From: Ylistrum balloti
Lineage: Eukaryota
DNA: 64,000 bases
Direction of reading: 5' to 3'
Assembly (NCBI RefSeq): GCF_031769215.1
Contig: NW_026782164.1
Span: 372,001 to 436,000 of the forward strand
Translations under genes and position numbers: made by a program
Shown here: positions 1-64,000 of the stretch, one piece after another
How the letters are laid out: the number at the start of each line of letters is the position of its first letter
How positions within the stretch are numbered: the first letter of the stretch is position 1
Notes under the pieces: model-generated
Told to the model about the DNA's origin: nothing
Seen by the model: only the letters and a program-made list of their open reading frames with translations
The model's database searches: none

Positions 1-871
1 TTATAAAAGTCTGTACGATGATCGAAATTAAAATTGAAGGAGTCAGTACTTTGGTCTCTAATTTTTAAGCATTCTATTACCTGAACAATGGGAGACATAC
101 ATAAATGATTCGCAAACAAATACAAATGGATGACAAAACTAAGTAACCAGTCTAGGTATACCTGTACGAATATTTTCATTTTATGAGATGCATTTGCAAT
201 GTACAATCTTGCTTTACTTTATTTTCAACAAATGAAAAAGGTAAAAGAATGGAATTGATATAACTTTATTTTGTATTAGCGACGGTGCCATATATACATA
301 AGGAAATTAATTGCAACTGCAATAAAACGCCTGTTACGTGGAAGTATATCTGCCTAGTTTTGATTATGTAAAACTCCACGTTGTCCATTCAGTGTTTACA
401 TGCAAATGTGTTGTCCATATTATTACAATTATTATTGTTATCTGAATGGCCCCTCAACACATAAAAAGGTCATTAGGGCCATAAACAGGTGAAACACAGC
501 GATTCAAAAGGAAATAACATCAAACAAACTAAAAGGTTAAAAGACAAATGCTACAAATCTTAAATGGTTATATTATCATAAAAGATTGGTAAGTCATAGT
601 GTATATCATAGACCAACATCTTTAAGATAACCTAAAAATTTATAAAAAGTTTCAAACAGTGTCTTTAGCGTTATCCATCAGAAATATCCGACATCAACAT
701 CTCTGATACATACGATTCTGCAATATAAATATGATTAATCAACAAAATCACTTAAATGTTTGTAAAAACAAATTTTGTTGTAGGAAAGAACCTTTACTGC
801 AAGAGTCATGATACTTGACATGGTGTTTGCAACCAATCGCATCTTAAAATTGTAAAATCTCAGTGGGCCTG

Positions 872-2110
872 GGTGTTCGCCATTAGATGACACTGGACTC
901 AGTGGGCCTGGGTGTTCGCCATTAGATGACACTGGACTCGGTGAGCCTGGGTGTTTGCCACTAGATGAGACTGGACTCGGTGGGCCTGGGTGTTTGCAAC
1001 TAGATGAGACTGGACTCAGTGGGCCTGGGTGTTTGCAACTAGATGAGACTGGACTCGGTGGGCCTGGTTGTTCGCCATTAGATTACACTGGACTCAGTGG
1101 GCCGCGACATTCGCCATTAGATGACAGTGGACTCAGTGGGCCTAGATGTTCGCCATTAGATGACACTGGACTCAGTGGGCCTGGGTGTTTGCCACTAGAT
1201 GACACTGAACTCAGTGGGCCTGGGTGTTCGCCATTAGATGACGCTGGACTCGGTGAGCCTGGATGTTCGCCAATAGTTGACACTGGACTCAGTGGGCCTG
1301 GATGTTCGCCATTAGATGACGCTGGACTCGGTGAGCCTGGATGTTCGCCATTAGATGACACTGGACTCAGTGGGCCTGGATGTTCGCCATTAGATGACAC
1401 TGGACTCAGTGGGCCTGGGTGTTTGCCACTAGATGACACTGAACTCAGTGGGCCTGGGTGTTCGCCATTAGATGACGCTGGACTCGGTGAGCCTGGATGT
1501 TCGCCAATAGTTGACACTGTTCTCAGTGGACCTGGATGTTCGCCATTAGATGACGCTGGACTCGGTGAGCCTGGATGTTCGCCATTAGATGACACTGGAC
1601 TCAGTGGGCTAGGGTGTTTGCTACTAGATGACACTGGACTCAGCGGGCCTTGGTGTTCGCCACTAGATGACACTGGACTCAGTGGGCCGCGACATTCGCC
1701 ATTAGATGACACTGGACTCAGTGGGCCTGGGTGTTCGCCACTAGATGACACTGGACTCAGTGGGCCTGGGTGTTTGCCATTAGATGACACTGGACTCAGT
1801 GGGCTAGGGTGTTTGCTACTAGATGACACTGGACTCAGCGGGCCTGGGTGTTCGCCACTAGATGACACTGGACTCAGTGGTCCTGGGTGTTCACCACTAG
1901 ATGACACTGGACTCGGCGGGCCTGGGTGTTCGCCATTAGATGAGACTGGACTCAGTGGGCCTGGGTGTTCGCCATTAGATGAGACTGGACTCAGTGGGCC
2001 TGGGTGTTCGCCATTAGATGAGACTGGACTCAGTGGGCCTGGGTGTTCGCCACTAGATGACACTGGACTCAGGGGGCCTGGGTGTTCGCCACTAGATGAC
2101 ACTGGATTTA
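872..2110. repeat. 39-bp minisatellite, about 32 copies
   Basis: Unit AGTGGGCCTGGGTGTTCGCCATTAGATGACACTGGACTC repeated in tandem. It gives a 13-aa periodicity in the ORFs 955..2115 (+) and 1083..2102 (-). Confidence 0.97.
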
Positions 2111-3589
2111 ATTAAGTTTAGAAAAGTTTAGGTATATAATCTATAAACTGACCACGCAGTTTCCACTGACCTCTACCACAATGCCTGACAAGATTTAGCA
2201 TGTCGATAGTTGGATTGGAGGACGCCCAAATATTTTATGTTACGTGGACCTATAATCCACGGTACAAGGGATGAATGTGTTGCATGTTCAGATAAATTTT
2301 AAATCGTGGAGAAAGGTCGTAAGATAACATGGCTGTTCCTAAAAGGGACACGTTTCCCATATTCGACACAGCACCAACATTTTGAAATACAAGTGCATAG
2401 TAACTTTTGAAAATGAAAATTTGATATACTTGTAGTCGACAGGAGCGATTCTCTATGTCTACCTGTTATGTCTTGCTTCTGAACAAAATTTGAAATTCAG
2501 AAAACTGAAAGTAAAGTTGGGGAAAAGATACTGTGCAACAACAGGAAAATCAATTCTTGTATTTTTTTTTTTTTTCTTAATAAACTGATGAATTGTCCCA
2601 TTTTCGGTACTTTCCCCCAAAATTACAAATTAACCTGGTTCGTTATAAAGAAACACATGCATAGACTGACAGGTTAAGGTGTCTTGTTAGAGTGATTTAG
2701 AGTTGATCAACTAAGTACAAAAATGCGAATATTTACATTAAAAAGTGTTAAAATTTTAGTAGTGTGCATTACATTCCTTGTGCACAATACAGGCTTCTAG
2801 ATCGCAGTGATAAAAATGTGTCTGGGACACTGAAAATGCCATTAGAGCTGATATTGATCTGAGTTATTGTTTGCCAATGTTATGTTGGTTTCCAGTCTTC
2901 TCTTTAATTACCGTGGTCGGTATGTATGTTATGTCACGGACGTCCGATTTTTCGGATCGTCTGACTGGTAGCATGCAGCGAAGGCACATTTCAGAATTAT
3001 GTACTGCAAACCAACTTCTATTTGTGCATTTTCTCATTTGAAAAGAATTGATGATAATTAGCAATTATATTGTACGTGTTGACCGCAATAAACTTGTGAT
3101 TAGGAAATTGTGCAAAATAGTTGAGTATGCACATAAACTTACCTCTTCTAGTATAACGTTTGACAGTTATGATATTGAATTAAGCAGCTTTGTAAGTCTG
3201 CCATTTAGATTTTGACATTTTTTTCTATCATTTTTTCCGTCGCTTTATTTTAATGTGTTCGGCAAAGTAATGGGATTTCAGATGCAGTACAGTTGAATTT
3301 AAAAGGTTCTGTATACAGAGAATACAAATTAAAATTAAAGAAATTTTGGAGCGTTCAGTTGATGAACGATCTTATTCACATATATAAGACCAAATGAATT
3401 AAGGAGAAAACGTTAATGACTTGTTCCATCACTGACAATTCTGAACGATTTGATAGGTACATGTTACTATGTACTACACTCCTTGTCTACTACGAAAAAT
3501 ATTTCTTATGTGTGAGTTGCTACCCCTTGTCCATAATTTGGAAATTATTTCCACCCTAGACATTCCATAGAATGGAGATGAGAACATTT

Positions 3590-4050
3590 CAAAGTCAAAA
3601 TCTAATATGGTCGCCTTTTCAGCCACTTTATTTTTCTTATCAGTCCCGAAATCTAAACGACATAACAGACCAAAGGGAACCTACCAATGAAATTTGGGAA
3701 AGATCCACCTGCTACTCATCCAGAAATAATGATAAATTATGACTGTCAAAAACCAAGATGGCTGCTTGTCGATAATTTTTGTTTTCTCATTAATCTCAAA
3801 ATGGACTGTGACCAAGTAGGGACCAAGGTGAACCTTCATATGGTATTTCAAAATAATCCGTTTGATGTTTTCATGAAATAGCGATAACGATTTATTACTG
3901 TCAAAATTCAAGATGGCCGCCTTTCGGCCATACAATTTTTCAGATCAGTCCCAAATCCAGACAATGCACACTTAGGAGCCAAGTGAAACCGACATATGAA
4001 ATTTCTGAATGATCCACTCTCTTCTTCTGAAGAAATAGCGATAAGGACCA
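3590..4050. repeat. Degenerate array of about 150-bp units, probably the internal repeats of a non-autonomous element
   Basis: The motif AAAA..AAGATGGCYGC/ATATGGTCGCC recurs near 3597, 3748 and 3901, each followed by similar GAAAT..GA(A/T)GATCCAC..GAAATA.GATAA blocks. Confidence 0.5.
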
Positions 4051-7000
4051 TTACTATTAGAATCATGTTTGGAATTTTGACATTTTATATCAATTATACA
4101 ATGTAAACTTATCGCTTATTGATTGGTCTTCTATAGAAAGGACTTTTCAATACATTATTTACCTCACATCAAATCTACGTTAATTATTGAATGAAAAAGC
4201 TAACAATTTACACATATAAAAAGTACATTGTATCACAAACGTCTATGAAAACACTAACAAGTTCAAGGTGGAAAAATTGGATAACCGAGGTAAAGAGAAC
4301 TACGAAAGCTTATTTAACCATTTTGAAAAACAACAAAATATTTTTTTTTGTTTAAACGCGATAACTTTCATCACGTTTTAACGCGTAAGAGAAAACGAAC
4401 ACGTTATTACGAGATAGCAAAATAGATTTAACGAGAAAACTGCCAAGTTAATACGAGGTGATTATCACATTAAAGCAAGGTAATTATAATATTCTTTAGT
4501 TTTCTTCTGTTATTTCACAATGATATGTCACTTCTCTTGTTGCCTATCCACGTAAAAATATTTCTGAGTGGCCTCGGTACCATGATATTTACCAGTGATG
4601 ATTTCTATTGCTTTCTATAATGGTTTTTGAAAAAGTGCATCAACCGGAGAAATTTGCGATTTACTGATATTCGATCAGTGTCTCCACAGAGCTTTTAATA
4701 TCAATAACATAGAAAACTTGGATGTAAGTATTCTTTGTAAATAGTATAATTAAATCTGCCTAAAAATAACTGGGTTTAAAGTAAGGAACAGTTAAACACA
4801 TGCTATAAAGTTTGCTGAGTAAAGGTCAGGAAAGCAATGCATTATCAAGGCATGTCACTCAGTCTAGACGTGTTCATCAAATGCACCTTGTGTACACTTC
4901 GGTAGTTCTAGACGCCAAATAATAAACATGTATGTACTTTACATTAAAAAAATGTTAATAAATTAAACGTGTTCTTATTATTATACGTCCGGAGTAATTG
5001 CAATTGTGTAGTGCAGGATTTCAAGATTGTAGAAAATGTCTTGATGAACCAACAATGTCTTCTATGTAAGCTGTAGAGTACTTGAGCAATTTATTTTAGT
5101 CCTTTTTTTGCCTATTTCATATATAGGTCTTTATATTCAGATGACTGTTAAGCCCCATGGGCCTGTTGTTCTGTTCCGTTTTTGTCCGTCGTCAAGCGTC
5201 GTCTCATTTCTGTCTTCTCGAAAACCACCATAGTGATTTCTATAAAATTTCATAGAATGGTGACATTGTGAATGAGAAACTGAAATTGCAATTGTACGAA
5301 TCCAACTCTAATGGACATGAAGGTCGATGCAAAAGTGGAAAATTGAATATACTTAAAGCCCATTTTCAGCAGACCGAATTACTTCATCATAAAACCCCCA
5401 TGAACTTAATAGCCCGTCCCACTGTGCTTTGTCAAAATTGCAAATTTCATAGCCCACTCGCTGCCCGTCTCCTGTAAGGAGGGGGTAAATATTAGGATAT
5501 TTCTTATAGGAAACTAACACTTTTGAGTATATTTCGTTTATTTTTAACGAGAAAAAAACCTTGGTCAGAATTATTGCAATCACATGTAAACTTTTGATAA
5601 TATATAAAAAGTAGACCCCAACCCTCAGGCGTGAAGGGTGGCTCAGAAGGGAAATTAGCTTATATTTAAAAAAAATCTTCGTAAGACTGGGATACAGTAT
5701 AACAATAGAAGGCCTCTTCAATGGATGGAAAGGTCTCCAGTGGCTTCATCAAAATTGTTAATTTGATTATCACGGCAAGGGTGGATTTTACACAAGAATA
5801 TTTGAAATTACTGCAACATCTATGTTTTGCTTGTCATTGATATAAATAGTACACATTGACGCCCAAACTTCTGCGAGAAATTGTGAAGGTTTTGTGAAAG
5901 TGGTAAAAATGCTTCTTTCAGAACATTTTTTATTTCATGGAATGAGTTCACAAACTCATTATTGGTCGCCATTTGCTGGCCACGGATTCGTCGAAATTTC
6001 AATATTGTTGGGTCTTTATGAAATATGGTACGTAGATGTATCATGCTACATCGTCATGCTGCTTTAATATCACATCTACTTGATTTATAGCGATAATCAC
6101 AGACAACAAACGTTAATCTAAATGTCAGCATGTCATTTCGGTAGTAATAGACAGGTCATTATAAACCTCCATTAGGTTACCAAATACCAAACTCGTGCAG
6201 AATGTAGGGCGTGTCAATGTGCATCGCCGTGATTGATACAGGATTTAGGAATTAATCTTGTAATCATGAAGACTATATCAATTCACAGCAAAGGAGGTGC
6301 TGTAAAGTTTTTCATTTATTCAAAATTTCGCGGTTTTACAAAAATTTGGTACACAAGGGATATATTTATCACAAAAGGCTTGAAATAGACTACTGTTTTT
6401 CTTTCTTTTATTCATTTACAAAGTGTTTTTTTTCTTTTTTTTCATAGTTTCATTCCATCCTCAAGAATTCGCCGGAACTCCTCAACATTTGTTTTCAGTA
6501 GTGATAGTGTCCATTATCTCCTTTCTTTGCTAGTTAAAACTCATTCGTCAGATAAAGTGAAGGCCATTTTTCATTTCGTATATTCAGGCATTTTCGCGGG
6601 AATGATATTTTTCGCTATTACGCGGTATATGAACGTGATCGCAAACATTAATTTGAGAGATAATGAGACGTTATGGGTTTAAGAGATTCTTTTACATCCG
6701 TATTTGATTCGTTAAAAATTAAGAAAGTTTTGATCTGTGAAAATCACTAGCTATCTGTTATTTAATATAAAATATCAAACTGGTATTTTTTATCAACATT
6801 TTTAATGACGACAGTAACAACGACACGATTGTTAGTGATATATGCAGCTCTTTAAGATTCAACAATATGAGATTATAGGATATAGAACGAAAATTACAAA
6901 AGAGATAGATATTTTTCGTAATCAATAAAAGGCTTTCTCATTTAGTTGACGCAATGTAAAAAAAAAAAAAAAAAAACGATATTTTAGCGTCACTACCATA

Positions 7001-8107
7001 AACAACATGGCATGTTTAGCAACAAGTTGGTATTTAAGAGGGCGAATGCCTGAGCTAAATATTTCGGAAAAAATGGACCTTACCCCTGTCTTATAAGTCT
7101 GCATCCGCTCAGCAGAATGTTGGTTACGGTATCAAATAATATCGAAAATTATCAGTTATCATTGTCTAAACGCTTAACGAACAATTAATTGTGATCAACT
7201 TGCTCATATTGATAGTTTTTTATGTCTTTAAATCTTAAAGCTATAAACAGAACATCAAAATCATTTGGTGTGTCAATCTAAATTATGTATTTATATTTTA
7301 TAAGTATATTCTAGACATGAAATAAATCGTTGTTTTGCTGGTTGTTGATGTATGAAGACATGACTCATTTGATTATAAAATGTCAAACAATCTTCTTTTT
7401 TTGCAGATTCTTCAATTTGATTTCTGATCAATATTCTCTGTACATATATGAAATATCCCATTTATTTCGCAAAAAAAGTTTTAGTAACCCCGCCTCCATT
7501 ATTTTATTATGCTACATCAAAGGCTCTGACTGGGCTCGTTTTTCCTATAAAATTGTCAAATGCCTTTTGTCGTTATTGACTTTTAAATTGTTCGAAGACC
7601 TGTGAACTTGCCAGAAGTCGTAAGTAGATTCCGTGTTTTTACTTCCTAACATATGCTACTTTGATTATGTTGTATAAAGATATTGTATGGCAAAGTATGG
7701 CATTTAAATTGGCAAGGTGTTAACCTTTCTAAAGTCACATAGACTATTAGCATTTAGCATAAGTCGGAGTAACAGGCACATCATATTAACGTCATTAAGT
7801 CATTAAGCACTGCACAGGATCTGTCTTGTATTATATCTGGTCTTTAAAATGTTTTTTCCTATCAAGGTTTTACTTTTTATAACAAGCAGATTTTTTTTTA
7901 TCAGGATAACCTTTTTTGTCCTTAACTCTTTTCCTTATCCTTGTTATATTTTATGGTTTCTTGATACACACAACTGATATTATACCATGGTTAAAATAAA
8001 TACTGTATGATGTAGTTATTAACTACCATATTTTGCCATATTTTATCAACCATTTGTTTAAACAGGAAACCAGTATAACTATGCAATTTGCAGTACTTTG
8101 TAGGACC

Positions 8108-10264
8108 ATGATGTTCCACGCATTAATGACGTATTTGGTTGTGATCGTGTTTGTCGCAGGAAGGCCTTCGGTAAGGTGACAAACAATATTGCGATTTAAT
8201 ATATATGAAAACAAACATGTTATCCGTTTGTGTATCTTTTGTATAAATGTTTTTGAGTAGCAGTCCGCGAGGTTTGCCGTTACATGCATGCCACAATTTA
8301 ATCCATACACATGTACTTGCCGTTCATCGAAAATTGCAAGATATATGAAATTTACAAAAAAAGTGAATTATGGGTCTAATTCACCTATCTAGGCTTTCTT
8401 TCGATCACTTTGGAATTTTCTCAGTAACGTCCTAGTTTTAAGGTTTTGGTCCTTAGAAACACTGACGGGTCCTTGAAGGACGAAACAGCTGTGAGTTACA
8501 ATTAAATTCATTATTTGGTTCTACTGTATCTCATCTAAATTTATGAAATGGTGTTATGCATTTTTGTGTGATATTTTTTATAATCTTTAATTGTGGTTTG
8601 AAAAAGTAAAAAAAAAATCTTGCAAGAAAGAATGATTTTACTCAAATTAATTTTTGTTGCTCAATTATGTTACAAATAAAGACTAAAACATAAATGTTTA
8701 AAATAATTGCATCAGATTAAACCATCATATAGTCCAGTATTATAATCCAAGATACGCTTATGATATCAATGTGTTTAGTGTGACTGTGGTGACGAATATG
8801 ACCCGTGGTGTGGAGACGAAGGGACCTACAGCAACCTCTGTCAATTGGAGTGCGCGTTAGTATATTGCAAAATCTAATATAACCTGTCCGAACATACCAG
8901 TGTTTTTTGTACGGAAGTATCTTGATATACACATGAAACCTATTTGATAAGCAACATGAAATCGTTTCGTGTGTATTAACTGATTTAGTCAATGTTCACA
9001 AAAACTCTTATGTATGTACACTGTCTGATTTTAATAGGATATGTACATGTACCTTGAGCTGCTCGTAATAAATTACGATGACTCGGCTTATTCAGTGTCG
9101 AGAAAAACAAAAATACTTGTTTTAAACCTTGCTGTCATATTTACTATGCTGATGACACTGCTCACTATAACACGCAGTAGGAGATATGCATTGTGGTACG
9201 GTTCAGAATATACACGTATACTTGACGCTGTTCTAAAATTATCTGATATATGAAAATTACAAAATCTATATAATTATGGGACTAACGTACCTCCCCTTTT
9301 AGATTTTGACTTTTCTTTCGGTCACTTTCGATCTTCCTAATTCGCCTTCTAATCTTCATATTTTAGGCCCTCAGCATCACTGGCGAGTCCTAGAAGTATG
9401 AAACAGCTATATGATGCAGTTTCATTCACTCTTTGGCTCTACTGAATAAAAGTATAAATTATTAAAAGGTGCTGTTCACGTGTATACCTTTGTACAATCC
9501 ACATGTATATAGATGACTGAAAATGAATTCATTTTTACGGTCTGTTTTTTACTCCAGGGGTGACGAAATAGAAGGCCATGACACGTGTGAAAATATCGAG
9601 GTAAATGGTATAATTTATTGCTGGAAAAGGTTTAAATTAATTCTGTTAAATTTTCTATTTTTTTGCTTTCTGAAGACATGATAATCATGAAATACAACAA
9701 TATGAGGATTTTGCAGCAGCGCTTTATTATTATGTCGGTAAAAGAAATATATAACACACATTTGAATAAAATCATCATACTGAAACATGGAGATTATTTT
9801 AATTCAGCTATTTATAATATTCTATTCCAAATTATTTGTTCGCATGTATTTATAAATTTGACTACATTATAGAAATGTTTGGATAATTTACCGGACATAA
9901 ACGACGGACCCGAAGTTTGTGCCGAACATGGTATTACATTCGACAGTATACAGGAGATGAAATGCCAGTAAGAAATCATGAATATGAATAGACTTCCTTC
10001 ACAAAAATAATTGCCCTTTTTAATGCGTTTTTATTTCCATAATATTAAAAGGTAATGTACAGTTGTGAAGATTTTCATAATAGGTTAATGTGACAAAGTT
10101 GCATATTTCGAAAAACTTTCGGTGTCAATTTCGCTAAAATATTCTAGTTTATGTGTATGTATACTGTAAAGTTTGTTAACTACAGTATTGGTAACATGTT
10201 TTGCTTATTTTCACTTTGTAACAGTAAATTGTGTTTGGTGCACAATGGTGAGTGTGAAAACTGA
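8108..10264 (+). CDS. Secreted acidic double Kazal-type protease inhibitor-like protein, paralog 1 (105 aa); exons 8108-8170, 8779-8855, 9558-9600, 9873-9967, 10225-10264
   Basis: All introns are GT-AG with compatible phases 0,2,0,2. Translation: MMFHALMTYLVVIVFVAGRPS-CDCGDEYDPWCGDEGTYSNLCQLECA-GDEIEGHDTCENIE-KCLDNLPDINDGPEVCAEHGITFDSIQEMKCH-KLCLVHNGECEN*. It has a signal-peptide-like N-terminus, Kazal cysteine spacing and the same exon structure as the paralog at 20518. Confidence 0.9.
8462..8493 (+). ncRNA. Degenerate minimal hammerhead-ribozyme-like motif in Kazal paralog 1 intron 1
   Basis: CTGACGG-GTCC-TTGAA-GGAC-GAAAC-AGCT-GT-G: core boxes, a perfect 4-bp stem II and a palindromic stem III. 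It departs from consensus at A9 (G) and at H17 (G). Confidence 0.5.
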
Positions 10265-13200
10265 GGAGAGAGTAGAACCAGGGACATCACTGTGGTATGT
10301 CGTTACAATAAAATGTCTCGTACATGTAACTGCAGTTTGAACTGAAATATGGTGTTTTTTTCTAAGGTTAACTGAGATAATTTATCATTATTCTAGTTCA
10401 TTACTTTGAATGAGTTCATGTCATCTCCTATTGATTCATGATTATTCAGAATTCCACATAAAGCGTTGCTCCATTTTACATTGGTACTTTAGAAATTGCA
10501 AATTCAATATTTACCGTTATACTTCGATGTTGTTTAAAAACCAGAAATACTACCATTACAGTTTTATCGATATCTGGTGTAACAAGCTATATATTTTTCT
10601 GTTTAGGTAGCGCCCGTGAATATCAGGAGCATGTGATGGTTATACTAGGCACATCAAAATATCAATTATGGTTGGAATACTGAATAGTGATTCCAATAAA
10701 ATATATCTTAAAGCTGCAAATGATTTCTTTCCTTTCATTTTTTATTTCTGTCACAAACAACGAAAAACAGAAGCTCTGTAATAAACTGGATCGTATATAT
10801 ACACGTGGGTTGTTAACTAGGCCACTTAACACACATGAAATGAAACAAATGAACGGAATTATGTCAGAATTTTTATTTTGCGGTTACCCTACTTAAATAA
10901 TTAAAATGTTATCTTGAATTTAAAAATACACAAAAAGTATGAAGTGAAAGTGGGAATAATGAAGTTTTGTTATTATATATACGGTTGTGGTTAAGTAAGA
11001 GATTACATCTTTTAACAAGGAAAATAAACGGTACATTTTGATGACGTCTGGTTGTTACAGACTCGTGTTCATTTGTCCTTTACTGTGATCTTAAGAAACA
11101 ACAAAAAACAAAAAACAAAAAAAAAAAAAAAAAAAATACCAACAAAACAACAAAGGTATCCTCCAAACTCAAATTTGATAAAATTAGGACAAACTATTGG
11201 CAAAAGAAAGATTTATACGGAGACTGCCGAAAATATACAAGGAGAGTAAGACCAGATGTTCCTGAAGAATAAGCATAAATCGTGGTCAGTCCAAGCAGGT
11301 GAAGTTATCAAACAGGGACGCAGTAACCAACAATGGACACCAGTTGCCGACATCTCACACGAAAATCGCAATATTGAGAACAAGACTATGGATATCTTTT
11401 CAACTGCGACACGTTATTACTATAGGCTTGGGATGCAGGGTAGTTGTTAATGGAAAATTTACAATAATGAAATTGAAACCATCAGGTTTAAAACACACAT
11501 CTTCTTACATTTATTTGATAACGTGGACTTCGCCTTTCTCGGTAACAGTAAATTCGCTTTTCCAAATACTATATTTATATGTTGCATCTTTCTTTTTTTC
11601 GATATTCGACGAATTACTCTTAATATACAAGTAATGACATTCCCATGTCTGACTGAACCTAACAGAAAATTTCAACAGGCTTACTTGTCATAATTTTGTC
11701 CTAGGCTTCAGTAGTTTACTCCTTTCACATCAATGGCGAGTCCTAGAAGGACGAGTAGCAGTATGGTGTACTTTTATTCTTTATTTTGCAGTATTATATC
11801 AGCTGTATATATCAGCTTTTTACAACATTAAACAACAGGTTTCATCTATGACACTTAAGATTACTTAGTCTTTCGTAGAAGTTAGCTTAGTGATTATATA
11901 CTTATACTTTGTAATGGTCTTCGTATAGCATTGCTTTTATTTCATAGCGTTTTGAATTATCCACCCGGCTCTATGTAGTAATACTTATGTGTTATACGTA
12001 GCACACGGACGAATTTCCCAACAAAATCTTATGTTTACTTAAGATGACAAATACAATTCGAATGAGAAGTCACGACATTATCATTCATCATCGCAGTTAA
12101 TTTCCCTCACTAAATTTATTCATTGGACACTCATTAATATCTTTTACCTGCAATCGTAAAAAAAGTTATACACATATTAACCATTAAGAACTGAATGACA
12201 GGGACCAAAGTTTAAACCTACTGCATTGTTGCACACTTGAAGATAGTGTGTAATGAATCACTCTGTCATATTACCTGTATGTTTGATAATAGATGACGTA
12301 ATATATATCACTGATCTACACCTTGTAATAAGATATCTAAACTAGAGTAAATGTACTTTATCCTCTAACTATACCTGTTCCTCGTAATTGCAACACTCAT
12401 ACCTTTTCAAAAGCTCAATTACATAATATGTTTAGAGTTAATGTTAACAGTATCCGTACTTTTTACCCATATATATTCACATTGTCGTACTATTATCTTC
12501 ATGCTTGACTTCATTAGCGAATTGGAATCTGTTGATTCTGTTTCACATATTCAATACAATAAAATTATTAATTGATGTCAGCTGGTAAACTCCCGAAGCT
12601 CCCACGTGTATTCTGAATCCTGACAAGTCGTGTCTGCCGGCTGATCTATTTTATGTAACCTCGCCTTATTCAAGTGCAAAACAATTAAAGTTATTAACTT
12701 TACAACAAAATACATATATCTAGATCATGTTTCTTCTAAACATGTTATAAGTGTCAAACTGTATCCAAAGAAATATCGCCCACTCATATTCTGACATGAC
12801 ATGAAAATACATTCAATCAGGCCAACAAAACTTAATCAGAAAACGAAATTCCTATCATTGTTATCTTTATACTAAATCGAATAACAAACAAATTAGATAG
12901 ATAAGTGATAAACATTTTTGCATATTTTAGAATTATATCTATACATGTCTATTCTGTTAATACCAGTTGTGTTAAATATCATCTGACGCGATCAACAGCT
13001 TTAATATTAATGGGAGAAATGATTTATGCGGAGATGTAGTTTAAGATGATGTAATACATATTTGTACCGAGAATTAATAAAAAAATATGATCGAGGAACA
13101 TATAAATCGTGATATGTGTTTGATCAACAGAGACAGGTAGGTGTAACACCATTACAGATCAATCGCTGGAGACATTTACGTGTTCGAGGCCATCACAGTA

Positions 13201-13449
13201 AACATTTACGTGGCTAGAGATGTATTATCTTCATGGTATCTAAGATCGTTGTCCCTGTTAAGTACAATTAACGTAATATCTATGTGTTAATGACATATAT
13301 CAGGAAGGTTTGTTGATTCGGGAAGGATAAATCCATCTTTTGAAGGAATTTCGATCATCTTTGTTAATATATTTATGTACATTAACTTTCAAACAACTAT
13401 AACTCGTTCATTAATTGCCATTTTTGATAAATTAATAAGTCCCTGCATC

Positions 13450-15921
13450 AGGGGTTATTGCAAATAGAATAAAATCTGTTCTAGGTAAACTTATTGAAAA
13501 TGACCAAACAGGATTTCTATCTGGGCGCTATATCGGTGAAAACACTAGACTTATCTACGATATAATGAACTTTACTGAGGAAAATAATATACCTGGAATG
13601 CTCCTAATAGTTGACTTTGAAAAAGCCTTTGATTCAGTGGCATGGGAATTTATAGATAAAACGCTTAACTTTTTTGGCTTCGGGGAGGGTATTAGGAAGT
13701 GGGTGAAAACTTTTCATAGAAATGTTAGTTCAGCAGTGAATCAAGGGGGGAACTTGTCAAATTTCTTCACTATCAAGCGTGGTTGCCGACAGGGCGATCC
13801 AATCGCACCCTATATCTTTATATTATGCACTGAAATCTTAGCTATTAGATTAAGAAATAACAAAAACATAAGAGGTATAAATGTATGCAACTTCCCCATT
13901 CTTCTCTCACAGTATGCCGATGATACATCCCTAATACTTGACGGGTCTGAAAAATCTTTGGGTGAATCTATTGTTGAGCTGAATTTATTTGCAAGTGTCT
14001 CTGGATTAAGAATTAATACAAGCAAAACACAGGTAATATGGATAGGCAATAAAAAATTTAGTACAGATATTTTTTTTCCGGAATTAAATCTACAGTGGGG
14101 GAGAGAGAAATTTACTTTATTAGGTATTGATTTTAGTGTAAATCTGCACGAAATGCCTAAAATGAATTTTGACAAAAAACTAATTAAACTAAAATCTTTG
14201 ATGAAGGCTTGGAGTAGAAGAATATTGACACCTATAGGAAAGATACAAATCATAAAGTTACTTTTAATTTCTCAATTTAATCATTTATTTATTGCTCTTC
14301 CTAATCCAAATACTACTTTCATTAATTCACTAAATACAATCCTTTTCAATTTCTTGTGGGGTGGGAAAACTGATAAGGTGAAAAGAAATATCATCACCAA
14401 GAATTTTTCTGAAGGTGGTTTAAAGATGATTAACATTCAAGCCTTTATTAGCGCACTGAAATTAGGTTGGCTCCGGAGATTTTTAAGTCCATCTACGAGC
14501 AAGTGGAAAATTTTATTTTCTAGATTGTTAAATAATGACATAGCTATGAATTGTGGAAGTGATTATTTTAAGATTTGTAAAGAAAAATGTAAAAATAAGT
14601 TTTGGTGTGATGTTTTTAAGGCATGGGAGCAATTATTGATATTGAAGTCTAAAGAGAAAGGTAGACAGCAGTCTCCTCTTAAAACTCCTCTATGGTATAA
14701 TCCACAGCTGACTATTGGTGGGAAATCTGTTTTTTATAAAGATTGGTTCACTAAGGGAATAAGGGTGGTAAATGATATGATTAAAGATAAAAGTACAATT
14801 ACTTTTTATTCTTTTAATGAATTTATTGAGAAATATGGGTTAAAAACAAACTTTCTTAGATTTCAAGGGCTGTTGAACTCTATTCGGAATAATATTGACT
14901 TGCAGAGAATTTTAGACTCTGATTTCTGTTTGCCATTTATCCCTTGTAGCATAGAACCTTTCTTCTCTAAATTAAAGGGCACTAAAGATTTGTATCAATG
15001 TTTTGTGGAAAACAATGAAATTCCCACTGGAAGGAAAAAGTGGGCCAAACAATTCGATTTTGAAGATCATATCTGGGCTAATATCTTTACCTTACCTTTT
15101 AAAATAACAAATAATTCTAACTTCCAGTGGTTTCAGTACAGAATTTTGCATTATATTTTAACAACAAACTCTATTCTCTATAAAGCAGGCATAGTTGACA
15201 GTCCATTCTGTACCTTCTGTAAATCTGAAACAGAAACTATCAATCATATCTTCTGGGAATGTGAAATGGTTCAAAACTTTCTGCAAAGCTTTGAAATTCT
15301 TCTAGAGGCACTACTTATCCCCTTTACTCTCAACAAAGAGTCCATTTTGTTTGGCTTCTTTTCTGCGAGAAAAGTGTATAGTAAAATCGACAATGAGATT
15401 AATATAATCATTAAGCAATATATCTATAAAATTAGATGCTTGAACAGTAAGTTGAACATAAATGCCCTTGTAAATCTAATAAAGGATCATCATAATATTA
15501 AAAAGTATATTGCTACTGGTAAGGGAGACCACTCTCTTGAACTTTTTAAGAATGAATGGAAGAAATGGGAAAAAATTCTTACTCTATAAATAATTCTTCT
15601 GTGTTTTTGATGATAGTTTTTTATTTTTTCTAAAACCTTTCCCCAATACCCTTGACAGTTTCATTATGAACGTTTCTTTAAGAAATATTGAATCTGCATC
15701 TTTCCTTGAGATTTTGAAAATTACCCCAAGATAAATTATCTTGTTCCCCGTTTTTTACTCGTCAGTTTCTACTTTTTATTTCGCTTTCTATATCTTTATC
15801 TTTGTCTTTCCTTTTATTGACTTTTATCCTGTCTGTCTCTCTCTTTCCCTCTCTCTTTATTTACTTATTTATTTATTTGTTTACCCTCTCTTTTTCTTTT
15901 CAAAAAAAAAAAAAAAAAAAA
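13450..15921 (+). mobile_element. 5'-truncated non-LTR retrotransposon, L1/Tx1-type ORF2 (RT plus C-terminal zinc knuckle), with 3' UTR and A20 tail
   Basis: ORF 13565..15589 has RT motifs DFEKAFDSV, GCRQGDPIAP and QYADD, and C-terminal CTFC..ETINHIFWEC. RT-like sequence (VIANRIKSVL..DQTGFLSGRYIGEN) extends upstream of the first Met to about 13450. There is no endonuclease or ORF1. Poly-A at 15902-15921; no TSD identified. Confidence 0.92.
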
Positions 15922-15959
15922 TAGGACACACACAATGAAAATGAAGAATATGCTGATGG

Positions 15960-16074
15960 TGTAAGGCTTGGATGAATGACAATATTAGGTGTGTATGATG
16001 ATGATGGATTATGAATGATGATAGTGATGAGGTGTAAAGTATGTATGTATGATGATGGTGGTGTTGAGTGGAAA

Positions 16075-16105
<31 letters not shown>

Positions 16106-16560
16106 TGATCACATGATGATCGTAATGATGATGATGATGATGGATGANNNNNNNNNNNNNNNNNNNNNNNNNNNNNNNNNNNNNNNNNNNNNNNNNNNNN
16201 NNNNNNNNNNNNNNNNNNNNNNNNNNNNNNNNNNNNNNNNNNNNNNNNNNNNNNNNNNNNNNNNNNNNNNNNNNNNNNNNNNNNNNNNNNNNNNNNNNNN
16301 NNNNNNNNNNNNNNNNNNNNNNNNNNNNNNNNNNNNNNNNNNNNNNNNNNNNNNNNNNNNNNNNNNNNNNNNNNNNNNNNNNNNNNNNNNNNNNNNNNNN
16401 NNNNNNNNNNNNNNNNNNNNNNNNNNNNNNNNNNNNNNNNNNNNNNNNNNNNNNNNNNNNNNNNNNNNNNNNNNNNNNNNNNNNNNNNNNATCGAGAGTG
16501 ATGAGAATGCTGATGATGACGTGTGTTTTTCTCAAATAGGTGATGATGAGTGATAATCAA
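15960..16560. repeat. (GAT)n-rich microsatellite region flanking an assembly gap (N 16148-16490)
   Basis: Runs of GATGATGAT on both sides of the gap; the poly-His, poly-Met and poly-Asp ORFs here arise from it. Confidence 0.9.
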
Positions 16561-18881
16561 ATCCATCTGATATATTGTTATGTTTGTTCTTTGATTGTGT
16601 TGTGCTCTTGAAAAATAAAACAATTACAAAAAAAAATTAATAAGTAACAGAAATAAATATGAAAGTATTAATTCTCATAACAAATTTGAAAATTATCTGG
16701 AAAAACTTGGATCTTCCGAACCTCACCACAACCCGTTAATATCACACCTAATCAGATGTCGAAAAATACAGCAATTCTCTACTTTACTATAAACATCAGA
16801 AAAACGAGGATAATGATGATTAATATTCAGGAAAATGTCATTTTATATGACTTCATTATGACATCACAATTACGCCTACTCCAAATGTAATTTCACAGCT
16901 CCGATGTGACAATTTTTACCACGGATAAAAGAAAAACAAATACAAATTGCACTCCTGACAAGATATATGAAACTGCTTGCCCACAAAGAACAGCGTGATA
17001 ACACGACAACATTTGAGTTTAGCGGAGGACTGTTTTGACGTTTTCCTTGATTAATGATTATTCAGATGACTTTTTTTAAAAACTTAATTGCTACATTCTT
17101 GTTTTGATATAATTCCCATCATGAGACTTGCCAAAAGTACGCTAGCATTGATTATATTACTATTGACATTATTCTATGGCATCAGTTGAGTTGTGGTTTT
17201 AATCCAAAAAGTGAAGAAACGGACAGTGGTTTCCTGTTGTAAGTATACTTCATTGATACACGTTTTTTCTGTTTTTCAGTAAATTCTTGAAATTAATGAA
17301 ACGGGACCAGTTAGGTGTTCCTTGTTCTGGACAGTCACAGAAAAATAAAAGAAGACAACGCGTTCCTGCAACTACGCTTTATCCGTCAGTCAGCATATCG
17401 GTATTTGAATGTTATAAAAAAAATTGCAAAAATTAGGGGTAGGGGGGATAATTTCGAATCATTTCAAATCATTTCGAATCTTGCTGTATACAATTTTTCA
17501 CATATATGCTATTGCAAATAAAATGAGGCATGGTAATATGATATTCTAAGGCAGTAATATTTTCAGTTTAGCATCTGTAAGATTTTGCATACATGTATAC
17601 CTAGAATGATAGACGATAAAAAACCATTCTGAGGACGTCTGAACCATAATTACACCCTCGTTTACATATGAATTAGAAAATGACGATTAAAATGTATAAC
17701 CATATGCAAAGGTCTGCATTATGGCATCGAGTGTAGAATTTAGATTAGACACTAATGGGTGTTTACGTGGTTTTATCTTATTCCTAGAATCATTGTCAAA
17801 TTAGAGACAAAATACGCCCATAACTTTATGTGACAACACGGAGTAAAGTCATTATATCCATTGGAATCACTTGTCGAATATAGCTGAGTATACAAAAAAA
17901 AAAAAAAAGAAAAAAAGAAAAAATTAGGAGATTTGTGTCAAGATAAATGTCACATCTAGTGACCTTTTCTTGGATTTCACTGTCAATGACAGTCCTCATC
18001 ATAAGCGCGATTTTAGTTTCTGCTTTTATGGAATTTATCCAAAAGAACCCAATATTCCTGTATCATAATACGTTCATCAAACGTTACAATTTGGAGACGT
18101 ATAGTTTCGATCTTGAAGTAACTCAGAATGTCACATATCATCAAGGAAAACAGTGAAAACATTTATCTCAAACCTTAGTTATTGAGAACCTTACCCTTAA
18201 TTTACATTGAATGTGCTATTCACTTGTGTGTCTTTATTACAATCTAAGATAGAATTTGATAACTTAATAATTTAACAGAGCGAATTGTATATGCTATCAG
18301 TTATCATGCATGGCGCATTTCAAATTGTTTTCGCAAATGATGGACGCAATCAATGTAATGAAAAGTAATTTAGACATCTGTTACCTTTTTTTTTTTTTTT
18401 TTGGTTTTAATGACGAATCCATACATTAATTACCGTTACACGAGAAACTTAAACCTCTTAGTTCAGGTAAATGCTTCAGCAAATGGATCTGTGGTTACTT
18501 CATACATGTAACGCGATAAATGACAGATACTTGATACATGGTATATATCATTTAACGTGTTGTTAGAACAACATACATATGTAGCCCCGCCCTTGCTGAC
18601 TTATCCATTAAATAATTGAATATGATTGGCTTTCATCAGGTTGAAATCTTTTTAATGTTTCACGCAGAATATTTTCGTCACAGTTCTCCTCAAACTGCCA
18701 CACAGCGTAGTCAACCTGAATATCAGGAATCATTCCACATAAACGTAAGTATCAAATGTATCTATGGTTTTTCTTTAACGTTGAATGTTATGCGATTGAT
18801 AATTTTCATACGATTTATGGTTTGTGATTTGAGATATTTTGGGAATGCACTAGGTAATTCTATTTCACCCCACATATACTA

Positions 18882-20470
18882 TACTGGACAAAATAAGTTA
18901 AGGATCATAAATTGTGACCATAATATCTTTAAAAATTCAAATCATGTATTGCCGGTAATTGCACTCGTAGTTTCTCCAATATGTACCTAAAGTCATGTCA
19001 AAGGTGAAAGCACGTGCATCTGAAGGTCTTGCCGTTCCGCTCTAGTTAACTATGGTGGTGTGAAAAACTGACTGGTCTATTACTACAGAGGAATCTTGCA
19101 GGTTTTGATTCTGTTACTTCTAAGCTAAAAAAAGTTGAATTTGGAAACATTTAATCAATTTGTAACGAAAACTTGAAAAACTAATCATGCGAAGACATTT
19201 AAATGATATGGAAGCCGCGCGAGCTATAGGGCTCCTTCAAGCTGGTCAAACTCAACGAAATGTGGCGGCACAGCTTCATGTTTCTCAGAGCGTGATTAGT
19301 AGGCTATGGAATCGCTATCAACAGACAAATAACGTCCGTCAACGCCCCAGATCTGGACGACCACGCTGTACGACAGCCCGACAGGACAGATTCATTTGCA
19401 TCACGGCACGACGTCAGCGGTTTTTGAGTGCTCCTGTCTTGAATCTTCAGTTTCAGCGTGCTACAAATCTAAGGATTTCATCCCAGAAAATCAGAAACAG
19501 ACTCCATGCCTCTAATTTACGAGCTAGAAGACCAGCAGTCCGACCAATTTTATCCAGAGGTCATCGACAATCCAGACATCAATGGGCCACTCATCATTTG
19601 AATTGGCAATTACGTCATTGGAGAAATGTTATGTTCACAGATGAGTCTAGGTTTTGTGTTGACTTCCATGACGGTAGGAGGAGGGTATGGAGAACCCAAG
19701 GAGAGCGCTATGCAGACTGCTGTGTTGTCCAGCATGATCGCTTTGGTGGTGGGTCAGTGATGGTTTGGGCAGGGATCAGTGTTGACTTCCATACAGACCT
19801 CTACATCATAGACAATGGATCTTTAACAGCTGTTCGATACAGGGACGAGATTCTACACCCTATAGTAAGGCCCATTGCAGGAGTTGTTGGCCATGATTTT
19901 ATACTGATGGATGATAATGCTCGTCCTCACCGTGCTCGTGTGGTCAACGACTATCTTCAACGTGAAGCAATCGTTCGCATGGACTGGACAAGTCGTTCTC
20001 CTGATCTGAACCCTATCGAGCATGCTTGGGACACCTTGCAACGCCGGGTTTCAGCTCGACCTAATCCGCCACAGAACCGCCAACAGCTTATGATTGCTCT
20101 GCAAGAGGAATGGCAGCGCATCCCACAGATCAGCCACCGACGAATAATAAGGAGCATGTGCAGACGTTGCAGGGCAGTTATTGATGTCAACGGAGGTCAT
20201 ACTGCCTATTAAACTGCCAATTGCAGTTTGATGAGTTTTCCTTGTCTACATGATTAACTTGCTCTACTTCCTCTTACACTTTGATTTCAAGGGTGCTGTT
20301 ACTCAGGGTTATCTGCTCTTGGTAGCAATTACCACAAATGAATTTGTTTTGTGTAATTAAAGACTAAAATGAATGTTCTGTCATTAAAATTTAAAATATA
20401 ATCATATTATTATTTGTATGTAAAACTGCACTGTTTCAAGTTTATGATCCTTAACTTATTTTGTTCAGTA
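18882..20470 (+). mobile_element. Full-length Tc1-family DNA transposon (about 1589 bp)
   Basis: 29-bp TIRs TACTG(G/A)ACAAAATAAGTTAAGGATCATAA at 18882-18910 and 20442-20470 with one mismatch, flanked by TA at 18880-81 and 20471-72. Confidence 0.95.
19187..20212 (+). CDS. Tc1-type DD34E transposase, 341 aa, uninterrupted
   Basis: N-terminal HTH with GRPR. Catalytic motifs FTDESRF, MDDNARPH and SPDLNPIEHAW, with 34 residues between the second D and the E. Confidence 0.96.
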   Translation: MRRHLNDMEAARAIGLLQAGQTQRNVAAQLHVSQSVISRLWNRYQQTNNVRQRPRSGRPRCTTARQDRFICITARRQRFLSAPVLNLQFQRATNLRISSQKIRNRLHASNLRARRPAVRPILSRGHRQSRHQWATHHLNWQLRHWRNVMFTDESRFCVDFHDGRRRVWRTQGERYADCCVVQHDRFGGGSVMVWAGISVDFHTDLYIIDNGSLTAVRYRDEILHPIVRPIAGVVGHDFILMDDNARPHRARVVNDYLQREAIVRMDWTSRSPDLNPIEHAWDTLQRRVSARPNPPQNRQQLMIALQEEWQRIPQISHRRIIRSMCRRCRAVIDVNGGHTAY

Positions 20471-20517
20471 TATTTAGATAAAGTTGCAAGATTAAAAAAA
20501 TATTAATTTTCAGGATC

Positions 20518-23500
20518 ATGATGTCAAGTATGCTGCTCGCGCTGTTGGTTGTGACGATGGTGACTGTCCAGGGCCGGCCAGAGAGGGTAAGCTATCAACA
20601 TCAATCATGAATCAACGATAAAGCATAAAACACAATGTATTCAACATATTATACCACCCATACATCTCATGCATATCGTTAGCACTGTGCTTTCTTTGAT
20701 AACTAATTTTGATAAAAGTCTTTACGTATCCAATACTTTGACTTACACTGCTACTTCTACACGATCAATAGATATTAGTTTTGTAATTTTTGCTTTGTAT
20801 CTATTTAAAGTTTATTTTTTTGAGTGCCTTGTATTTTGACAATATACATTTGTTTTTGAAAAAATGTATTTGTTTTGAAAAATTGTATTCATTTGGAAAA
20901 TTTGCTTTACTTAGAGTTTGTACTTATTCTAAAAAAACAATATTTATTTGAAAAAGATGCTTTACTTTGAAATTGTACATATTTGAAAAAAAAAACACGT
21001 ATTTATTTTAATTTTTAAGACTTGTTTTAAACTTGTAACAAAAGGTTTTAAAAGATGAAAATTAATGAAAATTGTATTTATGTGTGAAATATGAAGCTGC
21101 GCGTGTTTGGAACTCGTTAGCGTGCCGTTCCGTTATTTTATGCCTTGTTCTCATTTAAGAACGTGACATTACCAAGGCTTTCTTTTTTTCATAGTTTGCC
21201 CTTGTTCAATTGAATTTGAGCTTGAATTAAGCTTGTGCTGTGTTTTGGTGTAATGTATTATTTAAGACATTCTGTAGTATCGGCATTTGATCATTTCCCG
21301 TTACATTTGACGTTACAATAAGTCTTGAAATTAATTAGTATGTAAAAGATGCTTTCAGCGGCGCAATGTCTTGAAATAACATTCACTATAGGGCATCATG
21401 GTTTGTGATACCTGTATTGAACAAGTGTATGTTTGAGGGCGAAAAGTTAAAAATGCAAGAGAGATTTTTTTTTAAGTTTTCTAACCTGACTTCTTTTCAT
21501 GGAACAGCTTAAGTTGACAGAAATTAGTGTATGTTTCGTGAGACCTGATGTGAGATTTGTAATCAACGTGAACTCTTATAAATAGGGTATTTGTGTCCGG
21601 ATGTGATTTTGTAGCATTTGGCGTGGTAACAAGTGTAGAATGTGACTTGGTTACCTGTGGACTTTTTTTTTTTAAACAATGTAATTTTTTGTGATTTTTT
21701 TTTTTTTTTTTGCAACATGGCGTGAATTTATAATCATTTAAAAATTTGTTTCCGGATGCAATTTCATAACCAGTGTAGAGTTATGTGACCGGCTGTGATT
21801 TTATAACAAATTATTAACCGGAAATTGTTATGATTGTTTATGGCGATATGTATTCCGATCTGTAGATGTATCTGCGAACTGACTTGATATCGAGACTAAT
21901 ATTATGTCTGACATTCTCTGGCATTGTATTCCGGTCTGTAGATGTATCTGCGAACTGACTTTGTATCCAGACTAATATTATGTACGATATTCTCTAACAT
22001 TGTATTGCGGTCTGTAGATGTATCTGCGAACTGACTTTGTATTGGGACTAATATTATATGTGACATCATGTGACATTTTTATCAGTCTTTTTAAAATGAT
22101 TATACGACATGATTCTATATGACTTAATATTACTTTGTACTAATATAGATTGATCACGAGGTACTGTTTGGTCCCGTTTCAGGCTATCGAGTGGCTAGAT
22201 TAATTTGTTGTAACGAGTGTGGCATTTTGCGGGACGTGCTATTTTCGGACGTAACTGTACGATTTTTTTGCTTTTTGCAGATGAGTTTACATAAACAACT
22301 TTGTGTTACGTAAGACATAGTGGAACGTTAAAATTAACCTGATGAAATATGTTTCCTTCGATGAATTTACAACCTTTATAGCATTGTTAATGGCCTGGTA
22401 TAAAAATGTAACCAATTTATCACCATGTAAGGTCTGGTTTAAATTAGCATTTATAGTATCCTGGTGTAAATATGTAACCAGTTTATCATCATGTATGGTC
22501 TGGTGTAAATTAGCATTGTTAGTAACCTGGTGTAAATTAGCATTGTTAATGACCTGGTATAGATATGTAACCTATTTATCATCATGTAAGGTCTGGTTTA
22601 AATTAGCATTTATAGTATCCTGGTGTAAATATTTAACCAATTTATCACCATGTAAGGTCTGGTGTAAATTAGCATTGTTAGTAATCTGGTGTAAATTAGC
22701 ATTGTTAATGACCTGGTGTAAATTAGCATTGTTAATGACCTGGTGTAAATTAGCATTGTTAATGACCTAGTATAGATATGTAACCTATTTATCATCGTGT
22801 AAGGTCTGGTGTAAATTAGCATTGTTAGTAACCTGGTGTAAATTAGCATTGTTAATGACCTGGTGTAAATTAGCATTGTTAATGACATTGTGTAAATTAG
22901 CATTGTTAATGACCTGGTTTAACTATGCAACCAGTTTATCATCATGTATGGTCTGGTGTAAATTAGCATTTATAGTATCCTGGTGTAAATATTTAACCAA
23001 TTTATCACCATGTAAGGTCTGGTGTAAATTAGCATTGTTAGTAATCTGGTGTAAATTAGCATTGTTAATGACCTGGTGTAAATTAGCATTGTTAATGACC
23101 TGGTGTAAATTAGCATTGTTAATGACCTAGTATAGATATGTAACCTATTTATCATCGTGTAAGGTCTGGTGTAAATTAGCATTGTTAGTAACCTGGTGTA
23201 AATTAGCATTGTTAATGACCTGGTGTAAATTAGCATTGTTAATGACCTTGTGTAAATTAGCATTGTTAATGACCTGGTTTAACTATGCAACCAGTTTATC
23301 ATCATATGTTGCCTGGTGTAAATTAGCATTGCTTGTGACCTGGTGTAAATATGTAACCAGTTTACCATGATGTGTGACCTTGTGTAAATTTGCATTGTTT
23401 GTGACCTGTTGTAAATGTGAAAGTAGTCAAACTTTGTGATCAGGTGTAAGTTTGTATATATTCTATCATTGCGTGTAGCGTGGTATAAATGTATAGTTAG

Positions 23501-26325
23501 TCTGTCCTGGTGAAAATGTGAACTAAATGTAACTACACCTTGCAATGCAGGACTGCAAGTGCCCAGATGAGAAAGACCCATGGTGTGGAGATGAAGGAGA
23601 CTACGACACATTATGTGACCTCCTGTGTCAGTAAGTACAATATGAAAAGGTGAAAATCATAATGTAATACTATACAATATACACAATACTTGATTAGTTG
23701 TTATAACATCATTTACTTATCGCCTATGTCTGGCATATGGCATGAAACTCTTTTCTCGTCGGTAAAGTAGGTCACTGAACGGTTTCGGTAGTGATAAACT
23801 TATATCTTCTTAAAAAAAAATTCAAGGTTTGCTAATTTCTTCAAGAATTTGAATTATGCATTAAATCCATTTTACATTCATGTCATTAATATTAAAAATA
23901 TATATATAAAATGATTTAGAATGCCACTTGCTTCAAGACTGACATGAATATGTATTTCTAATTCATTAGATATCAGGTTATCTAATTAGTTCCATATTAC
24001 ATAAATTTCCATGTATGGACATTTAAAAAAGGAATATGCAGGCTCCTGTAGCTTGCATATCTTTGGCATAAGTGTGTGGTCCGTAGTCATATGCAATGCA
24101 CGTTTTATAACTAATGTATGAAGTGAACATAATAGAGTTAATTAACATTAATTTATATGTGAGTGTCAACTCAACAACAATTAAAAAAATCTGAAAAAAA
24201 GTTAATCTTATTCAGACGTGTAAGTTTTTATTAATTTGGCAGCTTATTAAGAAGCAAGCATTTTTTTAATATTGCAAATGTAAACACATGTTAATTCATT
24301 AATATCTTCCACGGTCGGGATTATCAGAAGATGTTACATGCGGTCATGTTTGATGCACATATCGTACATGAAAATGAATTATAACATATGTCTGAAAAAC
24401 AGCATGTAATAAACATGTAAGTGGCTACTTTAAATACCACGAACAGTATGTAGTAAATAACAGACATCTACGATGGGCAGTATAAGGATAAACATGTCAG
24501 TGGCTACTTTAAATACCACGAACAGTATGTAGTAAATAACAGACATCTACGATGGGCAGTATAAGGATATACAGCAATATACTTCAGATAAGCTAATAAC
24601 TGACTAATTTGACATCCATCTTTGCATGCTTTGTATAAGTACATATTGTCTTGTTAGCAATAATAAACACTAGAACAAATAAAGTACGAGTAACTTTCGG
24701 ACAAATAAAATCCCTTAATCTTGTGTTAATTTATTTTTTCCTGCTTCTTTATTGCCACATAAAGTGACCCATTTCTAAATAATGATGAAAAATCAAAGAA
24801 AAGACAAAGGCATCCAGTTTTATAGTTCTTAGAAATGTCAATTTTCATTACGAAATAAAACGGTATGCACTCATGTTATATACAATAATTTTGAATATTC
24901 ACATTACAATGTTCTTTTTTGAGAGGCGATAGCTTAGGGTTGGCTTAGTTGTTTGATTAATGTTGTTACTATAGCGACACAGTGCCTGCTATTTCTTTAC
25001 TTTAAAATACTGTAAAAAGATCGAGAAAAGACTATGTGCAGACTTGAAACCATGCATAATATTCGATAATGCTCTGTATTATCCCTTCTGCAAAGACGAT
25101 ATCTTTTCATATACTGCTGACAATAACAACAATCGATAATCATAAGAAATAGTGATAATTAACTCGATTGATTATGAAACAAAAACACAAATGTAAGGCC
25201 TAGAATAGGTATAAAGAATTGATCCCCCATCACAAAAAATACAATATATTTAGTATGTCTACGTGGATAAATATATAATATATACCGCTATTTGGTATAG
25301 TGAGATTTGATTTTTGATCGAATGAGGTACGTGTGGAAATTATATCAAATTATTAGTGTAAAAAGTGGCGCCATTATAATATAGGTAATATCATTACGCC
25401 CAAATTGATGATTAAGTTTAGAACATTTCTTGGAAATATGCGAAAATGGATTAAGAACTCAATTTTATGTCTTGTTTTGTTTAATAATTTCAGAGGAGAC
25501 GAAATAGTTGGACATGACACATGTGATAACATTGAAGTAAGTTTGAACTACCTTCGAATATTCATAGTTTGTGTAAGAACATGGAATTTAATATTAATAT
25601 ATATAAATATATATAATACGGACGTTGTAGCTGATTGACTGCATGTTTGACGTCGCCCCTTTTTTATTCAGAATTGTACAGATGCTTTGCCTCCCCTGCC
25701 CGATAAAGAAGTCTGTGCTGAACATGATGTCACATTTGAAACCATTGAAGAGATGAAATGCAGGTAGGTAATTCTTGATTTTTCACAATAAATGGCAAAA
25801 AACTACAATACATCAAATACATCGTTATAAAAACAGCGCATACACGTAGTTACATCAATGTAACTTTGTCTACATTAAAAGGAATATTACATTTATAAAA
25901 AAATAGTTAATGAAATGAGTTACAAATTTTGTACTCTAGGAAATGAAAATAAAGAAATTTCACAATAATTTTTTACTTTGATTCCAGTGTTATTTTAAAA
26001 GACACCTATGTCACGAGATTAGTTCTATAAGGGATTAATACCATCTGAAATGGTATCTTAAAAGATTCTTCACTACATCTATGACTTAATTTGCATTTAA
26101 TTGAAATCAGTGTCTACAGCACTAGTTTCAGATATATTTATTATTGACGGTTGGTGTTATGAGCTGGTCACTGATTGTGTCTGAATTCCGCAGCAATCAA
26201 CTGATACTTGTTTAGTTTATTATCGGACCAAACATGAAAAAATATATAAGGAAATGTATAAACATGTGTGTTGTTTTTGTTTATACAGCAAAATGGAATT
26301 TGTACATGACGGTGAATGCGTGTAA
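20518..26325 (+). CDS. Secreted acidic double Kazal-type protease inhibitor-like protein, paralog 2 (106 aa); exons 20518-20586, 23551-23630, 25494-25536, 25672-25763, 26289-26325
   Basis: GT-AG introns with phases 0,2,0,2. Translation: MMSSMLLALLVVTMVTVQGRPER-DCKCPDEKDPWCGDEGDYDTLCDLLCQ-GDEIVGHDTCDNIE-NCTDALPPLPDKEVCAEHDVTFETIEEMKCS-KMEFVHDGECV*. An AATAAA lies about 100 nt after the stop. Confidence 0.9.
21849..22075. repeat. 76-bp tandem repeat, 3 copies (intronic)
   Basis: TGTATT(C/G)CG.TCTGTAGATGTATCTGCGAACTGACTT starts at 21849, 21925 and 22001. Confidence 0.9.
22385..23410. repeat. 27-bp-based minisatellite with a 360-bp higher-order period (intronic)
   Basis: Monomer ACCTGGTGTAAATTAGCATTGTTAATG is interspersed with longer variants. 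The ORF pairs 22610/22970 and 22822/23182 are offset by exactly 360. Confidence 0.92.
24411..24570. repeat. 79-bp direct tandem duplication (intronic)
   Basis: AAACATGT(A/C)AGTGGCTACTTTAAATACC...GGGCAGTATAAGGATA occurs at 24411 and 24490. Confidence 0.9.
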
Positions 26326-27797
26326 AGAAGAGCAGTAAGGTCAACAAGCAGAAGAAATAAGGTTATTGCATGACATCACTTTCATTGTCTGCCTCATCGT
26401 TGATTTTATACAGAATTGTATATATGAAATAAATGATCTTGTTTCGTTTTCGTCTCTCTACATTTATCAGTAATACTAATGTAGATTTATATGATAATCA
26501 CGACCTTACTGTAATAAAATGTGACATTAGTTGATAACTAGAAAATCTTACCAATGTCATATTAATGATAGATATCCGTTGAATCACACACATATACTCC
26601 TTCACTCACACAAACAGAAACACATAAACGGTGATATGTGTAATTTTACGAAACATTCAATATGTTTGTGTTTCAACATGGCAATTTTTATCAGGTAGAT
26701 ATGTTTGAAATTTCTGTAGGTATATGAACACAGGGAGGAAAATACTTGAACATCACCCAAACTATGGATGGAAGTGTACATGCATGTACAAAGCTGAAAT
26801 GCTGTTTATTACATGATGTTTCTTCCTTTAATTCGTCAAAACATCAAAACGAAAATTCCAAGCGACCGACTAGAACTAGCGGAATTATAGTTTGATACAG
26901 TTTATAATAGAAAAGATGATTTGGACTTTGGAAAGTACTCTCTGTAAGTCTGTTGTTGATTGATTTTTAACTACAGGAAATATAATGCAAGGACATTATT
27001 GTTACCGGTATATTTTATTCAAACCGACCTCAGTAAAAGACAAGCTTAGGTCCAATGTCGAAACAACTTTTGATACATTTCTGGAATGTTGAAATCTTTA
27101 AATTCAGTATATATAACAATACGCTACGCAAACATCAAGATAATATCAAATATAATATATACATTTGTTAGTTTTGAACATAATTTCTTTTATTCAATGC
27201 CTGTTATCTTTTAGTATTGAAAAGCTATTCATATGAAAGAAAGCAATATCTTGTGTGACCTTCTTTGCCTATTTTCTTATCGGATGTGAACAGTACGGCA
27301 AACAAACAACAATGCATATCCTAAGTTCTTCAAATAAGTAAATATTTAGGTCACAAATAAGTTGAATGACAATTGTGAATAGCGACATTTACACTTTTCC
27401 AAACGGAACAAAACAACAAAAAATACGTACAAGTGTGCATGCATTGGATGTTTTATTTATCACAGTACAACATTGTGAAATGTGTTCATTATTGTTACAT
27501 ACGTTTACAAAAGATTTTGATTTGCATAATGATCAGTTGAAAGACATGATAAATTGGCACCGTGCCATCAGGACATTTCGCTTGTACCCGTAATACTATA
27601 TTTCATATATATTTTTGCTTACTACACTACCAGATAGATTAAACTTGTTTTAAAATGGTTGTTAATATAAGTTTCATAACATAAGTTATAAACACACAGT
27701 AACTAATATATCATTTAAAACTATATAGATTTACAGTATCGTGTGTTATGCAGCGGAAAGTGTTCCAGTAGATAGTATTGAAATAACAGCCATACGT

Positions 27798-28385
27798 TTA
27801 AAGTATGGTACAGCAAATGGATGTCCTGTGGCTGATGGGATAAGATTGGACACTAGCCTGTGATCTATAGGTTGGTGTCGGGTAAGGAAGTGCCCGTGTC
27901 GCATTTCTTCGAGCGAGTTCTGCTCTCCGTCGATCCAAACGTTCGCTCAAAAATTCCAAGGGGGTGAGACAATATGTTTGAAGCCACACAATTTTAAAGA
28001 ACATGAGTCTATTCACCTGCCGCTGTTGCCCAGCAATGAGAATATCATCAACAATAACCATATTTTCTCTCACAGACTCAAGCTCAATAAACTTGTTGCT
28101 GGAATCTCCGCACGCTTCTTCGTTAGGAATCAAACATTTGCCGATAAGATTCTTATGATCAAGGGATAACAACAGCACAGTTAGTTCATCAATATCGTCA
28201 TCTGTCAACAGACGATAATTTCCGAAGTCTGTGAATTTTTGGAGTTTGCTATTTCCTTTAGTAAGGTCCAAGACATTGCAAATGCATTTCAGATAATACA
28301 TGGCCTTACCCACGGGGTGGTCAGGAATACTCACTGTCTCTCCAACATCCCGTAGCTCTACTTTTTCTCTCTGCATAACGGCCAT
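27798..28385 (-). CDS. Uncharacterised 195-aa protein with C-terminal CaaX motif (CCTIL), paralog A
   Basis: Single-exon ATG-to-TAA ORF. It aligns without gaps to 35163..35705 over the first 162 aa, with 101 identical residues by hand count (about 62%). Confidence 0.88.
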   Translation of the reverse strand: MAVMQREKVELRDVGETVSIPDHPVGKAMYYLKCICNVLDLTKGNSKLQKFTDFGNYRLLTDDDIDELTVLLLSLDHKNLIGKCLIPNEEACGDSSNKFIELESVRENMVIVDDILIAGQQRQVNRLMFFKIVWLQTYCLTPLEFLSERLDRRRAELARRNATRALPYPTPTYRSQASVQSYPISHRTSICCTIL

Positions 28386-29479
28386 GATATCGTGGCTGGT
28401 ACAACGTGTTTAGTAAGCGAATGTTACCTGTTTCGCTTCTCAAGTTTATTTAAATGCATCTTCGATTTAAACAGTTTTTAAATAAATGAATACATCTATG
28501 TTAGTAATGCCCTAAGTGGCATTACATTTCTTGTGTCACCGTTACGTTTTACTCACTTGTATTGGGTCTTGGACTGATCTTGGATTACATTACGTAGATT
28601 TTTGTTGGCTAGTATAATCTGATTGATCTCATCTGTGCAAGTAATAAGCTTGGTGGTCATGCCTGGTCATGTCTATATATAAACAAACGTGTAAAGGAGC
28701 GTAATGAAATGAACAGTGTGGTTTAAATACAGACAATAAACTAGATTTTATAATTTGATGTGACCAATATTTTGTGTCTCACACTAACCATGTAAATAAA
28801 TTTAATTTATTTGTGGATCTGATAAGTGGATAAAAAACTTATTTTGTAAACACATAGGTATGTGGTAAAATTAGGAGAAGTACTTCGTTATGTGTCTGTT
28901 GATCACTTCATAAACAATTTCGTTGCAGCGTAGTCTAACTCCCACCTTCCTATGTTCTACTAAACAGAAGTAACCGTATATTGGCGATGATCGACAAAAA
29001 GAAAATAAACAATTGAAAGTCTAGCCAAAAGAAAGGCTAGGATTTAAATGAAAAAAGTAAGAGAAACGATCGCCTCCAAAACGATGTTTCGTGCATCATA
29101 TATTGCCTACTAAAGGTTAGGTGGTTTATTTTCGTTACATGGCTTGATTTTAGCTTCATTGAAAAAAACGGTGTTGCAGATGGACATGCAGCATGTACAT
29201 GTAAGATTTGAGATATACCTAGTATGTGTTGAACTAAATATGTATTTAGTTAAGAGTTTGTTGTATGAAAGTGATACTGGGGTTAAATATGAACCGATAT
29301 GCCCTATGACGTACTTGGTATATAAATTGTGTTTAATACAGATGCAATAAGCACCATTTCCCGCAGTGTGTTTATATCCAAAGAGGAGAAATCGGTGTGA
29401 CCAAATCGATTGAATGACGTCCACAGAAAAGATGTAGCAGAACTAGGACAGAATAACCTGAATATGTTGGGGGTGCGGG

Positions 29480-30060
29480 GTTGTTGCCATTCAGAAATGG
29501 AAAATTCGCAATAGGAAAATTAAAATCATCAAGCTTATCATATTGTTTGGTGCAAAGCTGTCCATATTGGTTTCGCTGTAGGAAGAGTGTGTCCTGTCCT
29601 TGATTTTTGGTGGATATACACGACGGACATGGTCAATACATTTCTTGTTATTTAAAGACAAGAAGTCATCAATGTATTTGTGACCTGTTTTGATAAGTTC
29701 TTCGATCAATTCAGACACGTATGATACCAAAAGCAAAACAGTCAACAGAGGGGCACTGTTAGATTGCATAGGTATGTCAATAGTCTGTTGGAAGTTCATA
29801 CCACCAAACTCGATGAAAATGTTGTCAACCAGAAAATCTATCGTTTTTATGTTTAGTAGTCAGTATAGATCAACTTTGATTTAGACGTATTTCTGCGAAA
29901 TACGCTTTAGTATAGTTCACAGCCATATATTTATACCACCGTTCACCATTCCGGTAAAAGAAAGCTCTTATGATAAGAGAACGAAGGCGTTCTTTCAGTT
30001 TAAAACGGGCACGGTGGTGTTCAAATGTTTTAAAGAAGGAATGCTTACCAGAAGAGGGTG
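29480..30060 (-). mobile_element. Decayed Penelope-like reverse transcriptase fragment
   Basis: The minus-strand translation QQTIDIPMQSNSAPLL..YIDDFLSLNN..YP matches the remembered PLE RT pattern GIPMGTNCAPLLA..YIDDVLSLNN..IYP. It is frameshifted. Confidence 0.7.
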
Positions 30061-31536
30061 TTGATAGGTCAAAAACTCTTTGGTGTTCTTTATAATCAAC
30101 ATACTATTAATTACTTTCTTGAGTAAACAGTATCACAATAAGACTGTAACCTAAATTTTATTTGTGCTTAGAATGGTAGTTATTTATTTTGACATAATAT
30201 TTCTTCGTTTGGAAGAATGCATGATGTTTCCTTTGTCATCAAGCGAGCTCAATTGTTTTTTTTTTCTGTGTTCAGAAAAAGTAATATTTATTTATTTATT
30301 TATTTATTTATTTTGTAAACACGGCCTATTCTGTCTCTTAAATGATCATAGTCATTCAAACGTTAATATCAATAACAGCATAATAAATGTGAATAATGAC
30401 ACTAAATTCTCATTTTAGAGACAAACATTTCCGGTCTATTCGCCGGACAGGCCAGCCCTAAGCTTTTTACTGGTGTGGGATTTCCTTTTATCCTGTACCT
30501 GGCGCTGCCACATATAATTTTGCTGTATTCGGCTGTGACGGAAAATTGCTGTATTTTAGCACATGCGGTAATTACTCTCTGAATTTATTTAAATATTACG
30601 TTTAGAAATATGAATAGTTGTTGAAATAAGCGATATTACATGTTGTAATGAACAGGTTGATCTATGAAAATTAATAAAATCGCTGTAATACCAGATGGAG
30701 TTTGGAATTATATTTCCGTGCGATGCATTTACTTTGTAGTCCGTCCTCAGGCAAAATTCAGCGTGACGTCAACATCACGAAAACAAAAAATGAACAAGAA
30801 AACTTTTAATAGACTGATTTTCAAGCAATGTAGCAAGATAAATAGAATACTTGGTCAACGTATTAAAACATAAGCTGTATTTTTGACTCCCTTGATCAAA
30901 AATCTGGCAACGCACGCCAAAGGCGCGAAGCTTTGGCGAGGGGTCTGCCCCAGAAAATTTTGAAAATTTTGGCTCCATTTCCTGCATTTTGAAAAGATAC
31001 AAATGAACATAACAATCAATAAGAAATATCAGTAAATGACAACATCCATAAACATAAAAAATCAGCATAAACTACTGCTCAGGTAAAAAATGTGTTTATA
31101 CATCATTCGGTTCTTTTGGGATGAATGTAATCTGACCTGTCAAATAACTTGTTGCATCCGTTTCCATCACGGCTAACGGGAAGTGAGAGTTCTGATTCTG
31201 TTACCTGAGCCGAGTGTAGTTTGTGTGGTGTTAGTTTTGGCAGAATACAAGTAGAATCGATAAAATCACTGAAATATAGATATGAAAAATACAGATGCAG
31301 AAAACTGAAAAATGGGACCCGCATCCCCCCTCCTCAATAGGTCAAAACAGGTACCATATAAGTGTGAAATATACATGTATGCATATTGGTGACTGGAAGG
31401 GGTCCATTTATGCTATGCTGGCAAATACCAATCAAGCTACATTCCCTTCTTTTTCATTCCTTAGGTTACACGTACATCTAGTAGCAGACACAGACGTACA
31501 AGAACAATGTACAACAATGTTTATCTTGTGGCGATT

Positions 31537-33949
31537 AGTTTTACTGACTCTTCATCAGTAATATTGGTGCTAGCGATGTTAAAATGGCTGAAACTGTTTT
31601 TAATTTTTTCAGGGATAGACTCCATTTTATTCTCATAAAAATAGTGGATTGAAATAGAGGTTTCTCTTTCTAAAACTTGCATGATTGCCAAGGCATTTTC
31701 ATGAATGTAATTAAAGGTGTTTTATCAACAGCAAAATTATAAATTGAAAAGTCTTTACCATATTGAAAAATATCATTAATTAAAATATTAAAGATCATCG
31801 GACTGAGTCATGGGGACTTCAAAAGTATTTCAAGACAACTGCTCCCAAAGGTTAATGAATACCAATCAATGGATTCTAACTAGATGTTAAAGTATTGACT
31901 TGGTCAGCAGATGCAAATTAGGGCACATAAGACTGAGTTCAGTAATCAGCATCATCTGTTAATGTCTATGCATACTAATTAGGTATCCTTTCATTTCTTT
32001 GGTCGGTCAGTTTTTGTGCTCTAACTTTCCTAAATATAACATATCAGAACATAGTAGTCGTTCGCCAAGAGTTACGTCCCCTTCACATCTTCGTCGTAAC
32101 AGGCTTCCCATTAGAAAGATACGACATTTGGCATGTTTTTATTAAAGTTAAGGTACAAATGGTTGTTGCTACATCTATTACATTTCGTGACAACGACACA
32201 AGGATGTTTTATGCATGCTCCAGTAGTTATAATGAAAAGCAATCAAAGGAAACATCCGTAAAATTACTCGAGTTCATCTTGCAGCTTGCTGCTATTACAA
32301 CGTGAAACACCATGGCGGACGAACGGGTTTCCCCAAGTTCAATATAGGTTGCTATAAATATTTATCCAATAAGCTATTACGCTCGATATGACGCATTAGG
32401 GATTTAATCCCATCTGTCAAATGAAATTGGTCAACAGAAAATCTATTTTAAGCCCGTAATTACCGGCATGACGATGCAGTGTTGATGCAAATAGACGCCT
32501 TCAGAAATAGTTCCGGGCCAAGGAAAAACGGACCAATGACAACAAAATTGAAACAGTAACTTTATTAACAACAATAAATTGACATTCCTTGTCAAATAAA
32601 GCATATATCAAAACTAGATATACATATATCCATTATCAAAAGCCATCACTCCACAACTATTTTTTTATTTAAAACGAAGTCAGAAACATTTGCATATTTA
32701 TATGTAGCCACAATGGCTTGTCTAGATAATTAAGATAATAAAAATAATTTCGAAAAGTCCCTGTGATTTTGCTACTTCTGGTTATTAATTTTGTAAATAT
32801 GCCTTTTTTTCTCACATGATGTACAAAATATTGCCCCATTAGGATATTCTGACAAGGTGAAGTTAACGACGCCATCAAAAGACCATGGCTGCAATAGTAA
32901 TAATGGTATTGACTTATCTGCAAATAAATTGGAAACCATACAACTTAATGCTAGAATCACTGTAATTCCTCCACCAGTATGAGAGATTTACATTATTCTG
33001 ATAGTGTAACAAACAAGCTCTGTCCCGTCAGTTTATCCTAATAGGGATCTATGAAGGTATAATGGAATGCTGACAATATTCATATATTGAACAATCATTT
33101 TAATTTGTCACACGAAACAAAAAAAAACAAGAGCCTGTTTCAGGTCACGAAATACGCCTGTGATTTTGTCTGACTATCACCTACACTATTTATGCTGTAT
33201 ATAATATATTGCATTTGTTTCAATGGTAATTGCGTAATACTTTGCAAAGTTATTGCACCGACATTGAAAAGGTTACAGACATTAATGGGCCGTAACTCTA
33301 AAAATTGTGGATCAAAAATCATGGAAATCAAACTCAATCTAGCTTTGATTGTACTTAAGCTTGCAATGAAAGTTAAAAGAAATCTGTTAAGGCTTAATAA
33401 ATTCCAAAATCGCTGGGACATTGAAATGTTTACGAACAGAGGGACATACGGACGGAAGATGGACGGATGGAAGACGAGAATACCATAATATGTCCTGTCA
33501 TTTGACGGATGTATAAAATACATAAATATCAAACAAAAAAAAAGAAGTAAATAAATGTAAAGATCATAAATCTAAAATAATAAGCAAAATCAGTTTTACT
33601 GACTCTTCATCAGTAATATTGGTGCTAGCGACGTTAAAATGGCTGAAACTGTTTTTAATTTTTTCAGGGATAGACTCCATTTTATTCTCATAAAAATAGT
33701 GGATTGAAATAGAGGTTTCTCTTTCTAAAACTTGCATGATTGCCAAGGCATTTTCATGAATGTAATTAAAGGTGTTTTATCAACAGCAAAATTATAAATT
33801 GAAAAGTCTTTACCATATTGAAAAATATCATTAATTAAAATATTAAAGATCATCGGACTGAGCCATGGGGACTTCAAAAGTATTTCAAGACAACTGCTCC
33901 CAAAGGTTGATGAATACCAATCAATGGATTCTAACTAGATGTTAAAGTA
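31537..33949. repeat. 358-bp direct repeat pair (31537-31894 and 33592-33949) enclosing a 1.7-kb copy of 37131-38828
   Basis: The 358-bp copies differ at about 3 positions. 31898-33592 is nearly identical to 37131-38828, as reflected by the duplicated short ORFs. Confidence 0.93.
33126..33518 (-). mobile_element. Short non-autonomous Helentron/HINE-like element (second copy at 38363-38755)
   Basis: On the minus strand it starts TTTTATACATCCGTCAAATGACAGGACATATTATGG (imperfect hairpin), then a (CCGT/CCAT)-like microsatellite, and ends CTCTTGTT. Confidence 0.55.
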
Positions 33950-34739
33950 AGTTGGCTACACGGTAAACAAGGCTGCCATGTTTTCCTGATTTGATATGCA
34001 CAATGTCAATTGATTTATATGAGATAGACTTATGGCAATACTAGACTACACAGGAATGTCCTATCACACGGGTATTACCATATGCACATATAACTGGAAC
34101 ACTTAAGTCACTCTCATGTTATCCGATTTAAAAATTTACCCTGCCTAACTGAGATATTAATGCTTCAGTACATAATCCATTAGTGAGTAGAACTGTAGTG
34201 ATATAAGGATCTAAGAAACAGCTAAGTTACCATTAAGTATCTATTTCCTGTGATCGTTTACAATCTGACAGCACTTCAATTTAGCCATATGAACAACCTA
34301 TTGTCATAATTGTTCATGATTAGCATATTATTTGACATTGGGTCTCGATCTGACTTGGACTGGCGAGTAATATGCGACTTCTGTTTCTCCACAAAACAAG
34401 CTACGATAATTGCAGAGATTTCTCTCACTTTACGCCTAATTAATCACAAAGGCCACAACAAACATACACCCCCCACCGCACTCCGGATCTTACCACGCGA
34501 TTTATAGATAGTTACTTTTAAAAGCAGGTAAATTTAGAATCAAATCAAATTTCCCTGATAAGTTTCTGGTTGATAACATCTCCATTGAGCGTGGTGGCAA
34601 AATCTTCCAAAAACTGCATTGCCATAACTATGGGAACTAACGTTGCCCGTCTGTGAGCTTACTTGTTTCTGTTTTGATATTAGACTGGATTTATCGAGGC
34701 TTTTCACAACAAGTAACAAAGGCCTTGCGAAGATTGATT

Positions 34740-34830
34740 TCATTTTTCACGTTAGGATATTTTGATGACGTCTTGTCTATTGATAACAATAGATTTAATG
34801 ACCACGTTCATCTTATATACCCAACAGAAT
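34740..34830 (+). mobile_element. Small Penelope-like RT relic
   Basis: Translation YFDDVLSIDNNRFNDHVHLIYPTEL matches the same RT motif as the relic at 29.6 kb. Confidence 0.6.
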
Positions 34831-35162
34831 TGTGGGGTTCCCGTATGCATCACAAATTGTAATATCTTTGGTGCGCTTCGGTGTCTTTGATCGCTTCGTT
34901 GTCACTTCCATGGTCCTCATTTTGCGTCGTGTCATTGCTTGGGTTTAAACTCAATGAAGTAAAACACACACAGTATGTAAATTCATATATATAGTTGTAT
35001 GGATATAGTATATCTTGCATTTTCACAATACACAATGTGAATTCGCTGAATGAAGCAACGGCGTTCTTTTAAATGATAAAGATTAGTATGTCCATGGACG
35101 GTATTAGGATATCAATTTTATAAAGTCGTGTTTTCCTCTATTATATTGAAAAAGAGAAATGC

Positions 35163-35705
35163 TTAAAGTATGGTACAACAGCTAGAGCCAGAACCCGTCT
35201 GATGGTAATACATCAGTCGAGCATTTCTTGCGTCGAGCTCCGCCTTTCGCCGTATCATGCGGTCACCCAAAAAACGTAAGGGGGCAATACAATACAGTTC
35301 AAGCCATGCCGTTTTGAAGAACATAATCCTATTCACACGTCGCTGTTGACCAGCAATGAGAATGTCATTCACTATTACCATGTTTTGTCTCATTTCTTGA
35401 AGCTCGAAGAATTTGTTGTTGGAATTTCCACATATTTCTTCATTGTGGAACAAACATTTACCAATCAGATCTTGTGGTCTCACGGATGATATAAGCAACG
35501 TTAGCGCGTCAATCTCGTTATCTGTCAAAAGGTAAAAGTTTTTGAAGTCAGTAAATCTCTGGAGATTACTGCTTCCATCATTTAGGTCCAAGACGTTGCA
35601 TATGCACCTCAGATAAAACATAGCCCGCGCCACGGGATTCGGTGGGATATTCACGGATTCTCCAATTTCCCGTATACCTAAGTGCTGTCGTTGCATGACT
35701 GCCAT
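35163..35705 (-). CDS. Uncharacterised 180-aa protein with C-terminal CaaX motif (CCTIL), paralog B
   Basis: Single-exon ATG-to-TAA ORF, paralogous to 27798..28385. Conservation is at protein level with many conservative substitutions. Confidence 0.88.
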   Translation of the reverse strand: MAVMQRQHLGIREIGESVNIPPNPVARAMFYLRCICNVLDLNDGSSNLQRFTDFKNFYLLTDNEIDALTLLISSVRPQDLIGKCLFHNEEICGNSNNKFFELQEMRQNMVIVNDILIAGQQRRVNRIMFFKTAWLELYCIAPLRFLGDRMIRRKAELDARNARLMYYHQTGSGSSCCTIL

Positions 35706-36843
35706 GATGATTTTTTTTCAATAACAGAAACTTTGGAATTTCCTTCTCGCAATTACAGTTTGTTATTAATGAGCAGTGTATCTAACTGTCTTCGAAAAAC
35801 GTGGCTTTACAACCAACTTGAAATCAGATTGTCAATCTGACAATGATACTTGTATAATTCACTCCTTAGACTAGTCCTATTCAGGCAGTCGTTATATGTT
35901 TACTTCCTTGTTTGGTAAGTAACTAAACTTAAAAAAAACAATCGATACCAGTCTGATTTAAACAACCAATCCCCGTAAAGCGTGCTAGAGCCATGTCAAC
36001 TTCCATATGTGGTATATCGTTAGTTATAAACCATGTATGGGCATGTAGACATTGCCTTCAATGTTTTATATGCACAAAACGAAACTAGTTGTTCAAGATA
36101 CGTTATTATATTTGCATTGTATTTTTCAAGTGGAATGCATATTTATGTAATATGCACAGATTTTACCATTGAAAAGATGTATGAGGTTTAAAACATTGAA
36201 GGAAGTACCAATGAACATTTAAATTACATACTATAAACTGTACGACCGCCTAAGAGTGTATATTAAGATGCCTGTGCATCCACACATTTGTAATGACTTA
36301 TATCACAGTGCGCGTACACGTACCTGGACTTTAAACTACTGGTATTTATTTTGCAATACATAAAGCCTACTGTATGAAAAACAATCACGATCCGGGACGT
36401 TTTAAATTCAACGATGTACACATGTTTTCCTATTGCATTTGTGTATAACACAACTCATGTGATAAAACGTATAGGGATTTACAAGGGTCAACACTCCTGA
36501 TATACTCAGACAGGTTTTCACGGCTTCAGTTTGACAAGCGATATCTCCAATGTAATGCAGGAATATTGATACTGCTAGTCACTTAAAGAGTACCCTACCT
36601 TCTTGATATGGTGGACACTTTGATAACGTCAAACAGGTTTCAGAAATCATCACAATGACAACTCTGACAATATACCCCACTATGTTGCTTGATAATTTGG
36701 GAATGCAACATTTGCCACAAAGATATGAAACACTACCACATATCGACTTTCCTCGATAGCTCCTTAGTTTTTCATTAAGAATCAAAAGCTTGGAATTCGT
36801 CCAAACAATGTACTCGCACTATGTAAGAGATCTATGTCATACA

Positions 36844-37330
36844 TTTTTTTTATCCCCCGCTTTCACCGAAACGGGGGATATTAATTTGGGTTTGTCTGTC
36901 TACCCGTCCGTCTGTCTGTCACACTTTCGTTTCCGTGTTCTAACTTACCCAAATATCATCCAATTTGGGTGAAACTTGGTCAGCAGATGCATCTTAGGGC
37001 CATTAAGACTGAGATTGACTATCAGTGTCATCGGTTAATAATAATGCATACTAATGAGGTATCCTTTAATTTCATTGGTCGGTTCATTTCGGTGCTCTAA
37101 CTTCCATAAATATAATCCGTTTTAGATGAAACTTGGTCAGCAGATGCAAATTAGGGCACATAAGACTGAGTTCAGTAATCAGCATCATCTGTTAATGTCT
37201 ATGCATCCTAATTAGGTATCCTTTCATTTCTTTGGTCGGTCAGTTTTTGTGCTCTAACTTTCCTAAATATAACATATCAGAACATAGTAGTCGTTCGCCA
37301 AGAGTTACGTCCCCTTCACATCTCCGTCGT
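36844..37330 (+). mobile_element. Non-autonomous Helentron/DINE-1-like element with internal tandem repeats
   Basis: Poly-T, subterminal inverted repeat TATCCCCCG...CGGGGGATA (36851-36880), (GTCT/GTCC)n microsatellite, then two units of about 157 bp starting GAAACTTGGTCAGCAGATGCA at 36971 and 37128. The 3' end is uncertain. Confidence 0.6.
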
Positions 37331-38828
37331 AACAGGCTTCCCATTAGAAAGATACGACATTTGGCATGTTTTTATTAAAGTTAAGGTACAAATGGTTGTT
37401 GCTACATCTATTACATTTCGTGACAACGACACAAGGATGTTTTATGCATGCTCCAGTAGTTATAATGAAAAGCAATCAAAGGAAACATCCGTAAAATTAC
37501 TCGAGTTCATCTTGCAGCTTGCTGCTATTACAACGTGAAACACCATGGCGGACGAACGGGTTTCCCCAAGTTCAATATAGGTTGCTATAAATATTTATTC
37601 AATAAGCTATTACGCTCGATATGACGCATTAGGGATTTAATCCCATCTGTCAAATGAAATTGGTCAACAGAAAATCTATTTTAAGCCCGTAATTACCGGC
37701 ATGACGATGCAGTGTTGATGCAAATAGACGCCTTCAGAAATAGTTCCGGGCCAAGGAAAAACGGACCAATGACAACAAAATTGAAACAGTAACTTTATTA
37801 ACAACAATAAATTGACATTCCTTGTCAAATAAAGCATATATCAAAACTAGATATACATATATCCATTATCAAAAGCCATCACTCCACAACTATTTTTTTA
37901 TTTAAAACGAAGTCAGAAACACTTGCATATTTATATGTAGCCACAATGGCTTGTCTAGATAATTAAGATAATAAAAATAATTTCGAAAAGTCCCTGTGAT
38001 TTTGCTACTTCTGGTTATTAATTTTGTAAATATGCCTTTTTTTCTCACATGATGTACAAAATATTGCCCCATTAGGATATTCTGACAAGGTGAAGTTAAC
38101 GACGCCATCAAAAGACCATGGCTGCAATAGTAATAATGGTATTGACTTATCTGCAAATAAATTGGAAACCATACAACTTAATGCTAGAATCACTGTAATT
38201 CCTCCACCAGTATGAGAGATTTACATTATTCTGATAGTGTAACAAACAAGCTCTGTCCCGTCAGTTTATCCTAATAGGGATCTATGAAGGTATAATGGAA
38301 TGCTGACAATATTCATATATTGAACAATCATTTTAATTTGTCACACGAAACAAAAAAAAACAAACAAGAGCCTGTTTCAGGTCACGAAATACGCCTGTGA
38401 TTTTGTCTGACTATCACCTACACTATTTATGCTGTATATAATATATTGCATTTGTTTCAATGGTAATTGCGTAATACTTTGCAAAGTTATTGCACCGACA
38501 TTGAAAAGGTTACAGACATTAATGGGCCGTAACTCTAAAAATTGTGGATCAAAAATCATGGAAATCAAACTCAATCTAGCTTTGATTGTACTTAAGCTTG
38601 CAATGAAAGTTAAAAGAAATCTGTTAAGGCTTAATAAATTCCAAAATCGCTGGGACATTGAAATGTTTACGAACAGAGGGACATACGGACGGAAGATGGA
38701 CGGATGGAAGACGAGAATACCATAATATGTCCTGTCATTTGACGGATGTATAAAATACATAAATATCAAACAAAAAAAAGGAGTAAATAAATGTAAAGAT
38801 CATAAATCTAAAATAATAAGCAAAATCA
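37131..38828. repeat. 1.7-kb segment duplicated at 31898-33592
   Basis: Near-identical sequence with only scattered substitutions and poly-A length differences. Confidence 0.95.
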
Positions 38829-39169
38829 CTTGAGGTACGCATATTGTGCATAAAAATACATTGAAAAATTAATTTAAGATTAGAAACAAGAGGCCCATGG
38901 GCCTTATCGGTCACCTTAGAATCAATCACTTCACAAGCAATGGTAAGAACTGACAGTATTTCTGATATTGATTTACATTCATTATTAACAGCTAATAGTT
39001 GTCTGCTGTTTAAAGAATTATAAAAAAAATCATCACATGTTTTGTTTTTTATTTGTCTATTTCATTATATCTAGGAACATTTATCTTATAGTGATATAGT
39101 GACAGCTGTCAGTTGCTCACTTATTATGAGTCCATACTAGTTTATGGAGAAATTACTGAAATTAGCATG

Positions 39170-39510
39170 TCAATGTGTGCTTGATGATGAAGATAATGAT
39201 GTTGACTGTGTCTAAGAATCTGCAGCATCCTTATGCATGGAAGTTAAAGTGTGTGAAGAAGCTGATAATGAGGATGTGTGATGCTGCTGTGTGATGCTGC
39301 TGATGTTGGTATATATGATGATGTTGAGGTGTGACGATGCTGATTTGGTATGTGATAATGCGGATGTGTAATGCTGATGAAGTGTGATGATGCTAATGTT
39401 GATAGGTGACCATAATGATGCTGATGGTATGTGATGATGCTAATGTGTGACGAGGATGATGATTGTATATGATGACGTTGATGTCAGATGCTGATGTTGT
39501 TTGTATATGA
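39170..39510. repeat. Degenerate GAT/TGA/TGT-rich low-complexity repeat
   Basis: Recurring GATGATGCTGATGT-like words. Confidence 0.7.
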
Positions 39511-42500
39511 AACAATGCTGGAGTGCTAGTATGGCTGCAAGTTATAAATATATGTTTAGAGTGATTGTGTTACATAGTGTCTATGATAGTTAAGATATAG
39601 TGTGCAACTCAAAATGCTGTGTGTTTAGTGGTGAAAATGATGCATGTCTATACTCTGTAAGTGTGTGACGATGGGAGTTATAGACTGATAGTATATATGA
39701 ATCTATTTATTCCTCATGTGTTTTTCGATAAATAAAAAATAAACAAATATAGATAAATAAATAAAAATAAAATTGATATTATCCCTGTTAATAATTAACA
39801 TTTAAAATTACTTTTGCTAAATGATTCTCTTGGCATGTTTAAATGGGTTAAAATTTCCCTTGCACCGGTTGCAGTGCGCTTCCATAAAATTCTACGCTTC
39901 CATAAAATACGATACTACGCGATCTCTAAAAACTACAGCTCAAGCACCATTTCATCAATTAAATAATATTAATATAATACAAAAAGAACTATTACTTACG
40001 CACAAGAACTCACCACAGTTCCCCTGTAAGCAATTTCTTTCCGTGAGGTGCGCGTAATACCCGCCATGCTTACATAAAAATAAAATCAAGTAGGAAAGCT
40101 CCGTGCGGGGAGGTAACTCTGCACGAACGTCAAAAATATTCTGATATGTCTGATTTAGATGTAATTTGAAGTCTCACAAATATTATCAGTTTATTATCAA
40201 ACTATATCATTCTACATAGCATTATGACATGTTTACTCCTAACCTCTAAAAATTTTACTTACAATATGTTTGGAAAGAGGGGGATATAAATTCCATGAGG
40301 CTGCCTGTTATCATTTGTATATAAGATTCTGGTATTGTTTTATAGTCATCTTTCAACGCAAACATCCGATCTTTACTTTTAAATGCATTTTATTTTTAAC
40401 GCAAACCGTATTTATAACAATATATAAAAAAGAACTTCAATTCAGCCGTCTGAACCTGACCTTTGTCTAGGAAACAAAAGACATGGTTTCCAACAATATT
40501 GCCATACAATTATATTTTTTACTGTATATCAGACTTCAGAATATTTTATCTGCAATAACATAGTCCCGTTACATGTCACAATATTTGCGCCTGTAGCGTA
40601 GACAGCAGATTTTAAAGGGTTCAAATTACAGGTGTTTCAAATTCTTTGACCAGGAAACGTCTTGTTACAAGAAGAAAGTTCATTACGTGCCTGTCAATAT
40701 TCATTAAATTTTACAGACATATAACAACTATATACACCTAGAGTTCAACGGGTATGAAACTTGCCGCTGTGATCTTGATCTAAAATAACCTTGTTTCAAT
40801 CAGTGTGATTACGTACTTGACAGCTAGATCATTTTGTTTAAGACCTTAAATAATTTTTGTACTGAAATCTTAAAGTCCATAACGGCCACATACCTATACA
40901 TACCACACATTTATTTATGGTAACATCAAAAATACTTCACTCATGTTGTATTTTGTAAATACCACACTGCTTGGAAAATTAGGAATTTTATTCTAATTTT
41001 TACTGAATATTACTACAAGAAAACGAGGGAAAAGAAACAGATGGAGCTGTATGTATTTTGGTTGAAAATAAATAACAATTTGGGTTATTTTTCCAAATCT
41101 TAAATAGCGGGGGATGTTCACGTGCATGTACTGGTACCGACTGTATGAGTACTAGTTGAGCTACAACAGAATGTGTGCAAGGCATCCCGATGCACTTGAG
41201 AAAGAGATCCATCTGTTAATTTTCAGTAAAAGTGAAATAATGACATCTCTTTTAACTAGTATATTTCTTCATAGAACTATGTCGTCAGTTGTTGCCGAGT
41301 GAACTCAGCATCCGAGAGAATGCCAATGAGGATTCACTTCACACTGAATGACAATTTTAAAATCAAAATACGACTTAATTTTTGCATCATAATTATTAAT
41401 CATAATTTATATACCAAATCTATGAAGAGTCTTTCATTCCACTTGCCTACAATATTATCGACAACAAAAGGGGGAAAGGGGCTCTAAAATATGTTCATAA
41501 TCCACTAGAAACACTTCTAACACAGGCTTTAACTTTAAATTCTTATACAAATTTAGGCAAGTGAAATATCTGTTAATTATTATGTTATCAATCAGTGTTA
41601 GTGTACATACATGTAGATGAGTACACCTTTAATTCAAGTACCCAAAGTTACATCCAATTTAGGTCTGTCTAAAAGTGTCACTGAATGTTAATCAACAAAC
41701 ACTATTTACTATCAACTTTTTTTTTATTGAAGAAAAAAAAAAACAAGTGCATCTACTCAACATAAGCGTGGTAACACAAATACTTGTATATTAACATTGT
41801 ATACATTGTGATGTGAAAAGATTTATAATACATTTATACTAGGAAGCCACTGCTGTGCATAACAAAGATAGAGGTTTTGAAGTTGTGTAGAATTATATGG
41901 AAATCTTTTAACACATCTACCTGCAGCAATAGTGATCTTGATTGTACACAGAAACATGTCAAACCTGTTAAACTAGATAAGGTTCATTCACACTTCATGT
42001 TCCCTCACAAGAGCAATTCTAGCGATTCAAACTTATGTAGATATGAAGGCATTTTGGTTTGTACCAGTTATCAGAGAAAGTACATTTCCAGTAAACCTAT
42101 GTTGAAACCTATATATGTCTATAACAAACAATTCCATCCCACCTGCTCTTTTGAAAATGGTTATTCAAACATGATACTGAAAGTTGATCAAAGTCATTCA
42201 CTCGACCAAATTTTAAATGAACCAGTATACCAATTGATTATCTATATATTAAAAATCATAATATATGTATGAATCTCATGCTAAATAGTCTTCGGTTGAC
42301 TCATTTTTGTTTGCTGCATTCCTTTCAGACAAATTTGATTGTGATCATGAATACAGGTTAATGCTGTCAATCAAATGATTATATAGGTACTATCTCTTGA
42401 CAACTGCTGTCAAAATTTGACCAGGATGTTGTGAAATTACAGGTTACGACAAAAGGGTTTAAACCATATCTGGTTTGAATATCTTAACCCAGTTACATTG

Positions 42501-44109
42501 TACTTAAAACACAGACCAGCCATTTATTTAAAGTTGACAGGCTTTACCCTAAATACAAATTGCTGGATACATACAGAATCCTTACGCCATGTCTCATATC
42601 TCAGTAAAACAGGTCCAAAACTTAATGTCCTATAACCATTGTAAAGTTTGTAAAAATAACACTGACACATTTAAAGTAAACAAGCTTATATACATTGATG
42701 CACCATGCCCACAAGTAGCAAAATTGTAGCTACGCAAATAATGACAAACGGTCGAGGCAGGTGAAGCGTGATTGTTGCACATACATTTAAATGTGTTAAA
42801 ACACTGGAAGAAGACTAGAAGACTGTCTGCATGTTAAAAGAAATCGTTATCACAAATTTCCTTTCCACAATATCACAAAAGGGAATCCCAACCTTGACAC
42901 CTTTCAGTCTAACTAAAACTAAACTTGTAATTTTCACTCTATACAATCCACTGTAGTTTATATTGTAGCATATCAATGAGAATTGCAGAGAAATGAAAAT
43001 TGAAATTCTATCCTTAATAAGAGACTGCTTTCCTGTATTGTTAAACGTGCTAACTTGTCTTTTCTGTAGTCTGTCTTGCATTTTCAATAAACATTTTGCA
43101 TTAACAGACATCTTAGTGAAACTGATGACATGTTAAATTGTCTTTAAGAGGCTTAATTCACAAGGAAAATAATTTTGTTGAATAGAAGACTTTCAAAATA
43201 ATAGCTCTTACTTTTTTCATTCATATCTCTGACACAAATACCAGGTAAGTGTTTTTTAGATATATAGATTTTTCTTAATCCCAGCCTGGTATTCTTAACA
43301 TCTCAATGTAAGATTTTCTTATTGGGTATCTGCACTACACCAAGATAAATAAACGACTCAAGCATGATGACAACATATTCTATCAACATATGACAAAATG
43401 TGTACCACACAAAGGGGTGTGTACAGTTGTGTAATATTAGCCAGTGCTTTCAGCAACATCTGATAAAGACATATTCACATGATATAAATATATTATGCAC
43501 GAGTTCAGGAAAAAGTTGTAATTTTCCCAAATTAATTTCATATATTCTTCTACAAAACTTCAATAAACTATGAGCTGCAAACAAAAAGACTGAAAATTGT
43601 AAAATGACCTTACATTACAGTGTTGTCATATGGCACTATCATATTCTGAACCTGCTGTTTCACTCCCAATGAAAAAGGAGGTCCACTTTGATTTTATCCT
43701 GAAGTCAAACATTTAATCCCTTGCTATCAGCAATGTCAAACAAAAGGTTGTGTAATGCATGGCACATTAGAATAATTGAATACTATATTATGGCCCACAA
43801 GGAATGTATTTTATAAGTACATCAGTTTAAATCACAGTTCCTGTATTAGATAACATTGCCCAAGTGTTTATTGGTCATCTGTTTTTGTTACTAATTTACA
43901 ATTTCCAATTTAGTTTTCAAAGGGCATGGAAGATTCTTTCAATTTATCAAAAATTGTAAATTTATTCCGTGAACTGAAACACATGAAATTGAATATTGGT
44001 TACAAATCTACCACAGCCAAAATATGACAGTAAGAGATCACTTGACACTTTATCTTCAAAGAATGAAAAACAAAACTTTAGTAATAACAAATATTCACAA
44101 AACAAAAAT

Positions 44110-45279
44110 TCAACAGTTTTTTTGAAGTGTCTGTTCAGTCTCTGGTGAAACCATTGCAACATTATTTGCAATTCTTGTAAGCAATGGTTGTATCTTATCT
44201 TCATCTAGGTCACTGATCCACAACTCTTTCAAATACTTGTCCATGTAATTTTTCTGACTAGTTATTTCCTCTGCTTTCATGTCAGTGTAGACGACTTGAA
44301 TGAATAGAACATCCTTATAAGGAGCATTATCACCATCACAGAAGCCATGAAGAAGAAGTGCTGCAAATGGTGTTAAGGATTCAAAATTATCCAGAATCAC
44401 ACCTTTTCCTTGTGACTGTCCAAAAATATAATGAAGCTTGTTATCTAACTCCTTTTTTTCTACTGCAGGACTCTCATGACTGAGATCTCTTGTTATATGT
44501 ATGTGTGACCCCTGGCTCCCATGGGATCTGTTAAACAGGCCAGAATATAGAGTAAGTAACTGTTTAGCTAAGCATTCTGCAGTGCGTGACTCTCCATCCT
44601 GGTTTTTTGGGACAACCATCATAAATACAGCAGGAGCTGCAGGGTTTGTCTCCACTATCATGGGTCGGAGCAATCCAAAGATTGTCCTCCAAAAGATTCT
44701 CTCTTGTCCAGGAAATTTCATCTTCAAATCCTTAAATCTTCTCTGAAAATGGTCAAAAGAAATTTTTGTGTTTCCTTCTGGAGTCAAGTTTCCACGAATG
44801 TTATCAGTATTGTTGAAGAAATGACAATTACTGTATATGCCAAACAAAACCATTACAATGGCCAGGACAATAAATGCATATGAGTGGAATGAACGCTCTC
44901 CTGAACTAGATTTTTTACTTGCTTCCTGTGTAGAATGTTCAGCTTTCTTACTTTTACATGGTGATGGACTTCTTTCAAAACTTGAATTACTGGAAAATCC
45001 ATGGTCTGACTGTGAACTGCCAACTGGGGAACATGTTTTGGGTGATTTTCGTGGAGGTGATTGTCCATCCTCAGAAAGTTTTGAAATATTTCGAGCATCA
45101 GGTGAAGTTGATTCTTTCCTTTGAGGAGACGAGTCTATTTCATCACCTGAAAAGTCTATTTCATTATCATTTTCTTTTTTATCATTTTTCCGGATTGGTT
45201 TTCTTGGTGATGGCCCTTTTGAGGGAGCATTTTTGCGTAAGTTGTATGGTGAACCACCGACTTTATTAACCTCGGCCAT
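44110..45279 (-). CDS. TOR1AIP: Torsin-1A-interacting protein (LAP1/LULL1 family), 389 aa from the ATG at 45279, single coding exon
   Basis: Ser/Pro/basic disordered N-terminus and one TM segment (YAFIVLAIVMVLFGIYS). The luminal domain has FPGQERIFW, AECLAKQL, LLHGFCDGDNAPYKD and C-terminal LLTRIAN, matching the LAP1C fold with its Arg finger. A splice acceptor at about 45319 lies upstream of the ATG. Confidence 0.88.
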   Translation of the reverse strand: MAEVNKVGGSPYNLRKNAPSKGPSPRKPIRKNDKKENDNEIDFSGDEIDSSPQRKESTSPDARNISKLSEDGQSPPRKSPKTCSPVGSSQSDHGFSSNSSFERSPSPCKSKKAEHSTQEASKKSSSGERSFHSYAFIVLAIVMVLFGIYSNCHFFNNTDNIRGNLTPEGNTKISFDHFQRRFKDLKMKFPGQERIFWRTIFGLLRPMIVETNPAAPAVFMMVVPKNQDGESRTAECLAKQLLTLYSGLFNRSHGSQGSHIHITRDLSHESPAVEKKELDNKLHYIFGQSQGKGVILDNFESLTPFAALLLHGFCDGDNAPYKDVLFIQVVYTDMKAEEITSQKNYMDKYLKELWISDLDEDKIQPLLTRIANNVAMVSPETEQTLQKNC

Positions 45280-46470
45280 GGGTAATAATCTCAACAGCTT
45301 GGTAGATGCCTTCAGTACCTAAAGTGTAAATAAACAATGAAAAAATAGCAATGGATAATGATTATTATTACAACTTCAAATCAACATAAATTCTTTAAGT
45401 TAAATATTCTAACTTCGTCTTTATGATCACTATAGGAAATTATAGTCTGAATTATTCTGATATTCTATGAATAAATTTAAATCAGAAACAATGAAATCCA
45501 GACTTATATTAAACAAAATATTGACGAACATCACAATAACTTGGACTACTCCATGCCATGGTGATCGAGCCTACACAACTGTACTGTTTGAAAGAAATCT
45601 GTTAAAAAAGTGAGATTTACACAAAAGAAAACAGCCTTGTTGTCATTATTTATTGATTCTGATCGTGTTTACTTCCAGCTGTTTGCTGAAATGTCTACAG
45701 AAAATGCTTAGGGAGATAGATAGGCCTTACTAGGAGTCGATATGAACATTAAAATATCGTTCCTGTATATGACGTAAAATACTGTACAAATTAAACAGAC
45801 TTTGAAAAATACCATCACATAAGTAAGACCACCTATATAATATTACGAATGAGTTCGTATTACATCAAGTTAAAAATGAAAACGCTAATTCAATTCGTAC
45901 ACGTTCGCATACTGGGAAAACGAGGCAAAAACGAAAGTAACCGAAAAACAATTCCGATGTTCAACATAGGGTAATATACGTGATGCCTCTCAAAAAACAC
46001 TATGTTATTATTTGTGGCCAAACTTTGTAAATAATACAGAATCACACACTGAACATCAGTTTTATCTTACGTTATTTTCCTTGAAGTAAACAGTTTGGTA
46101 GTTGATAAACGTTGCCTACCTTTGCACTTCGGCTACCGGAACCGCGGTAATATTTATACGACTAATAAATAAACCGGAATTAATTTCCGGATTTTTCTTC
46201 AATAAAGATATTGGATAATGTAAGCTCTATTCTTTTATCTTTTAATTTTCAATTGAGAATACGATACATGTAAGCTCTATTTCAGTGCAAAGTGGAGTCG
46301 ATCTGTTTTAATGTTATAACGGCCCTTGATGTAATATAGGAAGTTACGGAATGTAAAATGTTTCGGAGCATTTCATCATCATTTTGGATGTGTTCTATAT
46401 ATAGATTTATGTATTTCACCATCACATCACTGAAAGCGTTTTTAGGTTTTGTTGGGATATTTTAAAATAA

Positions 46471-46527
46471 GGCCGCGTGGCCAAACTGGATATTTTAAAA
46501 TTGCGAGTTCGAATCTCGTCGTGGTCA
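46471..46527 (+). pseudogene. tRNA-Arg-derived copy lacking the anticodon arm
   Basis: GGCCGCGTGGCCAAACTGGATA-TTTTAA-AATTGCGAGTTCGAATCTCGTCGTGGTCA. The 5' and 3' parts match the tRNA at 49385, the anticodon arm is absent, and a T6 run follows. Confidence 0.8.
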
Positions 46528-49384
46528 TATGACTTTTTTCTACGTCAAGTAGAAACCGGTCGCCTCATGGACGACGGGAGACAACTCTTACTTAATTGGC
46601 AAATCTGAACCACTTTTGTCAATGATTTCGATATCAGAAATACGTACATTCTGTCATGGTGGAACATTTAACAAATTACAGCTCCATCAGGTCATGACTA
46701 ATAACAGAAAATATGTAACGGTTGTTATTATACAGAAGACGTTGCAGTTCGGCATACAGATAAACACAGCTTATCTTTAAAAGCTAGAACTTAAATCAAG
46801 CTGGTTTGGATTCGTCGGACGTCGAAAAAAGTCAAATGACTACGACGACAGTACCAACATACACTGTATAGTTGCTGTTATTTATAGGATGATTAGGAGC
46901 TTTATCGCTTTCTAAACCTGGTAGTTATGTACAGTATATGCATTTTGTAAAGTAAGCCTACATTTTTCTCCTATGATTTTTAACGTCGCCCATCTTTCTT
47001 CAGATATAGAGATTGGGTGATTTCCAGCCTACTAGCAATCCAGTTTCCACTCGAGTAACTTCCAGTTAAACTTTTTCTTGTCGATCATTGGGGCTTTTTA
47101 GAACAAACATTCCAAAGCTCACATTCACATTCCATCAAAAGAAAAACGTAAAGAGGAATATTTTACACAAAACTTTTCTGTTTACTAGAAATCTTTATTA
47201 TCTTCAAAAAATATTTATCCTTTTTGAAGCACTTTTGTAAACATTTCCGTGTGAAAATTTAGCATTTGTCTTAAAAGTGACTAACATAACCTGTTGCAAG
47301 GGTATTCTGAGGACTCCCAAGACCACTTTTATTTCCGAATGGGTCATTTGTATGGATGCCAAGGAAGAAATTAGATCTTGAATAAAAAAAAAATGGAACT
47401 CAAGCATTACTGTCATCTAGGTATCGTATAGAAAAAGTAAATAGATAAATAGAAATAATAATGATAATAGAAATAATAAAATAAATTAATAAAAATAAAA
47501 GCTTAACCTGCCAAAAATCACAGTTTAAAAAATCCACAACTTTCAAGATCAAATAATGGAGGAATTTCATTGGATTTACCACTTGTTTCGATCAAAAGCC
47601 TCCGCAGTGTTATAAGACTTAAGATCTGATACTATAGACTTATCTATAAGACTAGATCAGCATAAAATTATTTTTTTTACTTTTTCATTTTATTTGTTCT
47701 ATTTATAATTCTTTAATACAAGTAATAGGATTTTTTTGTAATTTAGACGTCATCCGCGACTTGTCATTAGTTCCAGTAACTATATATATATTTTTTAAAG
47801 ATACGTGGACTTACCATCGATTTAAATGTATTAATAAACTTTACACATGATTCCTTAAACATTTTATCCCATGAAACACTCTCAATTTACTTACGTATTC
47901 CATTAAAATCTGCATGGGTATAGCACCATAACTCACGCGTAAGGAAAAAGTTATACTTAAAACTTCTATATACACTAAACCTTCTTCATGATCACTGATA
48001 TTCCTTTCTATAGGTAAATATGACGATTCTATATGTTTTATCTGTTCTGAACGATAGGATCAATTAGACGTGCGCCATAATTGGTTATTCTTGTTGGAGA
48101 ATTCATAATACATGTATTTCCCAAAACCAAAGCTTGATAAAACATCAGGAAAAAGTGCGATCTAAAAACAATCAGCATTTCTACATTTATGTCACCTAAT
48201 ATGTGTGTAACTATATCAGTTGATGACCCACGGTTTTCGTACTGACATACGAAATCTTTCCCAAAAAGGTTAGTCACATTTGCAGGTCTATCCTTGACGA
48301 ATATATTCTTAATCTAAACGTTTAGTAGCTTTTATTTGGGACGATACGAAAATCAAAATGCCACCACCAGCAATATTTCTGTCGACTGAGTAAGGTTTGT
48401 TGAGACAGTGTAAATCTGAATCATGACCGAGTAGATTTTCACCGAGATAGGTTTCACTTAACGGCATAGCATAGTAATCATTAGCTATATCACAGTATAA
48501 TCTGTAATTTTCTATCTAAAACTACAAAGGTTCGATATCCATGCATATAAGTGATACTGTTGAAACAAAAACTTTTGGTATATATATGTGTTACTGCTAA
48601 GATAGCTTTGAGAGGACACTACCCGTAGTTTAACTAATTATGATATAAGGTATTTAAAGGATTACCTGTAACCGGGGTACGATATATATATATATATACA
48701 TACACATGTATATAAATATGTGTGTTATTATGAATCGTGTATATAATCTCGGGTTTAGTTCATATTAAGTAAACTTCTCACCTGTGTATGGCGTTGCGAT
48801 ATAGTTATATATACATATAATATATATATACATACATACATATACGTTTTTGTTTACTTTTACTTTTAATTTTGTGCAGAAGACCATATCATCTCACTTT
48901 GTGAAAATTTACACATATTTGTTTGTTAATAAATGGTGTGTTAGATACACCCACACGTCTGTAACCCCCTAAATATCAAAATTAAAAAAAAAAAAAAAAT
49001 GATGATTTGATTTATACCACCACATACTTCAAGGCCTATTTAATTTGTTCTTGTCAATTCTTCATAATTTTGTTTATATATTTGATCTGTATCCTACCTA
49101 ATAGCCGTGAAATTAAACACATTTGCATACTGCGTAATAAGTCTTATCTACCATATGTAAAGTAACACAATATCTTTTTTTATCACAGGATTCAACGTGG
49201 CATGCTATAAACTGAGGTTTGACTCATCTCCGTCTTATCATTGTGCAATGGAGTGTGTAAATTATTTCAGAGCATTTCATCATCTTTTTTGGATGTTTTC
49301 TATTTATATACCTACATATATATTGTGTTTCACCATCATATCACATAAAGGCTATTTACATTTAGTTTGAATACAACAGAACAA

Positions 49385-49458
49385 GACCGCGTGGCCAAAC
49401 TGGATAAGGCTCCCGACTTCTGATCGGAGAATTGCGAGTTCGAATCTCGTCGTGGTCT
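49385..49458 (+). tRNA. tRNA-Arg-like gene, anticodon TCT, intronless (possibly a pseudogene)
   Basis: Acceptor stem GACCGCG/CGTGGTC, D stem GCC/GGC, anticodon stem CCCGA/TCGGA (one mismatch) with loop CT-TCT-GA, T arm GCGAG-TTCGAAT-CTCGT, and a downstream TTTTT. Confidence 0.75.
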
Positions 49459-50794
49459 TTATATTCGACTTTTTGTCTGCTTCAGAATTGGACATGCCTC
49501 CTCCGGTTCAACGGGAGACAACTCTCACTCAACTGCCAAACCCAAACCAGCTATGTGTACACTTTAAATATTTCGTGACTAACAAAAAGGAAATAGAGAA
49601 ATGAAAACAATAACGTTTTCAACTGAATCACATCAATATCTGAAATTTAAGAAACAGATTGAATTCTAGTTATGAAGGATAAGTTGTGTTAATCATACAT
49701 ACACATTAACACCGTGTAATATTTTTACAACTTTATTCCAACCTCACAACTTTTCGGCGTCATATTTTTGATGTGACATCAACAAAAAATGAGAATGATA
49801 TGAATTTGAACCAGTCTAATGTAATGCTGTTTTCACGAATGTTAACAAAAGTGGCAACGTTATGTGACAAACTGTATATTTAATTCGTTTCTATTTCAAG
49901 CCATAATTATGATAAAAATCAAATGGAGGCAGTCATTTGGAGGTGCCATTTTCGATTCCTGATGTGAATTGTATTGTTATTGTCTATCGTATGACACCAC
50001 AATCTATTTCAGACTGGCACACCCAACAAAAAACGCTCCAGAGTGTATTACGTTAGTGGCATATGCAAAATATTACTGGTGAACTATGGATAACTTAATC
50101 AATACGGAGGATGTGATTAGAATCTGTATTAACATACACGATCTCTGTCAACAACGTTCGATAGGGCTCGGCGAGATGGTTTCACCAAGTAAGCAAGTTC
50201 CAGGAGAAAATAAAACAGACAGAAAGGAAAAAGGATAAGGTCAGTGGGAAAACTTTATGGATGAAAATGGAAGAAGAGATGATTGTGAACAAGTACAGGT
50301 ATATACGTTTACGAACATGGAAACTGGCTGCTCAGGCAGATTTCCAGGAAAATTGCATGTAATAACATTTAGACAATAATTCTAAGGAGGATCCAGTCAT
50401 GATGTTCTACTAACTTTATCAGCCGTTGTGACTCCAAGAGGAACGATATGGACCAACCTCTGTCAGATCACGACAAACCAGGGCCATGCGTTGTCTTGTT
50501 TTTGTTTGTTGTGCTTTGTTTTTCTGTAGGTTTGAAGAAGTAGCGATGTGTACCACAAAGGCAATGAGAGCGAATAGAGGAAAAAACTTGTCCAAATGTA
50601 TTAAATCAGGCCAGGAAACATGGAAGCAGCTTTATGGTACCAAAAACACTTAAATTGATTTCAATGTCATTCTTAAGAAAGATCAACATCACCTGCAACG
50701 ATAATCTGGAATTCCTTGAAAGAGAACTTAGTATCACTTTCATCAGAGATCCTCACAAGCAAGAACAGGTGTCCGATACCTCCCGAACAGATGA

Positions 50795-51310
50795 TTATCA
50801 TCACCAAGAGAGGTCAACATCACCACCAAGAGAGGTCAACATCATCACCAAGAGAGGTCAACACACCACCAAGGGAGGTCAACATCACCACCAAGAGAGG
50901 TCAACAACACCACCAAGGGAGGTCAACATCACCACCAAGAGAGGTCAACAACACCACCAAGGGAGGTCAACATCACCACCAAGAAAGGTCAACAACACCA
51001 CCAAGAGAGGTCAACAACACCACCAAGAGAGGTCAACAACACCACCAAGGGAGGTCAACAACACCACCAAGGGAGGTCAACATCACCACCATGGGAGGTC
51101 AACATCACCACCAAGAGAGGTCAACAACACCACCAAGAGAGGTCAACAACACCGCCAAGAGAGGTCAACAACACCGCCAAGAGAGGTCAACAACACCACC
51201 AAGGGAGGTCAACATCACCACCAAGAGAGGTCAACAACACCACCAAGAGAGGTCAACAACACCGCCAAGAGAGATCAACATCACCGCTAAATGAGGTCAA
51301 CATCACCTTA
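50795..51310. repeat. 22-bp minisatellite, about 23 copies
   Basis: Unit CACCACCAAG(A/G)GAGGTCAACA(T/A). The T-poor strand explains the overlapping repetitive ORFs at 50634 and 50716. Confidence 0.95.
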
Positions 51311-53827
51311 ATAATGGTATCACCTTCCAAACCATTATTGATCTGATTGGGAAGGGAATTAAATCCTGAACAGAATATGATCAAGACCGAGTGATCTAAA
51401 CTACAATTTAGTCTAACCCAGTCATCGACTGAATAACGTATTAAACTACGTGAAATGTAAAGTAATACAACATAGCGCCCAATCAAGAAAGAAGTAATAA
51501 AAATGTCCTGTCCATCTCTGGAGTCCTAGCTACTAACCTCTCACGGCGGATGCTTTACTAGTAGGTTTAAGGAAATGACATTCTAGCTACTTCCATTTTA
51601 AACATCGAAGCTGTATCACAATAGCAATAGACACTTGTGGTTATAGCGTATATATATATTACATATTTAGCAGTGAAATATAGGGATATATCAAACTATT
51701 TTTTTTGATTTAGGATTGACCATCAGAGAGCCTGATACAAATCTACTCCAATTCCAGGCAGGACTACTTTTTAATTTTTTTCCAGTTAACGTTTGAACCA
51801 TTTTATTGTGTATAAGTGACATCAATAAATTGTAAAATCCATGTCCAAACACAAATAAACATTCATTATGATTTATTTATGAGTCTGTATATTTTTACTG
51901 ATTTTTCATGAAATGGACTATTTTTTGCCGCGCACAACATCGTTGTATAATGAGTGAGTGCGTAGTGTCTGGAAAAAGCATGGTCAACTTACCCATTTTA
52001 TAGTTATCGTCAGTTTGCCATTGTTTTGGTTTATTTTTGCGATGAAAATATAATAAACAGAATATTTAATGGTGTCTTATATATATTTTTTATGATATAT
52101 TTGAAATAGGATACAGATGTACACAGAACTTACACTGGTTAAAAGATATAGTCAAAAGGAAACCAAATCCGGGTATATAGTTATCATTACGCACTGAAAA
52201 TTTTCAGCTAGAAATGCGGTCATGCACACACCCAGGAAATACCCAGTAAAATGTAGGGCAATGCATTTTGTTACATATATTCCTTAACGTAGAAGGTTAT
52301 CTGTGCATTGTTCAGAATCACTACGAAGTGTTAAGAACTATCAGCAGGGATATAAATATGTTCAGTGTGTAACACAAATACTTCTGGCCAAGGGGGTCAC
52401 GATCTCCCGATTTCGTGAGTATTTCTCATTTTTTTCCATATTTAGAAATCAGTATCAATGTACAACAGAACTAGTTTAACTCTAGCATAATTTGAACGAG
52501 GACATTGAATAGGTAGACTGACGTGTCATGTTTCAATAGCTTGTGGTGTAAGATATAAAAGTTTCCTTCCAACATTATATTTTATTTATTGTATTTGTTG
52601 CTTTTTGTAATTGTGAACTGTTTCATACACCTTAATTATCACAAAACGTATATTTACACAAATTTAAAATGTACAAAATACTAAGGGGAATTATTGCATC
52701 ATGTATGATATAATTACAGCTTTGTGGTCTATCTTTTAAATAACGTCATTCACAATATTGTTATCCCCATTGTATTGAAACAATGTTTTTTTTTAAATTT
52801 GCGTATCTACCAACTAGAGCACTTTATAATGAGTTCTTAAGCACAATGACAGTTTCTTAATGTTTGCCAAATCTTTTATTGTGTGAAAATACGGCTTGAA
52901 ATTTAAAACTTTGTTTAAGTCACTATGTCTGTAGCAACGTCATAATTATATATATGCAGAGAACTATCTCAGATGTATACACATACCGAGGAATCATTTT
53001 ATAGTCACAAGGTGGACGTTCCTTTAGTTATGATCATTCACAATTGATTTTGCAGTAGAGCTGTACAATAATGAAAACTTTGGAGACGATATTGATATTC
53101 CTAAAAGTAACTAACAATCGAACTTGTTAACAGTTAAATGACTGCTTAATAGATATTTACTTCATATATTTGCATATGTCCTAAAAAATACGTTCAGCTT
53201 TAGTAGAAACCTAATTATCTAAAACTTGCATACACAATACCGTAAAAGCTTACGTCAAGACAGGAATGTTAATTGTTATGGTAGAATTACAAATATCTCG
53301 CAAAACAAGGTAGTTAATAGTGTACCACGTCCTGGTTTGTGTCCAAGTTTTTTCATATCAGCTGAACCATGAACAATTTATAACACATGGTGCAAGCAAT
53401 ATCTAGTAAAATGTCCTTATATAGTAACTTAATACTCCAAAGCTGTATATTAACTTCGGTGTTCATCGAATCAGTGTTTTCAATTCATTCAAGGTATTTT
53501 TGCTGGGAGTCTAAATTTACCTTTATGCAATAGGGATATCGGGTGTGTACCTGCATGTCTGTAGTATTAGACCATCCGGTGAGTGAGTATATAGACTATT
53601 GCATATTGACAGGACAAAATCGATGAAAATTGACTTCTGGTCACATTTTTGTGTGTTACATTACACCTTAATGCATAATCAAGTGTATTTTGTAAAATCT
53701 TCCTTCGTAAATACAAAGTCACTTTGCATATTTACACATTGATCTTTACAGAGCTACATGTATACAGTTGATCTACAAAACCATGATATCACAATAAATG
53801 TCTATAATTGTTTCTTCTTTTGCAGGT

Positions 53828-56800
53828 ATGACTATGGAAAGTGAGGATCTAAGATTCAATTCATACCATTCAGACAATGTCCAACTGTATAACGACCATC
53901 GATCCGCGCGGATTGCAGATAAATCTAGTGTTTTACGTATTCACCCGGCGTTAGTACCTGACCATAGGTACAAACTGATAGTGGAGGGTAAAGGGAAGAT
54001 CGACGTCGTTTTGACACATAATGCTAAAGCTTTTGAACGCCAGACAAAAATAACATTAGAAAAAGCCACCTACGACACGCATATTTATCACATGCATCTT
54101 CATAGTGATGAGCACCTGCTGAACAATGGTAGCAAAGACGCAAAGGGAACAGAAAAGACTTGTTTAAATTACAGTTTTGTTGTGGAAAAGGAGAGTATGC
54201 AAAGTGATGATCACGCTTGGCGGATTGATGATTTGAAGTGTGAACCAGGCCAGTCCTGGCATCTCTTGTTTAGTGTGGAGGGAAACATTAGTCTAATAAC
54301 CTTGCCAACAGAGGGTACGTACAACATTATTATTAATATTCACATATTCCTTAAAAATGCAATCTTGAATTCATTCTTATTTAAAGAGCGATTAATGTGA
54401 CAAATGTATATAACATATATAGAGTGAATGAATTTTTAATTGCAGGTTGCCAAAGAGAGGAACAACTAAGATTTGTTAGCGTTGATGACCATACTGAACA
54501 CCTTAGTGTAGACAAATTAACATATAGACGTTCTATCGAATGCACAGAGATTTGTTTTGGGAATAGACTGTTACATCAAAATGAAGAGATAAAACTAATG
54601 GTGATGAGAAAGGAAAGTCACGCAGTGTGTGAGATACGCGCTATATCCGACGAAAATTTCAGATGTTTGGTTAGGACAAACAGTGACGCCAGATACATGA
54701 ATATTTGTAAACCTCAACTGTCCGTCGTTCTGCGAAACAACGTATTAAGTGACCCAATGACGAGTCAAATCCAGGTCAAGGTTCCAATGCAATCATCTGG
54801 ATGGCCAGTGTTCATCTTTTCTGGTTGTACACTGGAGTTTGGTTCAGGTATCTATTTCAGAATAACACAAATGACATAATGCATGTTAAGATTTCATTGA
54901 TGATACTGTTTATTTTCTTTTGTTGATTTTTCGTTTACAAATCAATAAGCTAAAACAAAATAAGAGATTAAGATTTGGATTTCTTTAGGACAATGTAACC
55001 AATTACCACAATATATACTTTTTAGCCCTACGAAAATATATGTAGAAATATTATTACCAATCACTTCGAGGAACTGGATTGAAAACGGTTTCCATTCCAA
55101 GGTAATTCAGCATCAGCTGCATTCCTCTAAACATCTTTTCAGATTTCCCGAGTCGAGGTTTGCCTGAGGAGCCTATTCTAAATGAATTAACTGAAGCTTC
55201 AAAAGAGCCTGAACTACTTCAACAGATACAGAGTGAATTGGCATCTTTAAAAGCAGAACTCGATGTGAAAAGAAAAGACGACATGGAACACCAGAAGAAA
55301 CTACAGGAACAGTTGAGAGCCTCTCAAGAAGAAGCTAAACAGCAGTCTACTTCTCTGTTGGAGATGAGAGACCAGCAAAGTGAGATATTAAGTGGCATCA
55401 ACGATACAAAGACGGTAGTCAAACGTCAAACAAAAACGATAATGACCAAATTAAACAGATTTAAGACGATGGGGAAAGAAGATGGGTCGTTTGAAATGTT
55501 GAGAAAGTACATCAGTCCGAACTACAGCCGGATTAATAACTCTCTTGAAATAAAGGAATTTATGGACTATTTGCTACAATATGGAGTGTTAACTGATCAG
55601 CAATACGATGACATCAAGAACAGGGTATGTAAATTACTACTATTTGTTCCTTGGTATTGCAGTCGAAGTTTATAATAGAATTAGATCAGAATTCAAGATG
55701 ATCACTTCTTTAAAATTGTTCCACATGTATTTATGAAACGCTGTGAATAAATGTAGAAACCATATTTTATGTAAGAAATTAATTCCAAACTTTACAAAAA
55801 TAGATCATTGGATATTATAAAATACATTACAGAAACACACACGCGCATGTTATATAGATACTATACTTATAAAAAAGGGTTTGATCTTAGAAAGTAGATT
55901 AAAAGCTAAAAACCAATTTGCTGCCGCACTAATTTTCCAGTACAGGCGTCGGTAGATGTAAAACAGTAATGATTCATTTTCATAGATTATTTTTATTTTT
56001 TTCCTGAATAACAGATATTTCTTGTCATTTTCGCGGCAACTTGTTTTGAAATATTTTTTTGCCTTTCAGTACAAGATACGGTAATGATACTTGGATATCA
56101 AGAAAAATATTGTGCAAAATACTAACTAAATTTCCATTTGCTTTAATGAGCTTCATATTGCATAAGAAAAAACTGGAAATTTTCCAAAATTACCTGAATC
56201 TTTTATTTGACTTTATCTTTTACATTTAGATAGAGAAATTATCGATTATACTTTTCCTTATTGAAACAGAGGGGATCACTGTGCTTTATTTTTCTTAGCA
56301 ATTTGTATCCAAAAAGACAGTTATCTAGAGATCAAGAAGCAGGCCAAATTATTTGCTTTCGGATCCTTAAAATCCAGAAAAATGATCCAGCAAATTTCTT
56401 CCCAAGATTCCAGATTTACACTTAAGAGAATAATCTTAATAACCATCAAACGTTAACATTGTTGACGCTATTTACCGAATCACGCCGTCAATTAGGTCAT
56501 CAAAAAGTAGTCCACCAATGAAATTTCCTCAAATCATCCTAAAAAAAAAGTCCGTGAAGTTGATTCCCTATTCCCTAATCCTTATTCCATTACTTATTCG
56601 ACGGTGCAGTTGATTACGTTTTCCTTATTCCTTATTCAATTACCTATTCTAAATTTTCATTCCTAATTCAATACCTATTATTTATTGATTTAAAAATTAT
56701 GAAATAACACAATAAATGTTTCTGAATAATTATCAAACCTGCCCATTCTATTATTCCTCTTTTCTATTACAGTGTACATATTCAGTACACTTTTCTTAAT

Positions 56801-59443
56801 CCATTCCCTCATTTGTTATTCGATATTCCCATTACTTATAAACAATAAAAATAGTTTTAAATGAATGAATAAACGTTTTAATTGCATTTTCCACCTATAC
56901 AACATATGTAAAGTGCTCATTACTTATTCCAATCCTTCATTACTTATTCGATTTTCTCATTACTTATTCGATTTATTATCATTTATAAACAATATGCATA
57001 GCTTTAAATGAATGAATAAACGTTTTAATTAAATTTTCGACCAATAAGACACATGTAAAGTGCTCATTACTTATTCCAATCCTTCATTACTTATTCGATT
57101 TTCTCATTACTTATTCGATTTTTTCATTATTTATAAACAATATGCATAGCTTTAAATGAATGGATAAACGTTTTAATTAAATTTTCGACCAATAAGACAC
57201 ATGTAAAGTGCTCATTACGTATTCCAATCCTTCATTACTTATTCGATTTATTATCATTTATAAATAATGTAGATAGTTTTAAAATGAAGAATTAGACGAT
57301 TTCATTCTATTTTCGACCTGTTTATCGGAGATACTGTACTCATTATGTATTAGAATCTGATATTTCTTTAGAATCTATTGTCAAAATGAACGGTGAAATA
57401 CGTATCAACTATTATTATATCCATAACTTATTCATACTTTCATTTCTTATTCTGAAACTGGTATTACTGAATTGAATTCTCACTTTTCTTACTCTTTACC
57501 CTTTGTCCACTTTCCTGTCCATACTTGGTTAAAACAAATCATTGGGTATTTCTATTACTTATTTGAGTTTTATATATGTCGAAATCAATGTTCACTTCCT
57601 GCTCGAATCCTTTACAATGAATAATTTTCTTATTTTCTTTTATTTTAATATATCAGTTTGCTGTATCTTGTACGTTTATTTTGACTGTAATCCAAAGTTT
57701 ATTTACCGACTGGCATTACTGACAATATAGATGAAAACGTTAATCAATTATTAGTAATCCTAACAATCCTATTAGTCTATGTTTCTATCATGTCGCAGCC
57801 ATTTAGCTACAAAAAACATGATGGAAGATTAAATGGAAACTTTAGAAAATCTCGTCAGGTCATGTGAATACGGTCCATACAAAAAGTCTGCAAGATGGTT
57901 GGCAAATATATGATTGAATTATGAAATGTTTTAATGAGTAATGTCCTTCTGTATTGTCCGGTATGTAGAAAAATATTGTTGTTTTTCCCCTCCACTCGGG
58001 TGTACCAATTTAAAGAAGATTTCAAGTCGTTCTCACGACATTTGTAGGTGGAAAGAACGAAAGTTCTAGGTCGCTAATTTGCCGATTTTAATTTCGTTTT
58101 TTTTTCACTCTACTTTTGTCGTTTTTTCGTGGCGAAATAAAGAAATGGCACAAATCATAGAGGCATAAAAAGAAAGATCAATCAAATTGAAGCATTTTGT
58201 AGGAAAAGAGACAAACATAAACACCATTGTGAACATATACATTATGGCTTCTCTCGTAAATTTCCTAACTCATTCATATTAAAATACAAAATGTCAGATC
58301 ACCATTGTCATCGTTAAGATATAAAAACAACACATATAGAAATCCAGTTCATTTACATTAATTAAATTCGTAACAAAAATCAAAGTAAAGGTAAGGAAAA
58401 ATGTACTCCAAATGTTTCTCCTACGATACATGCAGATATTGCTATACTCAGTTTTTTTTATCTGACCCGTTAGATCCGAATGATATATACTTACCGGGAT
58501 TCGTCAGTTAGGGGGTATGGGTTAGGGTACAAATTAACGTTAGGAAAATCCTAAGTAACGAGGAAATCGAATAAGTAATAAAGGTTTCGAATAAGTAATC
58601 AGCATTCTACATGTGTTGTATAGGTCGAAGAAAGGAATTAAAACATTTATGCATTCATTTAAAATGATCTTTATTTTCTATAAGTAATGAGGGGAGGAAT
58701 AACAAAAAGGAACTGAGTACATAATAGAAAGGAGGAACAATAGAATGGGCACGTTTGATAATTATTCAGAAGCATTTATAGTGTTATTACATAATGATTA
58801 CATGAATAAATGATAGGTATTGAATTAGGAATGGAAGTGTCGAATTGGTAATTGAATAAGGAATAAGGAATAAGTAATCAACTGCTACGTCGAATAAGTA
58901 ATGGAATAAGGAATAGGGAATAGGGAATCAACTTCACGGAGGTAAAAAAAAACGTATTTTAAGCTTATAAGTTTAACTGTAGAAGTCCAAGATAATATAT
59001 TGGAATTTATTTTATATTGCATGTCTTACTTTCGGTGAACACATCAGTGGTGTGCATCCTTAAGGTGTTAAATAGTAATGCTTTTATTCTCAGTCTTCAG
59101 ATCTGAATAACTACACACGCATCATACGTATTGCATAATACATTTCATATACAAGTATGAATAAAATTCAGTGGAGCATTTTATTTGGTTTCTTTCATTT
59201 GATTATAATTATGTACATGCTTCATTTACATGTTCTAAAATAAATGATTTCCTACAAAATCCTAAAAGTAATTTTGTGTTTAAGGATCTTAACCTTGTTT
59301 ATGGTATATCGTTACAGAACCAAGGTGAACAAAGATGTGATCTACTAGAAATTCTACGAAGGAAACCAGTAAGTTATCTGCCAGAAGTGGTAAAGGCACT
59401 TGAGAGAAGTGGAAACAAACACTTGCTCATGTATTTCAAAGAC
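53828..59443 (+). CDS. Spliced gene encoding two Neuralized-like (NHR) repeats, a coiled coil and a CARD/death-fold domain; exons 53826-54314, 54446-54847, 55143-55624, 59318-(59443, gap); about 500 aa visible
   Basis: GT-AG introns with phases 1,1,0 join the ORFs 53798, 54397, 55160 and 59171 in frame. Exons 1 and 2 begin LRFNSYHSDNVQLYNDHRSAR and LRFVSVDDHTEHLSVDKLTYRR..CFGNRLLHQNEEIKL. Heptad-rich QQIQSELASLKAELD..LQEQL follows. The C-terminus LRKYISPNYSRINNSLEIKEFMDYLLQYGVLTDQQYDDIKNR|NQGEQRCDLLEILRRKP..VVKALERSGNKHLL is CARD-like. The 3' end is lost in a gap. Confidence 0.78.
56550..58942. mobile_element. Foldback-like element of about 2.4 kb with long terminal inverted repeats, intronic
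   Basis: TCCGTGAAGTTGATTCCCTATTCCCT..TTCCATTACTTATTCGACG from 56551 is matched in reverse complement ending at 58940, with similarity over about 300-400 bp. Three internal units of about 147 bp start at 56906, 57053 and 57201. TAAAAAAAAA flanks both ends. Confidence 0.85.
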
Positions 59444-59634
59444 NNNNNNNNNNNNNNNNNNNNNNNNNNNNNNNNNNNNNNNNNNNNNNNNNNNNNNNNN
59501 NNNNNNNNNNNNNNNNNNNNNNNNNNNNNNNNNNNNNNNNNNNNNNNNNNNNNNNNNNNNNNNNNNNNNNNNNNNNNNNNNNNNNNNNNNNNNNNNNNNN
59601 NNNNNNNNNNNNNNNNNNNNNNNNNNNNNNNNNN
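59444..59634. other. Assembly gap
   Basis: Run of N. Confidence 0.99.
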
Positions 59635-62600
59635 TTAATCAATTGAGTTAATATATCACAACCTCTATATTACGATGAAGTTGTCGATATTGTCTGCATT
59701 TTTCTAGATGTATCAGAACCAACACTGGATATATATATATTATTTTGAGAAGAAGAAAAAGAAAAAAAAAATACTTGAAGAAAAAAATAATTAAACAAAA
59801 TGAAACATAAAAGATTGAATAAATGAAATGTGTCCCGACAGATCTTCGAACATCCTGCCATAACGGAGCTCATTGTTTAAAACTATATAGCTACGGTACT
59901 ATAAATGTATTAACTGTTTGCTTCACAGTATATAAGTAGCTAACCAATAAAATTCCTGTAGTACCTTGTTACTTTACGAAAAGTAGCTGATGAAATTCTG
60001 GAGTAACTTCCGAGTCGTTTAGAGGTTTTGCAATGCTGACGCTTTCAAACGTGCAGATGCTCCAATGCATGATGTAGCGTTTTTGGCAGTGGACATATGT
60101 ATTGGAATTTAATAGCAAATATTTAGGCAAGTAGACCTTGCCCAATGTCCCCGTGCGGTCAGATCATCTGACTTAGTCAATATGTACTTGGATCAGTTGT
60201 TGTCTAATCTAACGTAGTCAAAATTGTATTATTATATAAATACTCATTTGATTAATGATTTTTATTTCAACTATATTTTTACATTCATAATATTCTAGCT
60301 ATCCTTTATATGTCATTTGGCTAATACTAACAATGTTGATAACATATTGTTACAACCTGATAATGCAATGACATAATCATGTTTACTTAATTGTGCAATA
60401 ACACGAAGTTATGAAATAAAAAGGATAAATTTGGTGATTTTTTTGTGTGTTGAGTGTTAACTATTGAGTATTTCAAAGTCGTTCACTATCTGATTTATGC
60501 AATTTTATCTTGATCAACCGGTTGTAACACGACCAACCCATTCACCAATTAAACAGATCAGATAAAGAAATAAACACAAGGCGCCCATCTTTTCTATTAG
60601 AGTTGCTTCCCCTTAACCACTAGTCTTGTAATGTTGTCCTTTATGTTTGCACATGCGCACTTTATAATAAATCAGTCACAGTTCGCAGCCATACTGTGTT
60701 TGAGTTGCGCTTCCAACACAAATTACAATAAGATACATATTAACAGCGGTAGAACAAACCAGACGTCAATGCTACGTGGCCCTCTCGAGCACGAACGGTT
60801 CCGATAATTAGAGGCGTATATGTAATACCCTTGTGCTGTTTAGTTGGTAAGTGTTAAAAAGGAGACCACCTAGACATTACAACGTTCGAAATGGCACCAA
60901 ACACATAATAAAACAACCAGGTATTATTTTTCATATTGGCGTTACAGACAAAGCGTCCAGATGTTAACATGCTTTTTGTATACTCATATCTTCATGTTAC
61001 AGCTCCTTAACGTTCTAAGTTTCAATAGAGTAAGTTATGTAATGTGTCATGTATAGGGATTTCTTCCACTAGATGTTGTAATTATCCCAAACTTTTGAAC
61101 TTCAGGTATACACTGCAGTTAAAGAACCAGTCACATGTAATAACACTGATATAAATAAGTGAATTGAAATTGAGGTAGTTTGTACCATTTATCATATTTT
61201 AAAACAATTTTAAAGCTTTTGGTTTAGATATTGTGAATTGTCACGATCGAATAATCATATGGTATGATTCATTCTGTTTGTCTCAAACTATTTCATAAGT
61301 AATGTTTTGACTTATGAAGAATTACAACAAAAAAGCTTAAGAGATACAGACAAAGATAGATAGTCATATAACCTTTATATTTCAGGATACAAAATGAAGT
61401 TAGATGTGTTAAATATTTTCATGCATAATGGGACCACACATTTTCGTGCTCGTCATGAACTACAATTACATTATCTATTCATTATTCCTATTAGTCAACA
61501 CCCATCTTTTCTTTCAATATTGATTTTTTTCTTCTGTCTTTTCTCTGTTATGACTATAAGACTGTTTCCTTCCTGTTTCTATGTTTGTCTATTTATTTGT
61601 TGTTTCTTTGTGTGTGCTATTGTAATGGCGTGTATGAGGTCCATTTATCTGATATGTGTATAACGTTCAGTATAAACACTTTTATACTTCTATTTAATAA
61701 AAAAAAACTTGGTTAACCACGCACTATAACGGATGGGAATATGGTCATTTTGCGGGATAGCTAGAAAGATGTTCTATGGTTGTTAGTACGAAAACAGTGA
61801 CCATGCAAAACGAACATACAGTAAGGTAACTGCTGGCTGCTCGAATTGGAATTGATGGAGTACATTTGGATCATACGATTTTTACTGAATGGTAGAGTAA
61901 GCCTAACCTTGTATTTTCTTGTACTAGTTTCTGCCGGGAATAATAATCACTTCTGGTGTGTGAAACTTTAAAACGTTTCAAGATAAGTGTTGTAGATATA
62001 CAGATTAATGAATAATGACAAACTATTGTAGAATTAGATATTTCAATGTGGCTCAACTTCCATTGTTTTTCAAAGAAAATACTTTTTCGTAGACGCTTGG
62101 TTTCGTGAAAAGATATCGCCCCAGAAAAACTAAACCCCCCCCTTTCTACCACATTACCTATTTTTGTACTGGTTTTAATTTTTTCCTGATTATCAATAAT
62201 GTACACATATTTAGGTTTTGATTACGGAAAGTTTCTAACACAATTTCAGGTTGGCTATAATGACACACTCATTCACATAAATAGCAGTAGTCTGGATTTA
62301 CTAACAGTTACAAGTTTATCTTTTTTCAATCAATTGTGCTAATGATTACTCTCAACCAGAATGTGTTTTGATTGTTTTTTTCCCTTTTCTCGGAAAACAG
62401 AGTGATGATTCCTTAAACAATGCCCCATTTTATTAATTCCGTTATAATTACATCACCTTGTTTCCAGCTGTTTGTAAAACCACAACAATTTAAACCATGA
62501 ACGATTCTAACCTTGCAATACACCTACCATTATTGCATGGAATCATGTTTTCTGTTTTGTTATCACATAGATTAAACTTGCCAGGTTTTAAAAGAGTTAT

Positions 62601-64000
62601 TTTTGCAGTTGGCATTCTCACTACAGGCTGCAATCATGTTACTAATTGGATAACCTTTTTGCTTTGCTGCTTTTGGTTCTAGTTCTACACATTGTAATTA
62701 AGACGACACATCTTCCTAACAGCTGTTCAGATATATTTCTATTATGTCGGATAGATGAATGGAATGTATTCTAAGTCTGCCTATCACCTGAGATAGACAT
62801 GGAGTATCGGATATATCTACCAATTATTGCAGTCACTGTAGGCCCATACATCAATGTCTACTACTAGATGCGTCTTGAACGTAGTTCTCAAAGTCTGTAT
62901 TACAAGTCTATCTGCCAACAGCCATCCTTTGTTCGCCCTTATCCACTTGTTCAGACTCAGACTTGAGGTCATTAAAAGATCTGTCAAAGGTAAACGCAAT
63001 TTGACCATTTATTGACTTGAAAACAAAATTGTTCTCTCTGTTTTGAAACTGTGTCCACCTGACATTTCTATGCTACCAACGTAGAAGCTTGTATGTATTG
63101 GAGTCACTAAGCCACATGTTGGCCTTTAGCCTGGGTTCATTAATCTTATTTGTATTTTGAATATCGTCCTTTGTGATTTACACTTTATTGAAACATTTAG
63201 ATATTTTCTTAGTACTTAAAAAGATAGATGATGCGAGTCTTCTAAATACACTTGACACATATTATAAACATTGTAGAGCACCATTAAAGTGATATTAATT
63301 TGTCGTATAATTATAGTTTCTATAATAAATCAATATCTGGATTTATTAACCTGGAGATGTAGTGTGTTATATGATACTTAATCAATTAAATGAAAACTAG
63401 TAATATGTGCCAGAGAAAGATCACTAAGCAGCCAGCAACTTACAACACTTGGTTGACCACCATTTTCGTCTACTCTGTCAACATCTTTCCCATTGGGTTT
63501 CTCATTCTCGATCGAATCACAAACATGATTTCATTTGCTTGTTGTTAGCATAAAGAAGACCGTTTCATTTAACTCTATCTTTACTTTCTGAATAGTCATC
63601 TAACGAAATATGTATGTGTGTAAAATAAATTTGGTGTTGTAAATTATCTTTATCAAGTTTCATCTGAAGATAATCATTTAACTGACTAGCTTGCGCAGAC
63701 AGATCGCGGAAAGAAAGTATTAAAATGTTTACGATGAGCTATTTACAAATAATTAATGTTTCGTTGTTTGCACGCGAAATGCAGCTTTCTGATTCGTCCA
63801 TTTTTTCTTTCCATTTCTCGATGTAAACAAAACAAAACAAAAAATAGCTCCACCAACTTGAAAGTGATTGGAAGAGTCAATGGCAGCACGCCACCTCGCG
63901 GCGTTTCAGTTAGAACTTCTCTTGTATGAATGGTATATCTGGTGTGTGGATCGCTATCATTCAATGATGTTAACAAAAGAACAGGATACAATATCATAAA

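Follow-up and report, generated by a model that had tools for sequence, protein, structure and literature searches.

Two single-exon genes at the locus

The window, the whole stretch of 64,000 nucleotides of Ylistrum balloti DNA that was analysed, carries on its minus strand two related genes, both present exactly as described in the initial annotation. Copy A (P0004; 27798..28385) is a complete single-exon coding sequence of 195 aa plus stop, found in the list of open reading frames, recovered by the family profile at E 3e-107 and intact in four other individuals; copy B (P0001; 35163..35705), taken from the same list, is likewise complete and single-exon and encodes 180 aa before its stop. 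In both copies a single open reading frame spans the entire region homologous to the family, from the conserved Met-Ala start to the stop following the CaaX box, and both are intronless as regards the coding sequence, introns in the untranslated regions being possible. Pattern scanning located a Kozak-like start context (ATCATGG) common to the two copies, as well as candidate polyadenylation signals on the same strand, AATAAA (27452..27457) lying 341 nt past the copy A stop and ATTAAA (34794..34799) 364 nt past the copy B stop. The reading frame of copy A is unbroken in the four resequenced individuals, where the differences amount to three synonymous and two conservative replacements, and the sequencing runs retrieved were of DNA type only, their contigs extending evenly through the intergenic DNA and so giving no guide to transcription.

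Each protein is composed of three parts. The head domain, residues 1-150, occupies 27936..28385 (minus strand) in copy A, where it is delimited by a gapless alignment with copy B and with the family profile, and 35256..35705 (minus strand) in copy B, where AlphaFold2 predicts four helices, five short strands and a long helix. It is followed by the basic end of the helix and a low-complexity linker of variable length, covering residues 151-190 of copy A (27816..27935, minus strand) and, with a short linker, residues 151-175 of copy B (35181..35255, minus strand); past the RRxAEL.RNA block the copy A segment cannot be aligned with copy B, and in the last block of the copy B model the pLDDT falls to about 62. 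The proteins end in CCTIL, a CaaX box (Cys-Thr-Ile-Leu) with another Cys just before it, which in copy A (27801..27815, minus strand) is read directly from the sequence and kept in all scallop orthologues, and which in copy B (35166..35180, minus strand) is a predicted lipidation motif on the grounds of its sequence and of the family census.

Over their full length the two copies are 55% identical (BLASTP, E 6e-81), with one gap of 15 residues in the linker, and 101 of the first 162 ungapped residues are identical (62.3%), which matches the figure of about 62% given in the initial annotation; the blocks it had singled out, YLxCICNVLDL, LIGKCL..NEExCG, DILIAGQQRxVNRxMFF and RRxAEL.RNA, were recovered in both copies together with the terminal CCTIL-stop. 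The linkers cannot be aligned, yet CCTIL is terminal in both. Purifying selection had also been proposed, with a dN/dS near 1 held to speak against it; the ratio between copies A and B is 0.14-0.16, around 0.15 and far from 1 (Nei-Gojobori, with dS saturated), and for all pairs of the five scallop genes it ranges from 0.06 to 0.23, the head evolving more slowly (lower dN) than the tail. At the DNA level the similarity ends at the limits of the coding sequences, both flanks being unalignable. Since the similarity is confined to the coding sequence and dN/dS is this low, the resemblance of the two copies is not due to chance. Copies A and B are probably functional, tandemly duplicated scallop genes with a single exon, this being one element of an overall interpretation to which, as a whole, we give better than even credence.

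Relatives in scallops and in other eukaryotes

Orthologues were found in Pecten maximus and Argopecten irradians, all of them ending in CC[TI]IL, and the closest to copy B is the product of P. maximus LOC117320668 (68% identity by BLASTP, 72% in the tree alignment). The Argopecten locus comprises tandem duplicates and a pseudogene fragment, and in each of the two genera for which flanks were compared, in this window and in Argopecten, the genes stand here as a tandem array; more divergent paralogues lie elsewhere in scallop genomes. The five cluster genes, which come from three scallop genera, all have the CaaX motif, as do two divergent paralogues, and CC[TI]IL is retained in every scallop copy behind unalignable linkers of 25-65 residues.

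An exhaustive search with a profile built from four sequences, copy B among them and copy A scoring E 3.4e-107 against it, returned 753 representative clusters (50% identity) at E<=1e-3, 377 of which reach E<=1e-10. Named members belong to Pecten, Argopecten, Ylistrum, Magallana, Potamilus, Amphimedon, Didymodactylos, Crassisporium and Coprinopsis, and their sources include oyster, freshwater mussel, the sponge Amphimedon, a bdelloid rotifer and Agaricales fungi; all relatives with a named source are annotated as uncharacterised or hypothetical. Among these named sources the distribution (bivalves, a sponge, a rotifer and mushroom-forming fungi) is as patchy as had been anticipated. The Agaricales members join the head to a ZZ zinc finger, multi-head architectures also occur, and the relative P0074 carries a long, unrelated extension at its N-terminus; comparison of ten long relatives with Pfam revealed nothing but ZZ and, below threshold, SAP, in fusions of the fungal type. 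When compared for splice-type discontinuities, four Logan contigs of oyster proved collinear, and the coding sequence of a relative on a rotifer-like contig is single-exon, as in scallops.

Copies A and B have no Pfam match at E<=1, and no Pfam family is common to 134 relatives, the best recurring one appearing in two members at noise level. NCBIfam and PADLOC gave no match, no match to PDB sequences by profile was accepted and no solved member was found, and an ESM Atlas feature search with three members returned no usable match. The top PDB profile match, a phage baseplate protein at E 0.04, was dismissed as noise. A literature search by motif, accessions and architecture retrieved no publication on the family. 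The initial annotation, against which a strong match to a characterised family would count, had spoken of a pair of paralogues of an unrecognised family; Pfam, NCBIfam, PADLOC and PDB sequences hold no such match and the family is indeed unrecognised, but it is not a small one, given its 753 clusters and its multi-head and ZZ-fused forms. It is a large eukaryotic family, nameless in the libraries and papers searched.

The C-terminal anchor

Among the 153 best relatives, 93 (61%) have a CaaX box with Cys at position -4; X is Leu in 58 of these, and one to three extra Cys lie upstream in 45. In 12 of the 153 (8%) the CaaX box is replaced by a hydrophobic C-terminal transmembrane tail, consisting of a single hydrophobic segment inside the last 45 residues, and a few relatives have poly-Cys tails; neither anchor was recognised in 48, many of which resemble truncated gene models. 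Tails across the family are rich in R, S, P, Q and T, and those of the CaaX members are net positive in 72% of cases. On a tree built from the heads only, anchor type changes at least six times, against 9-11 times in the ten shuffled-label runs listed. The suggestion that the C-terminus is a membrane anchor is strengthened by the frequency of CaaX boxes and by the presence of transmembrane tails among these relatives. The head does not depend on a membrane tether in every case, since the fungal ZZ fusions clearly function with no lipid anchor.

The head domain

The head, about 150 residues from the Met-Ala N-terminus, was modelled by AlphaFold2 with pLDDT values of 89.9 and 90.7 and pTM values of 0.83 and 0.87, and is predicted to be an alpha+beta domain in which four helices and a small sheet of five strands are followed by a long C-terminal helix. 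No structural neighbour of the model was detected, and it is this result, combined with the confident prediction, that makes the head a candidate new fold. Eight positions are near-invariant in the family (M29, Y31, P77, N97, F99, M128, W134 and P142), and copies A and B have all eight. Nearly every conserved position is hydrophobic or structural, and the family alignment has no conserved His/Asp/Glu/Ser/Lys set of catalytic type; from the absence of a conserved catalytic signature, we infer that the head is most likely a binding or scaffolding module and not an enzyme.

Cys34 is conserved in 81% of sequences, Cys92 in 69% and C36 in 55%, and C84 is replaced by Val in 42 of 133. A four-cysteine zinc site was ruled out because C84 and C36 are often replaced. 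As an alternative to a binding module, the near-invariant N97, M29 and M128 might form the lining of a site for a ligand or metal, together with Cys34 and Cys92, which are conserved in part. The ZZ fusions of fungi, for their part, point to a general binding module.

Proposed mechanism and alternative explanations

The explanation that we favour, with somewhat more confidence than doubt, is that the tandem scallop genes encode members of a large family in which a cytosolic binding head is tethered to the membrane by two lipids. A Leu in the X position of the CaaX box directs the protein to GGTase-I, and since X is Leu here, this is the enzyme predicted to geranylgeranylate the CaaX Cys (residue 177 in copy B, 192 in copy A); the last three residues would then be cut off and the new C-terminus methylated, and the adjoining upstream Cys is predicted to gain a second lipid, most likely palmitate. 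The flexible tether would keep the head at an endomembrane or at the plasma membrane, on the cytosolic side, where it may recruit or retain a partner. What the analysis shows directly are the genes, the selection acting on them, the family, the statistics of the anchors and the predicted fold; the lipidation, the localisation and the binding role are what we infer from the sequences.

An immune or stress effector family, in which the membrane-tethered head senses or restricts pathogens and duplication is lineage-specific as in many invertebrate immune families, would agree with the tandem duplicates and pseudogene fragment of Argopecten, with the further divergent paralogues in scallop genomes and with a large and patchy family in bivalves, sponge and rotifers, whose immune repertoires are known to be expanded. 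However, selection is clearly purifying, with the head slower than the tail, PADLOC and Pfam are blank for defence-related domains, no immune neighbour is consistently found, and the fungal members, as ZZ-finger fusions, point to a general binding module, so that we consider this explanation unlikely. Somewhat less likely again is that the head is a new fold defining a new membrane-tethered class, with interchangeable prenyl/palmitoyl, tail or poly-Cys anchors, and that it acts either as a lipid switch hiding its own prenyl in a pocket lined by Met and aromatic residues or as a sensor at the membrane surface, expanded for defence in bivalves, sponges and rotifers.

The head could also be a small enzyme, or a domain that binds a ligand or metal, for example with a Met/Cys/aromatic pocket accommodating a hydrophobic ligand, a metal or its own prenyl in a Ykt6-like lipid switch. 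The near-invariant M29, M128 and N97, the aromatics Y31, F99 and W134 and the conservation of Cys34 (81%) and Cys92 (69%) would suit such a pocket, and the architecture parallels that of plant HIPPs (PMC12294528) and Ykt6 (PMC4974504), but the cysteines are not invariant (Val at C84 in 42/133, C36 at only 55%) and no His/Asp/Glu/Ser/Lys set is conserved, which leaves this possibility doubtful, slightly more so than the preceding one. If the gene travelled with a mobile element or virus, or had been domesticated from one, this would account for intronless copies and a patchy distribution, and it is consistent with the single-exon coding sequences of scallops and of the rotifer-like contig, with the transposon copies between and beside both genes and with the N-terminal extension of P0074. 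Nevertheless, the two copies have no flanking DNA in common, so that neither terminal repeats nor the body of an element are shared between them, the genes lie outside the repeats at 31.5-33.9 kb and 37.1-38.8 kb, purifying selection is strong, tandem arrays occupy this locus in both genera examined, and no structural match was found among predicted viral protein structures; such an origin is very improbable.

If the dual-lipid-tethered binding head is the right interpretation, a sizeable domain family of at least 753 clusters (50% identity) in bivalves, sponge, rotifers and mushroom-forming fungi has been missed by Pfam; no named member comes from a standard model organism, which may explain why the family has gone unnoticed. 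It would also provide a natural experiment in which the CaaX/palmitoyl anchor has repeatedly been swapped for a transmembrane tail, and such repeated swapping suggests that the C-terminus serves simply to hold the head at the membrane. The many entries labelled "uncharacterized protein" in molluscs of commercial importance, such as scallops and oysters, could now be brought together and studied as one group. There is nothing unusual about the lipid-anchor half of the mechanism; the unfamiliar part is the head domain.

Comparison with known systems

The initial annotation had set these proteins apart from GTPases, G-gamma subunits, lamins and DnaJ, a distinction that holds, the defining domains of each class being absent: for the Ras-superfamily G domain there is no Pfam match at E<=1, no P-loop GxxxxGK[ST] and no structural match, and the scallop proteins lack the GGL domain of G-gamma, the intermediate-filament rod of lamins and the J domain with HPD of A-type DnaJ. 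In the small GTPase RhoB (CCKVL), the Cys beside the prenylated Cys is lipidated. Similarly, Cdc42-palm (CCIF), a dually lipidated small GTPase, carries prenyl and palmitoyl groups on adjacent C-terminal Cys (PMC9190017, PMC9868626), and the scallop proteins resemble both GTPases in having adjacent cysteines at the extreme C-terminus, their lipidation being a prediction from sequence. The 12 of 153 relatives with a hydrophobic tail and a cytosolic N-terminal head recall tail-anchored proteins, whereas the scallop proteins have a lipidation motif in place of such a tail.

Ykt6 (CCAIM) carries a prenyl group on the CaaX Cys and a second lipid on the Cys just upstream of it (PMC4974504, PMC8000380), and its longin domain folds over the farnesyl (PMC4974504). 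The scallop proteins share with Ykt6 a globular N-terminal domain, a helix and a C-terminal Cys-Cys-a-a-X, and the family as a whole is reminiscent of SNAREs in that some relatives use a transmembrane tail where others use lipids; they differ from Ykt6 in that X is Leu (GGTase-I) instead of Met (farnesyl) and in the variable disordered linker between helix and anchor. No match to Longin, SNARE or Synaptobrevin was obtained for the scallop proteins at E<=1, nor any structural similarity to Ykt6, and one of 134 relatives gave a marginal SNARE match (E 0.0036). The HIPPs, which are restricted to vascular plants, combine an HMA metal-binding domain, a linker and a CaaX box and form large lineage-specific gene families (PMC12294528). 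Their defining feature is the HMA domain and the CxxC metal site within it, whereas the scallop family has no invariant Cys pair and Pfam detects no HMA in the scallop proteins or in 134 relatives; in joining a small globular domain to a CaaX box through a flexible low-complexity linker, they are nonetheless the nearest analogue in both architecture and family dynamics.

Two intronless paralogues and their scallop orthologues

The pair of paralogous ORFs reported in the initial annotation was recovered on the minus strand, as copy A (27798-28385, 195 aa) and copy B (35163-35705, 180 aa); both ORFs are uninterrupted, each quoted sequence motif was found, and both end in CCTIL-stop. BLASTP aligns the two proteins at E 6e-81 with one 15-residue gap, located in the linker (or tail) that joins the conserved N-terminal domain, here called the head, to the C-terminal anchor; residues 1-162 align ungapped at 62.3% identity (69% at the nucleotide level). 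When 2 kb around each gene was aligned, DNA similarity started at the ATCATGG start context common to both and faded within the linker, and the flanks were unalignable on either side. By the Nei-Gojobori method, dN/dS for this pair is 0.14-0.16, with dS saturated (about 1.7). The ORF of copy A is intact in all four resequenced individuals, in which three synonymous differences and two replacements were found, G26A and I132M, both towards the commonest residue of the family. Relative to the window, all four also have about 586-588 extra bases at 27447, just downstream of copy A's candidate poly(A) signal, the result of either a polymorphic insertion/deletion or a collapse in the assembly.

A word-index search matched scallop proteins only, namely Pecten maximus LOC117320668, which shares 68% identity with copy B, and a protein of Argopecten irradians at 63%. 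A. irradians likewise has a tandem arrangement, with a gene of 191 aa and, 4.4 kb further on, a paralogue of 219 aa. A degraded third copy (L002:1059-1340) lies 9 kb upstream of this intact pair; it contains several stops, and its 23 N-terminal codons are fused to a region homologous to residues 108-195. Each of the five intact scallop genes terminates in CC[TI]IL, and their linkers, of about 25-65 residues, vary in length and cannot be aligned. Since the five form one clade (support 94/95, without a resolved internal order), the duplications are indicated to be pectinid events, but old. Across all scallop pairs dN/dS is 0.06-0.23, in line with the constrained evolution claimed initially, and the head is the slower-evolving part (dN 0.14-0.34, versus 0.29-0.62 for the tail).

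Elsewhere in the window, a repeat is present in two 99% identical copies about 5.2 kb apart, one between the two genes (31534-33888) and one beside them (37131-38769); it is probably a young transposable element. Both copies carry the same 130-aa ORF (33140-33532 and 38377-38769), with no Pfam match, and within the former a 300-nt direct repeat, its units spaced 2055 nt apart, is possibly LTR-like. On the plus strand are a reverse-transcriptase ORF with RVT_1 and zf-RVT (13565-15589) and an intact-looking Tc1/mariner-type transposase with HTH_Tnp_Tc3_2 and DDE_3 (19187-20212). A 394-aa minus-strand ORF (44110-45294) has a LAP1_C domain (lamina-associated polypeptide 1/torsin AAA+ activator; E 1e-17), with a hydrophobic segment and a region rich in Ser and Pro ahead of it. 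The long ORFs at 955-2115 and 50634-51294, made of tandem GPGCSPLDDTGLS-like and RSTSPPREVNNTTKRGQQHHQE-like peptide units with several frames open, are minisatellite-type repeats, not obvious genes.

Extent and architectures of the family

Neither copy matched Pfam at E<=1, no Pfam family was common to 134 relatives scanned individually, and NCBIfam and PADLOC gave no match; searching all PDB sequences with the profile gave a best E of 0.04, the RefSeq and UniProt names of members carry no domain label, and a literature search on the motif, accessions and architecture returned nothing on this head-domain family. When a profile built from four scallop proteins was used in an exhaustive HMMER search, 753 representatives of 50%-identity clusters were matched at E<=1e-3, and the stricter cut-offs of E<=1e-10 and E<=1e-30 left 377 and 36. 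Most are 140-230 aa long and carry the homologous region at their N-terminal end. The named members, always labelled 'uncharacterized' or 'hypothetical', come from Magallana gigas (A0A8W8L2X1), Potamilus streckersoni (two proteins), a divergent second scallop subfamily (P. maximus LOC117321698 and Ylistrum balloti LOC132544638), Amphimedon queenslandica (A0A1X7TIR4), the bdelloid rotifer Didymodactylos carnosus and the Agaricales fungi Crassisporium funariophilum and Coprinopsis sp. No vertebrate, arthropod, nematode or prokaryote was seen among them, an impression rather than a census since most matches are nameless.

The relatives P0088, P0011 and P0010 have two to four tandem heads followed by a CaaX motif, whereas in the Agaricales proteins (P0096, P0124, P0130, P0142, P0201-P0226) a ZZ zinc finger invariably comes after the head, and beyond it lie about 200 aa of additional C-terminal sequence without a lipid anchor; one of these fusions has a sub-threshold SAP match (E 0.0008). 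Such architectures agree with a putative modular binding unit. The metagenome contigs with the tail-anchored relative P0042 (L003-L005) are compact, intron-poor and animal-like, with 7TM receptor, NHL-repeat, MACPF and ART-TPR genes around it, and their source looks like, and probably is, a rotifer-like micro-animal with a compact genome in environmental samples.

Predicted structure of the head

Structure prediction and Foldseek comparison, proposed in the initial annotation, gave a confident model without a structural neighbour. From a 134-sequence alignment, AlphaFold2 modelled copy B with mean pLDDT 89.9 and pTM 0.83, and the head alone (residues 8-150) with 90.7 and 0.87. In the model a short N-terminal strand precedes four helices (residues 24-80). 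Residues 85-130 form five short strands and two one-turn helices, and a long helix starts at 132; the first half of this helix is packed against the domain, and its second half, which is basic, sticks out from it. The tail that follows is of low confidence. Foldseek found no neighbour of the head in the PDB (best E about 1) or among predicted viral structures (0.12), nor did a shape search of the ESM Atlas (TM <=0.39), and against these three collections the head is a candidate new fold. M29, Y31, P77, N97, F99, M128 and P142 (93%) are conserved at 90% or more, W134 at 88%, and A26, L28, Y30, C34, L60, L68, L80, F86, G119 and V124 above 80%. An obligatory zinc site was rejected, the cysteines being too variable (C34 81%, C92 69%, C36 55%, C84 51%).

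C-terminal anchors

In a census of 153 family proteins, 93 (61%) have Cys at -4, with X being Leu in 58, Ser, Gln, Met or Ala in 25 and Ile, Val, Phe or Glu in 10; one to three extra cysteines stand directly upstream in 45 of the 93. A strongly hydrophobic segment of at least 19 residues occurs within the last 45 in 12 of the 153, usually with juxtamembrane cysteines, a few proteins end in poly-Cys strings, and the remainder are mostly truncated models or fungal fusions. Tails (median 34 residues, range 8-131) are rich in Arg/Ser/Pro/Gln/Thr and net positive in 72%. On a quick maximum-likelihood tree of the head columns only, the CaaX/TM label changes at least 6 times, versus 9-11 in ten shuffled-label runs; as this tree is weakly supported, the changes are read as suggesting several independent swaps. 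Because lineages alternate a prenyl-palmitoyl signal, a tail anchor and a poly-Cys patch after the same head, its working place is quite probably the cytosolic face of a membrane, and this alternation, a sequence-based argument, is the strongest support for the lipidation suggested initially.

Standing of the family and alternative readings

The interpretation in the initial annotation is partly supported: the proteins do belong to an unrecognised family that is under constraint, patchy in its distribution and, by sequence, anchored to membranes. This is a solid new domain family, with a cellular location argued from the evolution of its anchors. A mobile-element origin of copies A and B is unlikely, because they have no common flanks and the neighbouring repeats (31.5-33.9 kb and 37.1-38.8 kb) leave the genes out. 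A putative role in immunity or stress would fit the gene expansions and patchy spread, but selection on the scallop genes is purifying and neither a defence domain nor a linked immune gene was found.

It is possible that the head is an enzyme or forms a ligand pocket, including Ykt6-like self-sequestration of the prenyl group, and the two near-invariant methionines and N97 may leave room for such a pocket; the family conservation profile contains no conserved His/Asp/Glu/Ser/Lys constellation, and its pattern fits an enzyme less well than a domain with a structural or binding role. A membrane-tethered binding or scaffolding module is tentatively favoured as the most likely role, and the anchoring component of this proposal can be held with considerably more assurance.

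Proposed anchoring and known analogues

With X=Leu the Cys of a CaaX motif is a substrate of geranylgeranyltransferase-I (GGTase-I), after which RCE1 and ICMT process the end, and in RhoB (CCKVL) a second lipid is carried by the Cys immediately upstream of the prenylated one. Rab-type CC motifs require the Rab fold and REP, and a Rab-type reading of CCTIL is therefore inapplicable. Ykt6 (CCAIM) likewise carries a second lipid on the Cys immediately upstream (PMC4974504, PMC8000380). In the scallop proteins, the CaaX Cys of CCTIL would be modified by GGTase-I and the end processed by RCE1 and ICMT, the upstream Cys would receive a second lipid as in RhoB and Ykt6, the basic helix end would in addition be drawn electrostatically to acidic membranes, and the head would be held 25-65 residues of flexible chain from the bilayer.

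The likeness to the closest known systems is one of architecture only: Ykt6 combines a globular domain, a helix and CCaaX, the plant HIPPs, which form large families specific to their lineages, have a small domain, a linker and CaaX (PMC12294528), and the dually lipidated Rho GTPases (PMC9190017) are comparable in the same sense. The defining domains of all three families were each tested and none was found in the scallop proteins, which by sequence are members of neither the HIPP nor the Ykt6 family, but may work like either at the anchor end.

What the first reader, a model, noticed from the sequence alone, without database searches (positions are those of the whole stretch)
53826..59443. 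Unannotated NHR-NHR-coiled coil-CARD protein: candidate new death-fold signalling adaptor
Seen: four separate ORF-track fragments splice into one frame of about 500 aa through canonical sites. Known: NHR (Neuralized) repeats are peptide-binding modules of Neuralized/NEURL proteins, usually paired with a RING or SOCS box, while CARDs nucleate caspase or immune signalling complexes. Inference: two diverged NHR-like repeats joined through an oligomerising coiled coil to a C-terminal CARD is an architecture I do not know. It looks like a sensor-oligomeriser-effector design for innate immunity or apoptosis. Each NHR-like repeat sits on its own phase 1-1 exon, as expected from exon shuffling.
Basis: partly seen in the sequence, partly recalled or inferred. 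Interest (0 to 1): 0.85.

Follow-up and report, generated by a model that had tools for sequence, protein, structure and literature searches.

The report
Scallop NHR/SPRY-like, coiled-coil, CARD protein
This is a real scallop gene, already in RefSeq as an "uncharacterized protein", whose product joins two SPRY/Neuralized-type beta-sandwich domains through a long heptad helix to a CARD; it is an untested lineage-restricted member of the known class of SPRY-like sensors fused to death-fold adaptors, not a wholly new architecture.

Summary
**Observation: confirmed.** The four fragments join through AG/GT sites into one 499-codon frame. That frame is letter-for-letter XP_060071189.1, "uncharacterized protein LOC132551098" of Ylistrum balloti (500 aa), so the gene is annotated, just unnamed.

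**The gene is real.**
- Argopecten irradians has a full-length 495-aa homologue (46% identity) with identical intron positions and phases.
- Mizuhopecten yessoensis has a partial homologue.
- An exhaustive search with exon 1 found nothing outside scallops.

**Domains**
- CARD: passes Pfam's gathering score (27.9 against 23.9 bits).
- Residues about 316-405: strong, conserved 3.5-residue hydrophobic periodicity, consistent with a coiled coil.
- Neither N-terminal domain matches Pfam NHR or SPRY, and the two show no sequence similarity to each other.
- At fold level both look like SPRY/NHR-type sandwiches. Domain 1 is nearest to Neuralized NHR. Domain 2 is less certain.

**Novelty is limited.** An ESM Atlas cluster of 59 proteins, mostly mollusc where the phylum is known, carries Neuralized (66% of members) and CARD (25%). 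SPRY-like plus death-fold fusions are already described (PMC8195603).

**Gaps.** No RNA run was available, so the splice junctions rest on conservation. The proposed function (ligand sensing, oligomerisation, CARD recruitment) is inferred.

The scan's first readers have also noted other CARD fusions elsewhere in this genome; I did not check them.

The parts
53826..54314 (+). Coding exon 1. The start ATG is at 53828. It encodes residues 1-163, which form beta-sandwich domain 1 (NHR-like). The exon ends in phase 1.
   Evidence: AG acceptor and GT donor. Identical to P0001 residues 1-162. Fold neighbours are NHR and SPRY.
54446..54847 (+). Coding exon 2, 402 nt, phase 1-1. It encodes residues about 164-297, which form beta-sandwich domain 2 (SPRY/NHR-like, less certain).
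   Evidence: Splice sites. The exon has the same length and phases in Argopecten. Atlas structural neighbours are SPRY domains. My own model matches generic jelly rolls.
55143..55624 (+). Coding exon 3, ending in phase 0. It encodes a short Pro/Gly-rich linker, the heptad helix (residues about 316-405, 55199-55468) and the first half of the CARD (residues about 415-457, 55496-55624).
   Evidence: Splice sites. Heptad periodicity: 0 of 2000 shuffles reach the observed power. A partial CARD hit in this exon alone.
59318..59443 (+). Coding exon 4 as far as it can be read. It encodes the second half of the CARD (residues 458-499). The last residue of the public model and the stop codon lie in the masked stretch 59444-59634, which I did not fill.
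   Evidence: AG acceptor. CARD PF00619 spans residues 426-496 of P0001 at 27.9 bits, above the 23.9 cut-off. The Argopecten protein ends at the equivalent place.

Best explanation
The region is a genuine protein-coding gene of the saucer scallop Ylistrum balloti (LOC132551098, XP_060071189.1, 500 aa). It is restricted, as far as could be found, to Pectinidae.

The product has four parts:
- Residues 1-163: a concanavalin-like beta sandwich nearest to the Neuralized homology repeat.
- Residues 164-297: a second beta sandwich of SPRY/NHR type.
- Residues about 316-405: a proline-free, charge-rich helix with conserved heptad spacing, probably a coiled coil.
- Residues about 415-497: a CARD.

Shown here: the gene model, its conservation under purifying selection, the CARD, the heptad periodicity and the all-beta sandwich nature of the N-terminal half.

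Inferred mechanism: the two SPRY/NHR-like domains bind a protein or peptide ligand, either host-derived or pathogen-derived. The helix dimerises or oligomerises the protein. The clustered CARDs then recruit a CARD-bearing partner (a CARD caspase, or an adaptor of the BCL10, MAVS or RIG-I-like type) to start cell-death or innate-immune signalling.

This is the logic of pyrin and TRIM-type SPRY sensors, with the domain order reversed and a CARD as output. It is one lineage-specific member of the wider, already noted class of SPRY-like plus death-fold fusion proteins.

The confidence given (0.7) is for the anatomy: a real gene encoding two SPRY/NHR-type sandwiches, a heptad helix and a CARD. The proposed mechanism taken alone deserves about 0.4.
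For: **Gene model**
- Canonical splice sites and one open frame.
- Identical to the RefSeq protein.
- The Argopecten homologue is 46% identical over the full length, with identical intron positions and phases.
- The partial Mizuhopecten protein ends exactly at the exon 3 boundary.

**Constraint**
- Between the two full-length genes, pN is 0.35 against pS 0.71 overall. The CARD is the most conserved part (pN 0.24, 62% amino-acid identity) and the helix the least.
- The frame is intact in a second individual's DNA contigs over exons 1-3 and the first 47 nt of exon 4, which is as far as they reach.

**CARD**
- PF00619 scores 27.9 bits against a 23.9 cut-off in P0001. The isolated Argopecten CARD scores 26.6 bits.
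- Weak PDB profile hits are to the CARDs of Apaf-1, RAIDD and caspase-9.

**Helix**
- Conserved hydrophobic positions have 3.5-3.6-residue periodicity. No shuffle out of 2000 reaches it.

**Domain 1**
- VIA-align against 48,161 PDB chains puts TRIM11 PRYSPRY (Z 8.2, rmsd 2.8, 110 aligned) and Neuralized NHR 2yue (Z 8.2, rmsd 3.5, 107 aligned) jointly on top.
- The Atlas's own model has 8 of 10 neighbour rows with PF07177, at TM by query 0.65-0.74. Feature scores are 0.92 for SPRY and 0.90 for Neuralized.

**Domain 2**
- The Atlas model's neighbours are SPRY domains of TRIM9, TRIM36 and butyrophilin, at TM 0.69-0.72.

**Class precedent**
- PMC8195603 describes SPRY-like plus death-fold fusions.
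- PMC11251625 describes NHR-caspase fusions in Anthozoa.
- An Aplysia immunome figure of TIR- and COR-domain proteins lists NHR and Death among the domains drawn (PMC9334734).
Against: - No Pfam NHR or SPRY match for either domain in any of the three species, at E up to 10.
- No NHR hit in PDB profile searches.
- hhalign finds no relation between the two domains.
- All structure models are low-confidence: AF2 mean pLDDT 48.9 and 50.6 from 3-sequence alignments, and the Atlas model has pLDDT 0.55 and pTM 0.28.
- My AF2 model of domain 2 matches generic jelly rolls (CBMs, IFT25) at Z 6.3 or less. NHR comes only at rank 49 with Z 4.8, and the Atlas shape search on that model gives CBM6-like rows.
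- Z about 8 is within the range the tool calls 'middling'.
- No RNA evidence of expression or of the junctions. The only run holding the stretch consists of contigs that run through the introns.
- No experiment bears on ligand, oligomerisation or CARD partner.
Confidence: 0.7

Rival explanations
1. The N-terminal domains are not NHR/SPRY peptide binders. They are lectin-type jelly rolls (galectin-like or CBM-like), and the protein is a cytosolic glycan sensor coupled to a CARD.
For: - Foldseek on the 1-300 model lists galectins, with probability up to 0.94 and TM by target up to 0.52.
- VIA-align puts galectins at Z 7.1-7.8 for domain 1, within 1 Z of the top rows and therefore tied with them.
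- Domain 2 of my model is nearest to carbohydrate-binding modules at Z 5.0-6.3.
Against: - Galectin, SPRY and NHR all share the concanavalin-like fold, so these hits do not separate them.
- The Atlas neighbours are overwhelmingly Neuralized for domain 1 and SPRY for domain 2.
- No Pfam galectin or CBM hit.
- The models are low-confidence.
Confidence: 0.15
2. The locus is a decaying or functionless lineage-specific gene: a by-product of death-fold domain shuffling that is predicted by annotation pipelines but not used.
For: - No RNA run could be found.
- A second individual differs at 10 nucleotides in exon 3, of which 9 are nonsynonymous. That is a higher density (2.1%) than in the adjoining intron (about 0.9%).
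- The family is tiny, with three scallop sequences.
Against: - The frame is intact in three genera, and in the parts of a second individual's gene that its contigs cover.
- Intron positions are conserved.
- pN is well below pS in every domain, and lowest in the CARD.
- With only ten differences, a 9:1 ratio cannot be told apart from neutral expectation (my own estimate, not a tool result).
Confidence: 0.1
3. The gene model is chimeric: the N-terminal exons and the CARD exons belong to different transcripts.
For: Intron 3 is long (3693 bp) and holds a transposon-like insert. No junction reads exist.
Against: - The CARD is split by intron 3, so exon 3 alone holds only half a domain.
- In Argopecten the same intron is only 424 bp and the same 4-exon product is predicted.
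- The Mizuhopecten fragment links domain 1, domain 2, the helix and the first CARD half in one protein.
Confidence: 0.03

Closest known systems
Mollusc Neuralized (PF07177) + CARD (PF00619) proteins: ESM Atlas cluster of 59 members, 393-aa representative, named only 'hypothetical protein'
   Same: It is a structural neighbour of domain 1 (TM by query 0.71 over 141 residues). It combines NHR and CARD families and is mostly from Mollusca where the phylum is known.
   Different: Those NHRs are recognisable by Pfam and ours are not. The representative is about 100 residues shorter, so it may have a single NHR or no long helix. I could not fetch its members, so homology of the whole architecture is untested.
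Neuralized / NEURL1-4 and Ozz (NEURL2): NHR proteins
   Same: Domain 1 has the NHR-type concanavalin-like sandwich and is nearest to 2yue and to NEURL clusters. From memory only, and so a lead rather than a test: both domains open with a motif (L-R-F, then a hydrophobic strand, then A/Y-x-R) that resembles the start of NHRs.
   Different: There is no RING, SOCS box or HECT domain, and the output is a CARD. The protein does not reach the Pfam NHR profile at any listed E-value.
Pyrin (TRIM20) and TRIM-type B30.2/SPRY innate sensors
   Same: The design pairs a SPRY-like ligand-binding sandwich and a coiled coil with a death-fold output, or in most TRIMs a ubiquitin-ligase output. PRYSPRY domains of TRIM11, MID1, TRIM10, TRIM5alpha and TRIM20 are among the top fold matches.
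   Different: The order is reversed (sensor at the N terminus, death fold at the C terminus). The death fold is a CARD, not a PYD. There are two sandwiches and no RING or B-box.
CARD9 / CARMA (CARD11, CARD10, CARD14) coiled-coil CARD scaffolds
   Same: A CARD next to a long coiled coil that would control CARD clustering.
   Different: In those proteins the CARD is N-terminal to the coiled coil, and none has SPRY/NHR domains. No sequence relation was found beyond the CARD family. The nearest solved CARDs by profile were Apaf-1, RAIDD and caspase-9, and only weakly (E 0.06-0.95).
Anthozoan NHR-caspases (NHR + CASc; PMC11251625)
   Same: An NHR domain wired directly into the cell-death machinery of an invertebrate. 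One member is strongly induced by a dsRNA mimic.
   Different: There the NHR is fused to the protease itself. Here it is fused to a recruitment domain. The two are in different phyla, and no sequence comparison was made.

Membership tests
CARD (Pfam PF00619, death-fold superfamily) | Profile match above the curated gathering score | tested here: met
   P0001 scores 27.9 bits against a 23.9 cut-off (E 2.4e-06) over residues 426-496, covering profile positions 10-81 of 85. The isolated C terminus scores 31.2 bits. The isolated Argopecten CARD scores 26.6 bits, while the full-length Argopecten protein scores 22.8, just under the cut-off.
CARD (Pfam PF00619, death-fold superfamily) | Six-helix bundle fold | not tested
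   Both structure-prediction jobs went to the N-terminal domains. Weak PDB profile hits align over 72 residues to the CARDs of Apaf-1, RAIDD and caspase-9 (E 0.06-0.95).
CARD (Pfam PF00619, death-fold superfamily) | Homotypic CARD-CARD binding or filament formation | not testable with these tools
   This needs a pull-down, yeast two-hybrid or filament assay.
Neuralized homology repeat (Pfam PF07177 / SMART NEUZ) | Profile match to the NHR model | tested here: not met
   PF07177 is not listed at E up to 10 for either domain of the Ylistrum, Argopecten or Mizuhopecten proteins. PDB profile searches found no NHR chain.
Neuralized homology repeat (Pfam PF07177 / SMART NEUZ) | NHR-type concanavalin-like beta sandwich, domain 1 | tested here: met
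   2yue scores Z 8.2 (rmsd 3.5, 107 aligned), joint top of 48,161 chains with TRIM11 PRYSPRY. In the Atlas model, 8 of 10 neighbour rows carry PF07177 at TM 0.65-0.74. All models are low-confidence, and SPRY and galectin hits are tied within 1 Z.
Neuralized homology repeat (Pfam PF07177 / SMART NEUZ) | NHR-type beta sandwich, domain 2 | tested here: inconclusive
   The Atlas model's neighbours are SPRY domains at TM 0.69-0.72, and feature scores for Neuralized and SPRY are 0.85, which is a lead only. In my AF2 model, 2yue scores only Z 4.8 at rank 49 (17% identity, the highest in the list), below generic jelly rolls.
Neuralized homology repeat (Pfam PF07177 / SMART NEUZ) | The two domains are sequence-related repeats of each other | tested here: not met
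   blastp gives E 2.2. hhalign gives probability 0.4%, with only 5 boundary residues aligned.
Neuralized / NEURL E3-ligase proteins | NHR combined with a RING, SOCS box or HECT domain | tested here: not met
   Pfam finds only the CARD in the full-length proteins.
SPRY / B30.2 (Pfam PF00622) | Profile match to SPRY | tested here: not met
   No PF00622 hit. There is fold-level resemblance only.
Coiled coil | Heptad (3.5-residue) periodicity of conserved hydrophobic positions in a Pro-free helix | tested here: met
   Over residues 316-405, none of 2000 shuffles reaches the observed power at periods 3.5 and 3.6. There is no signal at periods 2, 3, 4, 5 or 7. The oligomeric state is not testable here.

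The most novel reading that the evidence does not exclude
The protein is a scallop-specific cytosolic sensor. Its two fast-evolving NHR/SPRY-like domains recognise a pathogen or danger-derived peptide, and coiled-coil clustering then nucleates a CARD filament that activates a CARD caspase or an NF-kB/interferon-like adaptor. That would make it an independently assembled invertebrate counterpart of pyrin and TRIM sensors. The excess of amino-acid polymorphism around the helix-CARD junction would then reflect host-pathogen conflict.
Probability: 0.2. Interest if true: 0.55.

Novelty: new member of a known kind. Interest (0 to 1): 0.3.

Why it matters
Bivalves lack adaptive immunity and have greatly expanded and reshuffled their death-fold, TIR and IAP repertoires. 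Almost none of the lineage-specific fusion proteins has been tested.

This gene is compact (500 aa), conserved and cleanly modular, with a binding half and a signalling half. It is therefore a convenient entry point for two questions: what NHR/SPRY-like domains sense in molluscs, and which CARD partners they feed.

It also shows that NHR-like domains can diverge beyond Pfam's reach, so counts of NHR/SPRY-death-fold fusions in invertebrate genomes are probably underestimates. It does not open a new category. The design principle is known, and similar Neuralized+CARD proteins already sit unnamed in databases.

Tried and rejected
**Searches that added nothing**
- Pfam on single exons and on all homologues gave no NHR or SPRY hit.
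- PDB sequence-profile searches with both domain alignments gave only chance hits.
- blastp and hhalign of domain 1 against domain 2 gave nothing.
- The exhaustive phmmer search with exon 1 found only two scallop proteins. A third hit, the repetitive 1017-aa P0003, matches by a summed short motif and has unrelated Pfam families, so I rejected it as spurious.
- Three word-indexed homologue searches (N-terminal half, whole-protein profile, CARD region) added only the partial Mizuhopecten protein. I could therefore not fetch the mollusc Neuralized+CARD cluster.

**Structure work of limited value**
- AF2 with 3-sequence alignments gave low-confidence models.
- Foldseek against the PDB gave no hit at E 0.001 or better.
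- Atlas shape searches with my own models gave generic sandwiches.
- The Atlas feature search with exon 2 alone gave TIG domains at 0.83, below the lead threshold.

**Other checks**
- RNA evidence: the single run holding the stretch is DNA-like, with contigs that cross the introns.
- tblastn found no paralogue in the window.
- There is no shared flanking gene within 10 kb of the Argopecten locus.
- A crude a/d occupancy score for coiled coils was uninformative, so I replaced it with the periodicity test.
- Literature searches found no paper describing this family.
The motif resemblance I mention is a lead only.
Full report
**1.

The region contains four open segments, each bounded by canonical AG and GT dinucleotides: 53826-54314, 54446-54847, 55143-55624 and 59318-59443. 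The last segment runs into the masked stretch 59444-59634. Joined together, they give one uninterrupted frame of 499 codons starting at the ATG at 53828.

An exhaustive HMMER search of 1.84 billion representative proteins with exon 1 returned a 500-aa protein, P0001, that is 100% identical. Its full sequence equals the spliced translation plus one further residue. The sources name it XP_060071189.1, "uncharacterized protein LOC132551098 [Ylistrum balloti]".

It is annotated but unnamed. I did not fill the masked stretch. I note only that the public model is one residue longer than what can be read.

**2. The gene is real and conserved, but narrowly distributed**

- The same search found one other true relative: P0002 (XP_069119436.1, Argopecten irradians, 495 aa). 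It is 46% identical and aligns end to end.
- A profile search added P0004, a partial 367-aa protein of Mizuhopecten yessoensis. It starts inside domain 1 and stops exactly at the exon 3 boundary.
- A third hit of the exhaustive search, P0003, is a repetitive protein that matches a 34-residue motif eight times and has unrelated Pfam families. I treat it as spurious.
- In the Argopecten locus L001, an exact spliced reconstruction gives four coding exons. The introns sit at the same codon positions and phases (1, 1, 0), and exon 2 is again 402 nt. The introns are 319, 844 and 424 bp, against 131, 295 and 3693 bp here.
- Between the two full-length genes, the proportion of nonsynonymous differences (0.35) is half the synonymous proportion (0.71, saturated). 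The CARD is most constrained (pN 0.24, 62% identity). The helical region is least constrained (pN 0.46, 34% identity).
- No paralogue lies in the window. No flanking gene is shared within 10 kb of the Argopecten locus.

**3. There is no RNA evidence**

Only one public run holds the stretch. Its contigs run straight through introns 1 and 2 and into intron 3, so it is DNA from another individual. The junctions therefore rest on conservation, not on reads.

That individual keeps the frame intact, with no indels in exons. It differs at one nucleotide in exons 1-2 and at ten in exon 3. Nine of the ten are nonsynonymous, changing eight residues between positions 374 and 451.

The density in exon 3 (2.1%) exceeds that in the adjoining intron covered by the same contig (about 0.9%). 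With ten differences this is a hint at most. It could reflect relaxed constraint, diversifying selection, or a divergent allele.

**4. The C-terminal half: CARD and helix**

- Pfam CARD (PF00619) scores 27.9 bits on the whole protein, above the 23.9-bit gathering score. It covers residues 426-496 and 72 of 85 profile positions. The isolated C terminus scores 31.2 bits, and the isolated Argopecten CARD scores 26.6 bits.
- Exon 3 alone gave only a half-domain hit. This is expected, because intron 3 splits the CARD.
- A two-sequence CARD profile finds the CARDs of Apaf-1, RAIDD and caspase-9 in the PDB, but only weakly (E 0.06-0.95).
- I did not fold the CARD, so the six-helix bundle is inferred from family membership.
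- Residues about 316-405 are nearly free of proline and glycine, and 45% of them are charged or Gln. My first crude register score was uninformative.
- The hydrophobic positions conserved in all three scallops show a sharp 3.5-3.6-residue periodicity that none of 2000 shuffles reaches. There is no signal at other periods. This supports a long amphipathic helix of coiled-coil type. The oligomeric state is unknown.

**5. The N-terminal half: two beta sandwiches**

Sequence methods fail here:
- No Pfam NHR or SPRY match at E up to 10 for any of the three species.
- No NHR chain in PDB profile searches.
- No similarity between the two domains by blastp or hhalign.

Structure prediction with only three sequences was poor. 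Mean pLDDT was 48.9 for residues 1-300 and 50.6 for domain 2 alone, and both models were all-beta.

For domain 1, several partly independent results agree:
- An all-against-all VIA-align search of 48,161 PDB chains put TRIM11 PRYSPRY (Z 8.2, rmsd 2.8, 110 aligned) and the Drosophila Neuralized NHR 2yue (Z 8.2, rmsd 3.5, 107 aligned) jointly first. Further PRYSPRY domains, galectins and other concanavalin-like sandwiches followed.
- The ESM Atlas holds this protein letter for letter. For residues 1-165 of its own model (whole-protein pLDDT 0.55), 8 of 10 neighbour rows are Neuralized-family proteins, at TM by query 0.65-0.74.
- The language-model features point to SPRY (0.92) and Neuralized (0.90).

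Domain 2 is less clear:
- The Atlas model's neighbours are SPRY domains of TRIM9, TRIM36 and butyrophilin, at TM 0.69-0.72. Feature scores for Neuralized and SPRY are only 0.85.
- My AF2 model matches generic jelly rolls at Z 6.3 or less. 2yue is at rank 49 (Z 4.8), though it has the highest identity in the list, 17%.
- The Atlas shape search with my model gives CBM6-like rows.

I conclude that both domains are concanavalin-like sandwiches of the SPRY/NHR group. Domain 1 is probably NHR-like. Domain 2 is SPRY/NHR-like with moderate confidence. "Two diverged NHR repeats" is a fold-level reading that Pfam membership does not back. The opening motif of both domains resembles the start of NHRs as I remember them, but that is a lead, not a test.

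**6. Comparison with what is known**

- One structural neighbour of domain 1 is an Atlas cluster of 59 proteins, mostly mollusc where the phylum is known. In it, 66% of members carry PF07177 Neuralized and 25% carry PF00619 CARD. Proteins combining NHR and CARD therefore already exist, unnamed, in mollusc data.
- Kaur et al. [quoted passage not shown]
- Anthozoan caspases with an N-terminal NHR are described, and one is strongly induced by a dsRNA mimic (PMC11251625).
- A figure of TIR- and COR-domain proteins in an Aplysia immunome survey lists NHR and Death among the domains drawn (PMC9334734).
- Four literature searches found no paper on this scallop family or on an NHR-NHR-coiled-coil-CARD protein.
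- First readers of this scan have noted four other unusual CARD fusions elsewhere in the same genome. I did not check them. They fit the general picture of death-fold shuffling in bivalves.

**7. Mechanism (inferred)**

The sandwiches would bind a peptide or protein ligand. The helix would oligomerise the protein. The clustered CARDs would recruit a CARD caspase or a CARD adaptor. This is the logic of pyrin and TRIM-type sensors, with reversed order and a CARD output.

Rivals:
- A lectin-type glycan sensor. Galectin and CBM fold hits are tied within noise.
- A functionless lineage-specific gene. There is no RNA evidence, and polymorphism is mostly nonsynonymous. Against this stand intact frames in three genera and pN well below pS.
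- A chimeric model. Against this stand the split CARD and the orthologues.

**8. Verdict**

The claims of "unannotated" and "unknown architecture" do not hold. This is a new, uncharacterised and unusually diverged member of a known kind. It is worth a modest follow-up and is not a surprise to a specialist in invertebrate immunity.

Noticed in passing
window 56551-58940 (inside intron 3): A transposon-like insert of about 2.4 kb bounded by 219-nt inverted repeats that are 90% complementary. The left arm also holds three copies of a 148-bp tandem unit (56808-57249). In the DNA run its word depth is 35-218, against about 8-10 in the flanks, so it is a high-copy element. The orthologous Argopecten intron is only 424 bp.
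   Followed up: partly
window 55373-55604 (exon 3, residues 374-451): A second individual's contig differs at 10 nucleotides here. Nine are nonsynonymous and change 8 residues. By contrast there is 1 difference in the 891 nt of exons 1-2 and about 9 in 984 nt of the adjoining intron. The sample is too small to tell selection from chance.
   Followed up: partly
window 44110-45294, minus strand: A 394-aa single-exon ORF with a Pfam LAP1_C match (torsin activator LAP1/LULL1-like, 64.5 bits, E 1e-17). This is the upstream neighbour gene.
   Followed up: partly
window 50802-51307: A minisatellite with a 22-bp unit, 23 copies and 92% matches. It opens long His/Gln/Pro-rich ORFs in several frames (for example 50634-51290). 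The period is not a multiple of three, so it is probably non-coding.
   Followed up: partly
window 8108-35705: Other first-reader notes on this window describe a tandem pair of acidic double-Kazal genes and a pair of intronless paralogues ending in CCTIL. I did not examine them.
   Followed up: no
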